60,786 nt of DNA from a virus (taxonomy: Duplodnaviria > Caudoviricetes). This document shows positions 1-60,786 of the stretch, piece by piece. The notes below the pieces were generated by a model. The model did no database searches, had not been told where the DNA came from, and worked only from the letters and a program-made list of their open reading frames with translations. Position numbers and translations under genes: made by a program. Each line of letters starts with the position of its first letter. Positions within the stretch are counted from its first letter, which is position 1. The stretch is from positions 1 through 60,786 of the IMG/VR virus record IMGVR_UViG_3300034062_002901. The stretch is one strand, 5' to 3'.

Positions 1-127
1 TTCGCGAGCTGTCAGATGTCTACTTGGCCGTGCAGATCAGGAACAGGAACGCGTTGGATCAGGTTCGCAAGGGTTTGGCCCTGAGGGAAGACATCGACAT
101 GCTGATTGGGGCATTCAACATTACCGA
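1..127. repeat. 127-bp terminal overlap identical to 60660-60786 (circular assembly overlap)
   Basis: Base-for-base identity of both ends; a reading frame runs through the junction. Confidence 0.95.
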
Positions 128-407
128 GGCCTTGGCCATGAGAGGCATGGGCCACGACTGGGTGGAGGAAATCAGGCAGGGACAAGACGCGTTGCTGGAG
201 CTCTCCCGCAGAGGCGTCGCACGGGGCATGCGGTTCATCATGACAGCCGAGCAGTGGGAATCGTTGAAGCTGGTCATGGATTTGCATGAGGAACAGCTGG
301 CGCATGCAACTGTTCACGACATCGAGAAGGCGCACGACTTTGTGCTGGCGGCTCTTCGCCAAGGCAAGGCACGTGCAATTGTTCAAACTAGAAAGGAAGA
401 AGCATGA
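1..407 (+). CDS. Hypothetical phage protein, 3' part of the ORF starting at 60581
   Basis: Open frame; its stop overlaps the next ATG (ATGA). Confidence 0.75.
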   Translation, partial: RELSDVYLAVQIRNRNALDQVRKGLALREDIDMLIGAFNITEALAMRGMGHDWVEEIRQGQDALLELSRRGVARGMRFIMTAEQWESLKLVMDLHEEQLAHATVHDIEKAHDFVLAALRQGKARAIVQTRKEEA

Positions 408-634
408 AAATTGAAGCTACCGCCCTTGAGGTTCAAGTGGCGGGCAACCATTACAAGGACATGGCCATCCAGCCTGTGCAGTTCATCCACGCCAACGGCA
501 TCGGCTACTTTGAGGGCAACGTCATCAAGTACGTCAGCCGCTGGCGCAGCAAGGGTGGCGTCGCTGACCTTGAAAAAGCCAAGCACTACATTGACCTGCT
601 TATAGAGCTGGAGAAAAAGTCTGAAAGTTTTTAA
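404..634 (+). CDS. DUF3310 (SaV-like) domain protein
   Basis: QVAGNHY...QP..FI......YFEGNVIKYVSRWRSKGG..DLEKAKHY signature. Confidence 0.85.
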   Translation: MKIEATALEVQVAGNHYKDMAIQPVQFIHANGIGYFEGNVIKYVSRWRSKGGVADLEKAKHYIDLLIELEKKSESF

Positions 635-640
635 AAGTAC

Positions 641-707
641 TTGACAAGTACTTCAAGTTATCTGTTAAAATCAACTTGTCAATCCTGACAACATAGAAAG
701 AGAGAAA
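641..707 (+). promoter_or_regulatory. Sigma70-like promoter (TTGACA 641, TAAAAT 666) with inverted copy ACTTGTCAA (674-682) and TAGAAAGAGAGAAA RBS-like motif
   Basis: Same TTGACAAGT and TAGAAAG motifs as at 6701, 7405 and 8187; spacer is long (19 bp). Confidence 0.65.
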
Positions 708-711
708 TAGC

Positions 712-912
712 ATGGTCGAAAAAGACATCACGGTTACGGTGTACACAGAGACTGACTTTTGCATTCACCTTGACGAATGGGACAGCGGTGGTCTTTGGCT
801 TTCGCTGCGTAACGGCCGCTCAAGCATTTACACGCCCTTGACGCGCAAAGAGGCCCAGCAGCTGTTAGCGGGGCTGCAATCCATCTTGGCTAGGGACGAG
901 GTGGCAGCATGA
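712..912 (+). CDS. Hypothetical protein
   Basis: ORF directly after promoter/RBS motif; coupled to the next gene. Confidence 0.75.
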   Translation: MVEKDITVTVYTETDFCIHLDEWDSGGLWLSLRNGRSSIYTPLTRKEAQQLLAGLQSILARDEVAA

Positions 913-1229
913 GCATGAACACCCCGTTCCACCTGCGTCAGCGGGAGTTCAATGCGTTCAACGCCGGGAACCCCCAAGTCTGGGAATACTTTGAGCGCTT
1001 CACGCTCGAAGCCGTCAACGCCGGCCGCAGGAAGATCAGCCACTGGCTCATCATCAACCGCATCCGCTGGGAGGTGGCGATGAAGACCACCGGCAGCGAC
1101 TTCAGGATTTGCAACAACCACATTGCGTTCTACGCGCGCTTGTTTGTCAAGGTGCACCCGCAGTACCGGTTCATCTTCAATCTAAAGCGCATGGAAGACG
1201 AGCCATGGCACGGGGACATGCCGCTATGA
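909..1229 (+). CDS. Hypothetical phage protein
   Basis: ATGA-coupled ORF, 106 aa. Confidence 0.75.
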   Translation: MSMNTPFHLRQREFNAFNAGNPQVWEYFERFTLEAVNAGRRKISHWLIINRIRWEVAMKTTGSDFRICNNHIAFYARLFVKVHPQYRFIFNLKRMEDEPWHGDMPL

Positions 1230-1894
1230 GGGTTGTAAAAATAACAAAAACCATTGCGGATAATTTTGTGACTCAAAAACACTACAGCCGACGCGCCTCT
1301 ATTTTTTGGGCCGGGTTTGGTCTTGAAGAAGAAGGTCAAATCACGGGCGTTGCCGTTTATGGCCAGCCGTCTCCGCCAATCCAAAAGCATGCGTTTAAAG
1401 AGCGTGACTTTAGGCTCTATGAATTATCCCGTGTAGTCGTGCAGTCAAGGACTAAAAATGCAGCCAGTTTTTTGGTAGCCAATAGTCTAAAGCTGTTAGA
1501 GCCAAAGCCCTGTGCGGTCATCAGTTACGCTGACATGGAGCAGAACCATTGCGGGATTATTTATCAGGCGACCAACTGGCTGTATACGGGCGCAACAAAA
1601 AGTCACGACAAGGCTTACATAGTTGATGGAAAACGAGTCCATCCAATGACGCTACGGGACAGGGGGATAACCGACCCTACTCGATGGGCAAAGGAAAACG
1701 GCATTGAGATGGTGCCTCCAGCCCCAAAGCATCGTTACTTTCAGTTTGTTGGGGATAGGCGTCAGCGGAGAACTATGCTGGCTATGTTGAAGTATCCGGT
1801 GTCTGGTTCGTATCCTAAGTGCGATCAGCAGAGGTACGATGACGGCCCTATTCTGCTTGTGAAAACAGGCCCAGTAGAGGGTGTCTTGCTATGA
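1226..1894 (+). CDS. Mom-like (GNAT-fold) DNA modification protein
   Basis: KHYS...GVAVYG.P...YELSR.......NAASFLV...L.......ISYAD..Q.H.G.IYQATNWLYTG motif series typical of the Mom family; start moved to ATG 1226, which overlaps the upstream stop. Confidence 0.75.
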   Translation: MRVVKITKTIADNFVTQKHYSRRASIFWAGFGLEEEGQITGVAVYGQPSPPIQKHAFKERDFRLYELSRVVVQSRTKNAASFLVANSLKLLEPKPCAVISYADMEQNHCGIIYQATNWLYTGATKSHDKAYIVDGKRVHPMTLRDRGITDPTRWAKENGIEMVPPAPKHRYFQFVGDRRQRRTMLAMLKYPVSGSYPKCDQQRYDDGPILLVKTGPVEGVLL

Positions 1895-2562
1895 ATCTCT
1901 TGATCCAACAAATGGCCAGCCTTGAGCCAAAAGAAGCCCTTAACTACCAGTGGTTTGACATGACGCCGGTATATAAGGCGGAGCAGACCGTTGACGGCAG
2001 CATTTTAGAGAGGCCTTTGCCTTATCCACTCACAGCGCTGGTATGTGCTTATGAGGACAAGAAGGTGCTTTTGCTGATCAACCGGGTAAAAGCGGTTACT
2101 GGAGTAGTCGGCGGGCAGCTGGACAAAAAATCCTACAGGCTCATTACAACCTTTACCTACACCGTGGATGAGGAAGGCATTAAGTGCCGTCACTTAGACG
2201 GCACTCATTTTGACTATCGAACCAGCCCTGCAACAGGGGTAATTGCCTTCATTGCCACGTTTCTTGAGTCCATAGACACGCAGCCCGCTGTGGGCTACAT
2301 CCCTGCCAAACGCGCCAACTGGGAAAAGAAAATCCGCCAGGGAAAGGCGCCGACTTACGACTGGACCACGGTGGTAATTGAACCCCGCAAACCACGGTCC
2401 GAGGACCATGGCGGCACGCATGCGAGCCCGCGCTGGCACGAGCGCCGTGGGCATTGGAGAACCTTTAAGTCGGGCAGGCAGGTGTGGGTGAAGAACTGCG
2501 CAGTTGGGGACAAATCCATGGGTGCAGTTTTTCATGATTACCAAATTAAGGAATCTATATGA
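1891..2562 (+). CDS. Hypothetical phage protein with C-terminal GGTHASPRWHERRGHWR motif
   Basis: Coupled ORF, 223 aa. Confidence 0.75.
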   Translation: MNLLIQQMASLEPKEALNYQWFDMTPVYKAEQTVDGSILERPLPYPLTALVCAYEDKKVLLLINRVKAVTGVVGGQLDKKSYRLITTFTYTVDEEGIKCRHLDGTHFDYRTSPATGVIAFIATFLESIDTQPAVGYIPAKRANWEKKIRQGKAPTYDWTTVVIEPRKPRSEDHGGTHASPRWHERRGHWRTFKSGRQVWVKNCAVGDKSMGAVFHDYQIKESI

Positions 2563-2816
2563 GATCACATCCTATGACTGAGTTTGAATCCACCGTTTGC
2601 GGCATCCCATGCAAAATTTGCATAACGTCATGGGAGCCCTATCAGGCCGCCATCCTGCGCGCCGACCCCGACGACAGCCACCCGCCCGAAGGCGGGCAAG
2701 GGGAGTGGGAAATCTGCGACCTCAAAGGCAGGCCCGCACCATGGCTCGAGGCCAAGCTGACCGACAAAGAGCGTATCCGCATCGATCAAAAAGTTTTTGA
2801 ACACATGGAGAATTAA
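2559..2816 (+). CDS. Hypothetical protein
   Basis: AAGGA RBS; ATGA coupling. Confidence 0.7.
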   Translation: MRSHPMTEFESTVCGIPCKICITSWEPYQAAILRADPDDSHPPEGGQGEWEICDLKGRPAPWLEAKLTDKERIRIDQKVFEHMEN

Positions 2817-2817
2817 C

Positions 2818-3036
2818 ATGGCCAAACAATACATCCGCCGCACATTCAACGAAGTGGCCGACGAGGCCTACGAACAGGGCTTTTCCAAAGGCGTAATCGT
2901 CGGCACGCACCGCCAAAAGGCAGACCTAGACCGCATGCACGAAGAGCTCGAGGCCCTGAAATCCACCGTGGCCAACATGTCCCTGAGCAAGCTGGCCTGG
3001 TCACGGCTCACGGGCCTGTTCAGGGGGCAGTCATGA
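2818..3036 (+). CDS. Hypothetical protein
   Basis: GGAG RBS upstream of ATG 2818. Confidence 0.65.
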   Translation: MAKQYIRRTFNEVADEAYEQGFSKGVIVGTHRQKADLDRMHEELEALKSTVANMSLSKLAWSRLTGLFRGQS

Positions 3037-3353
3037 CCTTTAATCACTGGTGGCAACAATTGACCAAAGCAGAACAGAAAATAATCGGCGAAGGAGCCGC
3101 TAGGTTTGTCTGGGAAGAATGCCAAAAGCACACCCTCATGACTATTGAGGATGCGTGCAAGGCCCAAGTGGCCTACGACGAAGGGTTCAGGCAGGGCCAA
3201 GCACGGTACACGGTTCAGATCAGTGGCTGGCGTCTTTCCCCGGGCATTCAGCCGGGCATGATCTGGATTGCTGACGGCGGTGGCGAAGGCGGTGACTTTC
3301 ACATCCACGAGCTGGCCGAGGTCATCGGCAAGTTCTATCAAGAAAAATTCTAA
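3033..3353 (+). CDS. Hypothetical protein
   Basis: ATGA-coupled ORF. Confidence 0.7.
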   Translation: MTFNHWWQQLTKAEQKIIGEGAARFVWEECQKHTLMTIEDACKAQVAYDEGFRQGQARYTVQISGWRLSPGIQPGMIWIADGGGEGGDFHIHELAEVIGKFYQEKF

Positions 3354-3368
3354 CGAGGGCTGTTTAAT

Positions 3369-3575
3369 ATGAATATTTACACCGAACTTAAAGCCATGTT
3401 CAAGATGCCTTCCCCCATTGAGGTGGCAGCAGCGCAGCTTGCGACAGCGGAGTTGGAGCTACTCAAAGCCGAGACTGGAGTGGAGTACGCATCGGCGCTG
3501 GTGACGTTCAACAAGGCGCAGATCAAACGCCTGAAGGCATACATTGCAGCGAAGGCTGAAGAGGTGACGGAATGA
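3369..3575 (+). CDS. Hypothetical helical protein
   Basis: ORF in a tightly packed run. Confidence 0.7.
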   Translation: MNIYTELKAMFKMPSPIEVAAAQLATAELELLKAETGVEYASALVTFNKAQIKRLKAYIAAKAEEVTE

Positions 3576-3784
3576 CTAGGATGTGTGACGGAGCTTCAGG
3601 TATCAAGCCATGTCCTCATCCCAACAACTGCACTGTGAACTGCGAGTTCAACGACGCAGAACTACCAGAAGTTCATTGGAGCGGCATCCAGAGGCAGCTT
3701 GTCTGGGCTACATGGGCGTTCGTGGGGGTTGTGCTGTTTGGCCTGATGTTGGGCTTGGCATACGTGATCGGGAGGTTGCTATGA
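3572..3784 (+). CDS. Small Cys-rich membrane protein
   Basis: C-terminal hydrophobic helix; coupled start. Confidence 0.65.
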   Translation: MTRMCDGASGIKPCPHPNNCTVNCEFNDAELPEVHWSGIQRQLVWATWAFVGVVLFGLMLGLAYVIGRLL

Positions 3785-3927
3785 CTAAAGAACAAATGCT
3801 TCAAATCATCAAACTGCTGGCCGCGCTGGAGTCGTGGGGTTTTGCGGAAAAGAACAGTCTGCCTGAGTACTTGCACGACCAGATTGATGAGTCGATCAAG
3901 GCGCTGACTAAGGAGTTGTTGAAATGA
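3781..3927 (+). CDS. Hypothetical protein (MTKEQMLQII...)
   Basis: GGAGG RBS; ATGA coupling at both ends. Confidence 0.65.
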   Translation: MTKEQMLQIIKLLAALESWGFAEKNSLPEYLHDQIDESIKALTKELLK

Positions 3928-4280
3928 CTAAAGACAACAGCACAGGAAAGAACAAAGATTTCTACGACCTGGGCAAGAAGATGTTTGACCGGATACAACC
4001 CATTACCCGAGCCGTTCCTCAGATTCCTCAAAAGCATTCCTCAAAACACATGACGGTATTTGAACTGATTGAGGCCAATGGCCTGACGCTGCATGGTGAC
4101 ATCGAGCACTTTGCCGAGCTTGTACGTGTTGATGAGCGTGAGGCGTGTGCGCAAATGCTAGAAGCGGCTGCAAAAGTTCTTCAGCAATGCCAAGACGAAC
4201 TGACCCACCCACTATCAGAAGCCTTTGCGTTTAAGTTTGCCCGTGCCATCGAAGCCAAGTTAAAGGATAAGAACACATGA
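3924..4280 (+). CDS. Hypothetical protein
   Basis: AAGGAG RBS; coupled. Confidence 0.7.
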   Translation: MTKDNSTGKNKDFYDLGKKMFDRIQPITRAVPQIPQKHSSKHMTVFELIEANGLTLHGDIEHFAELVRVDEREACAQMLEAAAKVLQQCQDELTHPLSEAFAFKFARAIEAKLKDKNT

Positions 4281-4522
4281 GCAGAATGTGCGACGGCGCT
4301 GCCGGTAGCAAGCCAGCGCTGTTTGATACGCTAATGGTTCAAGTGATTTGCCTGACCATCGACGATAAACAGGTGATTTGCATCGCGCCCGTGGTACACG
4401 CGCCAGACCTCGGCATCCGCGCAGGCAAAGTTCAAGCCATTGAATTCGGAGAGCTCATGCCCGCGTCCCTCGCCGCCAAGCTCTTCCAAGGCCCCACATC
4501 GGACGAGGAAGACAGGCACTGA
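4277..4522 (+). CDS. Hypothetical protein
   Basis: AAGGA RBS; coupled. Confidence 0.65.
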   Translation: MSRMCDGAAGSKPALFDTLMVQVICLTIDDKQVICIAPVVHAPDLGIRAGKVQAIEFGELMPASLAAKLFQGPTSDEEDRH

Positions 4523-4530
4523 AAGAGGGA

Positions 4531-4842
4531 TCAGCGGCCCGGACCGTCCACACGGTCCGTCTCTTCCAGGTTTTCCAAACGAATGTCCGTACGATCCCCG
4601 TTGACAAAGCGCAACCGGTTCTCGGGCCAATACCCCATGCACAAGTACCAAGAGACCTTGGCAGCAAGGTAGGAGACGCCCTCAAAGCGCACGCGCAACT
4701 CCGGATTGGCGGCAGTGGTCTCAGTGCCCGCAAACTCACCCCGCAGCCGGCCATGGCGCCAAATCAACGCGCCGTTGCCCCCGCCATGGTAGTTCAGCAT
4801 CTCACGCATGTAAGTCAACGTGCTAGGATCAGGGGTGCTCAT
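4531..4842 (-). CDS. Degenerate HNH-endonuclease-like protein
   Basis: LNY...G.LIW...AG...RVRFEG.SY.AAKV.W....G.WP...LRFVNGDRTDIRLENL follows the phage HNH pattern, but the DH and N catalytic positions are replaced. Confidence 0.6.
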   Translation of the reverse strand: MSTPDPSTLTYMREMLNYHGGGNGALIWRHGRLRGEFAGTETTAANPELRVRFEGVSYLAAKVSWYLCMGYWPENRLRFVNGDRTDIRLENLEETDRVDGPGR

Positions 4843-5034
4843 GGCGTCGTTCCTTGTTCAACGATGTGGTGGGAAGTGAAGCCTCAGTGTGTCGAGCACT
4901 GGGGCTTTGCGCATTTTAAAGGCAAAAAGGAGGAAGAGGCAAGGATCACGGATCACGGGGCTTACGTTTTAGCTGTTTTATATACCTTTTTCTCAAGATT
5001 TGTTTCGTTTAACAGCTAGTTAAGAATGAGATAT

Positions 5035-5114
5035 TGGTGTAATGGTGTAATAACTTAATGAAATCAATAGGTTACGAGTGATTACAGTGTTTTTAAGAAG
5101 TGTAATGGTGTAAT
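5035..5114. promoter_or_regulatory. AT-rich origin-like element: 15-bp direct repeats GTGTAATGGTGTAAT (5037-5051, 5100-5114) flanking an IHF-consensus site (5062-5074)
   Basis: Repeats seen directly; AATCAAtaggTTA matches WATCAANNNNTTR. Confidence 0.55.
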
Positions 5115-5250
5115 TTACCTAAAATGCGCGCGCGACTTATTTACTGCTGCTGAACGAAATAGATGTTGGAAATAATCCTACTGAAACGATGAATTTGAAC
5201 CGGGAGGGTCTGCGGTTGCGTTGCTTGTGGGTTTGTTGCACAATGTGTCC

Positions 5251-5469
5251 ATGAACATCGAAAAAAATATCCCCCTGCCCGGCGGCGTTGACCCCAGAGA
5301 GCGCTATCCATTTCCCGAAATGGCTGTTGGCGACAGTTTTATGGTCTTGGACGCTACATGGATCAAGAACTTGCGCAGCGCCGCCTACATGTACTCTAGG
5401 CGCCACCTCGGCGTGCGGTTCACCTGCCGTAGGCATGGGGAGGGCTGGCGCCTTTGGAGGGTCTCCTGA
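5251..5469 (+). CDS. Small putative DNA-binding protein
   Basis: IEKNIPLP....RYPF..M.VGDSF pattern common in phage proteins; function inferred. Confidence 0.65.
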   Translation: MNIEKNIPLPGGVDPRERYPFPEMAVGDSFMVLDATWIKNLRSAAYMYSRRHLGVRFTCRRHGEGWRLWRVS

Positions 5470-6143
5470 TGGGCTCGTTCAAAGATGACAGATTTTTGGC
5501 CGGCAAGAAGCTGGGCGGAATAGACTCACGGGTAGAGGCCCGCCTGGCCGTCCAAGTCAAGCCCTACAAACCCAAAGTCCTGACGCCCCAAGAGTGGAAG
5601 TTTGTAGAGGAGTTTTGCGCGGGCGATGGCCATGTCACCCTGAAAGAGGCTGCTCTGCGCGCGGCGTATAGCGAGGCATGGGCAAAGAATCGGGCACGGG
5701 AGCTGACGGACCCAGAAAAAAACCCGCACATTGTGGTCGCAATTCAAGAGCGCCGGCGCGAACTGGGGGAGAAGTACGGCACCACGTTTGAGCGGCATAT
5801 GCGCGATCTCCAAGTCATCCGTGACCAAGCGCTGCAGTCCGGCGCATACGGCGCGGCCGTTCAGGCTGAATATCGGCGCGGGCAAGCCTTGGGCACGATT
5901 TATATTGAGCGCAAGGAAATTCGCCACGGCACGATTGACAGCATGAGCAAAGAAGAAGTGCAGCGCAAGCTCGAAGAGATCAAACGCCTGTATGGAGGCA
6001 GTGCTGGGCCAGTAATTGACGTCACCCCCAGACAGCTTAAAGAAGAACCGGAAGAGGACGAAGACCATGGCGTTGAAACCCGAAGCGAACCTGTACAAAC
6101 GCCTGAAAGAAAATCTCCCAAATTGCCATTTCACCCGAATTGA
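5469..6143 (+). CDS. terS: Terminase small subunit
   Basis: LTPQEWKFVEEF......T..EAALRAAYS HTH-like N-terminus; AAVQAEYRRG.ALG.IYI C-terminal motif. Confidence 0.7.
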   Translation: MGSFKDDRFLAGKKLGGIDSRVEARLAVQVKPYKPKVLTPQEWKFVEEFCAGDGHVTLKEAALRAAYSEAWAKNRARELTDPEKNPHIVVAIQERRRELGEKYGTTFERHMRDLQVIRDQALQSGAYGAAVQAEYRRGQALGTIYIERKEIRHGTIDSMSKEEVQRKLEEIKRLYGGSAGPVIDVTPRQLKEEPEEDEDHGVETRSEPVQTPERKSPKLPFHPN

Positions 6144-6486
6144 GTCTCGGGTTAACCTAGGCATTCCCGACTGCCTGCTGGCATTCCCCCATGGCGAGTT
6201 TGTCATGGTCGAATTGAAGGTCGTCAAACGCGGGCGCAAAATCAATCTGTCACCGCACCAAGTGGCCTTTCACATCAAGCATTCCGATTTGCGCTGCCCG
6301 ACCTACGTCTTGGTTCAGTACCAACCCGCCGGGACCGCTCATGCCAGCAAGTCCGAGCTGCTGCTTTATTGTGGCGAGCAAGCCGTCGACTTGGTGAACC
6401 TGGGCGTCGACACCCCTGCCTTGGCCCGTTGGCCGTGGACGGCCATATCATGGGCCGAGCTGAGAAATAAAATGCTACGTGGTTGA
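6067..6486 (+). CDS. VRR-NUC / Holliday junction resolvase-like PD-(D/E)XK nuclease
   Basis: E..L...RIES....GIPD.......FVMVELK......LSPHQVAF motif. Confidence 0.75.
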   Translation: MALKPEANLYKRLKENLPNCHFTRIESRVNLGIPDCLLAFPHGEFVMVELKVVKRGRKINLSPHQVAFHIKHSDLRCPTYVLVQYQPAGTAHASKSELLLYCGEQAVDLVNLGVDTPALARWPWTAISWAELRNKMLRG

Positions 6487-6557
6487 GTTGTAGATAACGG
6501 TGTGCTAGGATTACAAACACCTGGATGTCCCGGGCAACCTTAGAAAGAGAGAAAGCT

Positions 6558-6704
6558 ATGCGAACGAGCGACCGAGAACGGCTGGCCGAAGCCCGGCAGC
6601 GACTGCATAAACACGCCCCACCCAAGACCCCTACCGACCACAAGCCCATGGCGATCAAATTATTTTTTTGGTGGTTGTTGCATAAAATCACCGGGGGTAG
6701 TTGA
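6558..6704 (+). CDS. 48-aa protein absent from the ORF track (MRTSDRERLAEARQRL...FFWWLLHKITGGS)
   Basis: ATG directly after TAGAAAGAGAGAAAG motif (6541-6555); translated by hand. Confidence 0.6.
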   Translation: MRTSDRERLAEARQRLHKHAPPKTPTDHKPMAIKLFFWWLLHKITGGS

Positions 6705-6780
6705 CAAGTTGATAAAAGTAGGTTTACAATTTAATTAGGCCAAGCGATCCGCGAAGCCCCAACCCTAGAAAGAGAGAAAG
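6701..6780 (+). promoter_or_regulatory. Early-type promoter TTGACA-N18-TACAAT plus TAGAAAGAGAGAAAG RBS motif
   Basis: Near-consensus -35/-10; repeated motif. Confidence 0.75.
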
Positions 6781-6782
6781 AC

Positions 6783-7118
6783 ATGGAACTGAACACACTC
6801 ATGCAGGCCTTGGCCAAAGATTTGGCCGAACAAATGCGCCCCATGGTGCGCGACATGATCCGGGCCGAACTGGTCACCGGTCAAGTGGACCCGGCCGCAA
6901 TTGCCGAAAATATCGACCTGAAAAAACTGGCCGAGCATATTGACATCTCGACGCTGGCGGCCGAGCTGACCGAGGGCCAATTAAATGATATCTCGGGCTA
7001 CATCGACCTGGCCATCTTGGCGGGCGAGCTTGACGCGGAGGGCATCGCGAAAAAATTAGATGTGGCGGACGCTGTTCGGGAATTTTTTCAGGACAATACT
7101 TTTTCAATCCGGGCATAA
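6783..7118 (+). CDS. Acidic helical-repeat hypothetical protein
   Basis: Repeated (L/I)AE.ID units; follows promoter/RBS. Confidence 0.75.
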   Translation: MELNTLMQALAKDLAEQMRPMVRDMIRAELVTGQVDPAAIAENIDLKKLAEHIDISTLAAELTEGQLNDISGYIDLAILAGELDAEGIAKKLDVADAVREFFQDNTFSIRA

Positions 7119-7128
7119 GGGGCACGGT

Positions 7129-7350
7129 ATGAAACGAGAAACGAATATTGCACTTGTCGGCCGCTTGATCCATCAAGCCAGCGCCGGCCCGCTGATGCAG
7201 GCGTTCGTGCTTGAAGCCTTGCGCGATTATTCCGCCCGCATGCTGGCCACTGAAACCCCGGCCGACGCTGAATCGGGTTTTATCAGCTGGGCCGCATGGC
7301 AGGCCTGCGCTGTTGAAACCAATCAGGCCATGGCCGACCGCCTGCGGTAA
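7129..7350 (+). CDS. Hypothetical protein
   Basis: AAGGGG RBS; ends before a terminator. Confidence 0.7.
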   Translation: MKRETNIALVGRLIHQASAGPLMQAFVLEALRDYSARMLATETPADAESGFISWAAWQACAVETNQAMADRLR

Positions 7351-7369
7351 CCGCACCGGTTTTTTTAAG

Positions 7370-7393
7370 CCCGGCCGCGTGCCGGGTTTTTTT
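7370..7393 (+). terminator. Rho-independent terminator CCCGGC-cgcgt-GCCGGG-T7
   Basis: GC stem plus T tract. Confidence 0.8.
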
Positions 7394-7404
7394 CGCCTAG
7401 GGGG

Positions 7405-7485
7405 TTGACAAGTTGACTTGTTGCACTAAAATTATTTGCAGGCCAGCAATCCGCCCGGCCACTAGAAAGAAAGAAAGCGAGAAAA
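7405..7485 (+). promoter_or_regulatory. Early-type promoter TTGACA-N16-TAAAAT plus TAGAAAG RBS motif
   Basis: Consensus boxes; repeated motif. Confidence 0.7.
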
Positions 7486-7487
7486 TT

Positions 7488-8177
7488 ATGCTTAAGACTG
7501 TAAAACACTCAGGCAACAAAAAAACCGGCCCGATCGCGGTAACCTACCGCGCCGGGGGCCATAATGTTTTTGGCACGTGCCCGAAAACATGCGCATTGAA
7601 CCCCCATGGTGAACATGCAGCCGACTTGATCGACGCCGACTATCTGCAGGCCTTGCGGCATGCCGTGCCGCGTAAAGGCCAGGCCTGGACGTATTCGCAT
7701 TTTCCGGCCGAGCTGCTGCCGGCGCCGGCGCCTGGTGAGACCGTGATTAATGCGAGCTGCGACACGATCCCCCAGGCCTTGGCCGCAGTGGCCGCCGGCC
7801 GCCCGGCCGTGGTGGCCGCTCCGTCCGGGACCGTATGGCCGTACACCCTCGACGGCGTGCGCTTTGTACAGTGCCCGGCCGAGCTGGCCGAAAATTTCAG
7901 CTGCGCCCAATGCGGCAACGGCCGCCCGCTGTGTGCCCGGGGTGACCGGAATTATGTAATTGTGTTTGTCGCGCATGGTAGCGGCGCGCGCCTGGTCGGT
8001 GACGATGCCCCGGGCGGATGCTACGGTAACGGCGGCCCGGTCCGCCTGGCTTGGGAATCTACCAAAAAGACCGGCGCCCAAGATGACGGCGCCGCCCTGG
8101 CGGCTTTCGCCCGCTCGCTCCCGCCGGGTTCCCTGTTGCGGCATCATATTGTCGGTGACCTGGGCCAGGCAGCATAA
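7488..8177 (+). CDS. Cys-rich phage protein (CP..C, CPA...SC..C...LC), possibly metal-binding
   Basis: True start ATG 7488 after RBS motif (MLKTVKHSGNKKTGPI...). Confidence 0.7.
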   Translation: MLKTVKHSGNKKTGPIAVTYRAGGHNVFGTCPKTCALNPHGEHAADLIDADYLQALRHAVPRKGQAWTYSHFPAELLPAPAPGETVINASCDTIPQALAAVAAGRPAVVAAPSGTVWPYTLDGVRFVQCPAELAENFSCAQCGNGRPLCARGDRNYVIVFVAHGSGARLVGDDAPGGCYGNGGPVRLAWESTKKTGAQDDGAALAAFARSLPPGSLLRHHIVGDLGQAA

Positions 8178-8186
8178 AATAATTTG

Positions 8187-8262
8187 TTGACAAGTAGATT
8201 TTTATTAGACTAAAATTAAATCGTCGGGGGCTTTTCCTCGGCGCTAACCCTAGAAAGAGAGA
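8187..8262 (+). promoter_or_regulatory. Early-type promoter TTGACA-N18-TAAAAT plus TAGAAAGAGAGAA RBS motif
   Basis: Consensus boxes; repeated motif. Confidence 0.75.
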
Positions 8263-8268
8263 ATTATC

Positions 8269-9291
8269 ATGGCTCATATGATTGACGAAACCACCGGCCG
8301 CGCTGCTATTGCTTACGCTGGACAAACCCCCTGGCATGGTTTGGGTCAGGCCCTAACGCCTGGCGCAAGTATTGAGACATGGGCCCGCGAAGCAGGCCTT
8401 GCATATGATGTGCTTGAGAGCCCCGTTAAGTATTCCACGCCGGCCGCGACGGAGCTGCAAACCTGGCCAGCGCGTAAAGTGCTGCACCGGTCCGACACCG
8501 GCGCGCCCTTGGCGGTTGTGTCAAGTGCCTATAACGTGGTGCAGCCCGGCCAGGTAATGGACTTCTTTCGCCAGCTGGTAGACCTGGGCGGGTTTGAGCT
8601 TGAGACCGCCGGCGCCCTCAGTGACGGCCGCCGGGTTTGGGCCCTGGCCCGCGTCGGCGATGCTGCGCCTGTGGTCGACGGCGACCTGGTCAAGCCTTAC
8701 TTGTTGCTGGGCACGTCATATGATGGAACCATGGCGACCGTCGCAAAATTCACGGCAATTCGCGTGGTGTGCAATAACACCATAACGGCCGCCGTCGGCG
8801 GCTACAGTGGCGGCCGCGTGGTCCGTGGCGAGGGCGAGATAAATACCGGTTACCTAAAATCGGCCGTCCGGGTTTTGCATTCTGAACGCTTCGACGCCGA
8901 CGCTGTGCGGCTGCAGCTGGGGATTGTGGCGAATGCCTTTGAGGGTTTTCTAGTGCAGTCCCGGCAGTTGGCCGGCCAGACCATGGACATGGTCCAGGCG
9001 GATGCATTCGTTGCCGAGCTGTTGCGCCCTTATCATTCCAGCGCGCGCCCGGTGACCGAGTCAAAAGCTTATGTGCGGATCATGCAATTATTTAACGGCC
9101 GGGCGATCGGCTCTGACTTGCCTGGCGTGGCCGGCACCCGCTGGGCTATGTTTAACGCGGTAACCGAGCTTGTCGACCACGAGCGCGGCCGCTCGAATAA
9201 CACCAGGATCGAATCGGCATGGTTTGGGACCGGTGCAGCACTTAAGGCCCGGGCCGCCGAGCTGCTCGCCGCCGAGCTGGTAGGGGTTTAA
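8269..9291 (+). CDS. DUF932 family (phage/plasmid TIGR03299-like) protein
   Basis: PWHGLG, Y.VVQP, ETAG.L..GRRVW.LA, SYDG, IRVVCNNT and GT.WA.FNAVTE..DH motifs. Confidence 0.85.
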   Translation: MAHMIDETTGRAAIAYAGQTPWHGLGQALTPGASIETWAREAGLAYDVLESPVKYSTPAATELQTWPARKVLHRSDTGAPLAVVSSAYNVVQPGQVMDFFRQLVDLGGFELETAGALSDGRRVWALARVGDAAPVVDGDLVKPYLLLGTSYDGTMATVAKFTAIRVVCNNTITAAVGGYSGGRVVRGEGEINTGYLKSAVRVLHSERFDADAVRLQLGIVANAFEGFLVQSRQLAGQTMDMVQADAFVAELLRPYHSSARPVTESKAYVRIMQLFNGRAIGSDLPGVAGTRWAMFNAVTELVDHERGRSNNTRIESAWFGTGAALKARAAELLAAELVGV

Positions 9292-9293
9292 TC

Positions 9294-9503
9294 ATGGTCC
9301 AAATTGAATACACCAAAAAACCCAGCGGCCCGACGCTACGCGCCGCGATCCGCAAAGCATTGAGCGCTGGTGAAACCTGGCTGCAGCTAACATGGGGAGA
9401 AAATCAAATCACAATCGAGCGCGGCCCTTATGGTTTTACCGGCCATGGCTGGATCGGCCGCCACGGTGGCGACGACCTGGCGAGAGAGTTCAAAATTCGA
9501 TAA
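9294..9503 (+). CDS. Hypothetical protein
   Basis: Follows DUF932 gene; ends at a terminator. Confidence 0.7.
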   Translation: MVQIEYTKKPSGPTLRAAIRKALSAGETWLQLTWGENQITIERGPYGFTGHGWIGRHGGDDLAREFKIR

Positions 9504-9506
9504 CCC

Positions 9507-9532
9507 AAACCCGGCCAAGCGCCGGGTTTTTT
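9507..9532 (+). terminator. Rho-independent terminator AAACCCGGC-caagc-GCCGGGTTTTTT
   Basis: Stem plus T tract, near-identical to those at 7370 and 9939. Confidence 0.8.
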
Positions 9533-9537
9533 GCCTA

Positions 9538-9612
9538 TTGCGTTCAGTTGATTTTTTAGACTAAAATTAAACCCCGGCCACGTTGGCCGGGAATAAACTA
9601 GAAAGTGAGAAT
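9538..9612 (+). promoter_or_regulatory. Promoter TTGCGT-N18-TAAAAT plus TAGAAAGTGAGAA RBS motif
   Basis: Shares TTAGACTAAAATTAAA with the 8187 promoter. Confidence 0.65.
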
Positions 9613-9616
9613 TTTT

Positions 9617-9916
9617 ATGTCCTGTTTTGTTGTCCCTGATTATCACGTGACCACCGGCCGCGCCCCGGTTCCACTGTTGCTGAATGCTGCCGGCCGCGTC
9701 GGTGGCCGTCTGCGCCTGGTGCAGCTGTTTCGCCTGGCCGGCGCTGGCTTGGTCCGGGTTACATGGTCCGCCACATGGTCCGAGTATCAAGTACGCGCCA
9801 CCGGCCCCGGCGGCCGCCTGGTGGCCGAGTACTTCACCGACGACAGGGCCGACGCCCTAGGCACGGCCGACGCCATGCTGGCCGAGCTGGCCGCAGCTGC
9901 CGGGGTTCCGGCATGA
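9617..9916 (+). CDS. Hypothetical protein (MSCFVVPDYHV...)
   Basis: ATG after RBS motif; ends before a terminator. Confidence 0.6.
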   Translation: MSCFVVPDYHVTTGRAPVPLLLNAAGRVGGRLRLVQLFRLAGAGLVRVTWSATWSEYQVRATGPGGRLVAEYFTDDRADALGTADAMLAELAAAAGVPA

Positions 9917-9938
9917 GCTGGCCGCGTTAGTTCGATTC

Positions 9939-9967
9939 AAACCCGGCCAGGCGCCGGGTTTTTTTTT
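9939..9967 (+). terminator. Rho-independent terminator AAACCCGGC-caggc-GCCGGG-T9
   Basis: Stem plus T tract. Confidence 0.8.
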
Positions 9968-10069
9968 CGCCCGGTATCGGCCTGCCGGCCTGGGAATAGC
10001 TTAAACCTATCGCAAACCCCGGGGCCATAGTCCGCGCCATGCCAGGCCGCGATCCAGGCCCGGCCAGCG

Positions 10070-10303
10070 CGTGATCCGTGGCGCGCGTATCGTGGCTTGG
10101 TGGCCGTGGCCATGGGGGCCGCCGGCCGTGGCCATGGGGGCCGCCGGCGCTTGGTCCGGTGTTTGTGTTTGTATGTCCGCCGGCCAGGTGTTTGTATGTG
10201 CGACATACAAACAAGGCCCGGCCAGCTGCGGCCGCCGGCCGTGGCCATGGGGGCCGCCGGCCGTGTCCATGGGGGCCGTGGCCATGGTGGCCGCCGGCCG
10301 TGG
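10070..10303. repeat. GC-rich 22-bp repeat block (GGCCGTGGCCATGGGGGCCGCC) around an 11-bp hairpin (10189-10213)
   Basis: Exact copies at 10102, 10124 and 10237; degenerate copies at about 10259 and 10274. Confidence 0.85.
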
Positions 10304-10448
10304 TCGGCGTTCCTGGTAACTTTCGCCCCGGTGCCCGGCGCCCCGGTTCGCGGGCCCTAGCACGTAAGTGAGCACCCACCCGCCCCGGGGCCCGAAAAAA
10401 CGGGCCGGGGGGGAAGCGGCGCAGGCTTTAGCCTTGTTTTACACGGTA

Positions 10449-10464
10449 AGTTTCACGTGAAACA
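10449..10464. promoter_or_regulatory. parS: parS-like palindrome AGTTTCACGTGAAACA
   Basis: 15/16 match to the canonical chromosomal parS TGTTTCACGTGAAACA; intergenic. Confidence 0.65.
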
Positions 10465-10555
10465 CTTTTAGACCCCCAACAATAAAAGGGCCCCCTTTGT
10501 GTAACAAGTCAACCTGTGCCAAAATTTGTGCAAATTTAAAACGAAACGGACTTTT

Positions 10556-12013
10556 ATGATCCCTGAAGAAATTGACGCCGAACGGCTAAAGCTTGAATAC
10601 CGACTGGCGCAGATTGACACGCAAGACAAGGCCAAGACCGGCTTCCTTGATTTTGCACGCTATGTCTGGCCAAGCGCGATCCTCGGTGAACATCACTCGG
10701 TTATGGGCAAGGCTTTTGACCGGATTGCTGCGGGGTCCTTGAAGCGTTTGATCATTAACATGCCGCCTCGGCACACAAAGTCTGAGTTTGCGAGCTTTCT
10801 TTTGCCGGCCTATCTCATGGGCCGTGATCCGCGAACCAAGGCTATTGAGGCGACGCACAACAGTGAGTTGGCGGTGCGATTCGGCCGGAAAGTCCGTGAT
10901 TTGATGGACACGGATGTGTATAAGGATTTGTTTCCTGATGTTAGTTTGAAGCAGGACAGCAAAGCTGCCGGCCGGTGGGACACGAGCAAGGGCGGGGAGT
11001 ATTTTGCGGTTGGTGTTGGAGGTGCGATGACGGGCCGTGGTGCGGATGTTTTGATCATTGACGACCCGCATTCGGAGCAGGATGCGATGAGTGAGTTGGC
11101 TTTGGACAATGCGTGGGAGTGGTACAGCTCGGGTCCTCGTACGCGATTGCAGCCGGGCGGGGCGGTGGTGATTGTGATGACGAGGTGGGGGACAAAGGAT
11201 TTGACGGCGCGGTTGCTCAAGGCGCAGAAATCACGGAACGCGGATCAGTGGGAGGTGATTGAGTTTCCTGCCATCTTGCCATCGGGTAAACCCTTGTGGC
11301 CGGAGTTTTGGAAGCTGGAGGAGTTGGAAGGCGTGAAGGCTAGTTTGTCGGTACAGAAGTGGAATGCAATGTACCAGCAGCAGCCTACGAATGACGAGGG
11401 TGCGATCTTGAAGAGGGAGTGGTGGAGGGTCTGGCCGCATGATGAGCCGCCGGTGGTGAACTACATTATTCAGTCGATGGACACGGCGTATTCCAAGAAG
11501 GAGACGGCTGACTTTTCTGTTATCACGACGTGGGGTGTGTTTTACGAGAATGAGGATTCTGGGGCGTCGATTATTTTGTTGGATGTTAAGAGGGGGCGTT
11601 GGGATTTTCCGGAGTTAAAGCGCATTGCAAAGGAGCAGTATGACCATTGGCAGCCAGACAACGTGTTGATTGAGGCGAAGGCCACGGGCACGCCTTTGCA
11701 GCAGGAGTTGCGGCGGATGAGTATTCCTGTGACGATGTACTCGCCGGGGGGCAGGAGAACGGGCACGGACAAGGTGGCGCGGGCCAATGCGGTGGCGCCT
11801 GTGTTTGAGGCGGGGATGGTTTGGGCACCTGACACGGAGTGGGCGGAGCTGCTTGTTGAGGAGTGCGCGGCTTTCCCGCACGGGGACAACGACGACATGG
11901 TGGACAGCACGACGATGGCAATGGACAGGTTTCGGCGGGGTAACTTTATTAGCTTGGCCACGGACGACAACGAGGAAAGGGAAACGGGAGACCTTGTGCC
12001 GGAGTACTATTGA
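10556..12013 (+). CDS. terL: Terminase large subunit
   Basis: INMPPRHTKS Walker A, LIIDDP Walker B, MTRW motif, C-terminal RNase H-like nuclease (QSMDTA...DDMVD). Confidence 0.95.
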   Translation: MIPEEIDAERLKLEYRLAQIDTQDKAKTGFLDFARYVWPSAILGEHHSVMGKAFDRIAAGSLKRLIINMPPRHTKSEFASFLLPAYLMGRDPRTKAIEATHNSELAVRFGRKVRDLMDTDVYKDLFPDVSLKQDSKAAGRWDTSKGGEYFAVGVGGAMTGRGADVLIIDDPHSEQDAMSELALDNAWEWYSSGPRTRLQPGGAVVIVMTRWGTKDLTARLLKAQKSRNADQWEVIEFPAILPSGKPLWPEFWKLEELEGVKASLSVQKWNAMYQQQPTNDEGAILKREWWRVWPHDEPPVVNYIIQSMDTAYSKKETADFSVITTWGVFYENEDSGASIILLDVKRGRWDFPELKRIAKEQYDHWQPDNVLIEAKATGTPLQQELRRMSIPVTMYSPGGRRTGTDKVARANAVAPVFEAGMVWAPDTEWAELLVEECAAFPHGDNDDMVDSTTMAMDRFRRGNFISLATDDNEERETGDLVPEYY

Positions 12014-12052
12014 CGTTTAAAATGGGCTAACCAATACCTTGGCCAAGGCGCT

Positions 12053-15000
12053 ATGAAATACACTACTTTGTCAGATGACGACATGGACAATGTCCAAAAG
12101 TTTGCCTTTGGTGGCATTGCCAATCCTGCTCAAAGGGCGTTTCTGCGCGCATCGGATCGTGAGTATTTGGCCGAGCGCCAAGCGGAGCTGGACGCGTTTG
12201 AGGAGCAGCGCCAATCGTACAACACGGGTTTGGCCAAGTACCAAGAAGAGGTGTACAACCCTTACCAGCAGCAGTCCCAAGCGTACAACGCAGCGGCCCA
12301 GCAGTACAACACCGATGTGTACAACCCTTACCAGCAGCAGTACGGCGCGTATGAAAAAGCTGTGGCGGATTTTAACGCGGGGGATCGCACCTCTGACTAT
12401 GCGGGCCCGGCAGAGCCGACACTGGCAAGGCAGTTTGACATGCAAGCGCCCACGGCCCCGGGGTCCTTTGACATGGCAGCGCCTGTCCTGCCGTTCAAGG
12501 AAGAGGAGATTGTGGCCCGTCAGCAGCAAGCCGCAGAAACAGCGCGCAGGGATGCGGGCAACCGCGCCACTGCCCTTAACGTGGTCAGCAACCCGGATCA
12601 GTTTAACTTTGGATCAATGTCCATTGCCAATCGGTTTATGGCCGAAGGGGGCGAAGTGAAAAGAAAATCAGCCAAGGAAATGCTGATGGAGATGGCCGAG
12701 GGCGGGGAGGTTGGCATTGACAAGAACGAGCAAGCAAGGCGCGAGCAAACAGCGCGCGAGCAGGCAAGGTTTTTGGAGAGCGGACTATCCGCTGAGAAGT
12801 ACGCCAAGCAAGAGGAGGAGCGGGAGGAGAGCGTAAGGCTTGGCATTGCCGCGCGCGAGCAGGCAGCGGCTTGGGCGAGCGGAAAATCAGCCAAGGAAAT
12901 GTTGGCCCAGCTGCGAGAGGCCCAGCTTGCCAGTTTTCTTTCGCGAACAAAAGGAGGTGTAACAGTCCCTCTAAGCGAAAGCGAAGCGCACAAGGACAGT
13001 GCAAAGCGGGCTCAGTACGGCAGACAGGCCCGAAAGGAAGAGCTGGCAAGGCGCGAGCAAGGAAAAACAAATCCTGTAGCCCCGCCGGTAGCTCCACCGC
13101 CGGTAGCTCCACCGCCGGTAGCTCCACCGCCCGTAGCTCCGCCTGTAGCTCCACCGCTCGTAGCTCCGCCGGTAGCTCCACCGCCGGTAGCTCCACCGCC
13201 CGTAGCTCCGCCCGTAGCCCCGCCGGTAGCTCCACCGCCGGTAGCTCCGCCTCCTGAGGCCCCGATCTTTGCGCAGCCCGGCATCAGCCCTGGAACCACG
13301 GCCATCGGATCACCTGACATGCCGCTTGCCGGCGCGTTGAATACTTTGAACGCAATTGGCGCCAACCCTAACTTGTCGCCTACTATGCTGGGTGGTCAGC
13401 AAAACGCGGGGGTAATGACAGACCGTTTGGGCAACCTTATTTATTCTCCCGGAGCACCCCAAGCGGTACCGGCGGCATCGCCTATGCCCGACCCAATCTT
13501 TGCACGGCCCGTAATTAGCGCTCCCGGTGTAATAGGCTCTCAAGCGGAAATGTTGCCCGTGTCTGGCGGCACCGCTTCTGAAGACTTTTCCCAGTTAAAT
13601 GCGGTACCGGCGGCATCGCCTATGCCAGTGCTAAACCTAGCCAGCAACGTTAGCTCTCCTATTGCAGGGGCTCCCACTCCCTTGGGCAGCGCCCCAAGCA
13701 CCGCGCCTCGTGAACAAGGGGGCATGGCCAACGGCCCTGCGGCCCTTGGCATTAATGCCCAAGGCCCGGTTATTAATACCCAAGGCTTGGCCATGCCGAT
13801 GTTTAACAACTCGGGCTTGGGCGGTGCAGCGACAAATCCTCAGAGCTACTTTTCAATGTTCAACCCCGGCCCGCCCGGCATTAGCTTGGGAGCCACGGCC
13901 ATTGGATCGCCTGACATGCCTATGTACGGCGCGATGAACACGATGAACGCAATGGGCTCTAGCCCCAACTTGTCGCCCACTATGCTGGGCGGCCAGCAAA
14001 ACGCGGGCTTTATGACCGACCGTTTGGGCAACCGCATTTACTCTCCCGGTGCGCCTCTTTTGTACGGCTTTGCCAAGGGCGGCCTTGCTGACGCCACGGC
14101 CACGGCCAACGCCTACACCATGGAAGACGAGGAAGACGTGCCGGTTGACACAGACCCCGTAGGTTCGGCCAAAAAGATGCTGGCTGCAATAAAACCTTCA
14201 AAAAAGTCTGCTCCCTCGCCCATTGCCAAGAGCATTAAGAAGTCGGGCGGCGCAAGTGCCAGCAAGGAAATGGACATGGCCTACCAGCCCTTGTCCTCGG
14301 CCAAAGAACAAGTGCCCGAGCTTAGGGACTCGCGCTCTGCTAGGGCGCAGATGGAAGCCATGGCCGAGGCCTACAAGCTGCGTGCCCAAGCGGCGACGCA
14401 GCAGTCTAAGGGGTTTATACGCGACACGATGAACGCGCCTACTTTGGACAGACCCAACTTGGGCAAAAACACTTTGACAGCCAAGCGGTTTAACGAAGGG
14501 GGTGAAGTGGAGCTGACGCAAGAAGAGATTGACGCGGCGAGCAAGCCTGCGTTTGTGACGCCGAAGTCTGGCATAGGCCGCAAGGAAGGCCCGATCAGCC
14601 AAGCGTTGAAGTCGGGCGAGGCGTATGTGAACGTGGCCAAGGGCTTGACGGAAATGCCGTACAACTTGGCAGGCGCGCCTATGGATTTGGCGATGTTGGC
14701 AAGGCAGGGCTTAACGGGCCAGGCCCCGGCCGGCCAAGTAGGCACCAGCGACTACATCAAAAACAAGATGACTGAACTTGGCATTCGCCAAGCGCCACCT
14801 ACCGATCCGACGGCCAAGGGCTTTTACACTGCCGGCGATCTGTTGTCTAACTTGGTCAACCCCGCATCTGTGCCGCGCAAGGTGGGCCCGGCAATTGAAA
14901 AGGGTGTCAAGGCTGGCGCCACTGAGGTGGGCCGTCAGTTAGACCGTGCCATTATGGACAGCGCCGGTCCGTTGGCCGGTGTAGTGCCCGACGCCGCGCG

Positions 15001-16543
15001 CCCCATGTACGCGGTCCGCCCAACGGGCAGCACCATGCTTACGGGCCCCGTGGGTTTAAACAAAAACGTGAGTGAAGTTGACCAGCTGTTGCAAAGCGGT
15101 GTGAGCAATGCCAAAAGCGCTGCGGGTCAAAACGAGGGCCAGCAAAAACTCCTTGAAGATTTTTGGGGCAAGAAAGCCCGCAATTACTTTGAACGCCAAT
15201 TTGGCACGCCGGACGACCCAATTATGGAAGGCATCAAAGCAGGGACGCTCAAGGGCACAGCATTGTCTTCCGACTTAAAGGCAGGGTTCCCCGAGCACCT
15301 TATTGAGTCCATGTCACTTGGGAAAACGCGGTCAAAGGAGGGCGCTCGTTCAACCCCTGAGTTTGTGGGACCTGGCAAAGCTGAAACTCGGTTTTTTCCA
15401 AAACACCCCAGAGCAATCGAGGACTTTACACAGCGGTATGACACGGCCACGGGGCTTAGAGGCAACCTAATCACCACCAACCCTGCCGCAGCTGACCCAG
15501 ACTACAATTTAATTACCTCCGAAGGCCGGGCCATGGGCCGTGCAGCTTCGGAAGCTGCGGCAGACAAGATGCTCAACCAAGGCATGCGCCCTGAACTGAT
15601 CAACCCTGAGGTCGGTGTCACAACCCGTTCTGTTAAGGACCCTGAGCGCATCGTGAGTGACAACAGCACCCGTTCGGCCAAGGACCTGTACGAAGCCTTT
15701 GAGGAGTCCTCCGCTTACAACAAGCTGACGCCAGAGCAACAACTTGAGTGGGCTAACACTCAATATGGCAGTGGCCGTAGCGCGTTGAGGGGCATGCAAC
15801 CGCCGGAAATTGGGCCAAACTTGCTGGGCGAGAACGTGCGCACCGCCATTGAAAAGGGCGAGCCTGTGTACGACATCAATTACATGGGCAAAACCTTGCA
15901 GTCTTTGTTTAAGCCTGACAACATTAACGAGTACTTGGCCGGCCTGCCTCCCCGCGAGCTTGCCAACATTCGCTTTGAAGATGCAGTACGCGGCGGATTA
16001 AAGATTGGTGAAAAGCAGTTCAAAATGCAGGGATACGTTGACCGTATCAAATCGGGCAAACCTGTGGCAGACAACGTGTTTTCTGAGGGCGTAGGCAAGC
16101 CTCTAATACAATTTGGCGAGGGCTCAGGACTTGATGGGTTCGCTTGGAAGCGTATTGAAAAACGCGAGGCCACCATACCAGAAGGGGCGTATGTAGGCCA
16201 CTCCGTAGGCGGATATGAGACGGGTGGAGTAGGGTATACAACCGACAAGCGCAATGGCTTTAACACAGGCAAGTGGCAGGTATATACTCTACGTGACAAC
16301 AGAAATAGACCTGTCAACACAATTGAGGCAAAAATGCTTGATGAGGATACGCTTGTTGTAACGCAGATTAAGGGCAATGGCCGGGCTACGGGCAACACCG
16401 CTCCGGAAAAGTATGACGGAGCCGTTTTGAAGTTTCTTCAAGACTACTTAAAACCAGTAGCCATTGAAGAGTCGGACAGCCTCCTGACTCCTTTGTTGCA
16501 AAACTACAAAATAGAGCTTGGCGCATCGCCACGTGCTCGATAA
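12053..16543 (+). CDS. Large modular protein (1496 aa) with Pro-rich repeat and PcfJ-like C-terminal domain
   Basis: C-terminal EG..VGHSVGGY...VYTLRD....P..TIE.......QIKG pattern; internal duplications. Confidence 0.65.
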   Translation: MKYTTLSDDDMDNVQKFAFGGIANPAQRAFLRASDREYLAERQAELDAFEEQRQSYNTGLAKYQEEVYNPYQQQSQAYNAAAQQYNTDVYNPYQQQYGAYEKAVADFNAGDRTSDYAGPAEPTLARQFDMQAPTAPGSFDMAAPVLPFKEEEIVARQQQAAETARRDAGNRATALNVVSNPDQFNFGSMSIANRFMAEGGEVKRKSAKEMLMEMAEGGEVGIDKNEQARREQTAREQARFLESGLSAEKYAKQEEEREESVRLGIAAREQAAAWASGKSAKEMLAQLREAQLASFLSRTKGGVTVPLSESEAHKDSAKRAQYGRQARKEELARREQGKTNPVAPPVAPPPVAPPPVAPPPVAPPVAPPLVAPPVAPPPVAPPPVAPPVAPPVAPPPVAPPPEAPIFAQPGISPGTTAIGSPDMPLAGALNTLNAIGANPNLSPTMLGGQQNAGVMTDRLGNLIYSPGAPQAVPAASPMPDPIFARPVISAPGVIGSQAEMLPVSGGTASEDFSQLNAVPAASPMPVLNLASNVSSPIAGAPTPLGSAPSTAPREQGGMANGPAALGINAQGPVINTQGLAMPMFNNSGLGGAATNPQSYFSMFNPGPPGISLGATAIGSPDMPMYGAMNTMNAMGSSPNLSPTMLGGQQNAGFMTDRLGNRIYSPGAPLLYGFAKGGLADATATANAYTMEDEEDVPVDTDPVGSAKKMLAAIKPSKKSAPSPIAKSIKKSGGASASKEMDMAYQPLSSAKEQVPELRDSRSARAQMEAMAEAYKLRAQAATQQSKGFIRDTMNAPTLDRPNLGKNTLTAKRFNEGGEVELTQEEIDAASKPAFVTPKSGIGRKEGPISQALKSGEAYVNVAKGLTEMPYNLAGAPMDLAMLARQGLTGQAPAGQVGTSDYIKNKMTELGIRQAPPTDPTAKGFYTAGDLLSNLVNPASVPRKVGPAIEKGVKAGATEVGRQLDRAIMDSAGPLAGVVPDAARPMYAVRPTGSTMLTGPVGLNKNVSEVDQLLQSGVSNAKSAAGQNEGQQKLLEDFWGKKARNYFERQFGTPDDPIMEGIKAGTLKGTALSSDLKAGFPEHLIESMSLGKTRSKEGARSTPEFVGPGKAETRFFPKHPRAIEDFTQRYDTATGLRGNLITTNPAAADPDYNLITSEGRAMGRAASEAAADKMLNQGMRPELINPEVGVTTRSVKDPERIVSDNSTRSAKDLYEAFEESSAYNKLTPEQQLEWANTQYGSGRSALRGMQPPEIGPNLLGENVRTAIEKGEPVYDINYMGKTLQSLFKPDNINEYLAGLPPRELANIRFEDAVRGGLKIGEKQFKMQGYVDRIKSGKPVADNVFSEGVGKPLIQFGEGSGLDGFAWKRIEKREATIPEGAYVGHSVGGYETGGVGYTTDKRNGFNTGKWQVYTLRDNRNRPVNTIEAKMLDEDTLVVTQIKGNGRATGNTAPEKYDGAVLKFLQDYLKPVAIEESDSLLTPLLQNYKIELGASPRAR
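13076..13255 (+). repeat. Tandem 12/15-bp repeat (GTAGCTCCACCGCCG) encoding VAPP(P)n
   Basis: About a dozen units visible. Confidence 0.9.
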
Positions 16544-16552
16544 GGAACACAC

Positions 16553-18883
16553 ATGGCAATCGAAAAAGCAATGAACCGGATGCCCACCCTTGAGGTGGTA
16601 ATAGGCGGCGGCATCCCAGGACCCCAGTCAGACATTGAAATTATTATTGAAGAGGACGGTGGGGCCGTCGTGGAGATGGGTGAACAAGACGCCGAGGAGG
16701 TGGACTTTTACGCCAACTTAGCAGAGGTCATTGACCCAGATGACACGGCCATAATGGGCTTGGACGTTGCCGCTTTGTTTGAGGCCGATAAGGGCTCACG
16801 CTCCGATTGGGAGCAGATGTACGCTAAAGGCCTTGATCTGCTCGGCTTGCGCATTGAAGAGCGCACCAAGCCCTTTCGTGGAGCCTCTGGCGCTACGCAT
16901 CCAATGCTCACTGAGGCCATCATTCAGTTCCAAGCACAGGCTTTCAAAGAACTAATGCCGGCTGGGGGCCCTGTCCGCACGCAGATTATGGGCAAAGAGA
17001 CGGTGGAAAAGTTCCAGCAGGCCGGCCGTGTGCAGGATTTTATGAACTACCAGATCACCACGGTGATGGAAGAGTACACGCCTGAGTTTGACCAGCAGCT
17101 TTTTTACACGGGCTACGGCGGTTCGACCTTTAAAAAGGTCTACTACGACTTTCAACTAGGCCGCATGGTGTCCAAATTGTGCCTAGCCGACGATGTTTAC
17201 ATCCCCTACAACGGCTCAAGCGTCGTGTCCCAGTGCCCACGGCTCACGCACCGTATTGCGATGGACTCAAACGAGTACCGCAAGCGTGCTTTGGCGGGCG
17301 AATACCTTGACCTTCCGGTTGAAACGTATGCCGCGCCGTCAGACCCGGGCCACATCCAGTCTGCAATTGACAAAATTACCGGGATTCAACCCACAACCAA
17401 CGAAGGCGAAGTGTTTTTGTTGGAGCAAATGGTTGATTTAGACCTTCCAGGCTTTGAAGACAAAGACGAAAAGGGTGCCCCAACCGGGATCAAGCTGCCA
17501 TACGTAGTGACTTTGGTCGAAGACAGCCTAAAAGTGGTTGGAATTCGCCGAAATTGGAAAGAAGACGACAAAAAGAAGAACCGTCGCAACTACTACATTC
17601 ACTATGTGTTGGTTGAGGGCCCGGGGGCATATGGTTTGGGTTTTGTGCACTTAATTGGGGGCCTTAGCAGGGCTGCAACCAGCGCTTTGCGTCAGTTAAT
17701 CGACGCTGGTACGCTTGCAAACCTGCCCGCAGGCTTTAAAGCCAAAGGAGCACGGATCGCGGACGACTCTACGCCGATCCAACCGGGTGAATGGCGCGAC
17801 ATTGACGCCGGTGGAGCCGAGCTGGCCGGGTCCTTGATGCCTTTGCCGTACAAAGAGCCAAGCCAGACCTTGTTCGGCCTGCTAGGCTTTCTTGTAGACG
17901 CCGGAAAACGGTTGTCGAGCACTGCCGACATGCAGATTGGCGACGGCAACCAGTACGCGCAGGTCGGAACGACTTTGGCGCTGTTGGAGCGGGGCTCCAT
18001 GGTCATGTCTTCCATCCACAAGCGCTTGCACTACGCCCAGACTTTGGAGTTCCGCCTCCTGTTTGAAGGCTTTGGCGAATACTTGGACGACGAGTACCCC
18101 TATGAGGTCCCTGGCGCGAGCCGCAAGATCAAGAAGGCTGACTTCAACACCATGGTGTCGGTGCAGCCTGTGGCTGACCCCAACATCTTTAGCTCCGCGC
18201 AACGCATTCAGTTGGCCCAAATGCAATTGCAGCTGGCCCAAAGCGCTCCGCAGATGCACAACATGTATGAGGCCTACTACCGCATGTATGCGGCCTTAAA
18301 TGTGCGGGACATTGACGGCGTGCTGCTGCCTCAAAACACCAACATGCCTCGCGACCCTGCGTCCGAGAACAGTGACGTGCTTAACAGCATGAAGCTCAAG
18401 GCCTTTGCTGGCCAGCAGCACGACGCCCACATTGCAACCCACCTGATGATGGGCATGTCGCCCCTCGTCCAATCCCTTCCTGCTGCTGCGGGAGAGCTGC
18501 AAAAACACATCTTAGACCACGTTCGTCTTAAGGCGGAAGAAGACGTCGAAGCCGACCTGTTCAAGTCCTACGGTACCGATCCGGATAGGCTGATTTCGCT
18601 GATCCAAAAGGAGGGCATGATTGCCTTGCGCATTGCAAACAACCTGCAGGAAGTTCGCGACCTGCAGGACAGTTTGGCGGGAGGGGAAGAAGGCCCTGAC
18701 CCCTTGATTAAACTTAAGGAAGCTGAAATCCAACAACGAGCCAAGAACGACGAGGCTAAGATTGCCTTAGACCAGCAGAAGCTGGCCTTGGATCAGCAAA
18801 AGCAACAGTCGACCCTTCAATTCAACCAGCAAAAGTTGCAACTGCAACAGGCCAAACAAACAGGAGGCCGCGATGCCGCGTAA
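16553..18883 (+). CDS. Portal protein
   Basis: 776 aa after TerL; SR.DWE....GLDLLG, LIDAGTL.NLPAGFK motifs; Gln-rich coiled-coil tail. Confidence 0.85.
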   Translation: MAIEKAMNRMPTLEVVIGGGIPGPQSDIEIIIEEDGGAVVEMGEQDAEEVDFYANLAEVIDPDDTAIMGLDVAALFEADKGSRSDWEQMYAKGLDLLGLRIEERTKPFRGASGATHPMLTEAIIQFQAQAFKELMPAGGPVRTQIMGKETVEKFQQAGRVQDFMNYQITTVMEEYTPEFDQQLFYTGYGGSTFKKVYYDFQLGRMVSKLCLADDVYIPYNGSSVVSQCPRLTHRIAMDSNEYRKRALAGEYLDLPVETYAAPSDPGHIQSAIDKITGIQPTTNEGEVFLLEQMVDLDLPGFEDKDEKGAPTGIKLPYVVTLVEDSLKVVGIRRNWKEDDKKKNRRNYYIHYVLVEGPGAYGLGFVHLIGGLSRAATSALRQLIDAGTLANLPAGFKAKGARIADDSTPIQPGEWRDIDAGGAELAGSLMPLPYKEPSQTLFGLLGFLVDAGKRLSSTADMQIGDGNQYAQVGTTLALLERGSMVMSSIHKRLHYAQTLEFRLLFEGFGEYLDDEYPYEVPGASRKIKKADFNTMVSVQPVADPNIFSSAQRIQLAQMQLQLAQSAPQMHNMYEAYYRMYAALNVRDIDGVLLPQNTNMPRDPASENSDVLNSMKLKAFAGQQHDAHIATHLMMGMSPLVQSLPAAAGELQKHILDHVRLKAEEDVEADLFKSYGTDPDRLISLIQKEGMIALRIANNLQEVRDLQDSLAGGEEGPDPLIKLKEAEIQQRAKNDEAKIALDQQKLALDQQKQQSTLQFNQQKLQLQQAKQTGGRDAA

Positions 18884-19046
18884 GAAAGGTTCTAGTAAGC
18901 CAAAAACCGTGTCCTTTGCTTCTTCCAAAAAGAGCAAGACTAAAGAAACAACCGGCAAAGGGGTTTTAAAACCTTCGAAAGGGGTTCAGGGCCCTTTTAT
19001 GGAAATAAAAAAACGCGATGCCAACCAGTTAACTAAGATATACTAA
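18873..19046 (+). CDS. Small Lys-rich protein (57 aa, MPRKKGSSKPK...), absent from the ORF track
   Basis: GGAGG RBS; translated by hand. Confidence 0.55.
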   Translation: MPRKKGSSKPKTVSFASSKKSKTKETTGKGVLKPSKGVQGPFMEIKKRDANQLTKIY

Positions 19047-19105
19047 ACTGTCAGTGAGTGCTATCAGACGGAGCCTTGTACCGTCTGCTTTTCATGGAAA
19101 CCACC

Positions 19106-19309
19106 ATGCTTGAATTTGCAGAAGCAGTTCTGAGGGAAATCAGGAAACTTCAGGATCAATCCAGACAGATTGTCCTGAACGGAACCATTACAGATATGGA
19201 GCGTTATCGCTACATGATGGGTCGCCTTGAGGGTTTGAGGATGGTTGAAGACTCCGTGAAAGATTTGCTTAAAAAAGTCACGGACGATGCCGACGATTTT
19301 CTCAAATGA
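19106..19309 (+). CDS. Hypothetical head-module protein
   Basis: ORF between portal and GroES. Confidence 0.7.
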   Translation: MLEFAEAVLREIRKLQDQSRQIVLNGTITDMERYRYMMGRLEGLRMVEDSVKDLLKKVTDDADDFLK

Positions 19310-19319
19310 AAGGTAACTA

Positions 19320-19793
19320 ATGGAAACCGTAGCTATCCCTGAAATTAACATGACCGCCTTAGAGCGTAAATGGGCCGAGGAGGCAGCCAACAAACCGCCG
19401 GCCTTGGACGACGCTTATACAGAGCTGGGTTTTGACCCAGAAAAACTTGACCAAGCGGTCATTGACACCATTCCCCAGCCCAGTGGGTGGCGCATTGCCA
19501 TCCTTCCCTACCGTGGCGCCGAGAAAAGCAAGGGCGGCATCGTCTTGGCTGAAGAAACTCAGCGCAGAAGTCAGCTTGGCACAGTGTGCGGCTACGTCTT
19601 AAAGGTAGGGTCCTTGGCCTACGCCGATCAATCCAAATTTCCCGCCGGCGCTTGGTGCAAGCAGGGTGATTGGGTTATCTTTGGCCGTTACGCTGGAGCA
19701 CGCATCCCAATCGACGGAGGTGAGATTCGTCTCATTAACGACGACGAGGTACTTGGAGTGGTGAATAGCCCAGAAGACATTCTGCACATGTAA
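19320..19793 (+). CDS. groES: GroES-like co-chaperonin
   Basis: P.GWRI.I.P....EKSKGGIVL...VLKVG...GDWVIFGRYAG...RLINDDEVLGVV. Confidence 0.9.
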   Translation: METVAIPEINMTALERKWAEEAANKPPALDDAYTELGFDPEKLDQAVIDTIPQPSGWRIAILPYRGAEKSKGGIVLAEETQRRSQLGTVCGYVLKVGSLAYADQSKFPAGAWCKQGDWVIFGRYAGARIPIDGGEIRLINDDEVLGVVNSPEDILHM

Positions 19794-19805
19794 AGGAGCA
19801 ATGAC

Positions 19806-20732
19806 ATGAATGAGCAACTTGAATTTAAGGTAGGGGAGGACGAGAGTCCGGCCACCGTATCAATTGGGGAGGACGGCGCTGCTGAAGTGCTGGACAAGCC
19901 CCAAGACCCGCAGGTAGAGACGTCTTCACAGTCGCCTTCTACCAGTGAGTTGGATCAGTACAGCGATGGCGTCAAAAAACGCATTGACAAGCTGACCGCT
20001 CGCCTGCGCGAGACCCAGCGCCGCGAGCAAGCCGCCTTAGAGTACGCCAAGAGCGTGCAGGCCCGGTCAAACCAGCTTGAGCAGCAGTTTATGAGCGCAG
20101 ACTCTGCCCGCTTAGGCGAGGCCAACGGCCGCGTGCAGACGCAAGTTGTAGCGCTAAAACAGATTATTCGCAAGGCACGTGAAGAAGGCGACATTGACAC
20201 AGAGACAGAAGCGCAGCAGCGCCTGACTTCGTTGGCCATGGAGCAGAACCAAATTAGTCAAGCTTCGCAGCAACGCGAACAACAAGCGCAGCAGTGGGCA
20301 TACCAGCAGCAAGTCAACGCGCAGCAAGCTGCAGCCCAGCCACAGGCACAAGTACAGCAGGAAATTGACCCACGGGCTGAGGATTGGGCCGAACAAAATT
20401 CTTGGTATGGACGAGACACTGCAATGACGCACGCTGCGTGGGGAATTCATCGCCAGTTAATTCAAGTCGAGGGATTTGACCCAAACAGCGAAGCGTACTA
20501 TGATGAGCTTAATAATCGTCTGAAACAGACTTTCCCTCAGAAACTGGGTGGCAGTTCGTATCAGGCGCAAACTAACAGGTCCACCAGGCCCGTGCAGACG
20601 GTGGCACCTGCATCCCGATCTTCGGGTATTAACAATGCACGCCGCACTGTCAGGTTGACCCCAAGTCAAGTTGCAATTGCCAAAAAGCTAGGCGTTCCTA
20701 TTGAGGAATACGCTAAATACGTGAAGGATTAA
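19806..20732 (+). CDS. Probable capsid scaffolding protein
   Basis: Acidic/coiled-coil protein with C-terminal LTPSQVAIAKKLGVP.EEYAK; lies before the capsid genes. Confidence 0.7.
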   Translation: MNEQLEFKVGEDESPATVSIGEDGAAEVLDKPQDPQVETSSQSPSTSELDQYSDGVKKRIDKLTARLRETQRREQAALEYAKSVQARSNQLEQQFMSADSARLGEANGRVQTQVVALKQIIRKAREEGDIDTETEAQQRLTSLAMEQNQISQASQQREQQAQQWAYQQQVNAQQAAAQPQAQVQQEIDPRAEDWAEQNSWYGRDTAMTHAAWGIHRQLIQVEGFDPNSEAYYDELNNRLKQTFPQKLGGSSYQAQTNRSTRPVQTVAPASRSSGINNARRTVRLTPSQVAIAKKLGVPIEEYAKYVKD

Positions 20733-20735
20733 GCC

Positions 20736-21215
20736 ATGACTGACGTTAAGATTCCAACTCTCAATCGCTCCACCCGTGGGTCCGAATCCCGCGACACGGA
20801 TGCGCGACGTAAGCCTTGGGCTCCACCTTCGCGTCTGGACGCGCCACCCGCGCCTCCGGGATACAAACACCGTTGGATTCGGGCTGAAGCTGGGGGTATT
20901 GATGACCGCACGAACATTGCAGGCAAGCTCCGTGAGGGGTATGAGCTGGTTCGTGGGGACGAGTACCCCGACTATCACGTCCCAACAATAGACGATGGCC
21001 GACATGCTGGCGTTATCAGCGTGGGAGGTCTTCTTCTAGCACGTATTCCGGAAGAAACGGTTGAAGAGCGCAAGGCGTATTACCAACGTAGAGCAAGCGA
21101 CCAATTGCAGGCTGCGGATAACGAACTAATGAAGGCCAATGCTCACAACAGCATGACCATTCAGCGTCCGACTCGTCAGTCCCGCGTATCCTTCGGCGGC
21201 TCTAACAAGGGCTAA
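20736..21215 (+). CDS. Head-module hypothetical protein
   Basis: Position in operon. Confidence 0.75.
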   Translation: MTDVKIPTLNRSTRGSESRDTDARRKPWAPPSRLDAPPAPPGYKHRWIRAEAGGIDDRTNIAGKLREGYELVRGDEYPDYHVPTIDDGRHAGVISVGGLLLARIPEETVEERKAYYQRRASDQLQAADNELMKANAHNSMTIQRPTRQSRVSFGGSNKG

Positions 21216-21243
21216 CGAATCCCTCTTTTTTAAGGAATAACAA

Positions 21244-21822
21244 ATGGCGAACATCGATAAAGCCTTTGGTCTGCGCCCTATCGGTAACCTTTCTGCTACT
21301 GGTGCCCAGAAGCAGTACGGCTACGAGATTGAGGACAACCAAAATGGCGCAATTTTTCAAGGTGACCTAGTTACCATCGTAGGAGGCTATGTTGTTAAAT
21401 TTGCTCCGGGCACGCATGCTGCAGCCTTGGGCGTTTTTAACGGCTGCCAGTACATCGACCCTACCAGTGGCAAGCCCACGTTCAAGAACTTCTACCCAGG
21501 TTCTGTCAACATCACTTCGGGCAAAATTCAAGCCGATGTGCTCGACGACCCTAGTCAGTTGTTTCTTATCCAAGCAGACGAGGACATTGTGCAAGCTGAC
21601 ATTGGCAAAAACGCCGATGTCGTTGGCTCAGGCGGTAGCACCGTAACAGGTGTTTCCTCGATGGAACTCGACTCCTCCACCATCGCAGATACAGCAGCGC
21701 TGAACCTGAAGATTGTGGGCTTGTATAACGTCCCGGGCAACGCGTTAGGCAACTTTGCAGTTGTCGTTGTGAAAATCAACGAGCATCTGTACGGCAGCAC
21801 TGGCGTCAAGGCCGTGACCTAA
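21244..21822 (+). CDS. Probable capsid decoration / minor structural protein
   Basis: MAN....FGLRP start; beta-rich; directly before the major capsid gene. Confidence 0.6.
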   Translation: MANIDKAFGLRPIGNLSATGAQKQYGYEIEDNQNGAIFQGDLVTIVGGYVVKFAPGTHAAALGVFNGCQYIDPTSGKPTFKNFYPGSVNITSGKIQADVLDDPSQLFLIQADEDIVQADIGKNADVVGSGGSTVTGVSSMELDSSTIADTAALNLKIVGLYNVPGNALGNFAVVVVKINEHLYGSTGVKAVT

Positions 21823-21839
21823 TTTAAAGGAACTAAAAA

Positions 21840-22748
21840 ATGGCAATCTCACGTGCACAACTGGTGAAAGAGCTTGAGCCGGGTCTCAACGCTTTGTTCG
21901 GTATGGAGTATAGAAACTACGAGAACCAACACACCCAGATTTACACCATCGAATCTTCAGACCGCGCGTTTGAAGAAGAGGTGATGGAATCTGGCTTTGG
22001 TGAAGCCCCTGTGAAGACCGAAGGCGCTGGCGTTTCGTACGACCAAGCGCAAGAAGTTTACACAGCGCGCTACACCCACGAGACCATCGCTTTGGCGTTC
22101 TCGCTGACCGAAGAAGCCGTTGAGGACAACCTCTACGACCGTCTGTCGGCCCGCTACACCAAGGCATTGGCCCGCTCAATGGCTCAAACCAAGCAGATTA
22201 AGGCTGCGGCTGTGCTAAATGGCGCCTTTACCACCTCTATTGGTGGCGACGGTGTTGTTCTGTGCGCAACCAACCACCCGACTCTGTCTGGCCCTAACTT
22301 GGCCAACACCTTGGCAACCCCTGCCGACTTGTCCGAGACCGCCTTGGAACAAGCTCTGATCGACATTGCTGCGTTTACCGACGAACGCGGCTTGAAGATC
22401 GCGGTTCAGGGCCTGAAGCTCATCATCCCGAAAGAGTTGATGTTCACGGCTGACCGTATCCTAAAGTCCACTCTGCGTGTGGGCACTGCTGACAACGACA
22501 TCAACGCTGTTCGCAACATGGGCATGGTGCCTCAGGGTTACGTGGTCAACAACTTCCTGACCGATCCAGAAGCGTTCTTTATTAAGACTGACGCTCCTAA
22601 CGGCATGAAGATGTTTGAGCGCGTGTCGTTGAAAACCGGTTTTGAAGGCGACTTTGATACTGGCAACGTTCGCTACAAGGCTCGTGAGCGCTACAGCTTT
22701 GGCTTCAGCGATCCACGCGGCTTGTTCGGTTCGCCCGGCGCGGCCTAA
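21840..22748 (+). CDS. Major capsid protein
   Basis: MAISRAQLVKELEPGLNALFG...YKARERYSFG.SDPRG; followed by a strong terminator. Confidence 0.9.
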   Translation: MAISRAQLVKELEPGLNALFGMEYRNYENQHTQIYTIESSDRAFEEEVMESGFGEAPVKTEGAGVSYDQAQEVYTARYTHETIALAFSLTEEAVEDNLYDRLSARYTKALARSMAQTKQIKAAAVLNGAFTTSIGGDGVVLCATNHPTLSGPNLANTLATPADLSETALEQALIDIAAFTDERGLKIAVQGLKLIIPKELMFTADRILKSTLRVGTADNDINAVRNMGMVPQGYVVNNFLTDPEAFFIKTDAPNGMKMFERVSLKTGFEGDFDTGNVRYKARERYSFGFSDPRGLFGSPGAA

Positions 22749-22762
22749 TGGTCGAGTAAATG

Positions 22763-22793
22763 GAAAAAGGGGCCTTGTGCCCCTTTTTCTTTT
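22763..22793 (+). terminator. Terminator hairpin GAAAAAGGGGC-cttgt-GCCCCTTTTTC
   Basis: 11-bp perfect stem after the major capsid gene. Confidence 0.85.
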
Positions 22794-22812
22794 GGTGTAT
22801 ATTGAGCGCATT

Positions 22813-22885
22813 CCGGGCCTTCCGGTGTATCAAACAGTCCCGGCTGACGACATGCAGATTGATACGCCTAACTTGCATGTAAGGA
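22813..22885 (+). ncRNA. Candidate pseudoknotted 5'-UTR RNA element
   Basis: Three interlocked complementary pairs ending at the AAGGA RBS; upstream TTGTGC-N17-TATATT promoter-like sequence. Confidence 0.5.
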
Positions 22886-22892
22886 AACAATC

Positions 22893-23456
22893 ATGGCATT
22901 GACCACATTCTCCGGCCCAGTCTCTTCCCTCAACGGCTTCATCACCACAATTTCCAACTCTTCCACAGGTGCCTCCGCCTTTAACGCGAATACCACTGCC
23001 GTTACGATGACGGGTGTTGGCGGCACGGGTGGGCGCACCTTGTTTGAGATGGATACTAACGTCGCTCTGGGTTCGTTCTCTAATGCCCTGAAAGCCGAAG
23101 TCACTTACGGTGCTACTGGTCGCACGACCGGTCTGGGTTCAGCCTTTGTTGCTGAGTTGAGCCTGTCTGCCGGTACATCTTCTGGTAATTACGCTCCTCT
23201 TGAGATCGAGTTGAATGCTCCTACTGGGGCTTCGACAGGAACTTTAACGAGCTTTATCCACGCCTCAACTCAAGGAGCGGGCGTTGCAGCGGTTGACGAC
23301 AATGCTGTGTTCTTTAACCTTCAAGGCGTAACGGCAGGCTCTGGGCACATTTTTCAAACTGGTACAACGCTTGGAAGTGCAGGAGCCACCATCAAGGTTC
23401 GGGTTGGAAATACGAATTTCTTCCTGCCACTGTACGCCACTCAAATCACCACCTAA
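22893..23456 (+). CDS. Putative virion structural protein (Gly/Thr/Ala-rich)
   Basis: MALTTFSGPV start; composition; position. Confidence 0.7.
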   Translation: MALTTFSGPVSSLNGFITTISNSSTGASAFNANTTAVTMTGVGGTGGRTLFEMDTNVALGSFSNALKAEVTYGATGRTTGLGSAFVAELSLSAGTSSGNYAPLEIELNAPTGASTGTLTSFIHASTQGAGVAAVDDNAVFFNLQGVTAGSGHIFQTGTTLGSAGATIKVRVGNTNFFLPLYATQITT

Positions 23457-23623
23457 TGGCTGCGCTGGATGAGGGCTACCTGTTGGGTTTGAGAAATCAG
23501 GCACTTGAGCAAAGGCAAAAGTATCTGGACCTCATCCAGCAGGCTAACGGGGCAATTGCAATGGTTGATGTTTTAATAACAGAACTCAACCGAGAAGAAC
23601 CGGAGCAAGAAAATGGCGACTAA
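23456..23623 (+). CDS. 55-aa helical protein (MAALDEGYLL...), absent from the ORF track
   Basis: TAATG coupling; fills the gap. Confidence 0.6.
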   Translation: MAALDEGYLLGLRNQALEQRQKYLDLIQQANGAIAMVDVLITELNREEPEQENGD

Positions 23624-24128
23624 TGTAAAACAAGCGCATATAAACACCAGTGGTTTTCTGGTGATGGGCCGTAACCGTATCAGGGGGCTCTCCTATGTGG
23701 GCACCGCCGACGCAGGCGAACTGGCAATGTTTGATACGACTTCTGCTCCTGTAACTTCTAGTGTCACTTATGGACGTACTGGAACAACTGTAACAGTCAG
23801 TAAAACATCCCATGGCTTAGTAACTGGGGACGTTGTAGGAATTCACTTTTCGGATTCGTCAGGCGCATCTGCTACAGATGGCAACTATTCCATTACTCGA
23901 ATAGATGCTAATTCTTTTTCGCTTACAGACATTAACACAGGCGATATTAGTGGCAGCCCAGCAGCTGCTTATGTCAGTGGAAACAATCGTTGGTTGTTGA
24001 CCTATGAGGTATCTGCTACGGACATTTTTAACAATGCTCCTGATGTTCCTGATCAAGGCGTTTTGGCCGTTAACGCCATCTATGCCTACATGATCAACAT
24101 AGCTGCGGTAAATATTTACTATGGCTAA
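23613..24128 (+). CDS. Putative structural protein
   Basis: Beta-rich with a T.TV....HGL.TGD.V motif. Confidence 0.65.
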   Translation: MATNVKQAHINTSGFLVMGRNRIRGLSYVGTADAGELAMFDTTSAPVTSSVTYGRTGTTVTVSKTSHGLVTGDVVGIHFSDSSGASATDGNYSITRIDANSFSLTDINTGDISGSPAAAYVSGNNRWLLTYEVSATDIFNNAPDVPDQGVLAVNAIYAYMINIAAVNIYYG

Positions 24129-24375
24129 GAAGACCCCTTCCCTTTCGGTTGGTCGTGGCGAGAAATTGCCCGTCTCCAAGGGGGCGGGCTTGACTGCCAA
24201 AGGCCGTGCCAAGTACAACGCGGCCACAGGAAGTAATTTGAAGGCCCCCCAGCCCAAAGGCGGTAAGCGCAAGGACTCGTTCTGCGCGCGCATGGGCGGT
24301 ATGCCGGGGCCCATGAAGGATGAAAAAGGCAAGCCTACCCGCAAGGCAGCGGCCTTAGCGCGATGGAAATGCTGA
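24121..24375 (+). CDS. Small basic protein (GLTAKGRAKYN...SFCARM)
   Basis: Lys/Gly-rich ORF. Confidence 0.7.
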   Translation: MAKKTPSLSVGRGEKLPVSKGAGLTAKGRAKYNAATGSNLKAPQPKGGKRKDSFCARMGGMPGPMKDEKGKPTRKAAALARWKC

Positions 24376-24614
24376 TGGACATCAACTTAGTCTGGTCTGC
24401 CGTTTTATCTGCCGCAGTTGGCGGATTGTGGTTTTTTATCCGTGAAAAATTTGACGAGCTCAAGCGCATCGACATTTTGTTGAACAAAACACGCGAGGAG
24501 ATTGCCCGTGATTACGCAACTAACACAGAAGTGCAAAGAGTCACTGATCACATTGATCAGCGTTTTAACCGGCTTGAAGCAAAAATTGATCAACTTATTC
24601 AACAGGCAAACTAA
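24375..24614 (+). CDS. Membrane-anchored coiled-coil protein
   Basis: N-terminal TM segment; TGATG coupling. Confidence 0.65.
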   Translation: MDINLVWSAVLSAAVGGLWFFIREKFDELKRIDILLNKTREEIARDYATNTEVQRVTDHIDQRFNRLEAKIDQLIQQAN

Positions 24615-24620
24615 GGAGCA

Positions 24621-24845
24621 ATGATGGCAACCTCGAAACTAAAGATGGTCAAAAAAGGCGGTAAATCCGTTCCTGCCTTTGCGGCCGATGGCGTTGGCAA
24701 GATGAAAAAAGGCGGAATTGCCGGCATGCACAAGATGCCTGACGGTAAGATGATGAAAAATTCTGACATGGGCGACAAAATGGGTCGCGCTGTTAAACGT
24801 AAAACGGCCGACGTTAAGGGCCGTGCAATGAAAAAAGGAGTTTAA
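24621..24845 (+). CDS. Small Lys/Met/Gly-rich protein
   Basis: AAGGAG RBS. Confidence 0.7.
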   Translation: MMATSKLKMVKKGGKSVPAFAADGVGKMKKGGIAGMHKMPDGKMMKNSDMGDKMGRAVKRKTADVKGRAMKKGV

Positions 24846-24846
24846 T

Positions 24847-25080
24847 ATGGCTGGACGTGGAATGGGAGCCGCTACGCGCGGTGGTGGTGCTGTTGAAAGT
24901 GGCCCCGCAAACAAAATGATTTCTGAGCCAAGCAAGACCACTGGTCCTGTGAGAATGGCCAAAGGCGGCATGGCCAAGGGCATGATGGCCGGTGGCATGA
25001 TGTCTAAGGGCTACGCTGCAGGCGGCGCGGCCAAGAAGATGTCTAAGGGCATGATGGCGGGCGGTAAGCGCGCTAAGTAA
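24847..25080 (+). CDS. Small Met/Gly/Lys-rich protein with repeated xxxGG motifs
   Basis: AAGGAG RBS; MAKGG/MMAGG/YAAGG repeats. Confidence 0.7.
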   Translation: MAGRGMGAATRGGGAVESGPANKMISEPSKTTGPVRMAKGGMAKGMMAGGMMSKGYAAGGAAKKMSKGMMAGGKRAK

Positions 25081-25748
25081 TGTCATACCTCATCAGCAAC
25101 ATTCCGTACTTTAAGTGCTGGGTTAGACGCGAGTTTACCCACATGCACCAAAAGTACCACGGCGAGTATTTGCACGCAAACGTAATTGCGGTCAATGTCA
25201 TGCCCGATCGTTGCTTGAGTTTTCAGCTTGTGTTTACCGGGTGTGAAAGCCACGTAGACGGCTCTGAAAACGTGCATGGGGGAGCCATGTGGGCGCGCAT
25301 GCCGATCACAGCGCTGGTGGGGGATATCCCACTGGAGGAGTGGCCGGAGCGCATGCCTACGCACTTGGTGCAGCCTTGGGATTGTCCGTCGCATCATCAC
25401 ACTGTGATCAAGTTTGCGAGGACCAGTCCCAGCCCTTGGATATGCAAGATTGATGGCGAGTTTTACACTGGCCGGTACTTGTTCACCGTGGATTACGCGG
25501 AGAGCGAAGTAGCCGACTGCCCTGCGCAGCACAAGCAAAGTCATGTTTTGATTTTGACCGACGCAGGCAAGTGGACGGGTAACATCGTGGCGTTGCCAAA
25601 CAACCGCGTTCGGGTTACAAGCCCCGCGTTTTGGCAAACAGGCGAGGGTGCCCCTGACTTTAGGCCAAGCCAGTGGACGCATTGTGCGGAGCAGGACGAC
25701 TCGTACATGGACGCACAAGCAACATTTGACAACCTGTACAGCAAATGA
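25080..25748 (+). CDS. Hypothetical protein (Trp/His/Cys-rich globular domain)
   Basis: Coupled ORF, 222 aa. Confidence 0.75.
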   Translation: MSYLISNIPYFKCWVRREFTHMHQKYHGEYLHANVIAVNVMPDRCLSFQLVFTGCESHVDGSENVHGGAMWARMPITALVGDIPLEEWPERMPTHLVQPWDCPSHHHTVIKFARTSPSPWICKIDGEFYTGRYLFTVDYAESEVADCPAQHKQSHVLILTDAGKWTGNIVALPNNRVRVTSPAFWQTGEGAPDFRPSQWTHCAEQDDSYMDAQATFDNLYSK

Positions 25749-26410
25749 CCACTTCTGGCACCACCACATTCAACCTGTCGATTGACGACTTGGTTGAGGA
25801 GGCGTTTGAACGCTGCGGCATGCGCCCGACCAGCGGGTACCAACTTGCCTCGGCGCGTCGCTCGCTCAACCTGCTGTTCCTTGATTGGGCCAATCGTGGG
25901 CTGAACCTGTGGACCATTGAAGAGGCCACGTTTGCGCTGACCGCAGGGGTCAACGAGATTTCGCTGCCAACAGATGTGGTGAACGTGCTTGAGGCGGTCA
26001 TTCGTCAAAACAACCAAGGCATCAACACGGACGTCTACATTGAGCGAATCAGTCGAGAGGACTGGCTCAACGTGCCGGACAAGACCACGCAGGCCCGTCC
26101 TGCGCAGTTTTATGTTGAGCGGACCAATGTCCCCAAGGTATATTTCTATCCCGCAGCAGACCAGAACTACACCTTCGTGTATTACCGCATTCGCCGCATC
26201 CAAGACGCTGGGGACTACACCAACACCTCGGACGTGAATTTCCGCTTTCTACCGTGCTTGGCCTCGGGCTTGGCATATCACTTGTCGTTAAAGTTTGCCG
26301 CTGACCGTGCAAGCGCGTTGAAAGCGCTTTACGAAGAGGATTTCCAGCGCGCGGCGCTTGAAGACCGCGACACGGCTAGCGTGCAATTCGTACCGGACTT
26401 GGGGGTATGA
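25745..26410 (+). CDS. Head-tail adaptor / tail tubular-type protein
   Basis: EEAFERCG...ARRSLNL.F.DWANRGLNLWT pattern; position. Confidence 0.65.
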   Translation: MTTSGTTTFNLSIDDLVEEAFERCGMRPTSGYQLASARRSLNLLFLDWANRGLNLWTIEEATFALTAGVNEISLPTDVVNVLEAVIRQNNQGINTDVYIERISREDWLNVPDKTTQARPAQFYVERTNVPKVYFYPAADQNYTFVYYRIRRIQDAGDYTNTSDVNFRFLPCLASGLAYHLSLKFAADRASALKALYEEDFQRAALEDRDTASVQFVPDLGV

Positions 26411-26411
26411 C

Positions 26412-26762
26412 ATGGCCTTCGCATCCGGCAAGTTCTCCAACGCGTTGTGCGACTACTGTGGCCAGCGGTACAAGTACAACACCCTGCGCAAAAACTGGCG
26501 GGGGTTTATGGTGTGCCCGGATGACTACGAGCCTAAAGAGCCTCAGCTTGAGCCGCTTCGCTACCGGGGTGATGCGATCGCGCTGCGCGATCCGCGTCCC
26601 GACCGAATTGAGCCGGTGTCGGTCTTCGTGGGCGCCCCAGGCTTCACGGCGTTTCAAAGCTACGGCAGCGTCCAAGGCGGCACTAACATGCAGCCATATC
26701 TGCAGGGCCAAGCGCTCATCGCGCAGGGCGCTATCGGAACAGTGACAGTGAGCACCTCATGA
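26412..26762 (+). CDS. Hypothetical protein with CxxC motif
   Basis: CDYCG...VCPDDYEPKEPQL. Confidence 0.65.
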   Translation: MAFASGKFSNALCDYCGQRYKYNTLRKNWRGFMVCPDDYEPKEPQLEPLRYRGDAIALRDPRPDRIEPVSVFVGAPGFTAFQSYGSVQGGTNMQPYLQGQALIAQGAIGTVTVSTS

Positions 26763-27418
26763 CCTACGACGAACTTGTCACCAACATCCGCAACTACACC
26801 GAGGTGGGCAACAACGTCTTCACCGAGCCGGTGATCAACACCTTCATTACGTTGGCAGAGAACCAGATTCTTCGCGAGATTGACTTGGACGTGTTCAAGC
26901 TTGAGGCCACGGGCACGATGACTCAAGGCAACAAGTTTTTGGCCGCACCGACCGATCTGCTCACGCACCGTTACATGATCCTAACCCCGGTCAGTGGTGA
27001 CCAGTTGTTCTTGGACTTCCGGGACACCTCCTTCATGAAGGAGTATTGGGACAACGGGTCGGTGCAGGGCACCCCAAAATACTATTCGGTATGGAACCAG
27101 AACACGTTCTACATTGCGCCCACACCAAACCAAAACTACAGCGTAGAGCTGGGCTACATTTACCGCCCAGCGCAGCTGTCTTCGACCAATACGACGACTT
27201 GGATTAGCAACAATGCACCTGAGGCGCTGTTGTATGCATGCCTGATCCAAGCTTACAGCTACACCAAGGGACCTACTGAGATGATGCAGTATTTCCGTTC
27301 AGCATACAAAGAAGCTATTCAAGGCTTGGGTACTGAGCAGCAGGGCCGCCGTCGCCGTGACGAGTACCGTGACGGTATGCTTCGTATTCCCCTTAAATCG
27401 GATTCACCAGGCCCATGA
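26759..27418 (+). CDS. Head-tail adaptor / tail tubular protein A-like
   Basis: MTY.EL...I..Y.E, GTPKYY, APTP, LLYA.L motifs. Confidence 0.65.
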   Translation: MTYDELVTNIRNYTEVGNNVFTEPVINTFITLAENQILREIDLDVFKLEATGTMTQGNKFLAAPTDLLTHRYMILTPVSGDQLFLDFRDTSFMKEYWDNGSVQGTPKYYSVWNQNTFYIAPTPNQNYSVELGYIYRPAQLSSTNTTTWISNNAPEALLYACLIQAYSYTKGPTEMMQYFRSAYKEAIQGLGTEQQGRRRRDEYRDGMLRIPLKSDSPGP

Positions 27419-27702
27419 TTACCGTATCCGCCCCTGTTTTGGTTGGCAGCGTCTTTGTCGAGACCACGCATGCGCGTGGTTGGAACGTCGAAGAGCTGGC
27501 CGCACGCGCCGCTGACAAGATTATTTTTGTCGGCGACCAGTCCCATCCCGCTGTGCAGGCGCAAGCCCGTGCATTTAAGGAAAGCGTCAAGCATGTGGTG
27601 GCGTTTTATTTGAAGGAGGCGGTCGAACAGGACCGTTCCACGATCGCCATGCGCTTGCGCGAGGCGGGACACCCTGATTTGGTTTATTTGTTAGGAGATT
27701 AA
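27415..27702 (+). CDS. Hypothetical protein
   Basis: Coupled ORF. Confidence 0.7.
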   Translation: MITVSAPVLVGSVFVETTHARGWNVEELAARAADKIIFVGDQSHPAVQAQARAFKESVKHVVAFYLKEAVEQDRSTIAMRLREAGHPDLVYLLGD

Positions 27703-27704
27703 AA

Positions 27705-28142
27705 ATGGCGTTTACAGGAAACTTCATGAGCACCAGCTTTAAGGTTGAGCTGATGCAAGCCGTGCACAACTTTACCACTGGCACGGGTAATACCTTTAAG
27801 CTGGCCTTGTACGACAACAGCGCGTCCTTTACCGCCGCGACCACGGCGTACACGGTCACCAACGAGGTAGCGAACTCCGGTTCGTACGCGGCTGGCGGCG
27901 GCACGTTAACCAACGTCACACCCACGTCTACGGGCACGACCGCGTTCACAGACTTTGCGGACTTGTCGTTTACCAGTGCGACCATCACCGCCTTTGGCGC
28001 CTTGATTTACAACGACACGGCGGCCGGTAATCCAGCGGTTTGCGTTTTGGACTTTGGCGGTGCAAAGACCTCGACCAGCGGTACTTTTACCATCATCTTT
28101 CCAACTGCCGACGCAAGCAATGCCATCATTCGCATTGCTTGA
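27705..28142 (+). CDS. Tail/fibre-associated structural protein
   Basis: FKLALY...Y.AGG..L...DFAD..F...GALIYN...VLDFG pattern. Confidence 0.7.
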   Translation: MAFTGNFMSTSFKVELMQAVHNFTTGTGNTFKLALYDNSASFTAATTAYTVTNEVANSGSYAAGGGTLTNVTPTSTGTTAFTDFADLSFTSATITAFGALIYNDTAAGNPAVCVLDFGGAKTSTSGTFTIIFPTADASNAIIRIA

Positions 28143-28154
28143 TAAGGGGCGCGC

Positions 28155-28925
28155 GTGGCTGATGTCGTTGTTGCCTTTGAAGGCTGGAATGCCTCTGGCG
28201 TAGGCTGGGGCGAACAGCCTTGGGGAGAGGGCGTTCTCGACATCAAAGCCACGGGAAATGTAGGCTCTGTGCAGGTGACCGCTGATGCGGTCGTTTTACT
28301 TTCCGGGGTAGGCGCAACGGCCTTTTTGGGTGCGGTTACCGTCACGGCCAATGCTAATGCCAGCGTTACGGGAGTAAGCGCCACGGGCCAAGTTGGCCAA
28401 ATCACCATGACAGGTGATGCCAGTGTCACGCTTACGGGCGTAGAGGGCACGATGGCCGTGGGCCTTGTGACGGTAGCCGCCAACGCGGATGTGTTTGTTA
28501 CGGGCGTGCAGGCGACGGGCCAAGTAGGTCAGGTAACGCATACCGGCGACGCCAATGTAACGCCGATTGGGGTCCAAGGCACGATGGCCTTAGGCACGGT
28601 TACAGTCAGCGGCACTAGCACGGTAGTCGTTTCGGGCCTACAGGCCACGTCCAGCGTGGGTAGTGTAATTGCGGCGGCGAATGCTGACGTGTTTGTTACG
28701 GGCGTGCAGGCAGTGGGCCAGGTTGGAAACACACTGGTCTGGAGTGTAATAGATGACAACCAGACCCCTAACTGGCAGAATGTGGATGATTCACAGTCAG
28801 GTAATTGGGTCGTTGTCAATGACAACCAGACGCCGAACTGGCAAAATGTGGATGATTTACAGTCAGGTAGTTGGGTCGTTGTCAATGACGGAAATACAGT
28901 GACTTGGACTCAAGTCCTAACGTAA
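28155..28925 (+). CDS. Repetitive beta-strand fibre-like protein
   Basis: Repeated V.VTGV.ATG.VG units. Confidence 0.7.
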   Translation: MADVVVAFEGWNASGVGWGEQPWGEGVLDIKATGNVGSVQVTADAVVLLSGVGATAFLGAVTVTANANASVTGVSATGQVGQITMTGDASVTLTGVEGTMAVGLVTVAANADVFVTGVQATGQVGQVTHTGDANVTPIGVQGTMALGTVTVSGTSTVVVSGLQATSSVGSVIAAANADVFVTGVQAVGQVGNTLVWSVIDDNQTPNWQNVDDSQSGNWVVVNDNQTPNWQNVDDLQSGSWVVVNDGNTVTWTQVLT

Positions 28926-28935
28926 AGGAAATAAC

Positions 28936-30723
28936 ATGGCAAGCACCTATTCAAGTAACCTCAAGATTGAGTTGATGGGCACGGGGGAGAACTCGGGAAC
29001 TTGGGGCACCATCACAAATACCAACTTAGGTACAGCCTTTGAGCAGGCCGTCATTGGTCTGGGCAATCCCGATTACCCGTCTGATGCCAACCTGACCATT
29101 ACCCTCACCAACAGCAACGGGGCCCAAGCTGCTCGTGCTTTGGTTCTAAATGTAACTTCCGCGTTTGGTAGCTTAACGGTCACTCGCGAGCTGATAGTTC
29201 CTACCATCCAGAAGCAGTACATCGTACAGAACAACACGACGGGGGGTCAGAGCATTACGGTGAAGACCTCGGGCGGCACGGGCATCACGGTGCCTAACGG
29301 CCGCAAAGCGCACTTGTACGCCGACGGCACGAATGTCATTCAAATGTTCGACTTCGTGGACATCAACGGTGGCGCGATTGATGGCACTATTATTGGCGGA
29401 AGTACTGCGGCAGCAGGAACATTTACGACTGCAACGGCTACGACGGGCAACATCACAACCGTAAACGCAACAACGGTTGACGCCACAAACGTGGAAGTCA
29501 CTAACATCAAAGCCAAGGACGGCACAGCGTCTATTGCTCTTGCCGATAGCACGGGCGTAGCAACTATTGCTGCTGCACCAATTCTGACTGCATTGACTGC
29601 CAGCCAAGCAGTTTTTACCAATGGCTCTAAAGCGCTGGTCAGCAACGCCATCACGGGTACGGGTAGCGTGGTGATGTCCGCAAGTGCAACACTGACCACC
29701 CCCATACTTGGTACGCCACAATCAGGTACTTTGACCAACGCTACGGGGCTGCCAATTACTACCGGCGTGTCTGGTTTAGGCGCGGGAGTGGCATCCTTTT
29801 TGGCCACACCCACATCTGCTACTTTAAAAACTGCGGTCACGGATGAAACGGGCGCTGGTGCTCTTGTGTTTGCCACAAGCCCTACGCTGGTTACCCCCAT
29901 ACTTGGCACCCCACAATCAGGCACGCTAACCAACGTCTCTGGGCTTCCAATTACTACTGGCGTATCTGGTTTAGGCGCTAATGTTTCCACGTTCCTTGCT
30001 ACACCCACTTCTGCTACTTTGGCTGCTGCGGTAACTGACGAAACAGGTACGGGTGCGCTAGTGTTTGCTGCAAGTCCTACACTGACTACACCCATACTCG
30101 GCACCCCACAATCAGGTACTTTGACCAACGCTACGGGGCTGCCAATATTAAGTGGAACTACCGGAACACTAACGGTAGCCAGAGGCGGCACTGGGGTTAC
30201 AACGTCCACCGGCTCGACTAATGTTGTCTTGTCAAACAGCCCGACTCTGGTAACCCCCGCTTTAGGCACTCCCTCCAGTGGTGTTGTAACCAATTTAACG
30301 GGTACGGCCTCAATTAACATCAATGGCACAGTAGGAGCTACAACAGCTAACACAGGTGCTTTCACCACACTTACAGCCAGTACAAACCTGTCTTCAACGC
30401 GGATCAACCCGCGTGTCTCAAGTGCTGCATCGGCGTCAACACTTACACCAGATATTAGCTCGTTCGATCAGTTTGCTTTTACAGCACTTGCTGCGGGTCT
30501 AACAATCAATGCGCCTACAGGAACGCCGGTTGACGGAAACAAACTGATATTTCGCTTCTTAGACAATGGCACAACACGTACATTGACATGGAATGCTACG
30601 TTCACTGTCATTGGAACAACTCTCCCAACAGCCACCACCGCAAATAAAATGGTTTACGTCGGCTGTATCTACAACGCTGCCAACACCCGCTGGGATGTTG
30701 TGGCTGTCGCAACTCAAGCATAA
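28936..30723 (+). CDS. Tail fibre protein
   Basis: MASTYS..L..ELMGTGENSGTWG.ITN.N attachment domain; repeated TPILGTPQSGTLTN units. Confidence 0.75.
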   Translation: MASTYSSNLKIELMGTGENSGTWGTITNTNLGTAFEQAVIGLGNPDYPSDANLTITLTNSNGAQAARALVLNVTSAFGSLTVTRELIVPTIQKQYIVQNNTTGGQSITVKTSGGTGITVPNGRKAHLYADGTNVIQMFDFVDINGGAIDGTIIGGSTAAAGTFTTATATTGNITTVNATTVDATNVEVTNIKAKDGTASIALADSTGVATIAAAPILTALTASQAVFTNGSKALVSNAITGTGSVVMSASATLTTPILGTPQSGTLTNATGLPITTGVSGLGAGVASFLATPTSATLKTAVTDETGAGALVFATSPTLVTPILGTPQSGTLTNVSGLPITTGVSGLGANVSTFLATPTSATLAAAVTDETGTGALVFAASPTLTTPILGTPQSGTLTNATGLPILSGTTGTLTVARGGTGVTTSTGSTNVVLSNSPTLVTPALGTPSSGVVTNLTGTASININGTVGATTANTGAFTTLTASTNLSSTRINPRVSSAASASTLTPDISSFDQFAFTALAAGLTINAPTGTPVDGNKLIFRFLDNGTTRTLTWNATFTVIGTTLPTATTANKMVYVGCIYNAANTRWDVVAVATQA

Positions 30724-30732
30724 GGAACCACC

Positions 30733-30972
30733 ATGAAAATAGATTTTGACTTCACCACCGCCCACGGTATTTTCCGCGATGCTTTGCATCTACCTGATGA
30801 CCACACACTAACTGATGACGAAATCCAAGCCATGAAGCAACAGCGTGTGGACAACTGGATTGCTGTAGTAACTGCACCTCCTGTAGAGCCTGATACGGTA
30901 GTTATTGATGGCGTAACGTATGAAAAAATTCAGATTGATGGACAGACAGTTCTAAAGCCTGTGGAGGCGTAA
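30733..30972 (+). CDS. Small acidic protein (possible fibre chaperone)
   Basis: AAGGA RBS; lies between fibre genes. Confidence 0.7.
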   Translation: MKIDFDFTTAHGIFRDALHLPDDHTLTDDEIQAMKQQRVDNWIAVVTAPPVEPDTVVIDGVTYEKIQIDGQTVLKPVEA

Positions 30973-30973
30973 T

Positions 30974-33900
30974 ATGGCTGATCGCTATTGGGTAGGCGGG
31001 GCCGGGAACTGGAGTTCTACAACGAAATGGAGTACCTCGTCAGGCGGTGCGTCTGGTGCTTCTGTTCCCACGGCGGCTGACAACGCAATCTTCGACGCTA
31101 GTTCAAACACCACGGCTACGCACTACACGGTCACTGTCACTGCTGACTCGACCTGCGCTAACTTGACGTTTACACCAGTTGCTGCTAATGGGGTTACTGA
31201 GTTTGCTTTTGCCACAGGCTTTGTTATTGCTGGAACATTCTCGACTAGCGGTACTGCTGGCAACCGCCGTGCATGGTTTCGTTCTATTACCTACGGCATA
31301 CTGCGTGATATGCAGATTGCCACTATTGGCACTGTAACTGACGTAGATTTTCGCGATGTTCGGGTTACTGGCGCTGGCGGAACTTTGACTGGCACACGCA
31401 TCGGCGACTTGCGGGGCATCAGCGGGATAACTGCGTCTACACCTAAGACGGTGTTTTGGAACCTTGCAGGAGCGCAGAACTGGTCAGCAGATGCTTGGGC
31501 GACCACATCCACAGGATCGCCATCAACAGACAACTTCCCGTTAGCGCAAGACACAGCAACATTTACCAATGCGGGTAGTGTTACTGGAAATATTACCTTT
31601 GATGCGGCTATTCCCTACACGGGAACGGTAGATATGTCTGCTCGAACGACTGCGGCTCAGTTACTTACAAATACAACACAAATTATTTACGGAAACTGGT
31701 CTAATGGTTCGGGTACTACCTTTGCTGCGGGAAGTGGCACTTTCACCTTTTCAGGGCGTAACACGCAAACAATTACTAGTGCGGGTAAAACTTTTCCCAG
31801 TGCAATTGCTTTTGACTCCTACGGTGGCTCAGTTGAACTTGCTGACGCGTTTAATATTAGTTCAAGTGACATAACGATTACCAACGGCACATTTGACACC
31901 AAGAATTACAACATCACTGCTTCGCAGTTTTCATCTAGCAACTCAAACGTGCGGGTGATTAAGTTGGGTTCTAGCACAGTAACACTATCTAATACCGTTA
32001 CTTTTACCACATCCACAAACTTGACGTTCAATGCGGGAACTTCGTCTATTGTTCTCACTGCAACTTCACCGACATTTAATGGTGGTAGCCAAACTTTCTA
32101 CAATTTTTCATTTACGTCAACCTCCGCTTCCGCAGGTTCAGATATAAACGGAACAAATACGTTTCAAAATTTGTCGTTTCTTTCACCAAGCACAGGTAGG
32201 TCAAGATACACTTTTTCGGATAACCAAACAGTTACGGGGACGTTAACCTGTGCAGGCTCCTCAGTTATTGGCCGCATCATGTTAAGGAGCGACACGGTCG
32301 GCACTACCCGTACCCTGACTGTCGGAACCCTATCCGCTGACGACTGCGATTTCCGTGACATCACCATTGCGGGTACAGCCGCTGGTGGCTCTCCAACCCG
32401 TGCCGGTGATTGTGGTGGCAACACGGGCATCACTTTCCCTGTTGCTAAAACTGTTTACTGGAACTTGGCTGGGGCGCAAAACTGGTCTGCTACGGCTTGG
32501 GCTCCGGGCTCCGGCGGCGTTCCAGCGGTCAACAACTTCCCGTTAGCTCAGGACACTGCGGTGTTTGATGAAGCAGCAAGCAGCGTGACAGGAACGATTA
32601 CTATCAACGCCGGCTGGAATATCGGTACGTTTGATGCGTCACTACGAACCAGCGCAATGACGCTGACAACCAGTGTTAACACTACTATAGCAAGTTATGG
32701 TAATTGGACGTTTGGTACGGGCATTACGCAAACAAGCTCTACAGGCACAATTACTTTTGCTGGTCAAGTAACTCAAACTATTACCAGCAACGGCGTGACG
32801 TTTGGTTGCCCTGTAACTATTGATTGCGGCGCGGGAACTGTTCAACTTGCTGATGCTTTAGCGCTTAACTCTGCTCGGCAATTGAACCTTGCAAGCGGCA
32901 CGTTTGATGCTGTGACGTACAACGTGACGGCTGGAACATTTCAAAGTACCGCTTCATCAGCTACTCTAAAAATGGGTTCTGGTACATGGACGTTATCGGG
33001 AACTGGAGCGGTTTGGTCAATAGCAACAACATTATTGACTTTGTACAAAGGCACAGCCGACATTGTTTTATCTGACACTAGCACAACAGCAAGAACATTT
33101 TCTGGTAATACTTATTCTTACAATAAACTTACCATTGGGGGTGCAACGGGAACGTCTACGCTCACAATCACAGGTAATAGTCAGTTTACCGAATTTGCCA
33201 GTACAAAAACCGTAGCGCATACCATTGCCCTCGCAACAAGTACACAGACGTTTGGCGCGTGGACAGTGACTGGTACTGTCGGCAACGTGGTCACGGTTAC
33301 AGGCACAGGGGTAAGCCATGTCATCGCTGGTGCTCGTGTATCAAGTGTTGACTACCTTGCAATGGGAACGATTGGTTTTATAGCCACAAGCCCCGGCGAG
33401 TTCTACGCTGGAGCTAACAGTACCGGAACCGGAACAGGCGTTATCCTGACCGCTGCTCCTGCTGCTACAACCCGTTACTGGGTTGGCGGTACAGGCACAT
33501 GGGATGCAGCAACCACAACCAACTGGTCTACGTCTTCTGGCGGTGGTGGGGGTGCTTCTGTACCCACTTCTGCCGACGCGGTGATATTTGACACGCTGTC
33601 CAATGCAACAGCCTACACCGTCACCTGCACAGCTACTCAGCTTCGTTGTGCTGCATTGACCTTTGCTGGCCCGTTATCAGGCAATGTGACATGGGCAGGT
33701 ACTGCGCCATTAGCAATCCACGGCAACTTTACCTTGCCTGCTACTGGGTTGACTCGTTCCTATTCGGGCGCAATTGTTTATTCCGGTTCGTCTACAGGAA
33801 GAACCATTACCACAAACGGTATAGCTCTTTCTTCAACCACCACTATCAATGGTGTTGGATGTGGGTGGACTTTAGCAAGCGCTTTGAATACTGGAAGCGG

Positions 33901-35578
33901 CTCACTTACTGTAACAAACGGGTCGTTTGCTACTTCAACTTTTAACTTTACAACCACTTCGGGGATTGGTTCAACTACGTCTAACTCTCGCACAATAGAT
34001 TTTGGGTCTTCAACAATATCGGTTGCTGGAAATTTTGCACTTGGTACAACTGAAAATGCACGCGCAAACTTGACGTTTACTGCGGGAACATCTCAGATTA
34101 ATCTGCCAGTTTCTGGCTCAACGCTTGATGGTAATAATCAAACTTTTTACAACGTCAGTGAAACCCTTGCAGACTTTACTTCCATTACGTTAACTGGCGT
34201 AAACACTTTTAATAACCTGTCTTTTGCAGGCAGGACATCTGCTGGCATTTCTGCTGTAACCATCAGCGGCAACCAAACCATCAGCGGCACTTTGACGCTC
34301 TCGGCAGGCACAGACGCCACCATGCGTAACTTTGTGCGATCCAATACCATTGGCACGACACGGACACTGACCTGTGCTGCGTTTGCTGGAACTGACGCTG
34401 ACTTTCGAGACATCACAATTGCCGGTGCTGCGGCTCCCGTGTCTGGTACTCGGCTTGGTGACGGCAAAGGCAACAGTGGCATCACGTTCGGCGCAGGGGT
34501 TACAAAGTATTGGAACTTAGCGGGTGGCGGAAATTGGGGAGGGGCAATAGGCTGGGCTACGTCAAGCGGCGGATCACCAGCAATCAACAACTTCCCACTG
34601 GCACAAGACACCTGTCTTTTTGAGGCAACGGGATTGACCAGCGGCAGCACGGTCACAGTCAACGCTGCCTACAACATTGGCACGATAGATATGTCTGCCC
34701 GTACCAGCAACACGATGACGCTGGCAACAGGAACAACTACACCAGCTATCTACGGTAACTGGGCCAACGGTACAGGCACTACAATATCTGGCACAGGTGA
34801 TTTGACATTTTCTGGACGGGGAAGTCAGACACTTACCAGTGCTGGCCGTACGTTTACACAGCCGTTTGCAATAAGTACACCGGGCGGGTCTGTAACATTG
34901 CAAGATGCTTTTGAAACAACTACGACTTTAGAAATAGATATTGTAAACGGGACATTTGATGCCAATAACTATAACGTCACGTTATCAAACGGGGGTGGGG
35001 TAGATTCAAACAACTCTAATACACGCACAATCGCTATTGGTTCTGGGACTTGGATAAGTTCAGCACCCGGCACTGGCGCTTGGAATGCTGCCACCGCAAC
35101 TAACCTAACCGTCACAGGTACAGGCACAATTAGCCTAACCTCTGCATCTGCTAAAAGTTTCCGAGGCGGCAGTCTTTCCTACGCAGGCATTACCCTTAAC
35201 CACGGGGGTGTAGGTACGCTAACATTCACAGGTAATCACACCTTTGCCAACATTAGCAGCAGTGTAGGTGTTGCTACGATCATCAACTTTGGCACAAGCA
35301 CCCAAACAGTAGGAGAGTTCACCGCATCTGGTGGGGCAGGGCGGGTTTTAACAATTCAAGGTACAGCAGCAACCAACCCTTGCACGTTGATTTACACAGG
35401 CGTTGGTCTGGCTACACCGGATACAACTGACTACCTAACCCTCACAGGCGTTCGTGCCTACCCTCTGGTAGACACTTGGAATGCTGGGTCAAACACAACC
35501 AATAACGGCTCACTCGGTTGGACATTTAACGAAGCTGTTGTTATTGCTGGCACTAGCACTTTCTTTCTTATGTTTTAA
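30974..35578 (+). CDS. Giant Gly/Thr/Ser-rich beta-solenoid repeat protein (putative adhesin / receptor-binding protein)
   Basis: 1534 aa; recurring RYWVGG.G.W and YWNLAG..NW...NFPLAQDT modules. Confidence 0.7.
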   Translation: MADRYWVGGAGNWSSTTKWSTSSGGASGASVPTAADNAIFDASSNTTATHYTVTVTADSTCANLTFTPVAANGVTEFAFATGFVIAGTFSTSGTAGNRRAWFRSITYGILRDMQIATIGTVTDVDFRDVRVTGAGGTLTGTRIGDLRGISGITASTPKTVFWNLAGAQNWSADAWATTSTGSPSTDNFPLAQDTATFTNAGSVTGNITFDAAIPYTGTVDMSARTTAAQLLTNTTQIIYGNWSNGSGTTFAAGSGTFTFSGRNTQTITSAGKTFPSAIAFDSYGGSVELADAFNISSSDITITNGTFDTKNYNITASQFSSSNSNVRVIKLGSSTVTLSNTVTFTTSTNLTFNAGTSSIVLTATSPTFNGGSQTFYNFSFTSTSASAGSDINGTNTFQNLSFLSPSTGRSRYTFSDNQTVTGTLTCAGSSVIGRIMLRSDTVGTTRTLTVGTLSADDCDFRDITIAGTAAGGSPTRAGDCGGNTGITFPVAKTVYWNLAGAQNWSATAWAPGSGGVPAVNNFPLAQDTAVFDEAASSVTGTITINAGWNIGTFDASLRTSAMTLTTSVNTTIASYGNWTFGTGITQTSSTGTITFAGQVTQTITSNGVTFGCPVTIDCGAGTVQLADALALNSARQLNLASGTFDAVTYNVTAGTFQSTASSATLKMGSGTWTLSGTGAVWSIATTLLTLYKGTADIVLSDTSTTARTFSGNTYSYNKLTIGGATGTSTLTITGNSQFTEFASTKTVAHTIALATSTQTFGAWTVTGTVGNVVTVTGTGVSHVIAGARVSSVDYLAMGTIGFIATSPGEFYAGANSTGTGTGVILTAAPAATTRYWVGGTGTWDAATTTNWSTSSGGGGGASVPTSADAVIFDTLSNATAYTVTCTATQLRCAALTFAGPLSGNVTWAGTAPLAIHGNFTLPATGLTRSYSGAIVYSGSSTGRTITTNGIALSSTTTINGVGCGWTLASALNTGSGSLTVTNGSFATSTFNFTTTSGIGSTTSNSRTIDFGSSTISVAGNFALGTTENARANLTFTAGTSQINLPVSGSTLDGNNQTFYNVSETLADFTSITLTGVNTFNNLSFAGRTSAGISAVTISGNQTISGTLTLSAGTDATMRNFVRSNTIGTTRTLTCAAFAGTDADFRDITIAGAAAPVSGTRLGDGKGNSGITFGAGVTKYWNLAGGGNWGGAIGWATSSGGSPAINNFPLAQDTCLFEATGLTSGSTVTVNAAYNIGTIDMSARTSNTMTLATGTTTPAIYGNWANGTGTTISGTGDLTFSGRGSQTLTSAGRTFTQPFAISTPGGSVTLQDAFETTTTLEIDIVNGTFDANNYNVTLSNGGGVDSNNSNTRTIAIGSGTWISSAPGTGAWNAATATNLTVTGTGTISLTSASAKSFRGGSLSYAGITLNHGGVGTLTFTGNHTFANISSSVGVATIINFGTSTQTVGEFTASGGAGRVLTIQGTAATNPCTLIYTGVGLATPDTTDYLTLTGVRAYPLVDTWNAGSNTTNNGSLGWTFNEAVVIAGTSTFFLMF

Positions 35579-35596
35579 GATGTAGACGGACAAAAA

Positions 35597-35809
35597 ATGA
35601 AAAATCAAGTACCCTCAAGAACATTGCCAGATGGCACTGTAGAAGCTGCCCATAACACGGAAACTGTGTGTCTCCACTGCGGGTACGACTTAGATGAGGC
35701 GGAGCTTGTTGCCGACGCATGCGCGGATTGTGGTAAACCGTTAAACCTCAAACGGTCAGTTGCCATCCAAGTAACAACCTTACCTTCTATTTTTGGTGGT
35801 GTAATGTGA
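35597..35809 (+). CDS. Zinc-ribbon small protein
   Basis: CLHCG...CADCG. Confidence 0.65.
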   Translation: MKNQVPSRTLPDGTVEAAHNTETVCLHCGYDLDEAELVADACADCGKPLNLKRSVAIQVTTLPSIFGGVM

Positions 35810-35833
35810 TTCTTTACAGCAAGCGCGTTAACC

Positions 35834-36325
35834 ATGATAGACCCATTCACCGCCCTAGCTGCTGTAAACACAGCAATCAAGCTCGTCAAGGCTACGGTTA
35901 AGACCGTCCAGAACCTTGAGAGTCTAGGGCCGTGTCTGGGTCAGTTCTTTGGCGCTAAAGCTGAAGCAATTAAGGTAGTCAAGGCCGGTGGATTCAAAGG
36001 CTCTGCAATGGGTCAGGCGCTTGAGTTAGAAATGGCGATTGAGTCTGCCAGAGCGTTTGAAGAAGAAGTGAAGATGCTGTTCTTTCAGTCCAACAAAATG
36101 GACGTATGGCAAAAGATCGTTGCCCGTGCTTCTACCATTACAAGCGCCCAGATTCAAGCGGAGCGCCGTGAACGAGAAGCCAAGAAACGCCGTGCTGCTG
36201 AGATTGATGAGTTGCTAACTATTATCTTGATACTGTTTGTCACTGCTGTAGTAATAGGAATTGTTGGTTGGTTTATATGGGAAGCTGTTCGGCAATGCGC
36301 TCCTAATTGTGGTTATAACCGTTGA
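35834..36325 (+). CDS. Membrane protein upstream of the lysis genes
   Basis: C-terminal TM helix. Confidence 0.7.
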   Translation: MIDPFTALAAVNTAIKLVKATVKTVQNLESLGPCLGQFFGAKAEAIKVVKAGGFKGSAMGQALELEMAIESARAFEEEVKMLFFQSNKMDVWQKIVARASTITSAQIQAERREREAKKRRAAEIDELLTIILILFVTAVVIGIVGWFIWEAVRQCAPNCGYNR

Positions 36326-36333
36326 GGACTGAC

Positions 36334-36789
36334 ATGGACACACTACTTAGCATCTTAAAGAACGTGGCTCCGGGTATCGCTACTCTAGTAGCTGGGCCTG
36401 CTGGAGGTGCAGTTGTTTCTGCACTAGCGGCTAAGTTCGGGGTATCTGATACCGTTGAGGAAGTTGCCAAAGCTATTGCAGGTGATCCCGCTGCGGCGCA
36501 GAAGCTGGCTGAGATGGACTTGGAAAAGTTTCGCATTGAAGAAGCCGCTGTAACCTCACGCTGGGAAGCTGACATGGGTTCAGACTCATGGCTGTCCAAG
36601 AACATCCGCCCAATGGCGCTGATTGCTATCTTTGTAGCGTTCTTCTTGTTTACGATGATGTCAGCGTTTGGCTACAACGCACAAGAATCCTACGTGCAAC
36701 TGCTAGGCCAGTGGGGTCAGATCATCTTCCTCGCCTATTTTGGTGGTCGCACAATTGAAAAGTTGGCTGACATGAAGGCTAAGAAATGA
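36334..36789 (+). CDS. Putative holin (GTA-type 3TM family)
   Basis: DSWLSKNIRP...TM...YFGGRT.EK; adjacent to the endolysin. Confidence 0.7.
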   Translation: MDTLLSILKNVAPGIATLVAGPAGGAVVSALAAKFGVSDTVEEVAKAIAGDPAAAQKLAEMDLEKFRIEEAAVTSRWEADMGSDSWLSKNIRPMALIAIFVAFFLFTMMSAFGYNAQESYVQLLGQWGQIIFLAYFGGRTIEKLADMKAKK

Positions 36790-37250
36790 ACCTCACAACC
36801 AATTTTTCCTTGCACGAGTTAACCAAGAGCGAGGCCGCGCTACGCCATGACATGGACAACACGCCGTCGCCAAGGGCCTTGGCTAATCTACAGGCTTTGG
36901 CCACCGCCGTCCTGCAGCCCGTGCGCGATCACTTTGCGCGGGGCGTGAAGGTCAACTCGGGCTACCGCAGCCCTGATGTAAACGCCAAGGTCGGCGGCTC
37001 GCGGACCTCGGACCACTGCCAAGGCATGGCCGCTGACATCGAAATACCGGGCGTTCCCAACCACCAACTGGCCGAGTGGATTCAAGGCAATCTCCCCTAT
37101 ACACAACTGATCTTAGAGTTTTATACTCGTGGGGTGCCCGATTCCGGTTGGGTGCATGTTTCGTACAACCCCGACAATTTAAAAAAACAAGACCTTACCG
37201 CCGTGAAAGAGAACGGCAAAACCGTCTACTTAAACGGCCTGTCGGCCTAA
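36786..37250 (+). CDS. Endolysin, peptidase M15A family
   Basis: NFSL.EL..S, SGYRS...N..VGG...S.H..G.AAD, WVHVS. Confidence 0.9.
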   Translation: MNLTTNFSLHELTKSEAALRHDMDNTPSPRALANLQALATAVLQPVRDHFARGVKVNSGYRSPDVNAKVGGSRTSDHCQGMAADIEIPGVPNHQLAEWIQGNLPYTQLILEFYTRGVPDSGWVHVSYNPDNLKKQDLTAVKENGKTVYLNGLSA

Positions 37251-37261
37251 AGGAGCCCTTT

Positions 37262-37453
37262 GTGCCTGTAACTAAACCAAAGCCAAAATCCACGGTCAAT
37301 GCCGCAGGCAACTACACCAAGCCGAGCATGCGCAAGGCGTTGTTTGGCAAAATCAAAGCCGGCACGGCGGGCGGAGACCCTGGGGAATGGTCCGCGAGAA
37401 AAGCCCAGCTGTTGGCCAAGCAATACAAGGCCAAAGGCGGGGGCTACAAGTGA
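37262..37453 (+). CDS. Small basic protein (WSARKAQLLA..YK..GGGY)
   Basis: AAGGAG RBS before GTG 37262. Confidence 0.65.
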   Translation: MPVTKPKPKSTVNAAGNYTKPSMRKALFGKIKAGTAGGDPGEWSARKAQLLAKQYKAKGGGYK

Positions 37454-37680
37454 AAGACCCCCAAAAATCCCTGAAGGACTGGGGCGATCAGAAGTGGCGT
37501 ACCTCCGACGGCAAGCCCAGCAAGGGCAAAAAGCGTTACCTGCCTGACGCGGCATGGGGCGCTTTGTCGCCTGGCGAGAAGGCGGCCACCAACCGAGCTA
37601 AATCCAAGGGCAACGCCAAAGGCAAGCAGTTTGTAAAACAGCCAAAAACCGTTGCCAAAAAAACAGCAGGGTACAGATAA
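37450..37680 (+). CDS. Small basic protein (QKSLK.W..QKWRT..GKPS)
   Basis: GTGA coupling. Confidence 0.65.
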   Translation: MKDPQKSLKDWGDQKWRTSDGKPSKGKKRYLPDAAWGALSPGEKAATNRAKSKGNAKGKQFVKQPKTVAKKTAGYR

Positions 37681-37683
37681 GTT

Positions 37684-39534
37684 ATGGCACTTCTTCGACT
37701 TGCTCTCAAACCAGGTATTGACAAGCAGAACACCGAGTACGGCGCTGAGGGCGGCTGGGTGGACGCAGACTACGTGCGCTTTCGTTATGGCTTGCCTGAA
37801 AAGCTGGGCGGCTGGACAAGGTTTGGTGGCAGCCTTATAGACTTTGTGGGTTCCACAAGCGACATCTTTACTTGGAATGACTTGAAGGGTGCGCCTTATG
37901 CCGCCTTGGGCACCAACCGCAAGGTCTATGCCTTTTACGGGGGTGCGTGGGCGGACATTACTCCCATCCGTGCTACTGGTGCGTGCACCTTTACCACCAC
38001 CAATGGCAGCACTACGGTGACTGTCAACGACGCGCTACACGGGGCGGTTGTGGGCGACTTTGTCACTTTTGACACGGTCACAGGCAACCCGGGCGGCATT
38101 CCCAATGCAAGCCTAGAAAACGAATTTGAAATCCAACTGGTACCGAGTGACGGCACCTACACCATTTTGTCCCCCACCGCCGCCACCGGCACCGCTTCTA
38201 CGGTTGGAACGGCCACTGCCACTTACCAGATCAACGTCGGAAGCGACGTCAGCTTTGTCGATTTTGGTTGGGGCGTCGGCACTTGGGGCTTAAGCACTTG
38301 GGGCACGCCGCGCCCCGCTACTTCGTCCATTACCCTGTTAGCACGGACATGGCAGTTTGACAACTACGGCCAAGACTTGGTGATGCAGTTGGTGGACGGC
38401 GGTATATACGAGTGGGACCCAAGCACGGGCCTTAACACGCGGGCCACGGCTATCGCTGGTGCCCCCACAAAAAGCAAGTTTGCGATCATCTCCACGCCTG
38501 ACCGGCACTTAGTCTGCTTTGGCACGGAGTCCACGCTTGGCGATCCGACAAGCCAAGACCCAATGTTTGTGCGCTTTTCTAGCCAAGAAAGCATTGGCGA
38601 GTTTGTGGCCACAGCAACGAACACGGCCGGCGGACAACGGCTCACGGACGGCAATGAAATCGTTTCGGCGCTGCGTTCGCGCGGCCAGATTTTAATTTGG
38701 ACAGACACTTCCCTGCACGGCCAGCAATTCCTTGGCCCGCCATTTACCTTCGGCTTTCAACAGCTGGGCGCCAATTGCGGCATTATTGGCCCGCACGCAT
38801 CGGCCGACGTCAACGGCGTGGCATATTGGATGAGCAAGGACGCGTTTTTTGTCTTTGACGGTACGGTCAAGAAAATTCCTTGCACCGTGCAGGACTACGT
38901 TTTTGAGGACCTAAATATTGCGCAGGCCCCCTCTGTGAACGTAGGCATTAACACCCAGTTCAATGAAGTCACCTGGTTCTATGCAACGCTTAACAGCGAC
39001 TATGTCAACCGCTTTGTAACGTACAACTACATGGAAAATGTGTGGTCGATTGGCTCTATGGCGCGCACGGCATGGACGGATATCGGGACGTTTGATAATC
39101 CCTTGGCCACAAAGTACGAGCCGCTGAACAACGAGCCCACCCTCACCACAATTTATGGTCTCACGGCAGGCCGGAGCTATCTGTACAACCAAGAAGAGGG
39201 GGTAGACGACGATGGCCAGCCCATAGACGCTTTCCTGTACTCGGGCTACTTTGACATCGGGGACGGAGACCAAGTGCTGTTTATGAAACGCTTCATTCCT
39301 GACTTCAAGCGCCAAACGGGGGACCTAACAGTCCGGCTGCTCTTGCGCCTTTATCCACAAACGAGCGCCACCCCAAGCTCGCTGGACCCGTACATCATCA
39401 CGCCCACCACAGACAAGGTGGATACGCGCGCGCGCGGCCGGCAGATTCAGCTTCGTATTGAGAGCGACGAGCTTAACGGCTGGTGGCGCTATGGCACGAT
39501 GCGTGTCGACATCGTTCCTGATGGGTTGAGATGA
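37684..39534 (+). CDS. Tail nozzle / tubular protein B-like stabilisation protein
   Basis: 616 aa, beta-propeller-like; VRFRYG.PEK.GGW start and D..PDG.R end. Confidence 0.7.
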   Translation: MALLRLALKPGIDKQNTEYGAEGGWVDADYVRFRYGLPEKLGGWTRFGGSLIDFVGSTSDIFTWNDLKGAPYAALGTNRKVYAFYGGAWADITPIRATGACTFTTTNGSTTVTVNDALHGAVVGDFVTFDTVTGNPGGIPNASLENEFEIQLVPSDGTYTILSPTAATGTASTVGTATATYQINVGSDVSFVDFGWGVGTWGLSTWGTPRPATSSITLLARTWQFDNYGQDLVMQLVDGGIYEWDPSTGLNTRATAIAGAPTKSKFAIISTPDRHLVCFGTESTLGDPTSQDPMFVRFSSQESIGEFVATATNTAGGQRLTDGNEIVSALRSRGQILIWTDTSLHGQQFLGPPFTFGFQQLGANCGIIGPHASADVNGVAYWMSKDAFFVFDGTVKKIPCTVQDYVFEDLNIAQAPSVNVGINTQFNEVTWFYATLNSDYVNRFVTYNYMENVWSIGSMARTAWTDIGTFDNPLATKYEPLNNEPTLTTIYGLTAGRSYLYNQEEGVDDDGQPIDAFLYSGYFDIGDGDQVLFMKRFIPDFKRQTGDLTVRLLLRLYPQTSATPSSLDPYIITPTTDKVDTRARGRQIQLRIESDELNGWWRYGTMRVDIVPDGLR

Positions 39535-39707
39535 GCAAGATTACCAACGTCCGGCTGCCTAACGCCTCCCCGTCAGGCTACGACCCTTCCCAGTTCAACC
39601 AACTGGTACGCTCGCTTGAGCAGATTATTCTTCAGCTTAACAGCACTTACACCCCTGTTGTCACGGAGGACAAGGACCAAGCGCAAACTTGGTTTTTTGG
39701 AAAATAA
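39531..39707 (+). CDS. 58-aa protein (MSKITNVRLP...), absent from the ORF track
   Basis: ATGA and TAATG coupling; translated by hand. Confidence 0.65.
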   Translation: MSKITNVRLPNASPSGYDPSQFNQLVRSLEQIILQLNSTYTPVVTEDKDQAQTWFFGK

Positions 39708-40045
39708 TGGGAAACGCATACAAACGCTATAACGAGACACTGGTAACAGCAACGCCAAAGGTGGTGTTGACGGTTCCTGCGGCTACAACGGCTATCGTCA
39801 AATCTATTTGGATAGCAAACGCAAACGCGGCAAGCACCAATATAACCGTCACCTTTTCCCCTGGCGGAAGCGGAACACACTATTTAGTGCCTTCGGAAGC
39901 AGTAGCCTCTAACGTGTATGTAGACCTCTTGGCCGGTTGGAACGCGGGCCCTCTAGTACTTGAGCAACTTGACGCGTTGACGGTCACATCTTCGCAGAGC
40001 ACTGTTTACGTTGTAGTAAGCGCTCTTTTAGTGGACAGAAGTTAA
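39707..40045 (+). CDS. Small beta-rich structural protein
   Basis: TVPA.TTAIVKSI...N motif. Confidence 0.65.
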   Translation: MGNAYKRYNETLVTATPKVVLTVPAATTAIVKSIWIANANAASTNITVTFSPGGSGTHYLVPSEAVASNVYVDLLAGWNAGPLVLEQLDALTVTSSQSTVYVVVSALLVDRS

Positions 40046-40131
40046 AAATTTAATGGATAATCTTGTCAATCTCGCGTCCTTCCCCAGCGCGCGGCCCATG
40101 AGGCCTTTGGCAAAAACTAAAAAGGACCATC

Positions 40132-42141
40132 ATGGCAAATGAAGGAATCATGGCGCTACCCCAAGGGGAAGCCATGCCGAGCGAAGAAGCTCAAGATCAA
40201 CGGCCCACTGTCACGAGTGCGCAATCGTACGACGCCGCCCAAACAGCCTTGGGCATGACCCGCCCCGACGACCTTGCAATGCTCAAGGAGTCGTTGCGCC
40301 AAAACATGGCGGAAGTGGACTTAAAACCCGCTGAATTGGCCGCTTTTATTAACTTGTTGGAATACATCTCTCAGCGCCCTGCCGAGTACAGCCAAATCCG
40401 TCAAAAGCTTATTGACGACGACCTTGTCGACCCTGAGGACATGCCGGAGGAGTACGACGTTGAATTTATCGGCACGATGCTGGCCGTACTGAACGAAGTA
40501 CAGATGAGCCAAGCACAGGGCGCGCAAGCCCCCATGATGGACATGCCTCCCGTTGAAGGGGCGGATGCCATGCAAGGCATGGGCCCCATGCAGCCGATGG
40601 CCATGGCCGAGGGCGGGTTGGCCGACGTGGCCTCTTACTTGGCCGCACAGGGTCGCCATGGTGACACCATGCTGGCGCACATCACACCCGAGGAAGCACA
40701 GCTCCTCAAAGACCGTGGCGGCTCTGGCACGATCAACCCGGTTACCGGCTTGCCTGAGTTCTTTAAATTTTTGAAGAAGATATGGAAGGGCGTGACCTCC
40801 GTTGCAAGGAAAGTGCTTAAAAGCCCAATTGGCCGCATCTTGGCGACCGTTGCGTTGGCCATGGTCCTCGGGCCAGGGGCAGCGGGCTTTTCAGGCTTTG
40901 GCTTGTCTGCCGGAACGGCAGCGGGCCTAGCCTCTGGCGCGGTGACCCTAGCAGGCGGCGGCTCCATTAAGGACGCGCTCGTCTCTGGCGCGATGGGCTA
41001 CATTGGGGGCGGCGGAACGGTCATGGGTGCCAATCCCTTGGCATCGGTTGGCCAATACCTTCCCGGTGCGGCAGGTAGCGCGCTAAATACAGGTTTGACC
41101 ACCGGCGCCATCGGCGCAGGTATTGGCAAGCTGAGTGGCATGAGCACCCAAGACGCCTTACGCATGGGCCTGACTTCTGGCGCATCGGCCGCAGCACTGA
41201 CTGGCCTGCAGAACACGAGCCAAGCGGCGCTTGGGGGAGGGACAGCTCAAGACCTCTTGAATGCGCAAGCTGCCAGCGGCGATGGAACAGGTTTGCAACT
41301 GCCACCGGGCGCTGCCCCGGAGCCGGGATATACCGTAGCAGGAAACACTGTTCCTCCTGCCGGCGCCCCCGTACAGGCGCCCGTTGACGCCTCTTCTGCC
41401 CTGCAGCTGCCGCCGGGCGCTGCCCCGGAGCCGGGGTATACCGTAGCGGGTGCCAAGCCCGGCTTTTTTGATGAAATGACCACCGGGGCCAAGAACTTGT
41501 ACTCAGAATACTTGTCTCCTAGCCGCCCGGGAATGGCGGCAGATGCGGGCATGTTCACCAAGTACGCTCCATTGGCAGCAGCCGGAACAGCTGCCATCGG
41601 TCTGGCGGGGGGCATGAAGAGCGAGCCGGTAAACCAAAACCCGGCATTTAACCGCGCCTACACGGGCTCGGACTACATGCGGGATAACCCTGCCCAATTT
41701 GCAGGTGGCCTAAGTACTTACACGCGCCCGGACATCCCTGCAAATCCGATCGTCCCGACGCCGTCTTATGCCAGCATTCCAGTTGGCCCGCCGGGCATGA
41801 TCACTCCTGGCGGCATCACCCAGCAGCCGAGCGGGATAGCCCAGCCGTACAACATGGCAGGTCTGTACGGCGTGCCGTTGATCTATGGCCCGGATGGCCA
41901 GCCCCAGCGTATGGCTAAGGGCGGAGACGCAAAGCCCACAAACTTTCCCCGCAAAAACGGCCCTGTCAACGGCCCCGGCACGGGAACCTCGGATGAAATT
42001 CCCGCCATGCTGTCGGACGGTGAATTTGTGTTCACGGCCAAGGCAGTGCGCAATGCCGGCAGCGGAAGTCGTCGCAAGGGTGCGGCGCGCATGTACAAGC
42101 TCATGAAAATGCTTGAGGGCGGCCCGGTCAAGGGGAAATAA
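40132..42141 (+). CDS. Internal virion / ejection protein 1
   Basis: GR.GDT.LAHI...GTINP.TGLPEF module, Gly/Ala hydrophobic stretch, C-terminal GPGTGTSD.IPAMLSDGEFV motif. Confidence 0.65.
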   Translation: MANEGIMALPQGEAMPSEEAQDQRPTVTSAQSYDAAQTALGMTRPDDLAMLKESLRQNMAEVDLKPAELAAFINLLEYISQRPAEYSQIRQKLIDDDLVDPEDMPEEYDVEFIGTMLAVLNEVQMSQAQGAQAPMMDMPPVEGADAMQGMGPMQPMAMAEGGLADVASYLAAQGRHGDTMLAHITPEEAQLLKDRGGSGTINPVTGLPEFFKFLKKIWKGVTSVARKVLKSPIGRILATVALAMVLGPGAAGFSGFGLSAGTAAGLASGAVTLAGGGSIKDALVSGAMGYIGGGGTVMGANPLASVGQYLPGAAGSALNTGLTTGAIGAGIGKLSGMSTQDALRMGLTSGASAAALTGLQNTSQAALGGGTAQDLLNAQAASGDGTGLQLPPGAAPEPGYTVAGNTVPPAGAPVQAPVDASSALQLPPGAAPEPGYTVAGAKPGFFDEMTTGAKNLYSEYLSPSRPGMAADAGMFTKYAPLAAAGTAAIGLAGGMKSEPVNQNPAFNRAYTGSDYMRDNPAQFAGGLSTYTRPDIPANPIVPTPSYASIPVGPPGMITPGGITQQPSGIAQPYNMAGLYGVPLIYGPDGQPQRMAKGGDAKPTNFPRKNGPVNGPGTGTSDEIPAMLSDGEFVFTAKAVRNAGSGSRRKGAARMYKLMKMLEGGPVKGK

Positions 42142-44994
42142 ATGGCAGAAGAAACAGTCACACAACAGATCGTCCGGGAAGCCCCGGAGATTGAGGCGTA
42201 CAAGCTAAAGCTGCTGCAGGAAGCCCAGAAACTGGCCTTCAACCAAAGCGGCGGACAGACGCTTGCCCAGCAACTCCCCGGCTACCAAGTAGCAGGGTTT
42301 TCCCCTGCACAACAGGCTGCCCTGCGATCTGCCGAAACGCAAGGCGTTGGAGCTTTTACACCGTACATGACCGCAGCCAATCAGGCACTTGGTGGGGCTT
42401 ACCAGACCACGGGTGAAGCGGCAGACATCCTGCGCGGAGCAGACACGCGCCAGCAGTTCACCGACGCACAGCGGGCCATAGGCCAAGCTGGAGGCGCCAC
42501 TGCCGGCATCACCTCTGGCATCGGCCAAATCGGCCAAGGTCTGGGTTACTTGGACGTTGCCGCGCAGCGCGCAGCAGCATCCGACACCACCGGTCAGTTT
42601 GGTGCTGCTCGCCAAGATATTGGAGCGGGCCTCGGAGCGCTGGCCACGGGCCAGAATATGGCCGCTTTGTCCAGCCAAGCCAACCTCCAGCCTGCAACGT
42701 CAGCCATTGCCCAAGGCATTGGGGGCCTGACTCAAGCGCAGCAGTTGGCGCTTGGCGCAGGCGGCGCAGACTTTAGCGGCTCTCAGGCCTTGCTTGGCCA
42801 AGCGGCCGGTCAGCTTCAAAGTGCGCAGCCTCAGTTTGGCCAAGCGCAACAGACCATGCAACAAGGCCTTGGCCAAGGCCAGCAGGCTATTGGCATGGCC
42901 GCGCAAGCTGCCCGGCAGCCGGGCTTCTTGGCGCAAAACGTGGCCCTTGGCCAAGCCATGGGGGCAGCCCGACAGGCCGGTCCATCTGATTTCAGTGGCG
43001 CTTTCCAAGGCTTGCAGGGCGCAGGCGACGATGCCATGATGGCTTCCATCATGGCGCAGCAGGCAGCGCAGCAGCCCGGGTTTGGCCAAGCCGTTGGCCA
43101 AGGCCAGCAGGCCATTCAGATGGCGCAGCAGGCAGCGCAGCAGCCCGGGATGCAGCAAGGTGTCAGCGCAGCCTTTGATGCAGCGCAGCAGGCCCGCATG
43201 GCAGCAGCGCAGCCCGGTTTTGACCGCGCCCAGCAGACCGGAATGCAGGCCGCGCAAGCGGCCATGGCCGCAGCGGCCCAGCCCGGGTTTGGTCAAGCGG
43301 AGTCCGCGCTCCAGCAGGGACTCGGTCAGCTTGGCGGTGCCACGCAGCGCTTTGACCCTGCTTCTGCGCAGAACTTTATGGACCCGTATCGCCAACAGGT
43401 GATTGACGAGGCCATGCGTCAAATGGATCGTCAGGGGCAGATTGCGCAGCAGGGCCTGTCGGCTCAAGCGGTGCGCTCGGGTGCCTTTGGTGGTGAGCGT
43501 GAAGGGGTGCAACGTGCAGAGATGCAACGCAACCTGATGGATCAAAAGTCCAGCACCATTGCCAACCTTTTGTCGCAAGGTTTTAGCCAGTCTCAGGCAC
43601 AGGCCATGCAGGCGTTTGAACAGCAACAGGGCCGTCAGATGCAGGCGGGGCAGGGCATTGGTCAACTGGGCGCACAGCAGGCACAAGTAGCTGCTCAACA
43701 AGCAGGACTGCAGCAAGCAGGTGCCCAAGCCTTGGCCGGGCAAGCGGGACTGCAGTCGGGCATTGCCGCTCAACAAGCAGGCTTTGGCCAGCAAGCGGCC
43801 CAGCAATTGGCCCAAGCAGGACAGCTCCAAACCAGCACGGCCGCTCAACAGGCAGGCTTTGGCCAGCAAGCTGCTCAATTAGCCGCTCAACAAGCGGGCC
43901 TGCAGGGCCAGCTCGCCGGTCAACAAGGCCAGCTCGGCCTTCAAGCCGCGCAGCAGCGCTTTCAAGAGGCCGGGTTTGACGCTCAAACCGCCATGCAAAT
44001 GGCTCAACTGCAACAGACACAGGCAAGCCAAGCGGGCCAACAGTCTCAATTGATGCAAGGCATCGGGGGCCTGTATGGTCAAAGCGCTCAAGCACAGGGC
44101 GGGCTGCAACAGCAAGCTGCTCAGTTGGCGGCGCAGCAGGCAGGACTTGGCGTGCAAGCAGGTAGCCAGATGGGTAACTTGGAAGCACAGCGCGCTCAGT
44201 TTGGCCAAGCCGCCGCAGGGCAGTTGGCCAACATCGGCCAGACCGTAGGTTCGCAAGCTGCGCAGCAGGCTCAACTTGGCCAAGCAGCGGCGGGTCTTTA
44301 CGGCAACCTAGCACAAAACCAAATTGGCGCAGGGCAGGGCCTCGGACAGCTCGGCGTGCAGCAGGCTCAACTTGGCCAAGGCGCAGCAGGGCAGTTTCTG
44401 CAGGCAGGGCAGCAGTACGGCAACTTGGCCTCCCAAGGCGGCGCACTGGCGGGCCAAGAGGCTTCAATCAACCAGAACATCGCCAACTTGATGATGCAGC
44501 AGTCACAGGCGCGCAACCAAGCGGCTCAGGCAGCGGCAGGTATTTACGGTCAGCAGGCGGGCCAGTTCCAGCAGCTTGGCCAAGGCATCGGCCAGTTGGC
44601 ATCGCAACAGTTTGGCATTGGGCAGCAGCAAGCGCAGGGCTTGGGCGCTCTTGCCGGCCAGTTAGGCCAGCTTGGCGTGCAGCAAGGTGCACTGGGCCAG
44701 ACCGCTCAAGCGCTGCAGCAAGGGGACGTTAACTTTTTGTACAACGTCGGCCAGTCCCAGCAGGCCTTCAATCAGCAGTCGATCGACGCGCAACGTGCTA
44801 CGGAGCTGCAGAAGGTTTACGCCCCATATCAGCAAGCAGGCTTCCTGTCGGACATCTACAAGGGCGCTCCGTCCACGCAGATGTCCACGGCCGTGGCCAG
44901 CCAGCCTTCGGCAAGTCCCTTCCAGCAAGCGGTCGGTATTGGTCTGGGTGCCGTGGCAACTGCGGCAGCCGCCTCAAAGGCAAAACTTTTCTAA
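42142..44994 (+). CDS. Internal virion / ejection protein 2 (Gln/Ala/Gly-rich helical, DNA-pilot-like)
   Basis: FMDPY.Q.VI...GAFGG.R motif; long QAG repeats; hydrophobic C-terminus. Confidence 0.65.
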   Translation: MAEETVTQQIVREAPEIEAYKLKLLQEAQKLAFNQSGGQTLAQQLPGYQVAGFSPAQQAALRSAETQGVGAFTPYMTAANQALGGAYQTTGEAADILRGADTRQQFTDAQRAIGQAGGATAGITSGIGQIGQGLGYLDVAAQRAAASDTTGQFGAARQDIGAGLGALATGQNMAALSSQANLQPATSAIAQGIGGLTQAQQLALGAGGADFSGSQALLGQAAGQLQSAQPQFGQAQQTMQQGLGQGQQAIGMAAQAARQPGFLAQNVALGQAMGAARQAGPSDFSGAFQGLQGAGDDAMMASIMAQQAAQQPGFGQAVGQGQQAIQMAQQAAQQPGMQQGVSAAFDAAQQARMAAAQPGFDRAQQTGMQAAQAAMAAAAQPGFGQAESALQQGLGQLGGATQRFDPASAQNFMDPYRQQVIDEAMRQMDRQGQIAQQGLSAQAVRSGAFGGEREGVQRAEMQRNLMDQKSSTIANLLSQGFSQSQAQAMQAFEQQQGRQMQAGQGIGQLGAQQAQVAAQQAGLQQAGAQALAGQAGLQSGIAAQQAGFGQQAAQQLAQAGQLQTSTAAQQAGFGQQAAQLAAQQAGLQGQLAGQQGQLGLQAAQQRFQEAGFDAQTAMQMAQLQQTQASQAGQQSQLMQGIGGLYGQSAQAQGGLQQQAAQLAAQQAGLGVQAGSQMGNLEAQRAQFGQAAAGQLANIGQTVGSQAAQQAQLGQAAAGLYGNLAQNQIGAGQGLGQLGVQQAQLGQGAAGQFLQAGQQYGNLASQGGALAGQEASINQNIANLMMQQSQARNQAAQAAAGIYGQQAGQFQQLGQGIGQLASQQFGIGQQQAQGLGALAGQLGQLGVQQGALGQTAQALQQGDVNFLYNVGQSQQAFNQQSIDAQRATELQKVYAPYQQAGFLSDIYKGAPSTQMSTAVASQPSASPFQQAVGIGLGAVATAAAASKAKLF

Positions 44995-45003
44995 GAGGTT
45001 GAC

Positions 45004-47067
45004 ATGAACAAGAATATGATGAAACAGGGCGACGGAATTGAAAACGTCGGAATCATGCAGGGCTTCATGAACTCCATGTCTGACGAGGGCGACGGAGAAG
45101 ACGAGGGCGAAGACGGCTACGGCACTGAAATGACGATGGAGCGCCGACCTGATTCCCCTGAAATACTGATGAACAACCTACGGGGCGACATGCGCTCTAT
45201 CGACGCTCGTCGTGACGAGTTAGCCGACCTCGTAGGTTACCAAGCTGCTACTGAGACGCCTGAGCAGGTGCTTGCAATGCTGCAGCCTATTCTTGCGCAG
45301 CAAGGTGGTGGCGGTATTGGCGCGCTGCCCCAATCACAAGACATGGCCCAAGGGCCACAGCCCCCGATGATGGGTGGCGCTCCTAATATGCCTCCTCCCG
45401 GCATGCCCCCGATGCCTCCTCCCGGCATGCCCCCGATGCCTCCTGACGCCGGTATGGCGCCACCTCCCGACCAAGGCGGCATTGCCGCGCTGATGGCGGG
45501 CATGGGTGCTGCCGGCAGCGCACCCCCTGCCGAGCAGGGTATGGCGCCACCTCAGGGCCAGCCAATGGCCATGGCAAGAGGAGGCTACGTCCAAAATTTT
45601 CAAACAGGGTCTAACGAAGAAGGCGTGACCCCTGTTGGACAAAGCCCTTCCGAAGACTTGATGATGTACCCCCCTGACATGGTGGCTGCGGCAAAGAAAG
45701 CTTCCTTGGACTTGTTCCAGCAGCAGCCTGCTGCCACGCAGACCTTGGGGCAGGCCACTGCATCACGCCTGCCAGAGTACACCAAGCTGCTGGGTGCTGA
45801 CCGGGGCGCGTCTGAGGCGCAGATGCTGTTTGATCTCGGACAACGGGCCTTTGGCTTTGCTGGCAATGTGGACGACTCAGGTCGCCCACTGCGCGGCAGC
45901 TTCATGGCGCGCTTGGCCGGGGCCGCCCGCACATTGCCCGCTGCCATGGGCAAACGCATTGACGAGATTAGCAAGATTGACCGGCAGATCAAAATACTGG
46001 CTCTCCAGCAGGGCGAGAAAAGCATCGAGCAAGTTACCGCTCAGAATAACGAGCTGCAAAAGCGCAAAGGCAGCCTGATCAACGAAGTACTGCGCGCCCA
46101 AGCAAAAGTCGACGCCAAGAAGGCCGGGGAAAAGCCCACAGGCCCCCTCGGCAAAGGCAGCAAGGGCGACATCTTGAACAACATCATTGAGTTTGCTCCG
46201 CTGTTTCAAGCAGGCTCTTTGACGCCAAGCCAAGAGAACGCCTTTATGACGGCTGTCACGGACTACACGCAGCCGACGACGATTGAGACCACAGACCCTG
46301 AGACAGGTCTCAAGTCCCTGCGCACGCAGCGCAATCAGCTGCCTAAGTTTGTCACAGACGCATTGAATGCCCGACGCCCCGGCAGCGCGCCTGCTCCGCT
46401 TTCCGTCACGGGCGCCGTCGGTGGTGCGGCGCGTCCAGCGCTTAGTACGGCCCCAGCAGTGGCTCCCCTTATGGGGGCGACTTCGGACAATGTGGCACCT
46501 GAGGTTTTCCAAGCGGCTGCTGCGGCTCCCAAGTCGAGCTTTTTTGACTTGGCCGCCACAGGTACGGGCTTTGTCCCCGTGCTGGTTGCAGGCGCTGCGC
46601 GCAACGTGCCTTTGGACGTGGCGGGCAGGATGGCCCCTGACTTCCAGCAGAGCACTGCCATGCTGGAAAGCATGACCAATCGGGTGGTTAACGTCTTGCA
46701 AGAGAACCCCCGTTTTGCTGATGCCGAGCGTAAACAGATTTTGGGCGAGCTCAACATCGCTCCTCGATTGTTTGCTAACAAGAACGGCTACATCAACCAA
46801 ATCATCGCTTTGGACAACGTGGTTGAAGGGCTTCAGGGCAGGGCGGAAAGAGTCCGGGACGAGCCAAAGACCGGCATCACAGCGCGTAACGACGCTATCA
46901 AGAAGCTTGAGGACATCGCCTCTATCCGCGATCTTTTTGGTATCCAGCAGCGCACGATCACTGACCCCAAAGTGTGGGCAACATTGCCCCCGGGTGAGTA
47001 CGTCGTGATCAATCCCCAAACAGGGTTTAAAGAAGTGCGCCCTAAATACCAAGGTCCTGCAAGGTAA
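45004..47067 (+). CDS. Internal virion protein 3
   Basis: Position; low-complexity Pro/Met segment. Confidence 0.6.
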   Translation: MNKNMMKQGDGIENVGIMQGFMNSMSDEGDGEDEGEDGYGTEMTMERRPDSPEILMNNLRGDMRSIDARRDELADLVGYQAATETPEQVLAMLQPILAQQGGGGIGALPQSQDMAQGPQPPMMGGAPNMPPPGMPPMPPPGMPPMPPDAGMAPPPDQGGIAALMAGMGAAGSAPPAEQGMAPPQGQPMAMARGGYVQNFQTGSNEEGVTPVGQSPSEDLMMYPPDMVAAAKKASLDLFQQQPAATQTLGQATASRLPEYTKLLGADRGASEAQMLFDLGQRAFGFAGNVDDSGRPLRGSFMARLAGAARTLPAAMGKRIDEISKIDRQIKILALQQGEKSIEQVTAQNNELQKRKGSLINEVLRAQAKVDAKKAGEKPTGPLGKGSKGDILNNIIEFAPLFQAGSLTPSQENAFMTAVTDYTQPTTIETTDPETGLKSLRTQRNQLPKFVTDALNARRPGSAPAPLSVTGAVGGAARPALSTAPAVAPLMGATSDNVAPEVFQAAAAAPKSSFFDLAATGTGFVPVLVAGAARNVPLDVAGRMAPDFQQSTAMLESMTNRVVNVLQENPRFADAERKQILGELNIAPRLFANKNGYINQIIALDNVVEGLQGRAERVRDEPKTGITARNDAIKKLEDIASIRDLFGIQQRTITDPKVWATLPPGEYVVINPQTGFKEVRPKYQGPAR

Positions 47068-47073
47068 CAAGAC

Positions 47074-50000
47074 ATGGCAAAAGCTCCTACCATTGACGAT
47101 CTGTTCCCCACTGGAACACGGCCCGAGGCTGGCCCAAGCCCCGCAGAGATCGAGGCAGCGAGCAGGCCTGCGTTTTACCCTAAGGCAGGGCAAAGCACCG
47201 CGCCAACGGGACAAGCGCCTCAAGCGGGCTCTTTGGATGAGCTGTTCCCCACAGGCGGGTTACCTGAGCCAGGCCTTGGCGACTACGCCGGAACGGTGGC
47301 CAAGGGTGCTGCCGCCGGCGCACTCCGTGATTCGCCAGTCGTGGCCGGTGCCCTGTCGGGCTTTAAGCTGGGCATGCCCTTGGCCGCAAAAGCAGCCCCC
47401 TTTATCGGGGGCGTTGCCGCAGGCATTCCGCTGGTCACCACCGCAGTTGGCGGCTACTTGGGCTACCAAGCTGGTCAAGCGGCTGAGGGCTTCATTCCCG
47501 AGGAGACCGACCCACGGCTCGTGCCTTACCGAGAAGGAGGAAAAACCTTTGGCTCGTCTATTGCCACTGCTCCCGCTGCGTTCTTCTTGCCCACTGCTGG
47601 CCCCACCGCTGGACGTGTGGCCAAGTTTGTTTCGGGTATTGGAGAGACAGCGCGCCGCAGCCCCGGCGTGTTCATGGCCACTGAAGGCCTGACCGCCGCC
47701 AGCATGGGCTTGGCCGGTGGCGCAGCAGAAACCTACCGTCCTGGCCAAGAAGGCGTGCGCTTTGGTGCGGAGCTGGGCGCAGGCTTGCTGACTCCAACCA
47801 AATTGCTGCTTAGTGGCGTTGATTTGGCCAAGACAGGCTTGTCGTCTATCAAAGGCGCTGCGGGCGGCCGCAGTGCTGCTACGGAACGAAAGGCTGTCGG
47901 CCTTTTGCTCGACGCCCTGAACAAGAGCGGCGAGGACTCAGACGCGCTGATTAAGGCGCTGCGCACGCAGCTGCCCGGCACCGTTCCGTCCCCCACGGCT
48001 GGCCAAAAGACTGGCAGCCAAGCGCTCATGGACTTGGAAGCATCCCTTGGCAACCACCGCGCCCAGTTTGGCGGCGAGACTGCCAAGCAAGGTCGCACTG
48101 CGTTTTTAGCCTACCAAGAACTGGTGGGTAAGCTGCAAGAACTCGGCGACCCACAGGCTTTGCGAATCGCGGCCGAGCTGCAGCAAAAGCGCTTTGACAA
48201 CATGATCGAGACGCGTCTGTCGTTGGCCGACGCCAACGCAGCCGCCAAGATTGCTAGGATCACCAAGGACACCCCCGAGGCTCGCAAGCAAATTGGCCAG
48301 TTGGTCAAAAACGAGACCGAACTGGCCTTGGCTGAGACACGTGATGTAGAGGGTCAACTGTGGACCTCTGCGCTGGAAAGCTTGACCAAGCCTGTGACAA
48401 CCATGCAGGTGTCCAAGGTGCCGATGGAAGGCATTGAGGCGCAGCGCATCTTTGACCGCACTGGCAAGCGTCCGATGATAAGCCTTCCTGCCATGCCGAT
48501 CAGAAAAGCCCCAACACTGGTGCCCACTGCAACGGCGGACTCTTTCTTGGCACGTGCGTCCGAAATGGGTCCTGCCCTGTTCGACGAGATTCCTCCGCAG
48601 GTACGCAAGATCATGGGGACTTTCGGCATTGACGAGTCCTCAGTGGCCCAGTTCCGTAACGGCAAGCTCTCCGATGACTATCTGCAGACCGGTCGAGTGC
48701 CCTCGAACTTCATGCCAAAGATCAAGGAACAGCCCGTTCAAGACATGGTGAACTACCGGTCTACTTTGCTGAAGATGGCACGTGATTCGGCAGGAGCGGG
48801 CGACGCCAACAAGGCTAGCTTCTTCAGCAACATGGCCGACGGCATGATGCGGGACCTGGACACGCTCCAAGACCCGATGTATGACCAAGCGCGCCAGTTC
48901 TCGCGCTCGCTCAACGACGTCTTTACCCGCACTTACGCCAACACAGTCGGCGCTGTGGCCAAGACAGGCAGGGATCGTGTGCCGCCAGAGACGCTGGTGC
49001 TCAACGCCTTTAGTGGCAACGCCGACCAGACCGCTCTGCGGATGAAGGAAATCGAAGACGCTGTCGGCTTCATGCGCACGCAGTACCGCGAGGTTGTCAA
49101 ACAGTTCGGCATCGACAGCCCGCAAGCCCAACAGCTCCTGCCCCTAGCCCGCGCTGCAACCACCAACGTCGCGTCCGTTCGTGACGCGCATAACCGTGTG
49201 CTGCGTTTGGCTGCTGCAAATTCCATAGAGGTCGTTCCAGGACGTGATCCGGGGACTTTTGTCCAGAAGGTCAACTTGGGCAAGCTCACCAAGTTTGCGC
49301 AGCAAAATGCCCCTCTGTTGGAAAAGATGGGCATCATGGGAGACTTGCGGGACGCGGCCCACGCGTCTAACTTGCTCACCCAAGTGACCAACGAGAACAG
49401 CGCGCTGTCCAAAGTAGCCAAGAATCAATCCGCCTTTGCCCAGATGTTGACCGCCGAGAGCCCTACCGTCGTGATTGCGGACAGCTTAAATGGCCGCTTC
49501 CCAGTTAAAAGCATCAACGGCTTGGTGGACTTGGCCAAGAAGGGCGGCCCTGACGCGCTGGACGGTTTGAAATCCTCGCTGTTTGACTACGCCTACACAA
49601 AGGCCAACGGCTACAGCGGCAAGTTCAGCCCTGACGCCTATTCAACAGCCATGTTTGAGCCGCTCGGCCGCAACCAGCCGTCGCTTGTAAACATCATGCG
49701 CAGCAACGGGCTGATGACCTTGACAGAGATGTCAAACCTCAAAAAGCTCCTTACGCCAATGCAGCGCATTGAGACTGCCATCAAGAACAACATTCCCTAC
49801 GAGGACGTGATTCAAGGGGCGGATGCGGTGACCGAGCTGGCGCTGCGTGTTGCGGGTGCTCAGATTGGCACAGCCGCTGCACCCAGCGGCCCCGGTAGTC
49901 TGATTGCAGCCTCCGCAGGCTCCAAGGCGGTGCGCCAAATCTTTGACGCGTTGCCCAATGCCACCGTGCGCACCATTTTGGAGAACGCGGCCAAGGACCC

Positions 50001-50406
50001 TCAGGCCATGGCCCTACTCCTGCAAAAAGGGCGCACGGAAAAAGAGCAGATCGACATCGCCAACAAGCTGATTAACTACGTGGGCTCATTGGGTGTGTCG
50101 ATTGGCAAGAGCGCTGTCACTCCTGCGTTGAACTACCTGTCCGCAGATAGCGACCGCCCCGCTCCGACTGCTCAAACGTCACCGTTCACGCAACAAGGCC
50201 AAGCGGCGCGCCAGTTACGCCAACTACCCACAGCTCCGGGAACACGTGGTGTGCCGGGGCTCAATAAAGCGGACGAAAAGAAGCCCCCAAGCGGCCCGCA
50301 GTCCAGTGGCCCGCCAACTAAAGCCAACGCTCGCAGCATGTACGCCTCGCTGTTCCCGTTTGACACAGTCAGCCCTATGGCGGCTGCTCAACCGGCGCCG
50401 CAGTAA
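47074..50406 (+). CDS. Large internal virion protein 4 (1110 aa)
   Basis: Last gene of the structural operon; Ala-rich helical. Confidence 0.6.
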   Translation: MAKAPTIDDLFPTGTRPEAGPSPAEIEAASRPAFYPKAGQSTAPTGQAPQAGSLDELFPTGGLPEPGLGDYAGTVAKGAAAGALRDSPVVAGALSGFKLGMPLAAKAAPFIGGVAAGIPLVTTAVGGYLGYQAGQAAEGFIPEETDPRLVPYREGGKTFGSSIATAPAAFFLPTAGPTAGRVAKFVSGIGETARRSPGVFMATEGLTAASMGLAGGAAETYRPGQEGVRFGAELGAGLLTPTKLLLSGVDLAKTGLSSIKGAAGGRSAATERKAVGLLLDALNKSGEDSDALIKALRTQLPGTVPSPTAGQKTGSQALMDLEASLGNHRAQFGGETAKQGRTAFLAYQELVGKLQELGDPQALRIAAELQQKRFDNMIETRLSLADANAAAKIARITKDTPEARKQIGQLVKNETELALAETRDVEGQLWTSALESLTKPVTTMQVSKVPMEGIEAQRIFDRTGKRPMISLPAMPIRKAPTLVPTATADSFLARASEMGPALFDEIPPQVRKIMGTFGIDESSVAQFRNGKLSDDYLQTGRVPSNFMPKIKEQPVQDMVNYRSTLLKMARDSAGAGDANKASFFSNMADGMMRDLDTLQDPMYDQARQFSRSLNDVFTRTYANTVGAVAKTGRDRVPPETLVLNAFSGNADQTALRMKEIEDAVGFMRTQYREVVKQFGIDSPQAQQLLPLARAATTNVASVRDAHNRVLRLAAANSIEVVPGRDPGTFVQKVNLGKLTKFAQQNAPLLEKMGIMGDLRDAAHASNLLTQVTNENSALSKVAKNQSAFAQMLTAESPTVVIADSLNGRFPVKSINGLVDLAKKGGPDALDGLKSSLFDYAYTKANGYSGKFSPDAYSTAMFEPLGRNQPSLVNIMRSNGLMTLTEMSNLKKLLTPMQRIETAIKNNIPYEDVIQGADAVTELALRVAGAQIGTAAAPSGPGSLIAASAGSKAVRQIFDALPNATVRTILENAAKDPQAMALLLQKGRTEKEQIDIANKLINYVGSLGVSIGKSAVTPALNYLSADSDRPAPTAQTSPFTQQGQAARQLRQLPTAPGTRGVPGLNKADEKKPPSGPQSSGPPTKANARSMYASLFPFDTVSPMAAAQPAPQ

Positions 50407-51088
50407 TGCGTGACGTCTCGTAGGCTTGTACCCGCTCCATCCACTGGGCCTTGAAGGTCTGCCATTCTCGGCCCGTGATGGTGAACTCTTGGGTCGTTCC
50501 ATCCTGCACGGAAACCAGCACGGCGGCAAAATCAATGTCGGTCCCGTACATTGCGTCGTGGGCCATGGCATATGCTGCGAGCTGGTGAAAATAATCGGTA
50601 ATGTACTCGTAGCGCTTGGACTTGACCGACTGCTTAAAGTCGATAATGGCCAGCTTGCCTCGGTACGTGGCCACCATGTCCGTCGTGCCGGCGTACCGGT
50701 GCCCGTAGTGCAGTGACACCTCCGAACCGTGAATCTTGGAGATCGCACCGAAGTACTTGTTGGCCAAGGTAAACGCCATCTGGTGGCCCTTCATGGCCAG
50801 CCAATCACGGCCAACGGCCAACGGCTTGCCCTCCAAGATGCATTCTAAGGTGTAGTGCATGGTGGTGCCGATGTAGGAGGCCTGCTCTTTTTGCCTGTCA
50901 GCTTCTGCTTGGCCAATGCGCTCGGCCCATGCTATGAGCGCGGTCTTGTCCTTGGTGCTGTCCAAGATTGTTGTGACGGAGGGGACGTGTTCATTATTTG
51001 GCAAAACGTATACACGTCCCGTAGACGCGTCGATTCTTTCGAGTTTTTTATACACAAACTCGTTTGACCAAGGAATCAGATCAGCCAT
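50375..51088 (-). CDS. PD-(D/E)XK exonuclease
   Basis: PSVTTIL, GT.MH, E..L....YAGTTD, IIDFKQ, QL.AY motifs. Confidence 0.85.
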   Translation of the reverse strand: MADLIPWSNEFVYKKLERIDASTGRVYVLPNNEHVPSVTTILDSTKDKTALIAWAERIGQAEADRQKEQASYIGTTMHYTLECILEGKPLAVGRDWLAMKGHQMAFTLANKYFGAISKIHGSEVSLHYGHRYAGTTDMVATYRGKLAIIDFKQSVKSKRYEYITDYFHQLAAYAMAHDAMYGTDIDFAAVLVSVQDGTTQEFTITGREWQTFKAQWMERVQAYETSRITAAPVEQPP

Positions 51089-52527
51089 GTTTTCATTTCC
51101 TCTCCAAGCACTTGGGTTGCAATGTCGATCTTTGCGCGCAAGGCTTTGACGATCTTTTCGTCAATGGTGCCCACGGCGATCAGGTCAATGTACGTCACGT
51201 TTTTGGTCTGGCCAATACGGTGGGCGCGGTCCTCAGATTGAAGGCGCTTTTCCAAATCGAAGCTGTTGCTGTAGTAGACCATGGTGTTGGCGGCCGTCAG
51301 GGTCAAGCCGTAGCCGCCGGTGCTGGGATTGCCAACGAAAAAGCGCATCTCACTGTCAGGCTTTTGGAACTCCTCCAGCACGCGCTTGCGCTCGTCCATG
51401 TCCGTGTCTCCGTAGTACATGCCCACGGCGTTCATCCCGTACTCCTTTGAAAGCGCCATCTTGATGGCCTCAATGTCGTGCCGATAGTTGGCCCAAATGA
51501 TGAGTTTGCCGTCTGTTTCTTCAACGATGGCCATCAGCTCGTCAATGCGCTTATTGGGCAATTCAATGATAGTGCCGTCGTCGAGCTTAACGTGTCCACA
51601 GACGATCTGGTGCAGGCGCATGAGCTGCGTGAGCGCATTGACGGTGCTCACCAAGCCGCCATCAATCTGGGCCATGGCGTAGGCCTTCATCTCGTTGTAG
51701 TATTTGAGCTGCTCAGGCGTCAGGTCCACCTCCCGCTTGACGTACAACTTGTCTGGCAGGTCTAAGCACTCCTCCTTTTTGACGCGATAAGCAAAGCGAT
51801 CGAGCTTTTCCTTTAGCTCGTCCAAGCGCCTGTAGCCTACCACCTGCTTGAAAGTGTGGGTGTTGAGCTGGCGCTCCACTGTCACGGCGTAGCGCGCTTG
51901 GAAGACGTAGTAGCTACTAACATTCAGGCAGCCGTCAGACAGGAATGCGCACTGCTGGTACAGGTCCATGGGGCTCTTGGTGACCGGGGAGCCCGTGAGG
52001 ATGCGCCTGAACCGCGCGCCACGGCCCACCTTCTCAGTGTTCTTGCTACGCGCCGAGCCTGGCGTCTTAATGGTGGTGCTCTCGTCGATCGCCATCAAGG
52101 CGTTGTGCACAAGCAAAAAGCGCTTGGCGTATGCAGTGCCTTTGGCGGTGCTGAAAGCCTCGACGTTCATCACCAAAATCTTGAGGTCTTCAGTGACGGT
52201 GAACAGCTCGTCCAAAGCCTTTTGTTCCGCCTTGCGGGGCGACGGAGACCAGATAGCCATGCGGTGAACGACGTGCTCGGGTAAGTGCTTAGGGATTTCT
52301 GTGTCGTACCAGTTGCGGTAGACCCCCTTTGGGGCTACGATCAAAAATCCATTGATCTTCCCCTTATCGTAGAGCATGGCCACGTTGTTGATCAGCATGA
52401 AACTTTTGCCTGTGCCCATGTCAGCAAAGAGCGCTGCTACTGGGTATTCCCAGAAGCGCTGAAGGTAAGCCTGTTGATGAACAAAGGGCTTGTTCTTGAA
52501 GGGGTAGGTCGATAAAAAGTGGTCCAT
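51076..52527 (-). CDS. SNF2-like SF2 helicase
   Basis: DMGTGKS, IDES, LTGSP, GGYGLTL and QSEDRAHRIGQ motifs. Confidence 0.9.
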   Translation of the reverse strand: MDHFLSTYPFKNKPFVHQQAYLQRFWEYPVAALFADMGTGKSFMLINNVAMLYDKGKINGFLIVAPKGVYRNWYDTEIPKHLPEHVVHRMAIWSPSPRKAEQKALDELFTVTEDLKILVMNVEAFSTAKGTAYAKRFLLVHNALMAIDESTTIKTPGSARSKNTEKVGRGARFRRILTGSPVTKSPMDLYQQCAFLSDGCLNVSSYYVFQARYAVTVERQLNTHTFKQVVGYRRLDELKEKLDRFAYRVKKEECLDLPDKLYVKREVDLTPEQLKYYNEMKAYAMAQIDGGLVSTVNALTQLMRLHQIVCGHVKLDDGTIIELPNKRIDELMAIVEETDGKLIIWANYRHDIEAIKMALSKEYGMNAVGMYYGDTDMDERKRVLEEFQKPDSEMRFFVGNPSTGGYGLTLTAANTMVYYSNSFDLEKRLQSEDRAHRIGQTKNVTYIDLIAVGTIDEKIVKALRAKIDIATQVLGEEMKTWLI

Positions 52528-52533
52528 GATGTA

Positions 52534-52610
52534 TCTCTTTCTGGCAGGGGTTGCAGACTCCTGAAAAGGCAGTGTACACTGGGTGCTCGAATTTAAGAAA
52601 GGAGAAATTT
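52534..52610. promoter_or_regulatory. Divergent promoter region (TTGCAG-N18-TACACT; palindromic AGTGTACACT) with AGAAAG RBS motifs on both strands
   Basis: Lies between divergent replication genes. Confidence 0.5.
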
Positions 52611-52612
52611 AG

Positions 52613-52957
52613 ATGCCAACCGTTTACGTTGTCTCAGAGACTACGACACACAACATTGCAAGCGCTCTGGACTATGGCCAGATTGAAACAATTTTGCCTC
52701 CCAATGCGCAGATAGCTTTCTCCGTTGTGCCGACAGTCCGCCGCATCCAGCGTAAGTTGGATAAATTTTCCGATGAGGACTTCTTGCTCCTCATTGGAGA
52801 CCCCTCTGCCATAGGCATTGCCTGTGCAGTAGCTGCCAGTAAAAACAATGGCCGCTTTAAGTGCCTCAAGTGGGATAAGCGCGAGCGTCGCTACATCCCA
52901 TTGGAGGTTGATCTTTTTAAGAAAGGAGAAATCGATGAGTCTTACGACTACTTTTGA
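52613..52957 (+). CDS. Hypothetical protein
   Basis: AAAGGAG RBS. Confidence 0.75.
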   Translation: MPTVYVVSETTTHNIASALDYGQIETILPPNAQIAFSVVPTVRRIQRKLDKFSDEDFLLLIGDPSAIGIACAVAASKNNGRFKCLKWDKRERRYIPLEVDLFKKGEIDESYDYF

Positions 52958-53489
52958 AGATGACGCAGGTGCCTACAAGGTAGCTGACACTCAAATTGCC
53001 GGTATCGCGGGCCTTGCTAGGCGCGCAAAGATGCTGGAAAAAGAGATTACCGATATGGAGGAAACCCTCAAGGAGCGAAGCGAGCAGTTCCGAAAGCTCA
53101 CCGAGCAAACGATACCTGAGGCCATGGCCGAAGTTGGCATGAAGAAGTTCGTGATGGAAGACGGCAGCACTATTGATGTCAAGCCGTTCTACAGTGCGAG
53201 CATTCCTAAGGCCCGGCAGTCAGAAGCCCATCAATGGCTTAGAGACCACGGCTTTGATGACATTATTAAAAATACCATCAGCGTCCGTTTCGGTCGCGGT
53301 GAGGACGAGCTGTCAGCTCGTTTACTAAATCTCTTGGGCACGCAAGGCTACCCGGCCGAGCAGGCGCAGAAGATAGAGCCCCAAACCCTTAAGGCTTGGG
53401 TTAAAGAGCGTGTTGAGAAGGGACAGATTGTCGACACAAAACTTTTTGGCGTATTTATTGGCCAAAAAGCTACCATTAAATCAAACTGA
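52935..53489 (+). CDS. Replication-module hypothetical protein
   Basis: AAAGGAG RBS before ATG 52935; WLR..G..DIIKN and P.TLKAWV.E motifs. Confidence 0.7.
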   Translation: MSLTTTFEDDAGAYKVADTQIAGIAGLARRAKMLEKEITDMEETLKERSEQFRKLTEQTIPEAMAEVGMKKFVMEDGSTIDVKPFYSASIPKARQSEAHQWLRDHGFDDIIKNTISVRFGRGEDELSARLLNLLGTQGYPAEQAQKIEPQTLKAWVKERVEKGQIVDTKLFGVFIGQKATIKSN

Positions 53490-53506
53490 AAAAAGGAAAA
53501 TGAATC

Positions 53507-54280
53507 ATGGCTAAAAACGAAGTTGCAGCACAAACCGCCAATACTGCACTGGCAATCGTGGGGGACTTGGAGCAAGATGCCGGAGCCGGCTTTGACGGCA
53601 TGACGCAAGACGATTACGCGCTGCCGTTCCTGCGTTTGCTGACCAGCACGAGCCCCGAAGTTGGCGACATGGATGGCGCACTGCCCGGCATGATGCTCAA
53701 TTCGGTTACCGGCGAGCTGTTTGACGGCAAGAAGGGTATTTTTGTTGTGCCTTGCGCCTACGTGCGCCAGTACATCGAGTGGATGCCGCGCGGCCAAGGC
53801 AGCGGAGCGCCTGTGCACATCTATCCGGCTACCAGCGACATCCTGTCCCAGACTCACAAGGAGCCTGGCGACAACAAGGATTACTTGGACAACGGGAATT
53901 ACATTGAGAACACCGCGAATTACTACGTCATGTTGGTTAATGAGGCAGGTTTTCCAGAGCCAGCGCTCATTACCATGAAGTCCACGCAGCTCAAAAAGAG
54001 CCGCAAGTGGAATTCGATGATGCAGTCAGTCAAGATGGCCGGCAAAAACGGCATGTTCACGCCCCCGATGTACAGTCAAACATACCGTCTGACCACAGTG
54101 GCCGAGTCCAACGACAAGGGCAAATGGTACGGCTGGGAAATTGAGCGTGTGGGCGCCGTTGACAAGGCAGACATCTACAATGTTGCCAAGACTTTTGCGC
54201 AGTCCGTGGGCTCTGGTGACGTGAAAGTTAAGCACGAGAGCGAAACGGGAGCAGCAGCAGGTTCGGCACCGCCGTTCTAA
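53507..54280 (+). CDS. Putative ssDNA-binding / annealing protein
   Basis: Position before primase; aromatic C-terminal PF tail. Confidence 0.55.
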   Translation: MAKNEVAAQTANTALAIVGDLEQDAGAGFDGMTQDDYALPFLRLLTSTSPEVGDMDGALPGMMLNSVTGELFDGKKGIFVVPCAYVRQYIEWMPRGQGSGAPVHIYPATSDILSQTHKEPGDNKDYLDNGNYIENTANYYVMLVNEAGFPEPALITMKSTQLKKSRKWNSMMQSVKMAGKNGMFTPPMYSQTYRLTTVAESNDKGKWYGWEIERVGAVDKADIYNVAKTFAQSVGSGDVKVKHESETGAAAGSAPPF

Positions 54281-54284
54281 GTTT

Positions 54285-54412
54285 TGGGGGACACATGTGG
54301 CTCGTTGGACCACCCGGGTTAAGCATGTGTTCAACCTTGCCCGAAGCGCAGAGTCGAGGGACTTGCAATTACCTCGACAGCCAGAAGGCAGTAAACCGTA
54401 GCGTGTCCCCCA
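54285..54412 (+). ncRNA. Candidate multi-stem structured RNA / ssDNA element
   Basis: 10-bp closing stem TGGGGGACAC/GTGTCCCCCA and an inner GTCGAGG/CCTCGAC hairpin. Confidence 0.45.
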
Positions 54413-54431
54413 CCCTCACTAGAAAGAAGAA

Positions 54432-55964
54432 ATGACTGATATCACCAGGTTCAAGGCTATCTTTACCGGCTTGGACATTGCCTATGGAACATACAAAATT
54501 GAATCATCTCGAGGAGACGGGAAGCAGGCAGGCAAGGCCGTTGTGGTGCGCAAGCCACCGATTGACGACTTGTGGACCAAACACCTTGAAGGCGTTGAAC
54601 CGAGTCTGGGCATTATCCCGATCCGGGCGGATAACTCCTGTATCTGGGGCTGTATTGACATTGACCAGTATCCACTGGACCACGCAGGGCTGATCAAGAA
54701 GGTTCGCAGCTTAGAGCTGCCGATGGTGGTGTGCCGCAGCAAGTCCGGTGGCGCCCACGTTTTTCTCTTCACCAAGGAGCCGATCCCTGCTGCGGAGATG
54801 CAGCGCTTCCTTAAGTCCTGTGCGGCCCTGCTGGGCGAGGCAGGTCGAGAGATATTCCCAAAGCAGTCCCAAATTTTGGTGGACCGTGGCGACACGGGCA
54901 ACTTCCTGAACCTGCCGTACTTTGGCGGGGATCAGACGATGCGCTATGCCATCAACGACGACGGCAGCGCCGCAACCCTTGAAGAGTTTTACGAGCTGTA
55001 CGAGCAGTGGGTACAGCCCGCAGAACTTAAGTTCCCTGAAGAGGCCAAGGAGCCTGCTCATCCGATCAAGGATGGCCCTCCGTGCCTGCAAGCGCTGTGT
55101 TCACAGGGCGTGCCTGAAGGCACCCGCAACAATGCGTTGTTCAACATTGGCATCTACCTCAAAAAGGTCATCCCTGTGCACTGGGATGACGCCATGGTTG
55201 AGCACAACCTCAAGTACGTTTCTCCACCGCTGCCCAACAACGAGGTCCAAGTTTTGGTTAAGCAGCTGCACAAGAAAGAGTACCGCTACAAGTGCAAGGA
55301 TTCCCCGCTCAACAGCTTTTGCAACAGCGGCCTTTGCAGGACACGCAAATACGGGATCGGGGGCAACGGGCCGGATGCGCCACAGATGTCCTCCTTGTCT
55401 AAGTACAACTCTGAGCCACCGCTGTGGTTCTTAGACATCAACGGCAAGCGCGTTGAGCTGGACACCGAAAGCCTGTTTACTCAAGCGGCGTTTCAAAAGG
55501 CCTGTGTTGAAAAGATCAACCTGTTGCCACCCACACTGCGCAAGCAGGACTGGGAGCTGATGCTCAACGCGCTGCTTAAAGAAATGGTCGAGACGGAGCA
55601 GATTACAGAAGCCAGCGAAGACACCAGCATCACGGGCCGCTTCAACGACTTGTTGGAAGAGTTTTGCACGCACTTGCAGCAAGCGATTGACCGCGAAGAA
55701 ATCCTCATGGGCCGCCCATGGACAGACGAGAACGAGGCACGCACTTACTTCCGCATGAAAGACCTTGAAGCGCACTTGGTGCGCAACAACTTCAAGGGCA
55801 TGACCGCGCCCAAGATGGCCCAACGCCTGCGAGACTTGGGCGGCGAGCCGATCAGCCTGTTCCTCAAGAACCGCGCTGCGCGGTGCTGGCGCATTCCAGG
55901 CTTTGGCCGCCAAGACGCGCCATTTGACACCCCCGAGCAACGCCAAACCCGGAGCCCTTTCTGA
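54432..55964 (+). CDS. AEP-type primase with PriCT-like domain
   Basis: WGCIDID, RSKSGGAH, GPPCL and EG.RNN.LF motifs. Confidence 0.8.
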   Translation: MTDITRFKAIFTGLDIAYGTYKIESSRGDGKQAGKAVVVRKPPIDDLWTKHLEGVEPSLGIIPIRADNSCIWGCIDIDQYPLDHAGLIKKVRSLELPMVVCRSKSGGAHVFLFTKEPIPAAEMQRFLKSCAALLGEAGREIFPKQSQILVDRGDTGNFLNLPYFGGDQTMRYAINDDGSAATLEEFYELYEQWVQPAELKFPEEAKEPAHPIKDGPPCLQALCSQGVPEGTRNNALFNIGIYLKKVIPVHWDDAMVEHNLKYVSPPLPNNEVQVLVKQLHKKEYRYKCKDSPLNSFCNSGLCRTRKYGIGGNGPDAPQMSSLSKYNSEPPLWFLDINGKRVELDTESLFTQAAFQKACVEKINLLPPTLRKQDWELMLNALLKEMVETEQITEASEDTSITGRFNDLLEEFCTHLQQAIDREEILMGRPWTDENEARTYFRMKDLEAHLVRNNFKGMTAPKMAQRLRDLGGEPISLFLKNRAARCWRIPGFGRQDAPFDTPEQRQTRSPF

Positions 55965-56215
55965 TGCTAAAAATTGACGGACATGACGACGCGATCATTG
56001 GGCCCGCATGCATATGGCGCAACAACACCCAGGTGAACGTGCTGGTCTACGACGGTGAGGTTATGCGAGAACGCCTTATGAACGACGGCATGAGCAGCGA
56101 GGAAGCGCGCGAGTACATTGAATTTAACGTAGAGGGCGCGTATGTGGGAGTGCACACCCCCGTCATCGTCTGGCCAGAAGACCTGTGGGACGAGTTGGAA
56201 GGGGACGAAGAATGA
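55964..56215 (+). CDS. Hypothetical protein
   Basis: DG.D.AIIG...EA.EY.EFN..GAYVG..TP pattern; coupled. Confidence 0.75.
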   Translation: MLKIDGHDDAIIGPACIWRNNTQVNVLVYDGEVMRERLMNDGMSSEEAREYIEFNVEGAYVGVHTPVIVWPEDLWDELEGDEE

Positions 56216-57711
56216 ACATCACCAAAGTTTTCGGCCCACCCGGCTCTGGCAAGACGACGTTCCTATTGAGCATTGTTGAGCAAGAGCTGGCAGGCGGCGT
56301 GCACCCGACCAAGGTCGGCTACTTTGCTTTCACTAAGAAAGCCGCCACTGAGGCGCGCGATCGGGCTATCCAAAAGTTTCCGAACCTGAACCCTGACACG
56401 GACTTTCCGTTTTTTCGCACAATGCACAGCCTGGCCTACCGCTGCTTGGGCATTAGCAACAAGGACATGATGTCCACGGAGAACTACCGCGAGTTTGCGC
56501 TAGAAGCGGGCATTGAGCTGGCCATTGAAACCGGTGACGAAGAGTTTGCGGTAAAGGCCGATAACCCAATCCTTAACGAAATCAACATTGCCCGCATTCG
56601 CGGCATTGACCTGCGCACCCACTACAACCGCTCAGAGATGCAAATCGAGTGGTATCACTTTGAGTACGTCGAGCGAGCCTACCGCCATTACAAGACGGCC
56701 CGTAACTTACTGGACTTTACCGACTTGCTAGAGCAGATTTTGCAAGCGCCTGATCGGTTGCCCACGCTGGAAGCCTTGATCATTGACGAGGCGCAAGACT
56801 TGTCACGTTTGCAGTGGAGGCTGGTCGAACAACTCGCGTTGCGAGCCCAGCGTTGCTTTTTGGCGGGGGATGATGACCAGGCGGTTTACAACTGGGCAGG
56901 AGCGGACGTCGCCAGCTTTTTAGGTTTTTCAGGCACCGTCAAGGTCTTAGACCAGTCCTATAGAGTGCCGGCCAAGATTCACGCCTTGGCCAACTCGGTG
57001 GTAAACCGCATTCGCCAGCGTCAGCCTAAGGTCTGGAAGGCGCGAGAGGAAGAAGGCTCAATCAGTTATTACAACGATTTCCAGCAGGTGGACATCAGCA
57101 AGGGCAACTGGCTTATCTTGGCCAGCGCCAACTACATGCTCACCGACATGCACGATTGGATTAAGAGCCAAGGACTGTTGTTTGAGCGCCACGGCCAACG
57201 CAGCGTCAGCGAAACCACTTTGATTGCGGTGTTGGGCTGGGAAAAACTACGCAAAGGCGGCGAAGTGCCGTTTCACGTCGTTAAGATGGTTTACAAGTAT
57301 TTGGACAGCAGCATGGTCAAGCATGGCCACAAGATGCTGCGCACAGCCGACACCTCCGCCAGCTACACGCTCGATCTCCTGAAAGAAAAGCACGGACTTC
57401 TTTCATCAGAAATCTGGAGCAAGGCGCTGACCAAGATCAGCGAGGACCGCCGAGACTACTTGGTCTCGCTACTGCGCCGCAATACACGGCTCACGGGCCA
57501 CATTCCGATCAAGCTCTCCACGATCCACGGCGCCAAAGGTGGCGAGGCGGACAACGTCCTGCTGCTCTCGGACCTGTCCACGCGCTTTGCCAAGGACTAC
57601 GACAAGAACTCCGACGACATCAACCGACTGCTGTACGTAGGCATCACTCGGGCTAAACAAACACTGCACATCGTTCTTCCCAAGAACGAACAGAAAGGCT
57701 TTCGGTTATGA
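56212..57711 (+). CDS. UvrD/Rep-like SF1 helicase
   Basis: GPPGSGKT, IDEAQD, GDDDQA, QSYR, TIHGAKGGE and YVGITRAK motifs. Confidence 0.9.
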   Translation: MNITKVFGPPGSGKTTFLLSIVEQELAGGVHPTKVGYFAFTKKAATEARDRAIQKFPNLNPDTDFPFFRTMHSLAYRCLGISNKDMMSTENYREFALEAGIELAIETGDEEFAVKADNPILNEINIARIRGIDLRTHYNRSEMQIEWYHFEYVERAYRHYKTARNLLDFTDLLEQILQAPDRLPTLEALIIDEAQDLSRLQWRLVEQLALRAQRCFLAGDDDQAVYNWAGADVASFLGFSGTVKVLDQSYRVPAKIHALANSVVNRIRQRQPKVWKAREEEGSISYYNDFQQVDISKGNWLILASANYMLTDMHDWIKSQGLLFERHGQRSVSETTLIAVLGWEKLRKGGEVPFHVVKMVYKYLDSSMVKHGHKMLRTADTSASYTLDLLKEKHGLLSSEIWSKALTKISEDRRDYLVSLLRRNTRLTGHIPIKLSTIHGAKGGEADNVLLLSDLSTRFAKDYDKNSDDINRLLYVGITRAKQTLHIVLPKNEQKGFRL

Positions 57712-59585
57712 AGCGCGATATTAAAACGCTGTCCATGTTCCCCCGCATTTCCGAGTGGCTCCCGCCTCAGAATTTTCCCAACCTGAGTGAAGCCAAGGAG
57801 ATTGCAATTGACCTTGAAACCTGCGACCCGAACATGGAGAGCCTTGGCCCCGGTTGGCCTCGCAATGATGGTTTCATTGTGGGCTATGCCGTTGCCGTTG
57901 ATGGCTGGGCGGGTTACTTTCCTGTCGCTCACGCAGGCGGCGGAAATCTGGACAAGCGCATTGTGGAGCGCTGGGTCAAGGATGTTGTGGCCACGCCGGC
58001 CGACAAAGTCATGCACAACGCTGCCTATGATTTGGGATGGCTACGCGCCTCGGGCTTTGAGGTCAATGGCAACATCTACGACACCATGTTGGCTGCGCCC
58101 GTGTTAGACGAAAACCGCTACGCTTATAGCTTGAACGCTTTGGGTTTTGATTACCTCAAGGAAGTCAAGTCCGAGCAGGGCCTAAAAGAGTCGGCCTCCG
58201 ACTTTGGCGTGCACCCCAAGAAGGAGTTGTGGAAGCTGCCTGCCATGCACGTGGGGGAGTACGCCGAGCAGGATGCAGCGCTGACCCTAAAGTTGTGGCA
58301 CCACTTTCAAGCACTCATGCGCAACGAAGAGGTTGAGTCCATCTTTAAGCTTGAGACAGAGGTGCTGCCGGTGCTGGTCGACATCACTCTAAAGGGCATC
58401 AGCTTTGACCGTGTTAAGTGCGAGAAGCACATCATTGACATGCGCCGCAAAGAAGCCGAAATCCTGAAGTATCTAAAGAGCCAAGCCGGCATGCAGGTGG
58501 ACATCTGGGCCGCGCAGTCCATTGCCGCCGCGTTTGACCGTTTGGGCGTGCAGTACCCTAAGACAGCGGCCGGCGCGCCCAGTTTCACTAAGAGCTTCTT
58601 GGACACGCATGAGCACCCCATGGCTAAGATGATCTTGGAGGCTAGGGAGCTGAACAAGACCCACGGCACGTTCTTGGAGCCCTATCTGAAGCACAGCGCC
58701 AAGGACGGGCGCATTCACACGCACTTCAACCAGATGCGCAACGAGGAAGGCGGCACAGTAACCGGGCGTCTGTCTGCGTCCAACCCCAACCTCCAGCAAG
58801 TGCCCGCGCGCCACGAAATTATTGGCCCCATGGTGCGAGGCCTGTTCCTGCCAGAGGAAGGCCAGCTTTGGGCAGCTAACGATTTCTCCTCGCAGGAGCC
58901 GCGCTTATTGGTGCACTATGCCACACTGCTGGGATTGCCCGGCGCCGAGAAGATGGCGCAAGCCTACCGCGACAACCCCGACACGGACTTTCACCAAATG
59001 GTGGCTGACATGGCCGGAATTAAACGCAAGGCTGCCAAGACGATCGGCTTGGGCCTGATGTACGGCATGGGCAAAGCCAAGCTGGCCCACAGCCTGGACT
59101 TGCCCCTGGACGAGGCCAGCGAGCTGATCGCCACGTTTCACAGCAAAGTCCCCTTCCTCAAAGGAACAGTGGACGCGGTCATGAAGCGCATTGAGCACCC
59201 CGCCTCGGGCGGCTGCATCCGAACTCTGCTGGGCCGCAAGTGCCGGTTTCCGCTGTGGGAGCCTGTGGAGTGGGGCGTGAACAAGGCGCTGCCGCGCGAG
59301 CAGGCAGTCATTGCCTACGGCTCACGGATCAAGCGCGCGGGCACCTACAAGGGCCTAAACCGTTTGATCCAAGGCTCTGCCGCAGACCAGACCAAATCAG
59401 GCATGGTGGCCCTTTACAAGGCGGGCTTTAACCTGCTGTTGCAAGTACACGACGAGGTGGCCCTTTCCGTGCGCAACATTGAAGAGGCCCGCGAGGCCGC
59501 CGACATCATGGCCAAGGCAGTAACCCTAGAAGTGCCCTCCCGCGTGGACGTGGAGACTGGACGAAACTGGGGCTCTGCCGCATAA
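57708..59585 (+). CDS. polA: DNA polymerase family A with 3'-5' exonuclease domain
   Basis: DLET, HNA.YD, TGRLS...PNLQQ, DFSSQEPR, K...LGLMYG, IQGSAAD and QVHDE motifs. Confidence 0.95.
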   Translation: MKRDIKTLSMFPRISEWLPPQNFPNLSEAKEIAIDLETCDPNMESLGPGWPRNDGFIVGYAVAVDGWAGYFPVAHAGGGNLDKRIVERWVKDVVATPADKVMHNAAYDLGWLRASGFEVNGNIYDTMLAAPVLDENRYAYSLNALGFDYLKEVKSEQGLKESASDFGVHPKKELWKLPAMHVGEYAEQDAALTLKLWHHFQALMRNEEVESIFKLETEVLPVLVDITLKGISFDRVKCEKHIIDMRRKEAEILKYLKSQAGMQVDIWAAQSIAAAFDRLGVQYPKTAAGAPSFTKSFLDTHEHPMAKMILEARELNKTHGTFLEPYLKHSAKDGRIHTHFNQMRNEEGGTVTGRLSASNPNLQQVPARHEIIGPMVRGLFLPEEGQLWAANDFSSQEPRLLVHYATLLGLPGAEKMAQAYRDNPDTDFHQMVADMAGIKRKAAKTIGLGLMYGMGKAKLAHSLDLPLDEASELIATFHSKVPFLKGTVDAVMKRIEHPASGGCIRTLLGRKCRFPLWEPVEWGVNKALPREQAVIAYGSRIKRAGTYKGLNRLIQGSAADQTKSGMVALYKAGFNLLLQVHDEVALSVRNIEEAREAADIMAKAVTLEVPSRVDVETGRNWGSAA

Positions 59586-59701
59586 TTGAGCCGGGGTAAA
59601 TGCAGTTGCTCCGACTTTGTTAAGTGAAACTTCGGGCTGGGGGCTTGCCTCCAGCCCATTTTTTCCGATACACTAATAAGTCTAAAAGAAAGGAGAAATA
59701 C

Positions 59702-60112
59702 ATGGGTCGATTACCAAACGCACGAACACAGGTTGTTCCGGCTTATCCAGAGCCATACGTCCGTCAGCCAGCAAAGCTGGCGCAGCCTCGCGTTAAGAAA
59801 AAGCGGGGTCGTCCGCGCAAAAACGGGCGACCAAAAGAAGACACCTATGACTCGGTGCGCTCATCCCCCTCAAAACGTGCCGGCAAACGTTGGATCACCG
59901 TCTCCGTGCCTGAAGAAGCTTACCTCATGCTCAAGGAAGTTGCGGCGTTTTACAAAAGCGGCATGGGGGCGTTTATTCAATCCTTGGTTCAGACTGCGTT
60001 TGACAAGGCATACCAAGAGTCGCTCACCTTGCAGCGCATTGACAACACCCGTAAGAAAGCCAAAAATGAAATACAAGACCGAGATGACGTTCCCCGTCGA
60101 ACTCACTTTTGA
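59702..60112 (+). CDS. Basic DNA-binding protein with AT-hook-like KKRGRPRK
   Basis: AAAGGAG RBS; motif. Confidence 0.65.
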   Translation: MGRLPNARTQVVPAYPEPYVRQPAKLAQPRVKKKRGRPRKNGRPKEDTYDSVRSSPSKRAGKRWITVSVPEEAYLMLKEVAAFYKSGMGAFIQSLVQTAFDKAYQESLTLQRIDNTRKKAKNEIQDRDDVPRRTHF

Positions 60113-60305
60113 GGTGCTGCCTGCAATGGACGTAGAAGGCACCGAATTGCCTGCCCAGCTGGACATTACCAAGGTCTTGCTCACCATTGTCGGCCCGAGC
60201 GGAAAGCCCCGCCAAGTAGACATCACCAATACGCTCACCGAAGACCAAACCATGCTGTTTGAGGACGAGATTGTTGAGAACTACGATGAAGATAATCGGG
60301 TTTGA
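60066..60305 (+). CDS. Acidic hypothetical protein
   Basis: ATG 60066 after AGAAAG. Confidence 0.6.
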   Translation: MKYKTEMTFPVELTFEVLPAMDVEGTELPAQLDITKVLLTIVGPSGKPRQVDITNTLTEDQTMLFEDEIVENYDEDNRV

Positions 60306-60337
60306 ACGCCCGGCCGAAGGGCATCCATGGAGGGAAC

Positions 60338-60550
60338 ATGAAACTGATCGACGAACTTTTGAGACTGGCGCAGACAACGCAGCAAGAGAACCGGCCCTTG
60401 TTAAAGGCCGTGGCACAGAAACTTGAAGACCAACGCCGGTGGCGTGAAGCATGGTTAAATGCAGAGAGTAAAGTTGAGTTGTTGACAAGTGAATTGAAGG
60501 TGATAAAGTCAAAGCTTCAGCATAGAAAGAAGAAAGAAGACAATGATTAA
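60338..60550 (+). CDS. Small coiled-coil protein
   Basis: GGAGG RBS. Confidence 0.6.
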   Translation: MKLIDELLRLAQTTQQENRPLLKAVAQKLEDQRRWREAWLNAESKVELLTSELKVIKSKLQHRKKKEDND

Positions 60551-60580
60551 AAAGCCCGCTCAACGTGGGATTGAGGGGCC

Positions 60581-60786
60581 ATGAGAAAACGTAGCAAGTA
60601 CCGCCCTCGCACAGTCCTGCAAAGCCCCCTAAACTATGTGCTGTCAGGCCTCAAGCCTGTTCGCGAGCTGTCAGATGTCTACTTGGCCGTGCAGATCAGG
60701 AACAGGAACGCGTTGGATCAGGTTCGCAAGGGTTTGGCCCTGAGGGAAGACATCGACATGCTGATTGGGGCATTCAACATTACCGA
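60581..60786 (+). CDS. Hypothetical phage protein, 5' part (MRKRSKYRPR...), continuing across the circular junction to the stop at 407
   Basis: ATG at 60581 after GAGGGG; in frame with ORF 24..407 through the overlap. Confidence 0.8.
   Translation, partial: MRKRSKYRPRTVLQSPLNYVLSGLKPVRELSDVYLAVQIRNRNALDQVRKGLALREDIDMLIGAFNIT
60660..60786. repeat. Terminal overlap copy of 1-127
   Basis: Exact identity. Confidence 0.95.

Follow-up and report, generated by a model that had tools for sequence, protein, structure and literature searches.

A chained double pseudoknot conserved in the leader of a hypervariable gene of lake and marine phages

We describe a compact, knotted RNA fold that lies immediately 5′ of the ribosome-binding site of a hypervariable phage gene, and comparison of related sequences confirms that this fold is real and evolutionarily conserved. 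On that comparative evidence the element defines a clear family of structured RNAs, marked by invariant junctions and by covariation in each of its four helices, and it has no match in Rfam 15. More than 100 distinct sequences in two clades carry it, and they include cultured Pelagibacter phages as well as very common uncultured lake phages.

Genome context and features

The window, by which we mean the whole stretch of DNA analyzed (60,786 bp), is a complete phage genome with direct terminal repeats at its ends. Its major capsid protein gene, which flanks the element and lies outside it, shares 79% nucleotide identity with the capsid gene of Phage DSL-LC04, the closest named relative. More distant relatives of this gene are found in the Pelagibacter phages HTVC023P and HTVC027P, the Planktothrix phage Pag-Yong1 and the Roseobacter phages CRP-901 and CRP-902. 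The capsid gene is followed by an intrinsic terminator, and a G+C hairpin with a T run is also present 3′ of the capsid gene in relatives. The features of the region, in the coordinates of the window, are these:

21840–22748, plus strand: major capsid protein gene (PHROG 371 major head protein; Pfam PF25209 Phage_capsid_4)
22762–22790, plus strand: intrinsic terminator of the capsid transcript, a 12-bp stem and then a T run (terminator scan)
22775–22803, plus strand: promoter-like site read from the sequence, with TTGTGC (−35-like, 3/6 match, 22775–22780), 17 nt and TATATT (−10-like, 22798–22803)
22813–22817, plus strand: P1a, CCGGG, which pairs with P1b, CCCGG (22839–22843), over 5 bp
Between P1a and P2a, plus strand: a linker that is variable by sequence comparison
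22821–22825, plus strand: "Mid" segment, UCCGG, which could pair with P1a and whose last two bases are the first two of P2a
22824–22833, plus strand: P2a, which pairs with P2b over 10 bp including one G-U
22834, plus strand: junction A from P2a to Px, invariant in the 61-sequence alignment and kept in the marine clade
22835–22846, plus strand: hairpin Px, CAG/CUG, 3 bp (22835–22837 with 22844–22846)
22838–22843, plus strand: Px loop of 6 nt, a U followed by CCCGG, in which P1b sits
22847–22849, plus strand: junction ACG from Px to P3a, in which AC is invariant and is shared by HTVC023P and the marine clade
22850–22855, plus strand: P3a, ACAUGC, which pairs with P3b over 6 conserved bp
22856–22858, plus strand: junction AGA from P3a to P2b, invariant in 61/61 sequences and kept in most marine leaders and in HTVC023P
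22859–22868, plus strand: P2b, the 3′ strand of P2
22869–22874, plus strand: linker L3 from P2b to P3b
22875–22880, plus strand: P3b, GCAUGU, the 3′ strand of P3
22881–22895, plus strand: Shine-Dalgarno (SD) sequence AAGGA (22881–22885), spacer and AUG (22893–22895), directly 3′ of P3b
22893–23456, plus strand: downstream gene of 187 aa, with a conserved N-terminus (MA.TTFSGPV) and a hypervariable remainder

The protein encoded by the downstream gene has no match in Pfam, PHROG or the sequences of the PDB, its 744 homologues are all without a name, and an AlphaFold2 model built with 31 homologues is poor (mean pLDDT 49.6). The DSL-LC04 gene at the same position is annotated "cement protein", a protein for which we found no PDB relative, and the Pag-Yong1 counterpart is annotated "minor capsid protein". 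Likeness between the window protein and the DSL-LC04 "cement protein" is confined to the first 12 residues (MA.TTFSGPV..). The conserved N-terminal peptide (MALTTFSGPVSS) contains no basic residues, and the first codons of the gene differ synonymously among relatives, which points to selection on the peptide. From the annotation of these relatives we infer that the downstream gene encodes a capsid-associated protein with a hypervariable body. An exact 20-mer of the window also occurs on eight contigs of MAGs labeled as unrelated phyla; these are probably mis-binned phage contigs and hence uninformative about the host.

Anatomy of the fold

The initial annotation of this DNA described three interlocked helices, and enumeration of helices in the same plus-strand sequence returned P1, P2 and P3 with identical coordinates, lengths and numbers of G-U pairs, in the order P1a-P2a-P1b-P3a-P2b-P3b. 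All three are real, but a fourth helix had been overlooked: Px, just 3 bp long, which flanks P1b. With Px included the strand order is P1a-P2a-Pxa-P1b-Pxb-P3a-P2b-P3b, a chain in which Px and P3a lie inside P2, with the Px loop held by the 5′ tail and P3a by the 3′ tail. The result is a single compact body of about 68 nt that takes in both ends of the leader. A chained double pseudoknot had been offered alongside a set of alternative folds, and it is the former that the relatives support. The third helix was drawn too long. An 8-bp P3 (22850–22857 with 22873–22880, one G-U) exists in the window, but only its inner 6 bp are conserved; the two outer pairs draw on the first two bases of the invariant AGA, and as pairs they are not kept in relatives, which have CUCGCAUG or CCGCAUG there.

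By itself the window sequence is only suggestive of this fold, and the decisive support is comparative. Among 5000 dinucleotide-preserving shuffles of 22805–22895 (91 bases), 203 contained a helix of at least 10 bp and 27 an interlocked chain of at least 5/8/6 bp; a chain of at least 5/10/8 bp occurred in none. Summed over the four helices, the duplex energies come to about −27 kcal/mol before loop penalties, against −19.0 kcal/mol for the best nested fold. In the unconstrained nested fold of the window the AGG of the SD pairs with a CCU at the end of P2b, and formation of P2 would therefore free the SD. The energy of the nested fold is ordinary (z = +0.85, with 160/200 shuffles folding equally well), a measure that is uninformative for a pseudoknot.

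Covariation among lake phages

A capsid-based scan of IMG/VR provided 80 loci for comparison. Searches with nhmmer and two element queries (the window and L001) found one plus-strand copy in 74/81 loci. Five of the seven misses have 0–115 nt of flank after the capsid gene, and a sixth (L079) was recovered by a covariance model; the last (L031), with about 2.2 kb of sequence behind its capsid gene, had no element by nhmmer or covariance model. The element is present once per genome, and in a search of the whole window with filters off it scored 88.3 bits, and the second-best site reached 11.3 bits.

We aligned 61 distinct relatives with MAFFT, without structural input. The four-helix structure pairs 93.5% of 1462 cells in this alignment, compared with 27.0–42.3% when the 3′ partners are slid by one to three columns, and both-sided changes occur in 19/24 pairs, with 213 compensatory cells. 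None of 500 column shuffles of this alignment reached the observed value of any of five measures; this control is not a probability and is inflated by kinship, and the slid controls, which keep relatedness, are the better guide.

Each helix contributes to this signal. P2 has both-sided changes in 10/10 pairs with about 95% of cells paired, and at its inner end the window carries AA/UU, two adjacent compensatory pairs, in place of the UG/CA of most relatives. P1 is paired in 93–96% of cells, with CG/UA and GC/AU/CG among its pair types. Px never varies in its outer and inner pairs, and its middle pair is AU in 50, UA in 14, GC in 6 and CG in 4 of 74 sequences. P3 appears in relatives as UAGUAG/CUACUA, UUAUAG/CUAUAA, CAUACA/UGUAUG and AUGCAG/CUGCAU. 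Linker L3 is conserved in neither sequence nor length, with gaps or insertions in both lake alignments.

The second of these alignments was built with a model that encodes P2 and Px only, which found exactly one match in each of 78 sources and gave 74 distinct rows. P1 is 95.9% paired in it and P3 81–88%, both helices being absent from the model; the figure for P3 is lowered because P3b is misaligned in the CUAGG-type rows. The 74 rows contain 57 G-U cells. These pairs would be A-C mismatches on the opposite strand, so the structure belongs to the plus-strand transcript, and the proposal of a compact conserved RNA structure on that strand is borne out by covariation in all helices.

These results bear on the simplest alternative, that the element is non-functional as an RNA and reflects chance complementarity, a coding region or a site acting at the DNA level. 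The ordinary nested fold energy would be compatible with this, as would a mechanically called 40-aa open reading frame (22760–22882) that overlaps the element. However, compensatory changes occur in four helices and in two clades, the G-U pairs fit the plus strand only, the differences in element length among relatives (87–100 nt) are not multiples of three, and the shuffles of the window yielded no such chain. We consider a non-functional origin scarcely credible.

The same architecture in marine phages

The second clade is marine. A model made from lake sequences only matches Pelagibacter phage HTVC027P just 5′ of its MANTTFSGP gene (20.7 bits, E = 8e-4) and matches 12/28 marine leaders at E ≤ 0.05. 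A query with the HTVC027P capsid gave 80 marine loci, among which a peptide pattern located the gene start in 32, corresponding to 28 distinct leaders; the other 48/80 were left out because the pattern gave no gene start within the fetched flank. In the alignment of these 28 sequences, which represent an independent clade, 95.3% of 616 cells are paired versus 22–47% when slid. All cells of P2 are paired (100%), and 8/8 of its pairs covary. P1 reads CUAUAC/GUAUAG, and L184, L216 and L251 carry compensated versions of it; marine P1a was located by a best-complement search, which is biased toward pairing, and it is the fixed position and the three compensated variants that carry the argument. This clade retains the junctions A, AC and AGA. 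Within CUAGGAGG, P3b (CUAGG) of the HTVC027P-type clade shares 2–3 nt with the SD.

Read by hand, the leader of HTVC023P consists of TATAAT, 7 nt, P1 (CCUAG/CUAGG), P2 (UUUUGUAG/CUACAAAA), Px (CUG/CAG) and P3 (UAUAG/CUAUA), and then C-AGGAG. As judged from these sequences, HTVC023P, HTVC027P and their relatives share the same architecture. Inspected by eye, the leaders of Pag-Yong1 and CRP-902 could not be fitted to the architecture, and the leader of 023Pt_psg01 gave a partial fit by eye and no match by model. A BLASTN search of the element against 50,697 phage records had no hit with the lake type, and with the marine type its only hit was HTVC027P.

Promoter, start codon and the gene served by the element

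The initial annotation had also called attention to a promoter-like sequence upstream of the element, TTGTGC-N17-TATATT, and both hexamers are indeed present and overlap the 3′ half of the terminator. The −10-like part of this proposal is well conserved. A TAnnnT hexamer precedes P1a in 66/74 distinct sequences, the −10-like hexamer lies 7–10 nt 5′ of P1a in 69/74 (9 nt in 50), and the 28 marine leaders have a TATAAA-like hexamer 5–7 nt 5′ of P1a. The −35 part, in contrast, is weak in most relatives: the match is at most 3/6 in 60/74 sequences and poor where it overlaps the terminator tail, and TTGACA is matched at 5–6/6 in just 7/74, including L003, L005, L006, L058, L067 and L080, in which the leader follows inserted genes. 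A generic promoter scan placed the site at 22775–22803 below threshold and left it unlisted, and the −10 region of the window is no repeated phage promoter word (7 matches versus 11.1 expected).

On this arrangement transcription is predicted to start near 22810, about 2–3 nt before the fold. With a start about 7 nt after the hexamer, P1 would be preceded by 0–3 free nt, and the leader would be structured all the way to the SD. At the 3′ end the spacing is equally regular. The AUG lies 9–14 nt 3′ of P3b in 74/74 distinct relatives, and an AGG/GGA-type SD begins right after P3b in nearly all of them, its start 0–2 nt 3′ of P3b; the contact between P3b and AAGGA that had been noticed in the window is part of this pattern. 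The element thus appears to be the entire 5′ UTR leader of an mRNA with a promoter of its own close behind the capsid terminator.

In loci with insertions of small genes after the capsid gene (L003, L005, L006, L029, L032, L071, L072, L075, L079, L080, L137 and L141), the element stays with the MA.TTFSGP gene. Since it travels with the downstream gene, it is to be assigned to that gene and to neither the capsid gene nor its terminator. The initial description of a post-capsid leader therefore holds insofar as the element leads the gene at 22893, sits at its ribosome-binding site and follows a −10-like hexamer, but its tie is to the downstream gene.

Contigs of relatives in 3/4 metatranscriptome runs cover 22758–22905; these are assembled contigs, without ends, strand or level. 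Some of them cross the predicted start, beginning at 22775 or 22769, and read-through RNA or DNA carry-over therefore exists.

That contigs from RNA libraries span both terminator and element is one reason to consider a self-cleaving ribozyme that trims read-through transcripts, or an RNA that stops a 5′–3′ exonuclease in the manner of xrRNAs. The element is a compact double pseudoknot with both tails tucked in, and it lies right behind a possibly leaky terminator. Yet contigs of this kind cannot show ends, and the fixed distance to a conserved −10-like hexamer favors transcription initiation as the source of the 5′ end. Comparison with known RNAs of these types points the same way. HDV-like ribozymes have the order P1-P2-P3-P3′-P1′-P4-P4′-P2′, a nested double pseudoknot, twister is held together by loop-loop contacts, and xrRNAs tuck the 5′ end into the fold. 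The element is like HDV-like ribozymes (including theta), twister and xrRNAs in being small, compact and doubly pseudoknotted, and is further like xrRNAs in its tucked 5′ end. However, its strand order is a chain and not the nested HDV plan, its order of helices also differs from the plans of twister and pistol, and no Rfam ribozyme model, of the HDV type or otherwise, matched it. An HDV-like ribozyme was accordingly rejected as a candidate, and we regard self-cleavage or exonuclease blocking as very unlikely.

The position of the element, a structured RNA directly behind a promoter and at the head of a long series of genes on the same strand, also brings to mind processive antitermination, in which the nascent leader would bind RNA polymerase and allow read-through of terminators in the virion operon. 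One such RNA, HK022 put, consists of two tandem stem-loops behind a promoter. The architecture of the element differs from two stem-loops, and no strong downstream terminator was found on which such an activity could operate: 18 terminator-like sites were counted versus 13.1 expected, and 12 pairs are reached only in the capsid terminator. Occurrence as one copy per genome also speaks against this mechanism, and the fixed spacing to the SD would be unexplained. We rejected a put-type RNA as a candidate and consider antitermination more improbable still than cleavage or exonuclease blocking.

Comparison with catalogued RNAs and regulatory leaders

The initial annotation could assign the element to no named family, and a search of Rfam 15 (4227 models) leads to the same answer, with no match at the gathering score in the whole window. 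At E ≤ 10 the interval 22600–23100 held just nine weak matches of sRNA/snoRNA type, mostly over the terminator, and 12 diverse relatives including HTVC027P gave no match at E ≤ 0.1. The element fits no RNA family catalogued in Rfam 15. One candidate that we rejected, freshwater-2 (RF02980), has no match at 22805–22895 (E ≤ 10), and its three matches elsewhere score at most 14 bits against a cut-off of 49.9.

A catalogue derived from IMG/VR lists 8495 candidate structured RNAs, some of which lie at most 25 nt 5′ of phage genes (Fremin et al. 2023, PMC10690425). The element goes unmentioned in the available portion of its main text and may be numbered among the 8495 candidates in the supplements; the same portion refers to a regulatory role for the T4 gene 32 leader pseudoknot (PMC10690425). 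In the available portion of a pelagiphage genomics paper (PMC9599517) the words intergenic, promoter and terminator do not occur. Our literature searches turned up no description of the element.

The initial annotation suggested a cis-regulatory RNA resembling a translational switch, a riboswitch or a small ribozyme, and the analysis found no ligand, no cleavage and no alternative fold spanning the family that would mark it as one of these. Two kinds of regulatory leader merit closer comparison, the first of which is the riboswitch. In the H-type pseudoknot riboswitches, namely preQ1-I/II, SAM-II and guanidine-III, the SD is located at the 3′ edge of the second stem. P2 and P3 of the element make up a pseudoknot of the same type, its second stem likewise bordered by the SD on the 3′ side, and the conserved junction purines between covarying helices follow an aptamer-like pattern. 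The three-helix junction could then be a pocket for a small molecule or ion whose binding stabilizes the knot and alters access to the SD, and one subfamily has a possible competing 5′ hairpin. Unlike these riboswitches, the element has an extra hairpin and a second pseudoknot in loop 1, and L3, which would line the pseudoknot pocket, is variable. Moreover, the regulated gene would encode a virion protein and not a metabolic or transport function, no expression platform is common to the subfamilies, and neither a search around the element at E ≤ 10 nor one of the 12 relatives at E ≤ 0.1 matched a riboswitch covariance model. A riboswitch therefore seems improbable to us.

The second kind of leader is the translational operator, for which there are phage and bacterial precedents. 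The pseudoknot in the leader of T4 gene 32 mRNA is a stabilizer and an autogenous operator, and consists of one small H-type pseudoknot with an unstructured tract between it and the ribosome-binding site. The leader pseudoknots of E. coli rpsO (S15) and the alpha operon (S4) are located at the ribosome-binding site, where they gate use of the start site by the 30S subunit; the SD or AUG is part of their folds, to which known ribosomal proteins bind. The element is like the T4 leader in being a phage mRNA leader with a pseudoknot at the 5′ end, which in T4 controls message stability and downstream translation, and like the E. coli leaders in being pseudoknotted at the ribosome-binding site.

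By analogy, a conserved trans-acting phage or host protein (for example the capsid protein, which is highly conserved, or a ribosomal or RNA-binding protein) could bind the invariant junction and block or trap the 30S subunit at the SD, and this would couple synthesis of the virion protein to assembly. Three observations favor such an operator. A conserved leader structure adjoins the ribosome-binding site of the gene that would be regulated, the junction bases are invariant while all helices covary, and the SD starts 0–2 nt after P3b throughout and overlaps P3b in the HTVC027P-type clade. Several others do not. Unlike the T4 leader, the element extends to the SD as a chained double pseudoknot of four helices, and the gene product is a putative virion protein with no sign of RNA binding; autoregulation by this product is unlikely because just about 12 N-terminal residues are conserved and these are non-basic. 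Unlike the E. coli leaders, the SD of the window type lies just outside P3 and is itself unsequestered in most members. A candidate partner was not found, and there is no family-wide alternative fold. Weighing these points, we view a translational operator as a serious alternative that is nonetheless somewhat unlikely.

A possible role in protecting and insulating the message

The reading that we favor, tentatively, is that the element is a cis-acting and constitutive leader that armors the 5′ end of the message and insulates its expression while leaving the ribosome-binding site free. We envision a scenario in which the first nucleotides of the transcript are held in P1, such that 5′-end-dependent decay could not engage, and in which no single-stranded RNA would remain between +1 and the SD. 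The three short invariant junctions (A, AC and AGA) would sit where P2, Px and P3 meet. A leader satisfied by its own pairings would not mispair with the ribosome-binding site or with the variable coding cassette behind it, and the SD at the foot of P3 would stay available. Such a leader would presumably act on stability and translation without a trans-acting partner. If transcription does start where predicted, the placement of P1 would have a counterpart in 5′-terminal mRNA stabilizers of the ompA type, in which pairing starts within a few nucleotides of the transcript 5′ end. A protective and insulating leader could also explain why a hypervariable gene body is preceded by a conserved module of promoter, leader, SD and first codons.

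The SD is unpaired in the knot, as a leader of this kind would require, and we found no alternative fold common to all subfamilies in the lake and marine alignments. Other features of the family are less easily accommodated. In known cases such as the ompA leader a simple 5′ hairpin is enough for 5′ protection; four helices with invariant junction purines exceed what armor would appear to need and would suit a binding pocket. The overlap of P3b with the SD in the HTVC027P-type clade looks repressive. In the lake alignment a 5′ hairpin between P1a and Mid has 90% of its cells paired versus 57–66% at slides of ±1. From a reading of the rows this hairpin may be sterically possible only in the CCGG-type subfamily, and as a competitor of the knot it hints at switching.

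Whether the knot represents a new RNA class, of a structural type not described before (a three-helix junction held by both tails), that senses a ligand or factor, resists nucleases or processes itself, is a broader question, and we are rather doubtful that it does. If it did, this class would reside in phages that rank among the most abundant of the ocean (HTVC023P-type SAR11 phages) and of lakes, and would set the amount of a variable capsid-surface protein per virion. Were the knot found to bind something, it would define a new class of regulatory RNA. The location of the element at the expression signal of a hypervariable virion gene also makes it a testable case of constant expression while the body of a gene is swapped, for which the natural compensatory variants, including the AA/UU in P2 of the window in place of UG/CA, are ready-made stem-swap controls.

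Downstream gene and its leaders

The gene that follows the double-pseudoknot leader begins with a conserved peptide and continues with a body that varies.

22893-23456, + strand: gene 3' of the leader, with homologous genes in the comparison loci L001-L263

The window's gene and these homologues keep an N-terminus of 12-17 residues (MA.TTFSGPV...), and the body behind it is swapped among phages that are otherwise close. Over its first 12 residues the window's protein agrees at 9 positions with that of DSL-LC04, the closest named relative by capsid gene, and the resemblance goes no further. From sequence comparison, this pattern suggests that cassettes are exchanged while the expression module and the anchor peptide in front of them stay fixed.

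At the same gene position Planktothrix phage Pag-Yong1 (L082) carries a leader unlike that of the window.

L082 3440-3512: G+C-rich hairpin

On visual inspection, the loop of this hairpin, CCGUCUCC, shows complementarity to the Shine-Dalgarno region GGAGACGG. Different clades may have several unrelated structured leaders that serve the same gene.

Variation within and around the leader

22830-22834 and 22858-22862, + strand: two adjacent compensatory P2 pairs, AA/UU in the window versus UG/CA in most relatives

22813-22825, + strand: possible local 5' hairpin pairing P1a with the segment directly 5' of P2a, scored in lake relatives

The AA/UU change takes the place of the G 5' of AC, near-invariant elsewhere, and is a stem-swap variant provided by nature. 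The local 5' hairpin would compete with P1 and the first two P2 pairs; in lake relatives 90% of its cells are paired, with slid controls that are themselves high (57-66%). It may represent an intermediate in folding or, alternatively, a switch.

An exact 20-mer of the element core was found on eight contigs (L270-L277, from genome_contigs; two of 58-60 kb) of MAGs that bear the labels Nitrosomonadales, Armatimonadetes, Acidibacter, Caulobacteraceae, Chloroflexota and Nanopelagicales. The contigs are most likely mis-binned phage sequence and offer no clue to the host.

Some relatives (L003, L005, L006, L029, L032, L071, L072, L075, L079 and L080) carry inserted small genes in the interval from the capsid terminator to the leader. 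By eye, the inserted gene in L079 has a start that resembles the motif of a GIY-YIG homing endonuclease, which makes it a candidate of this kind.
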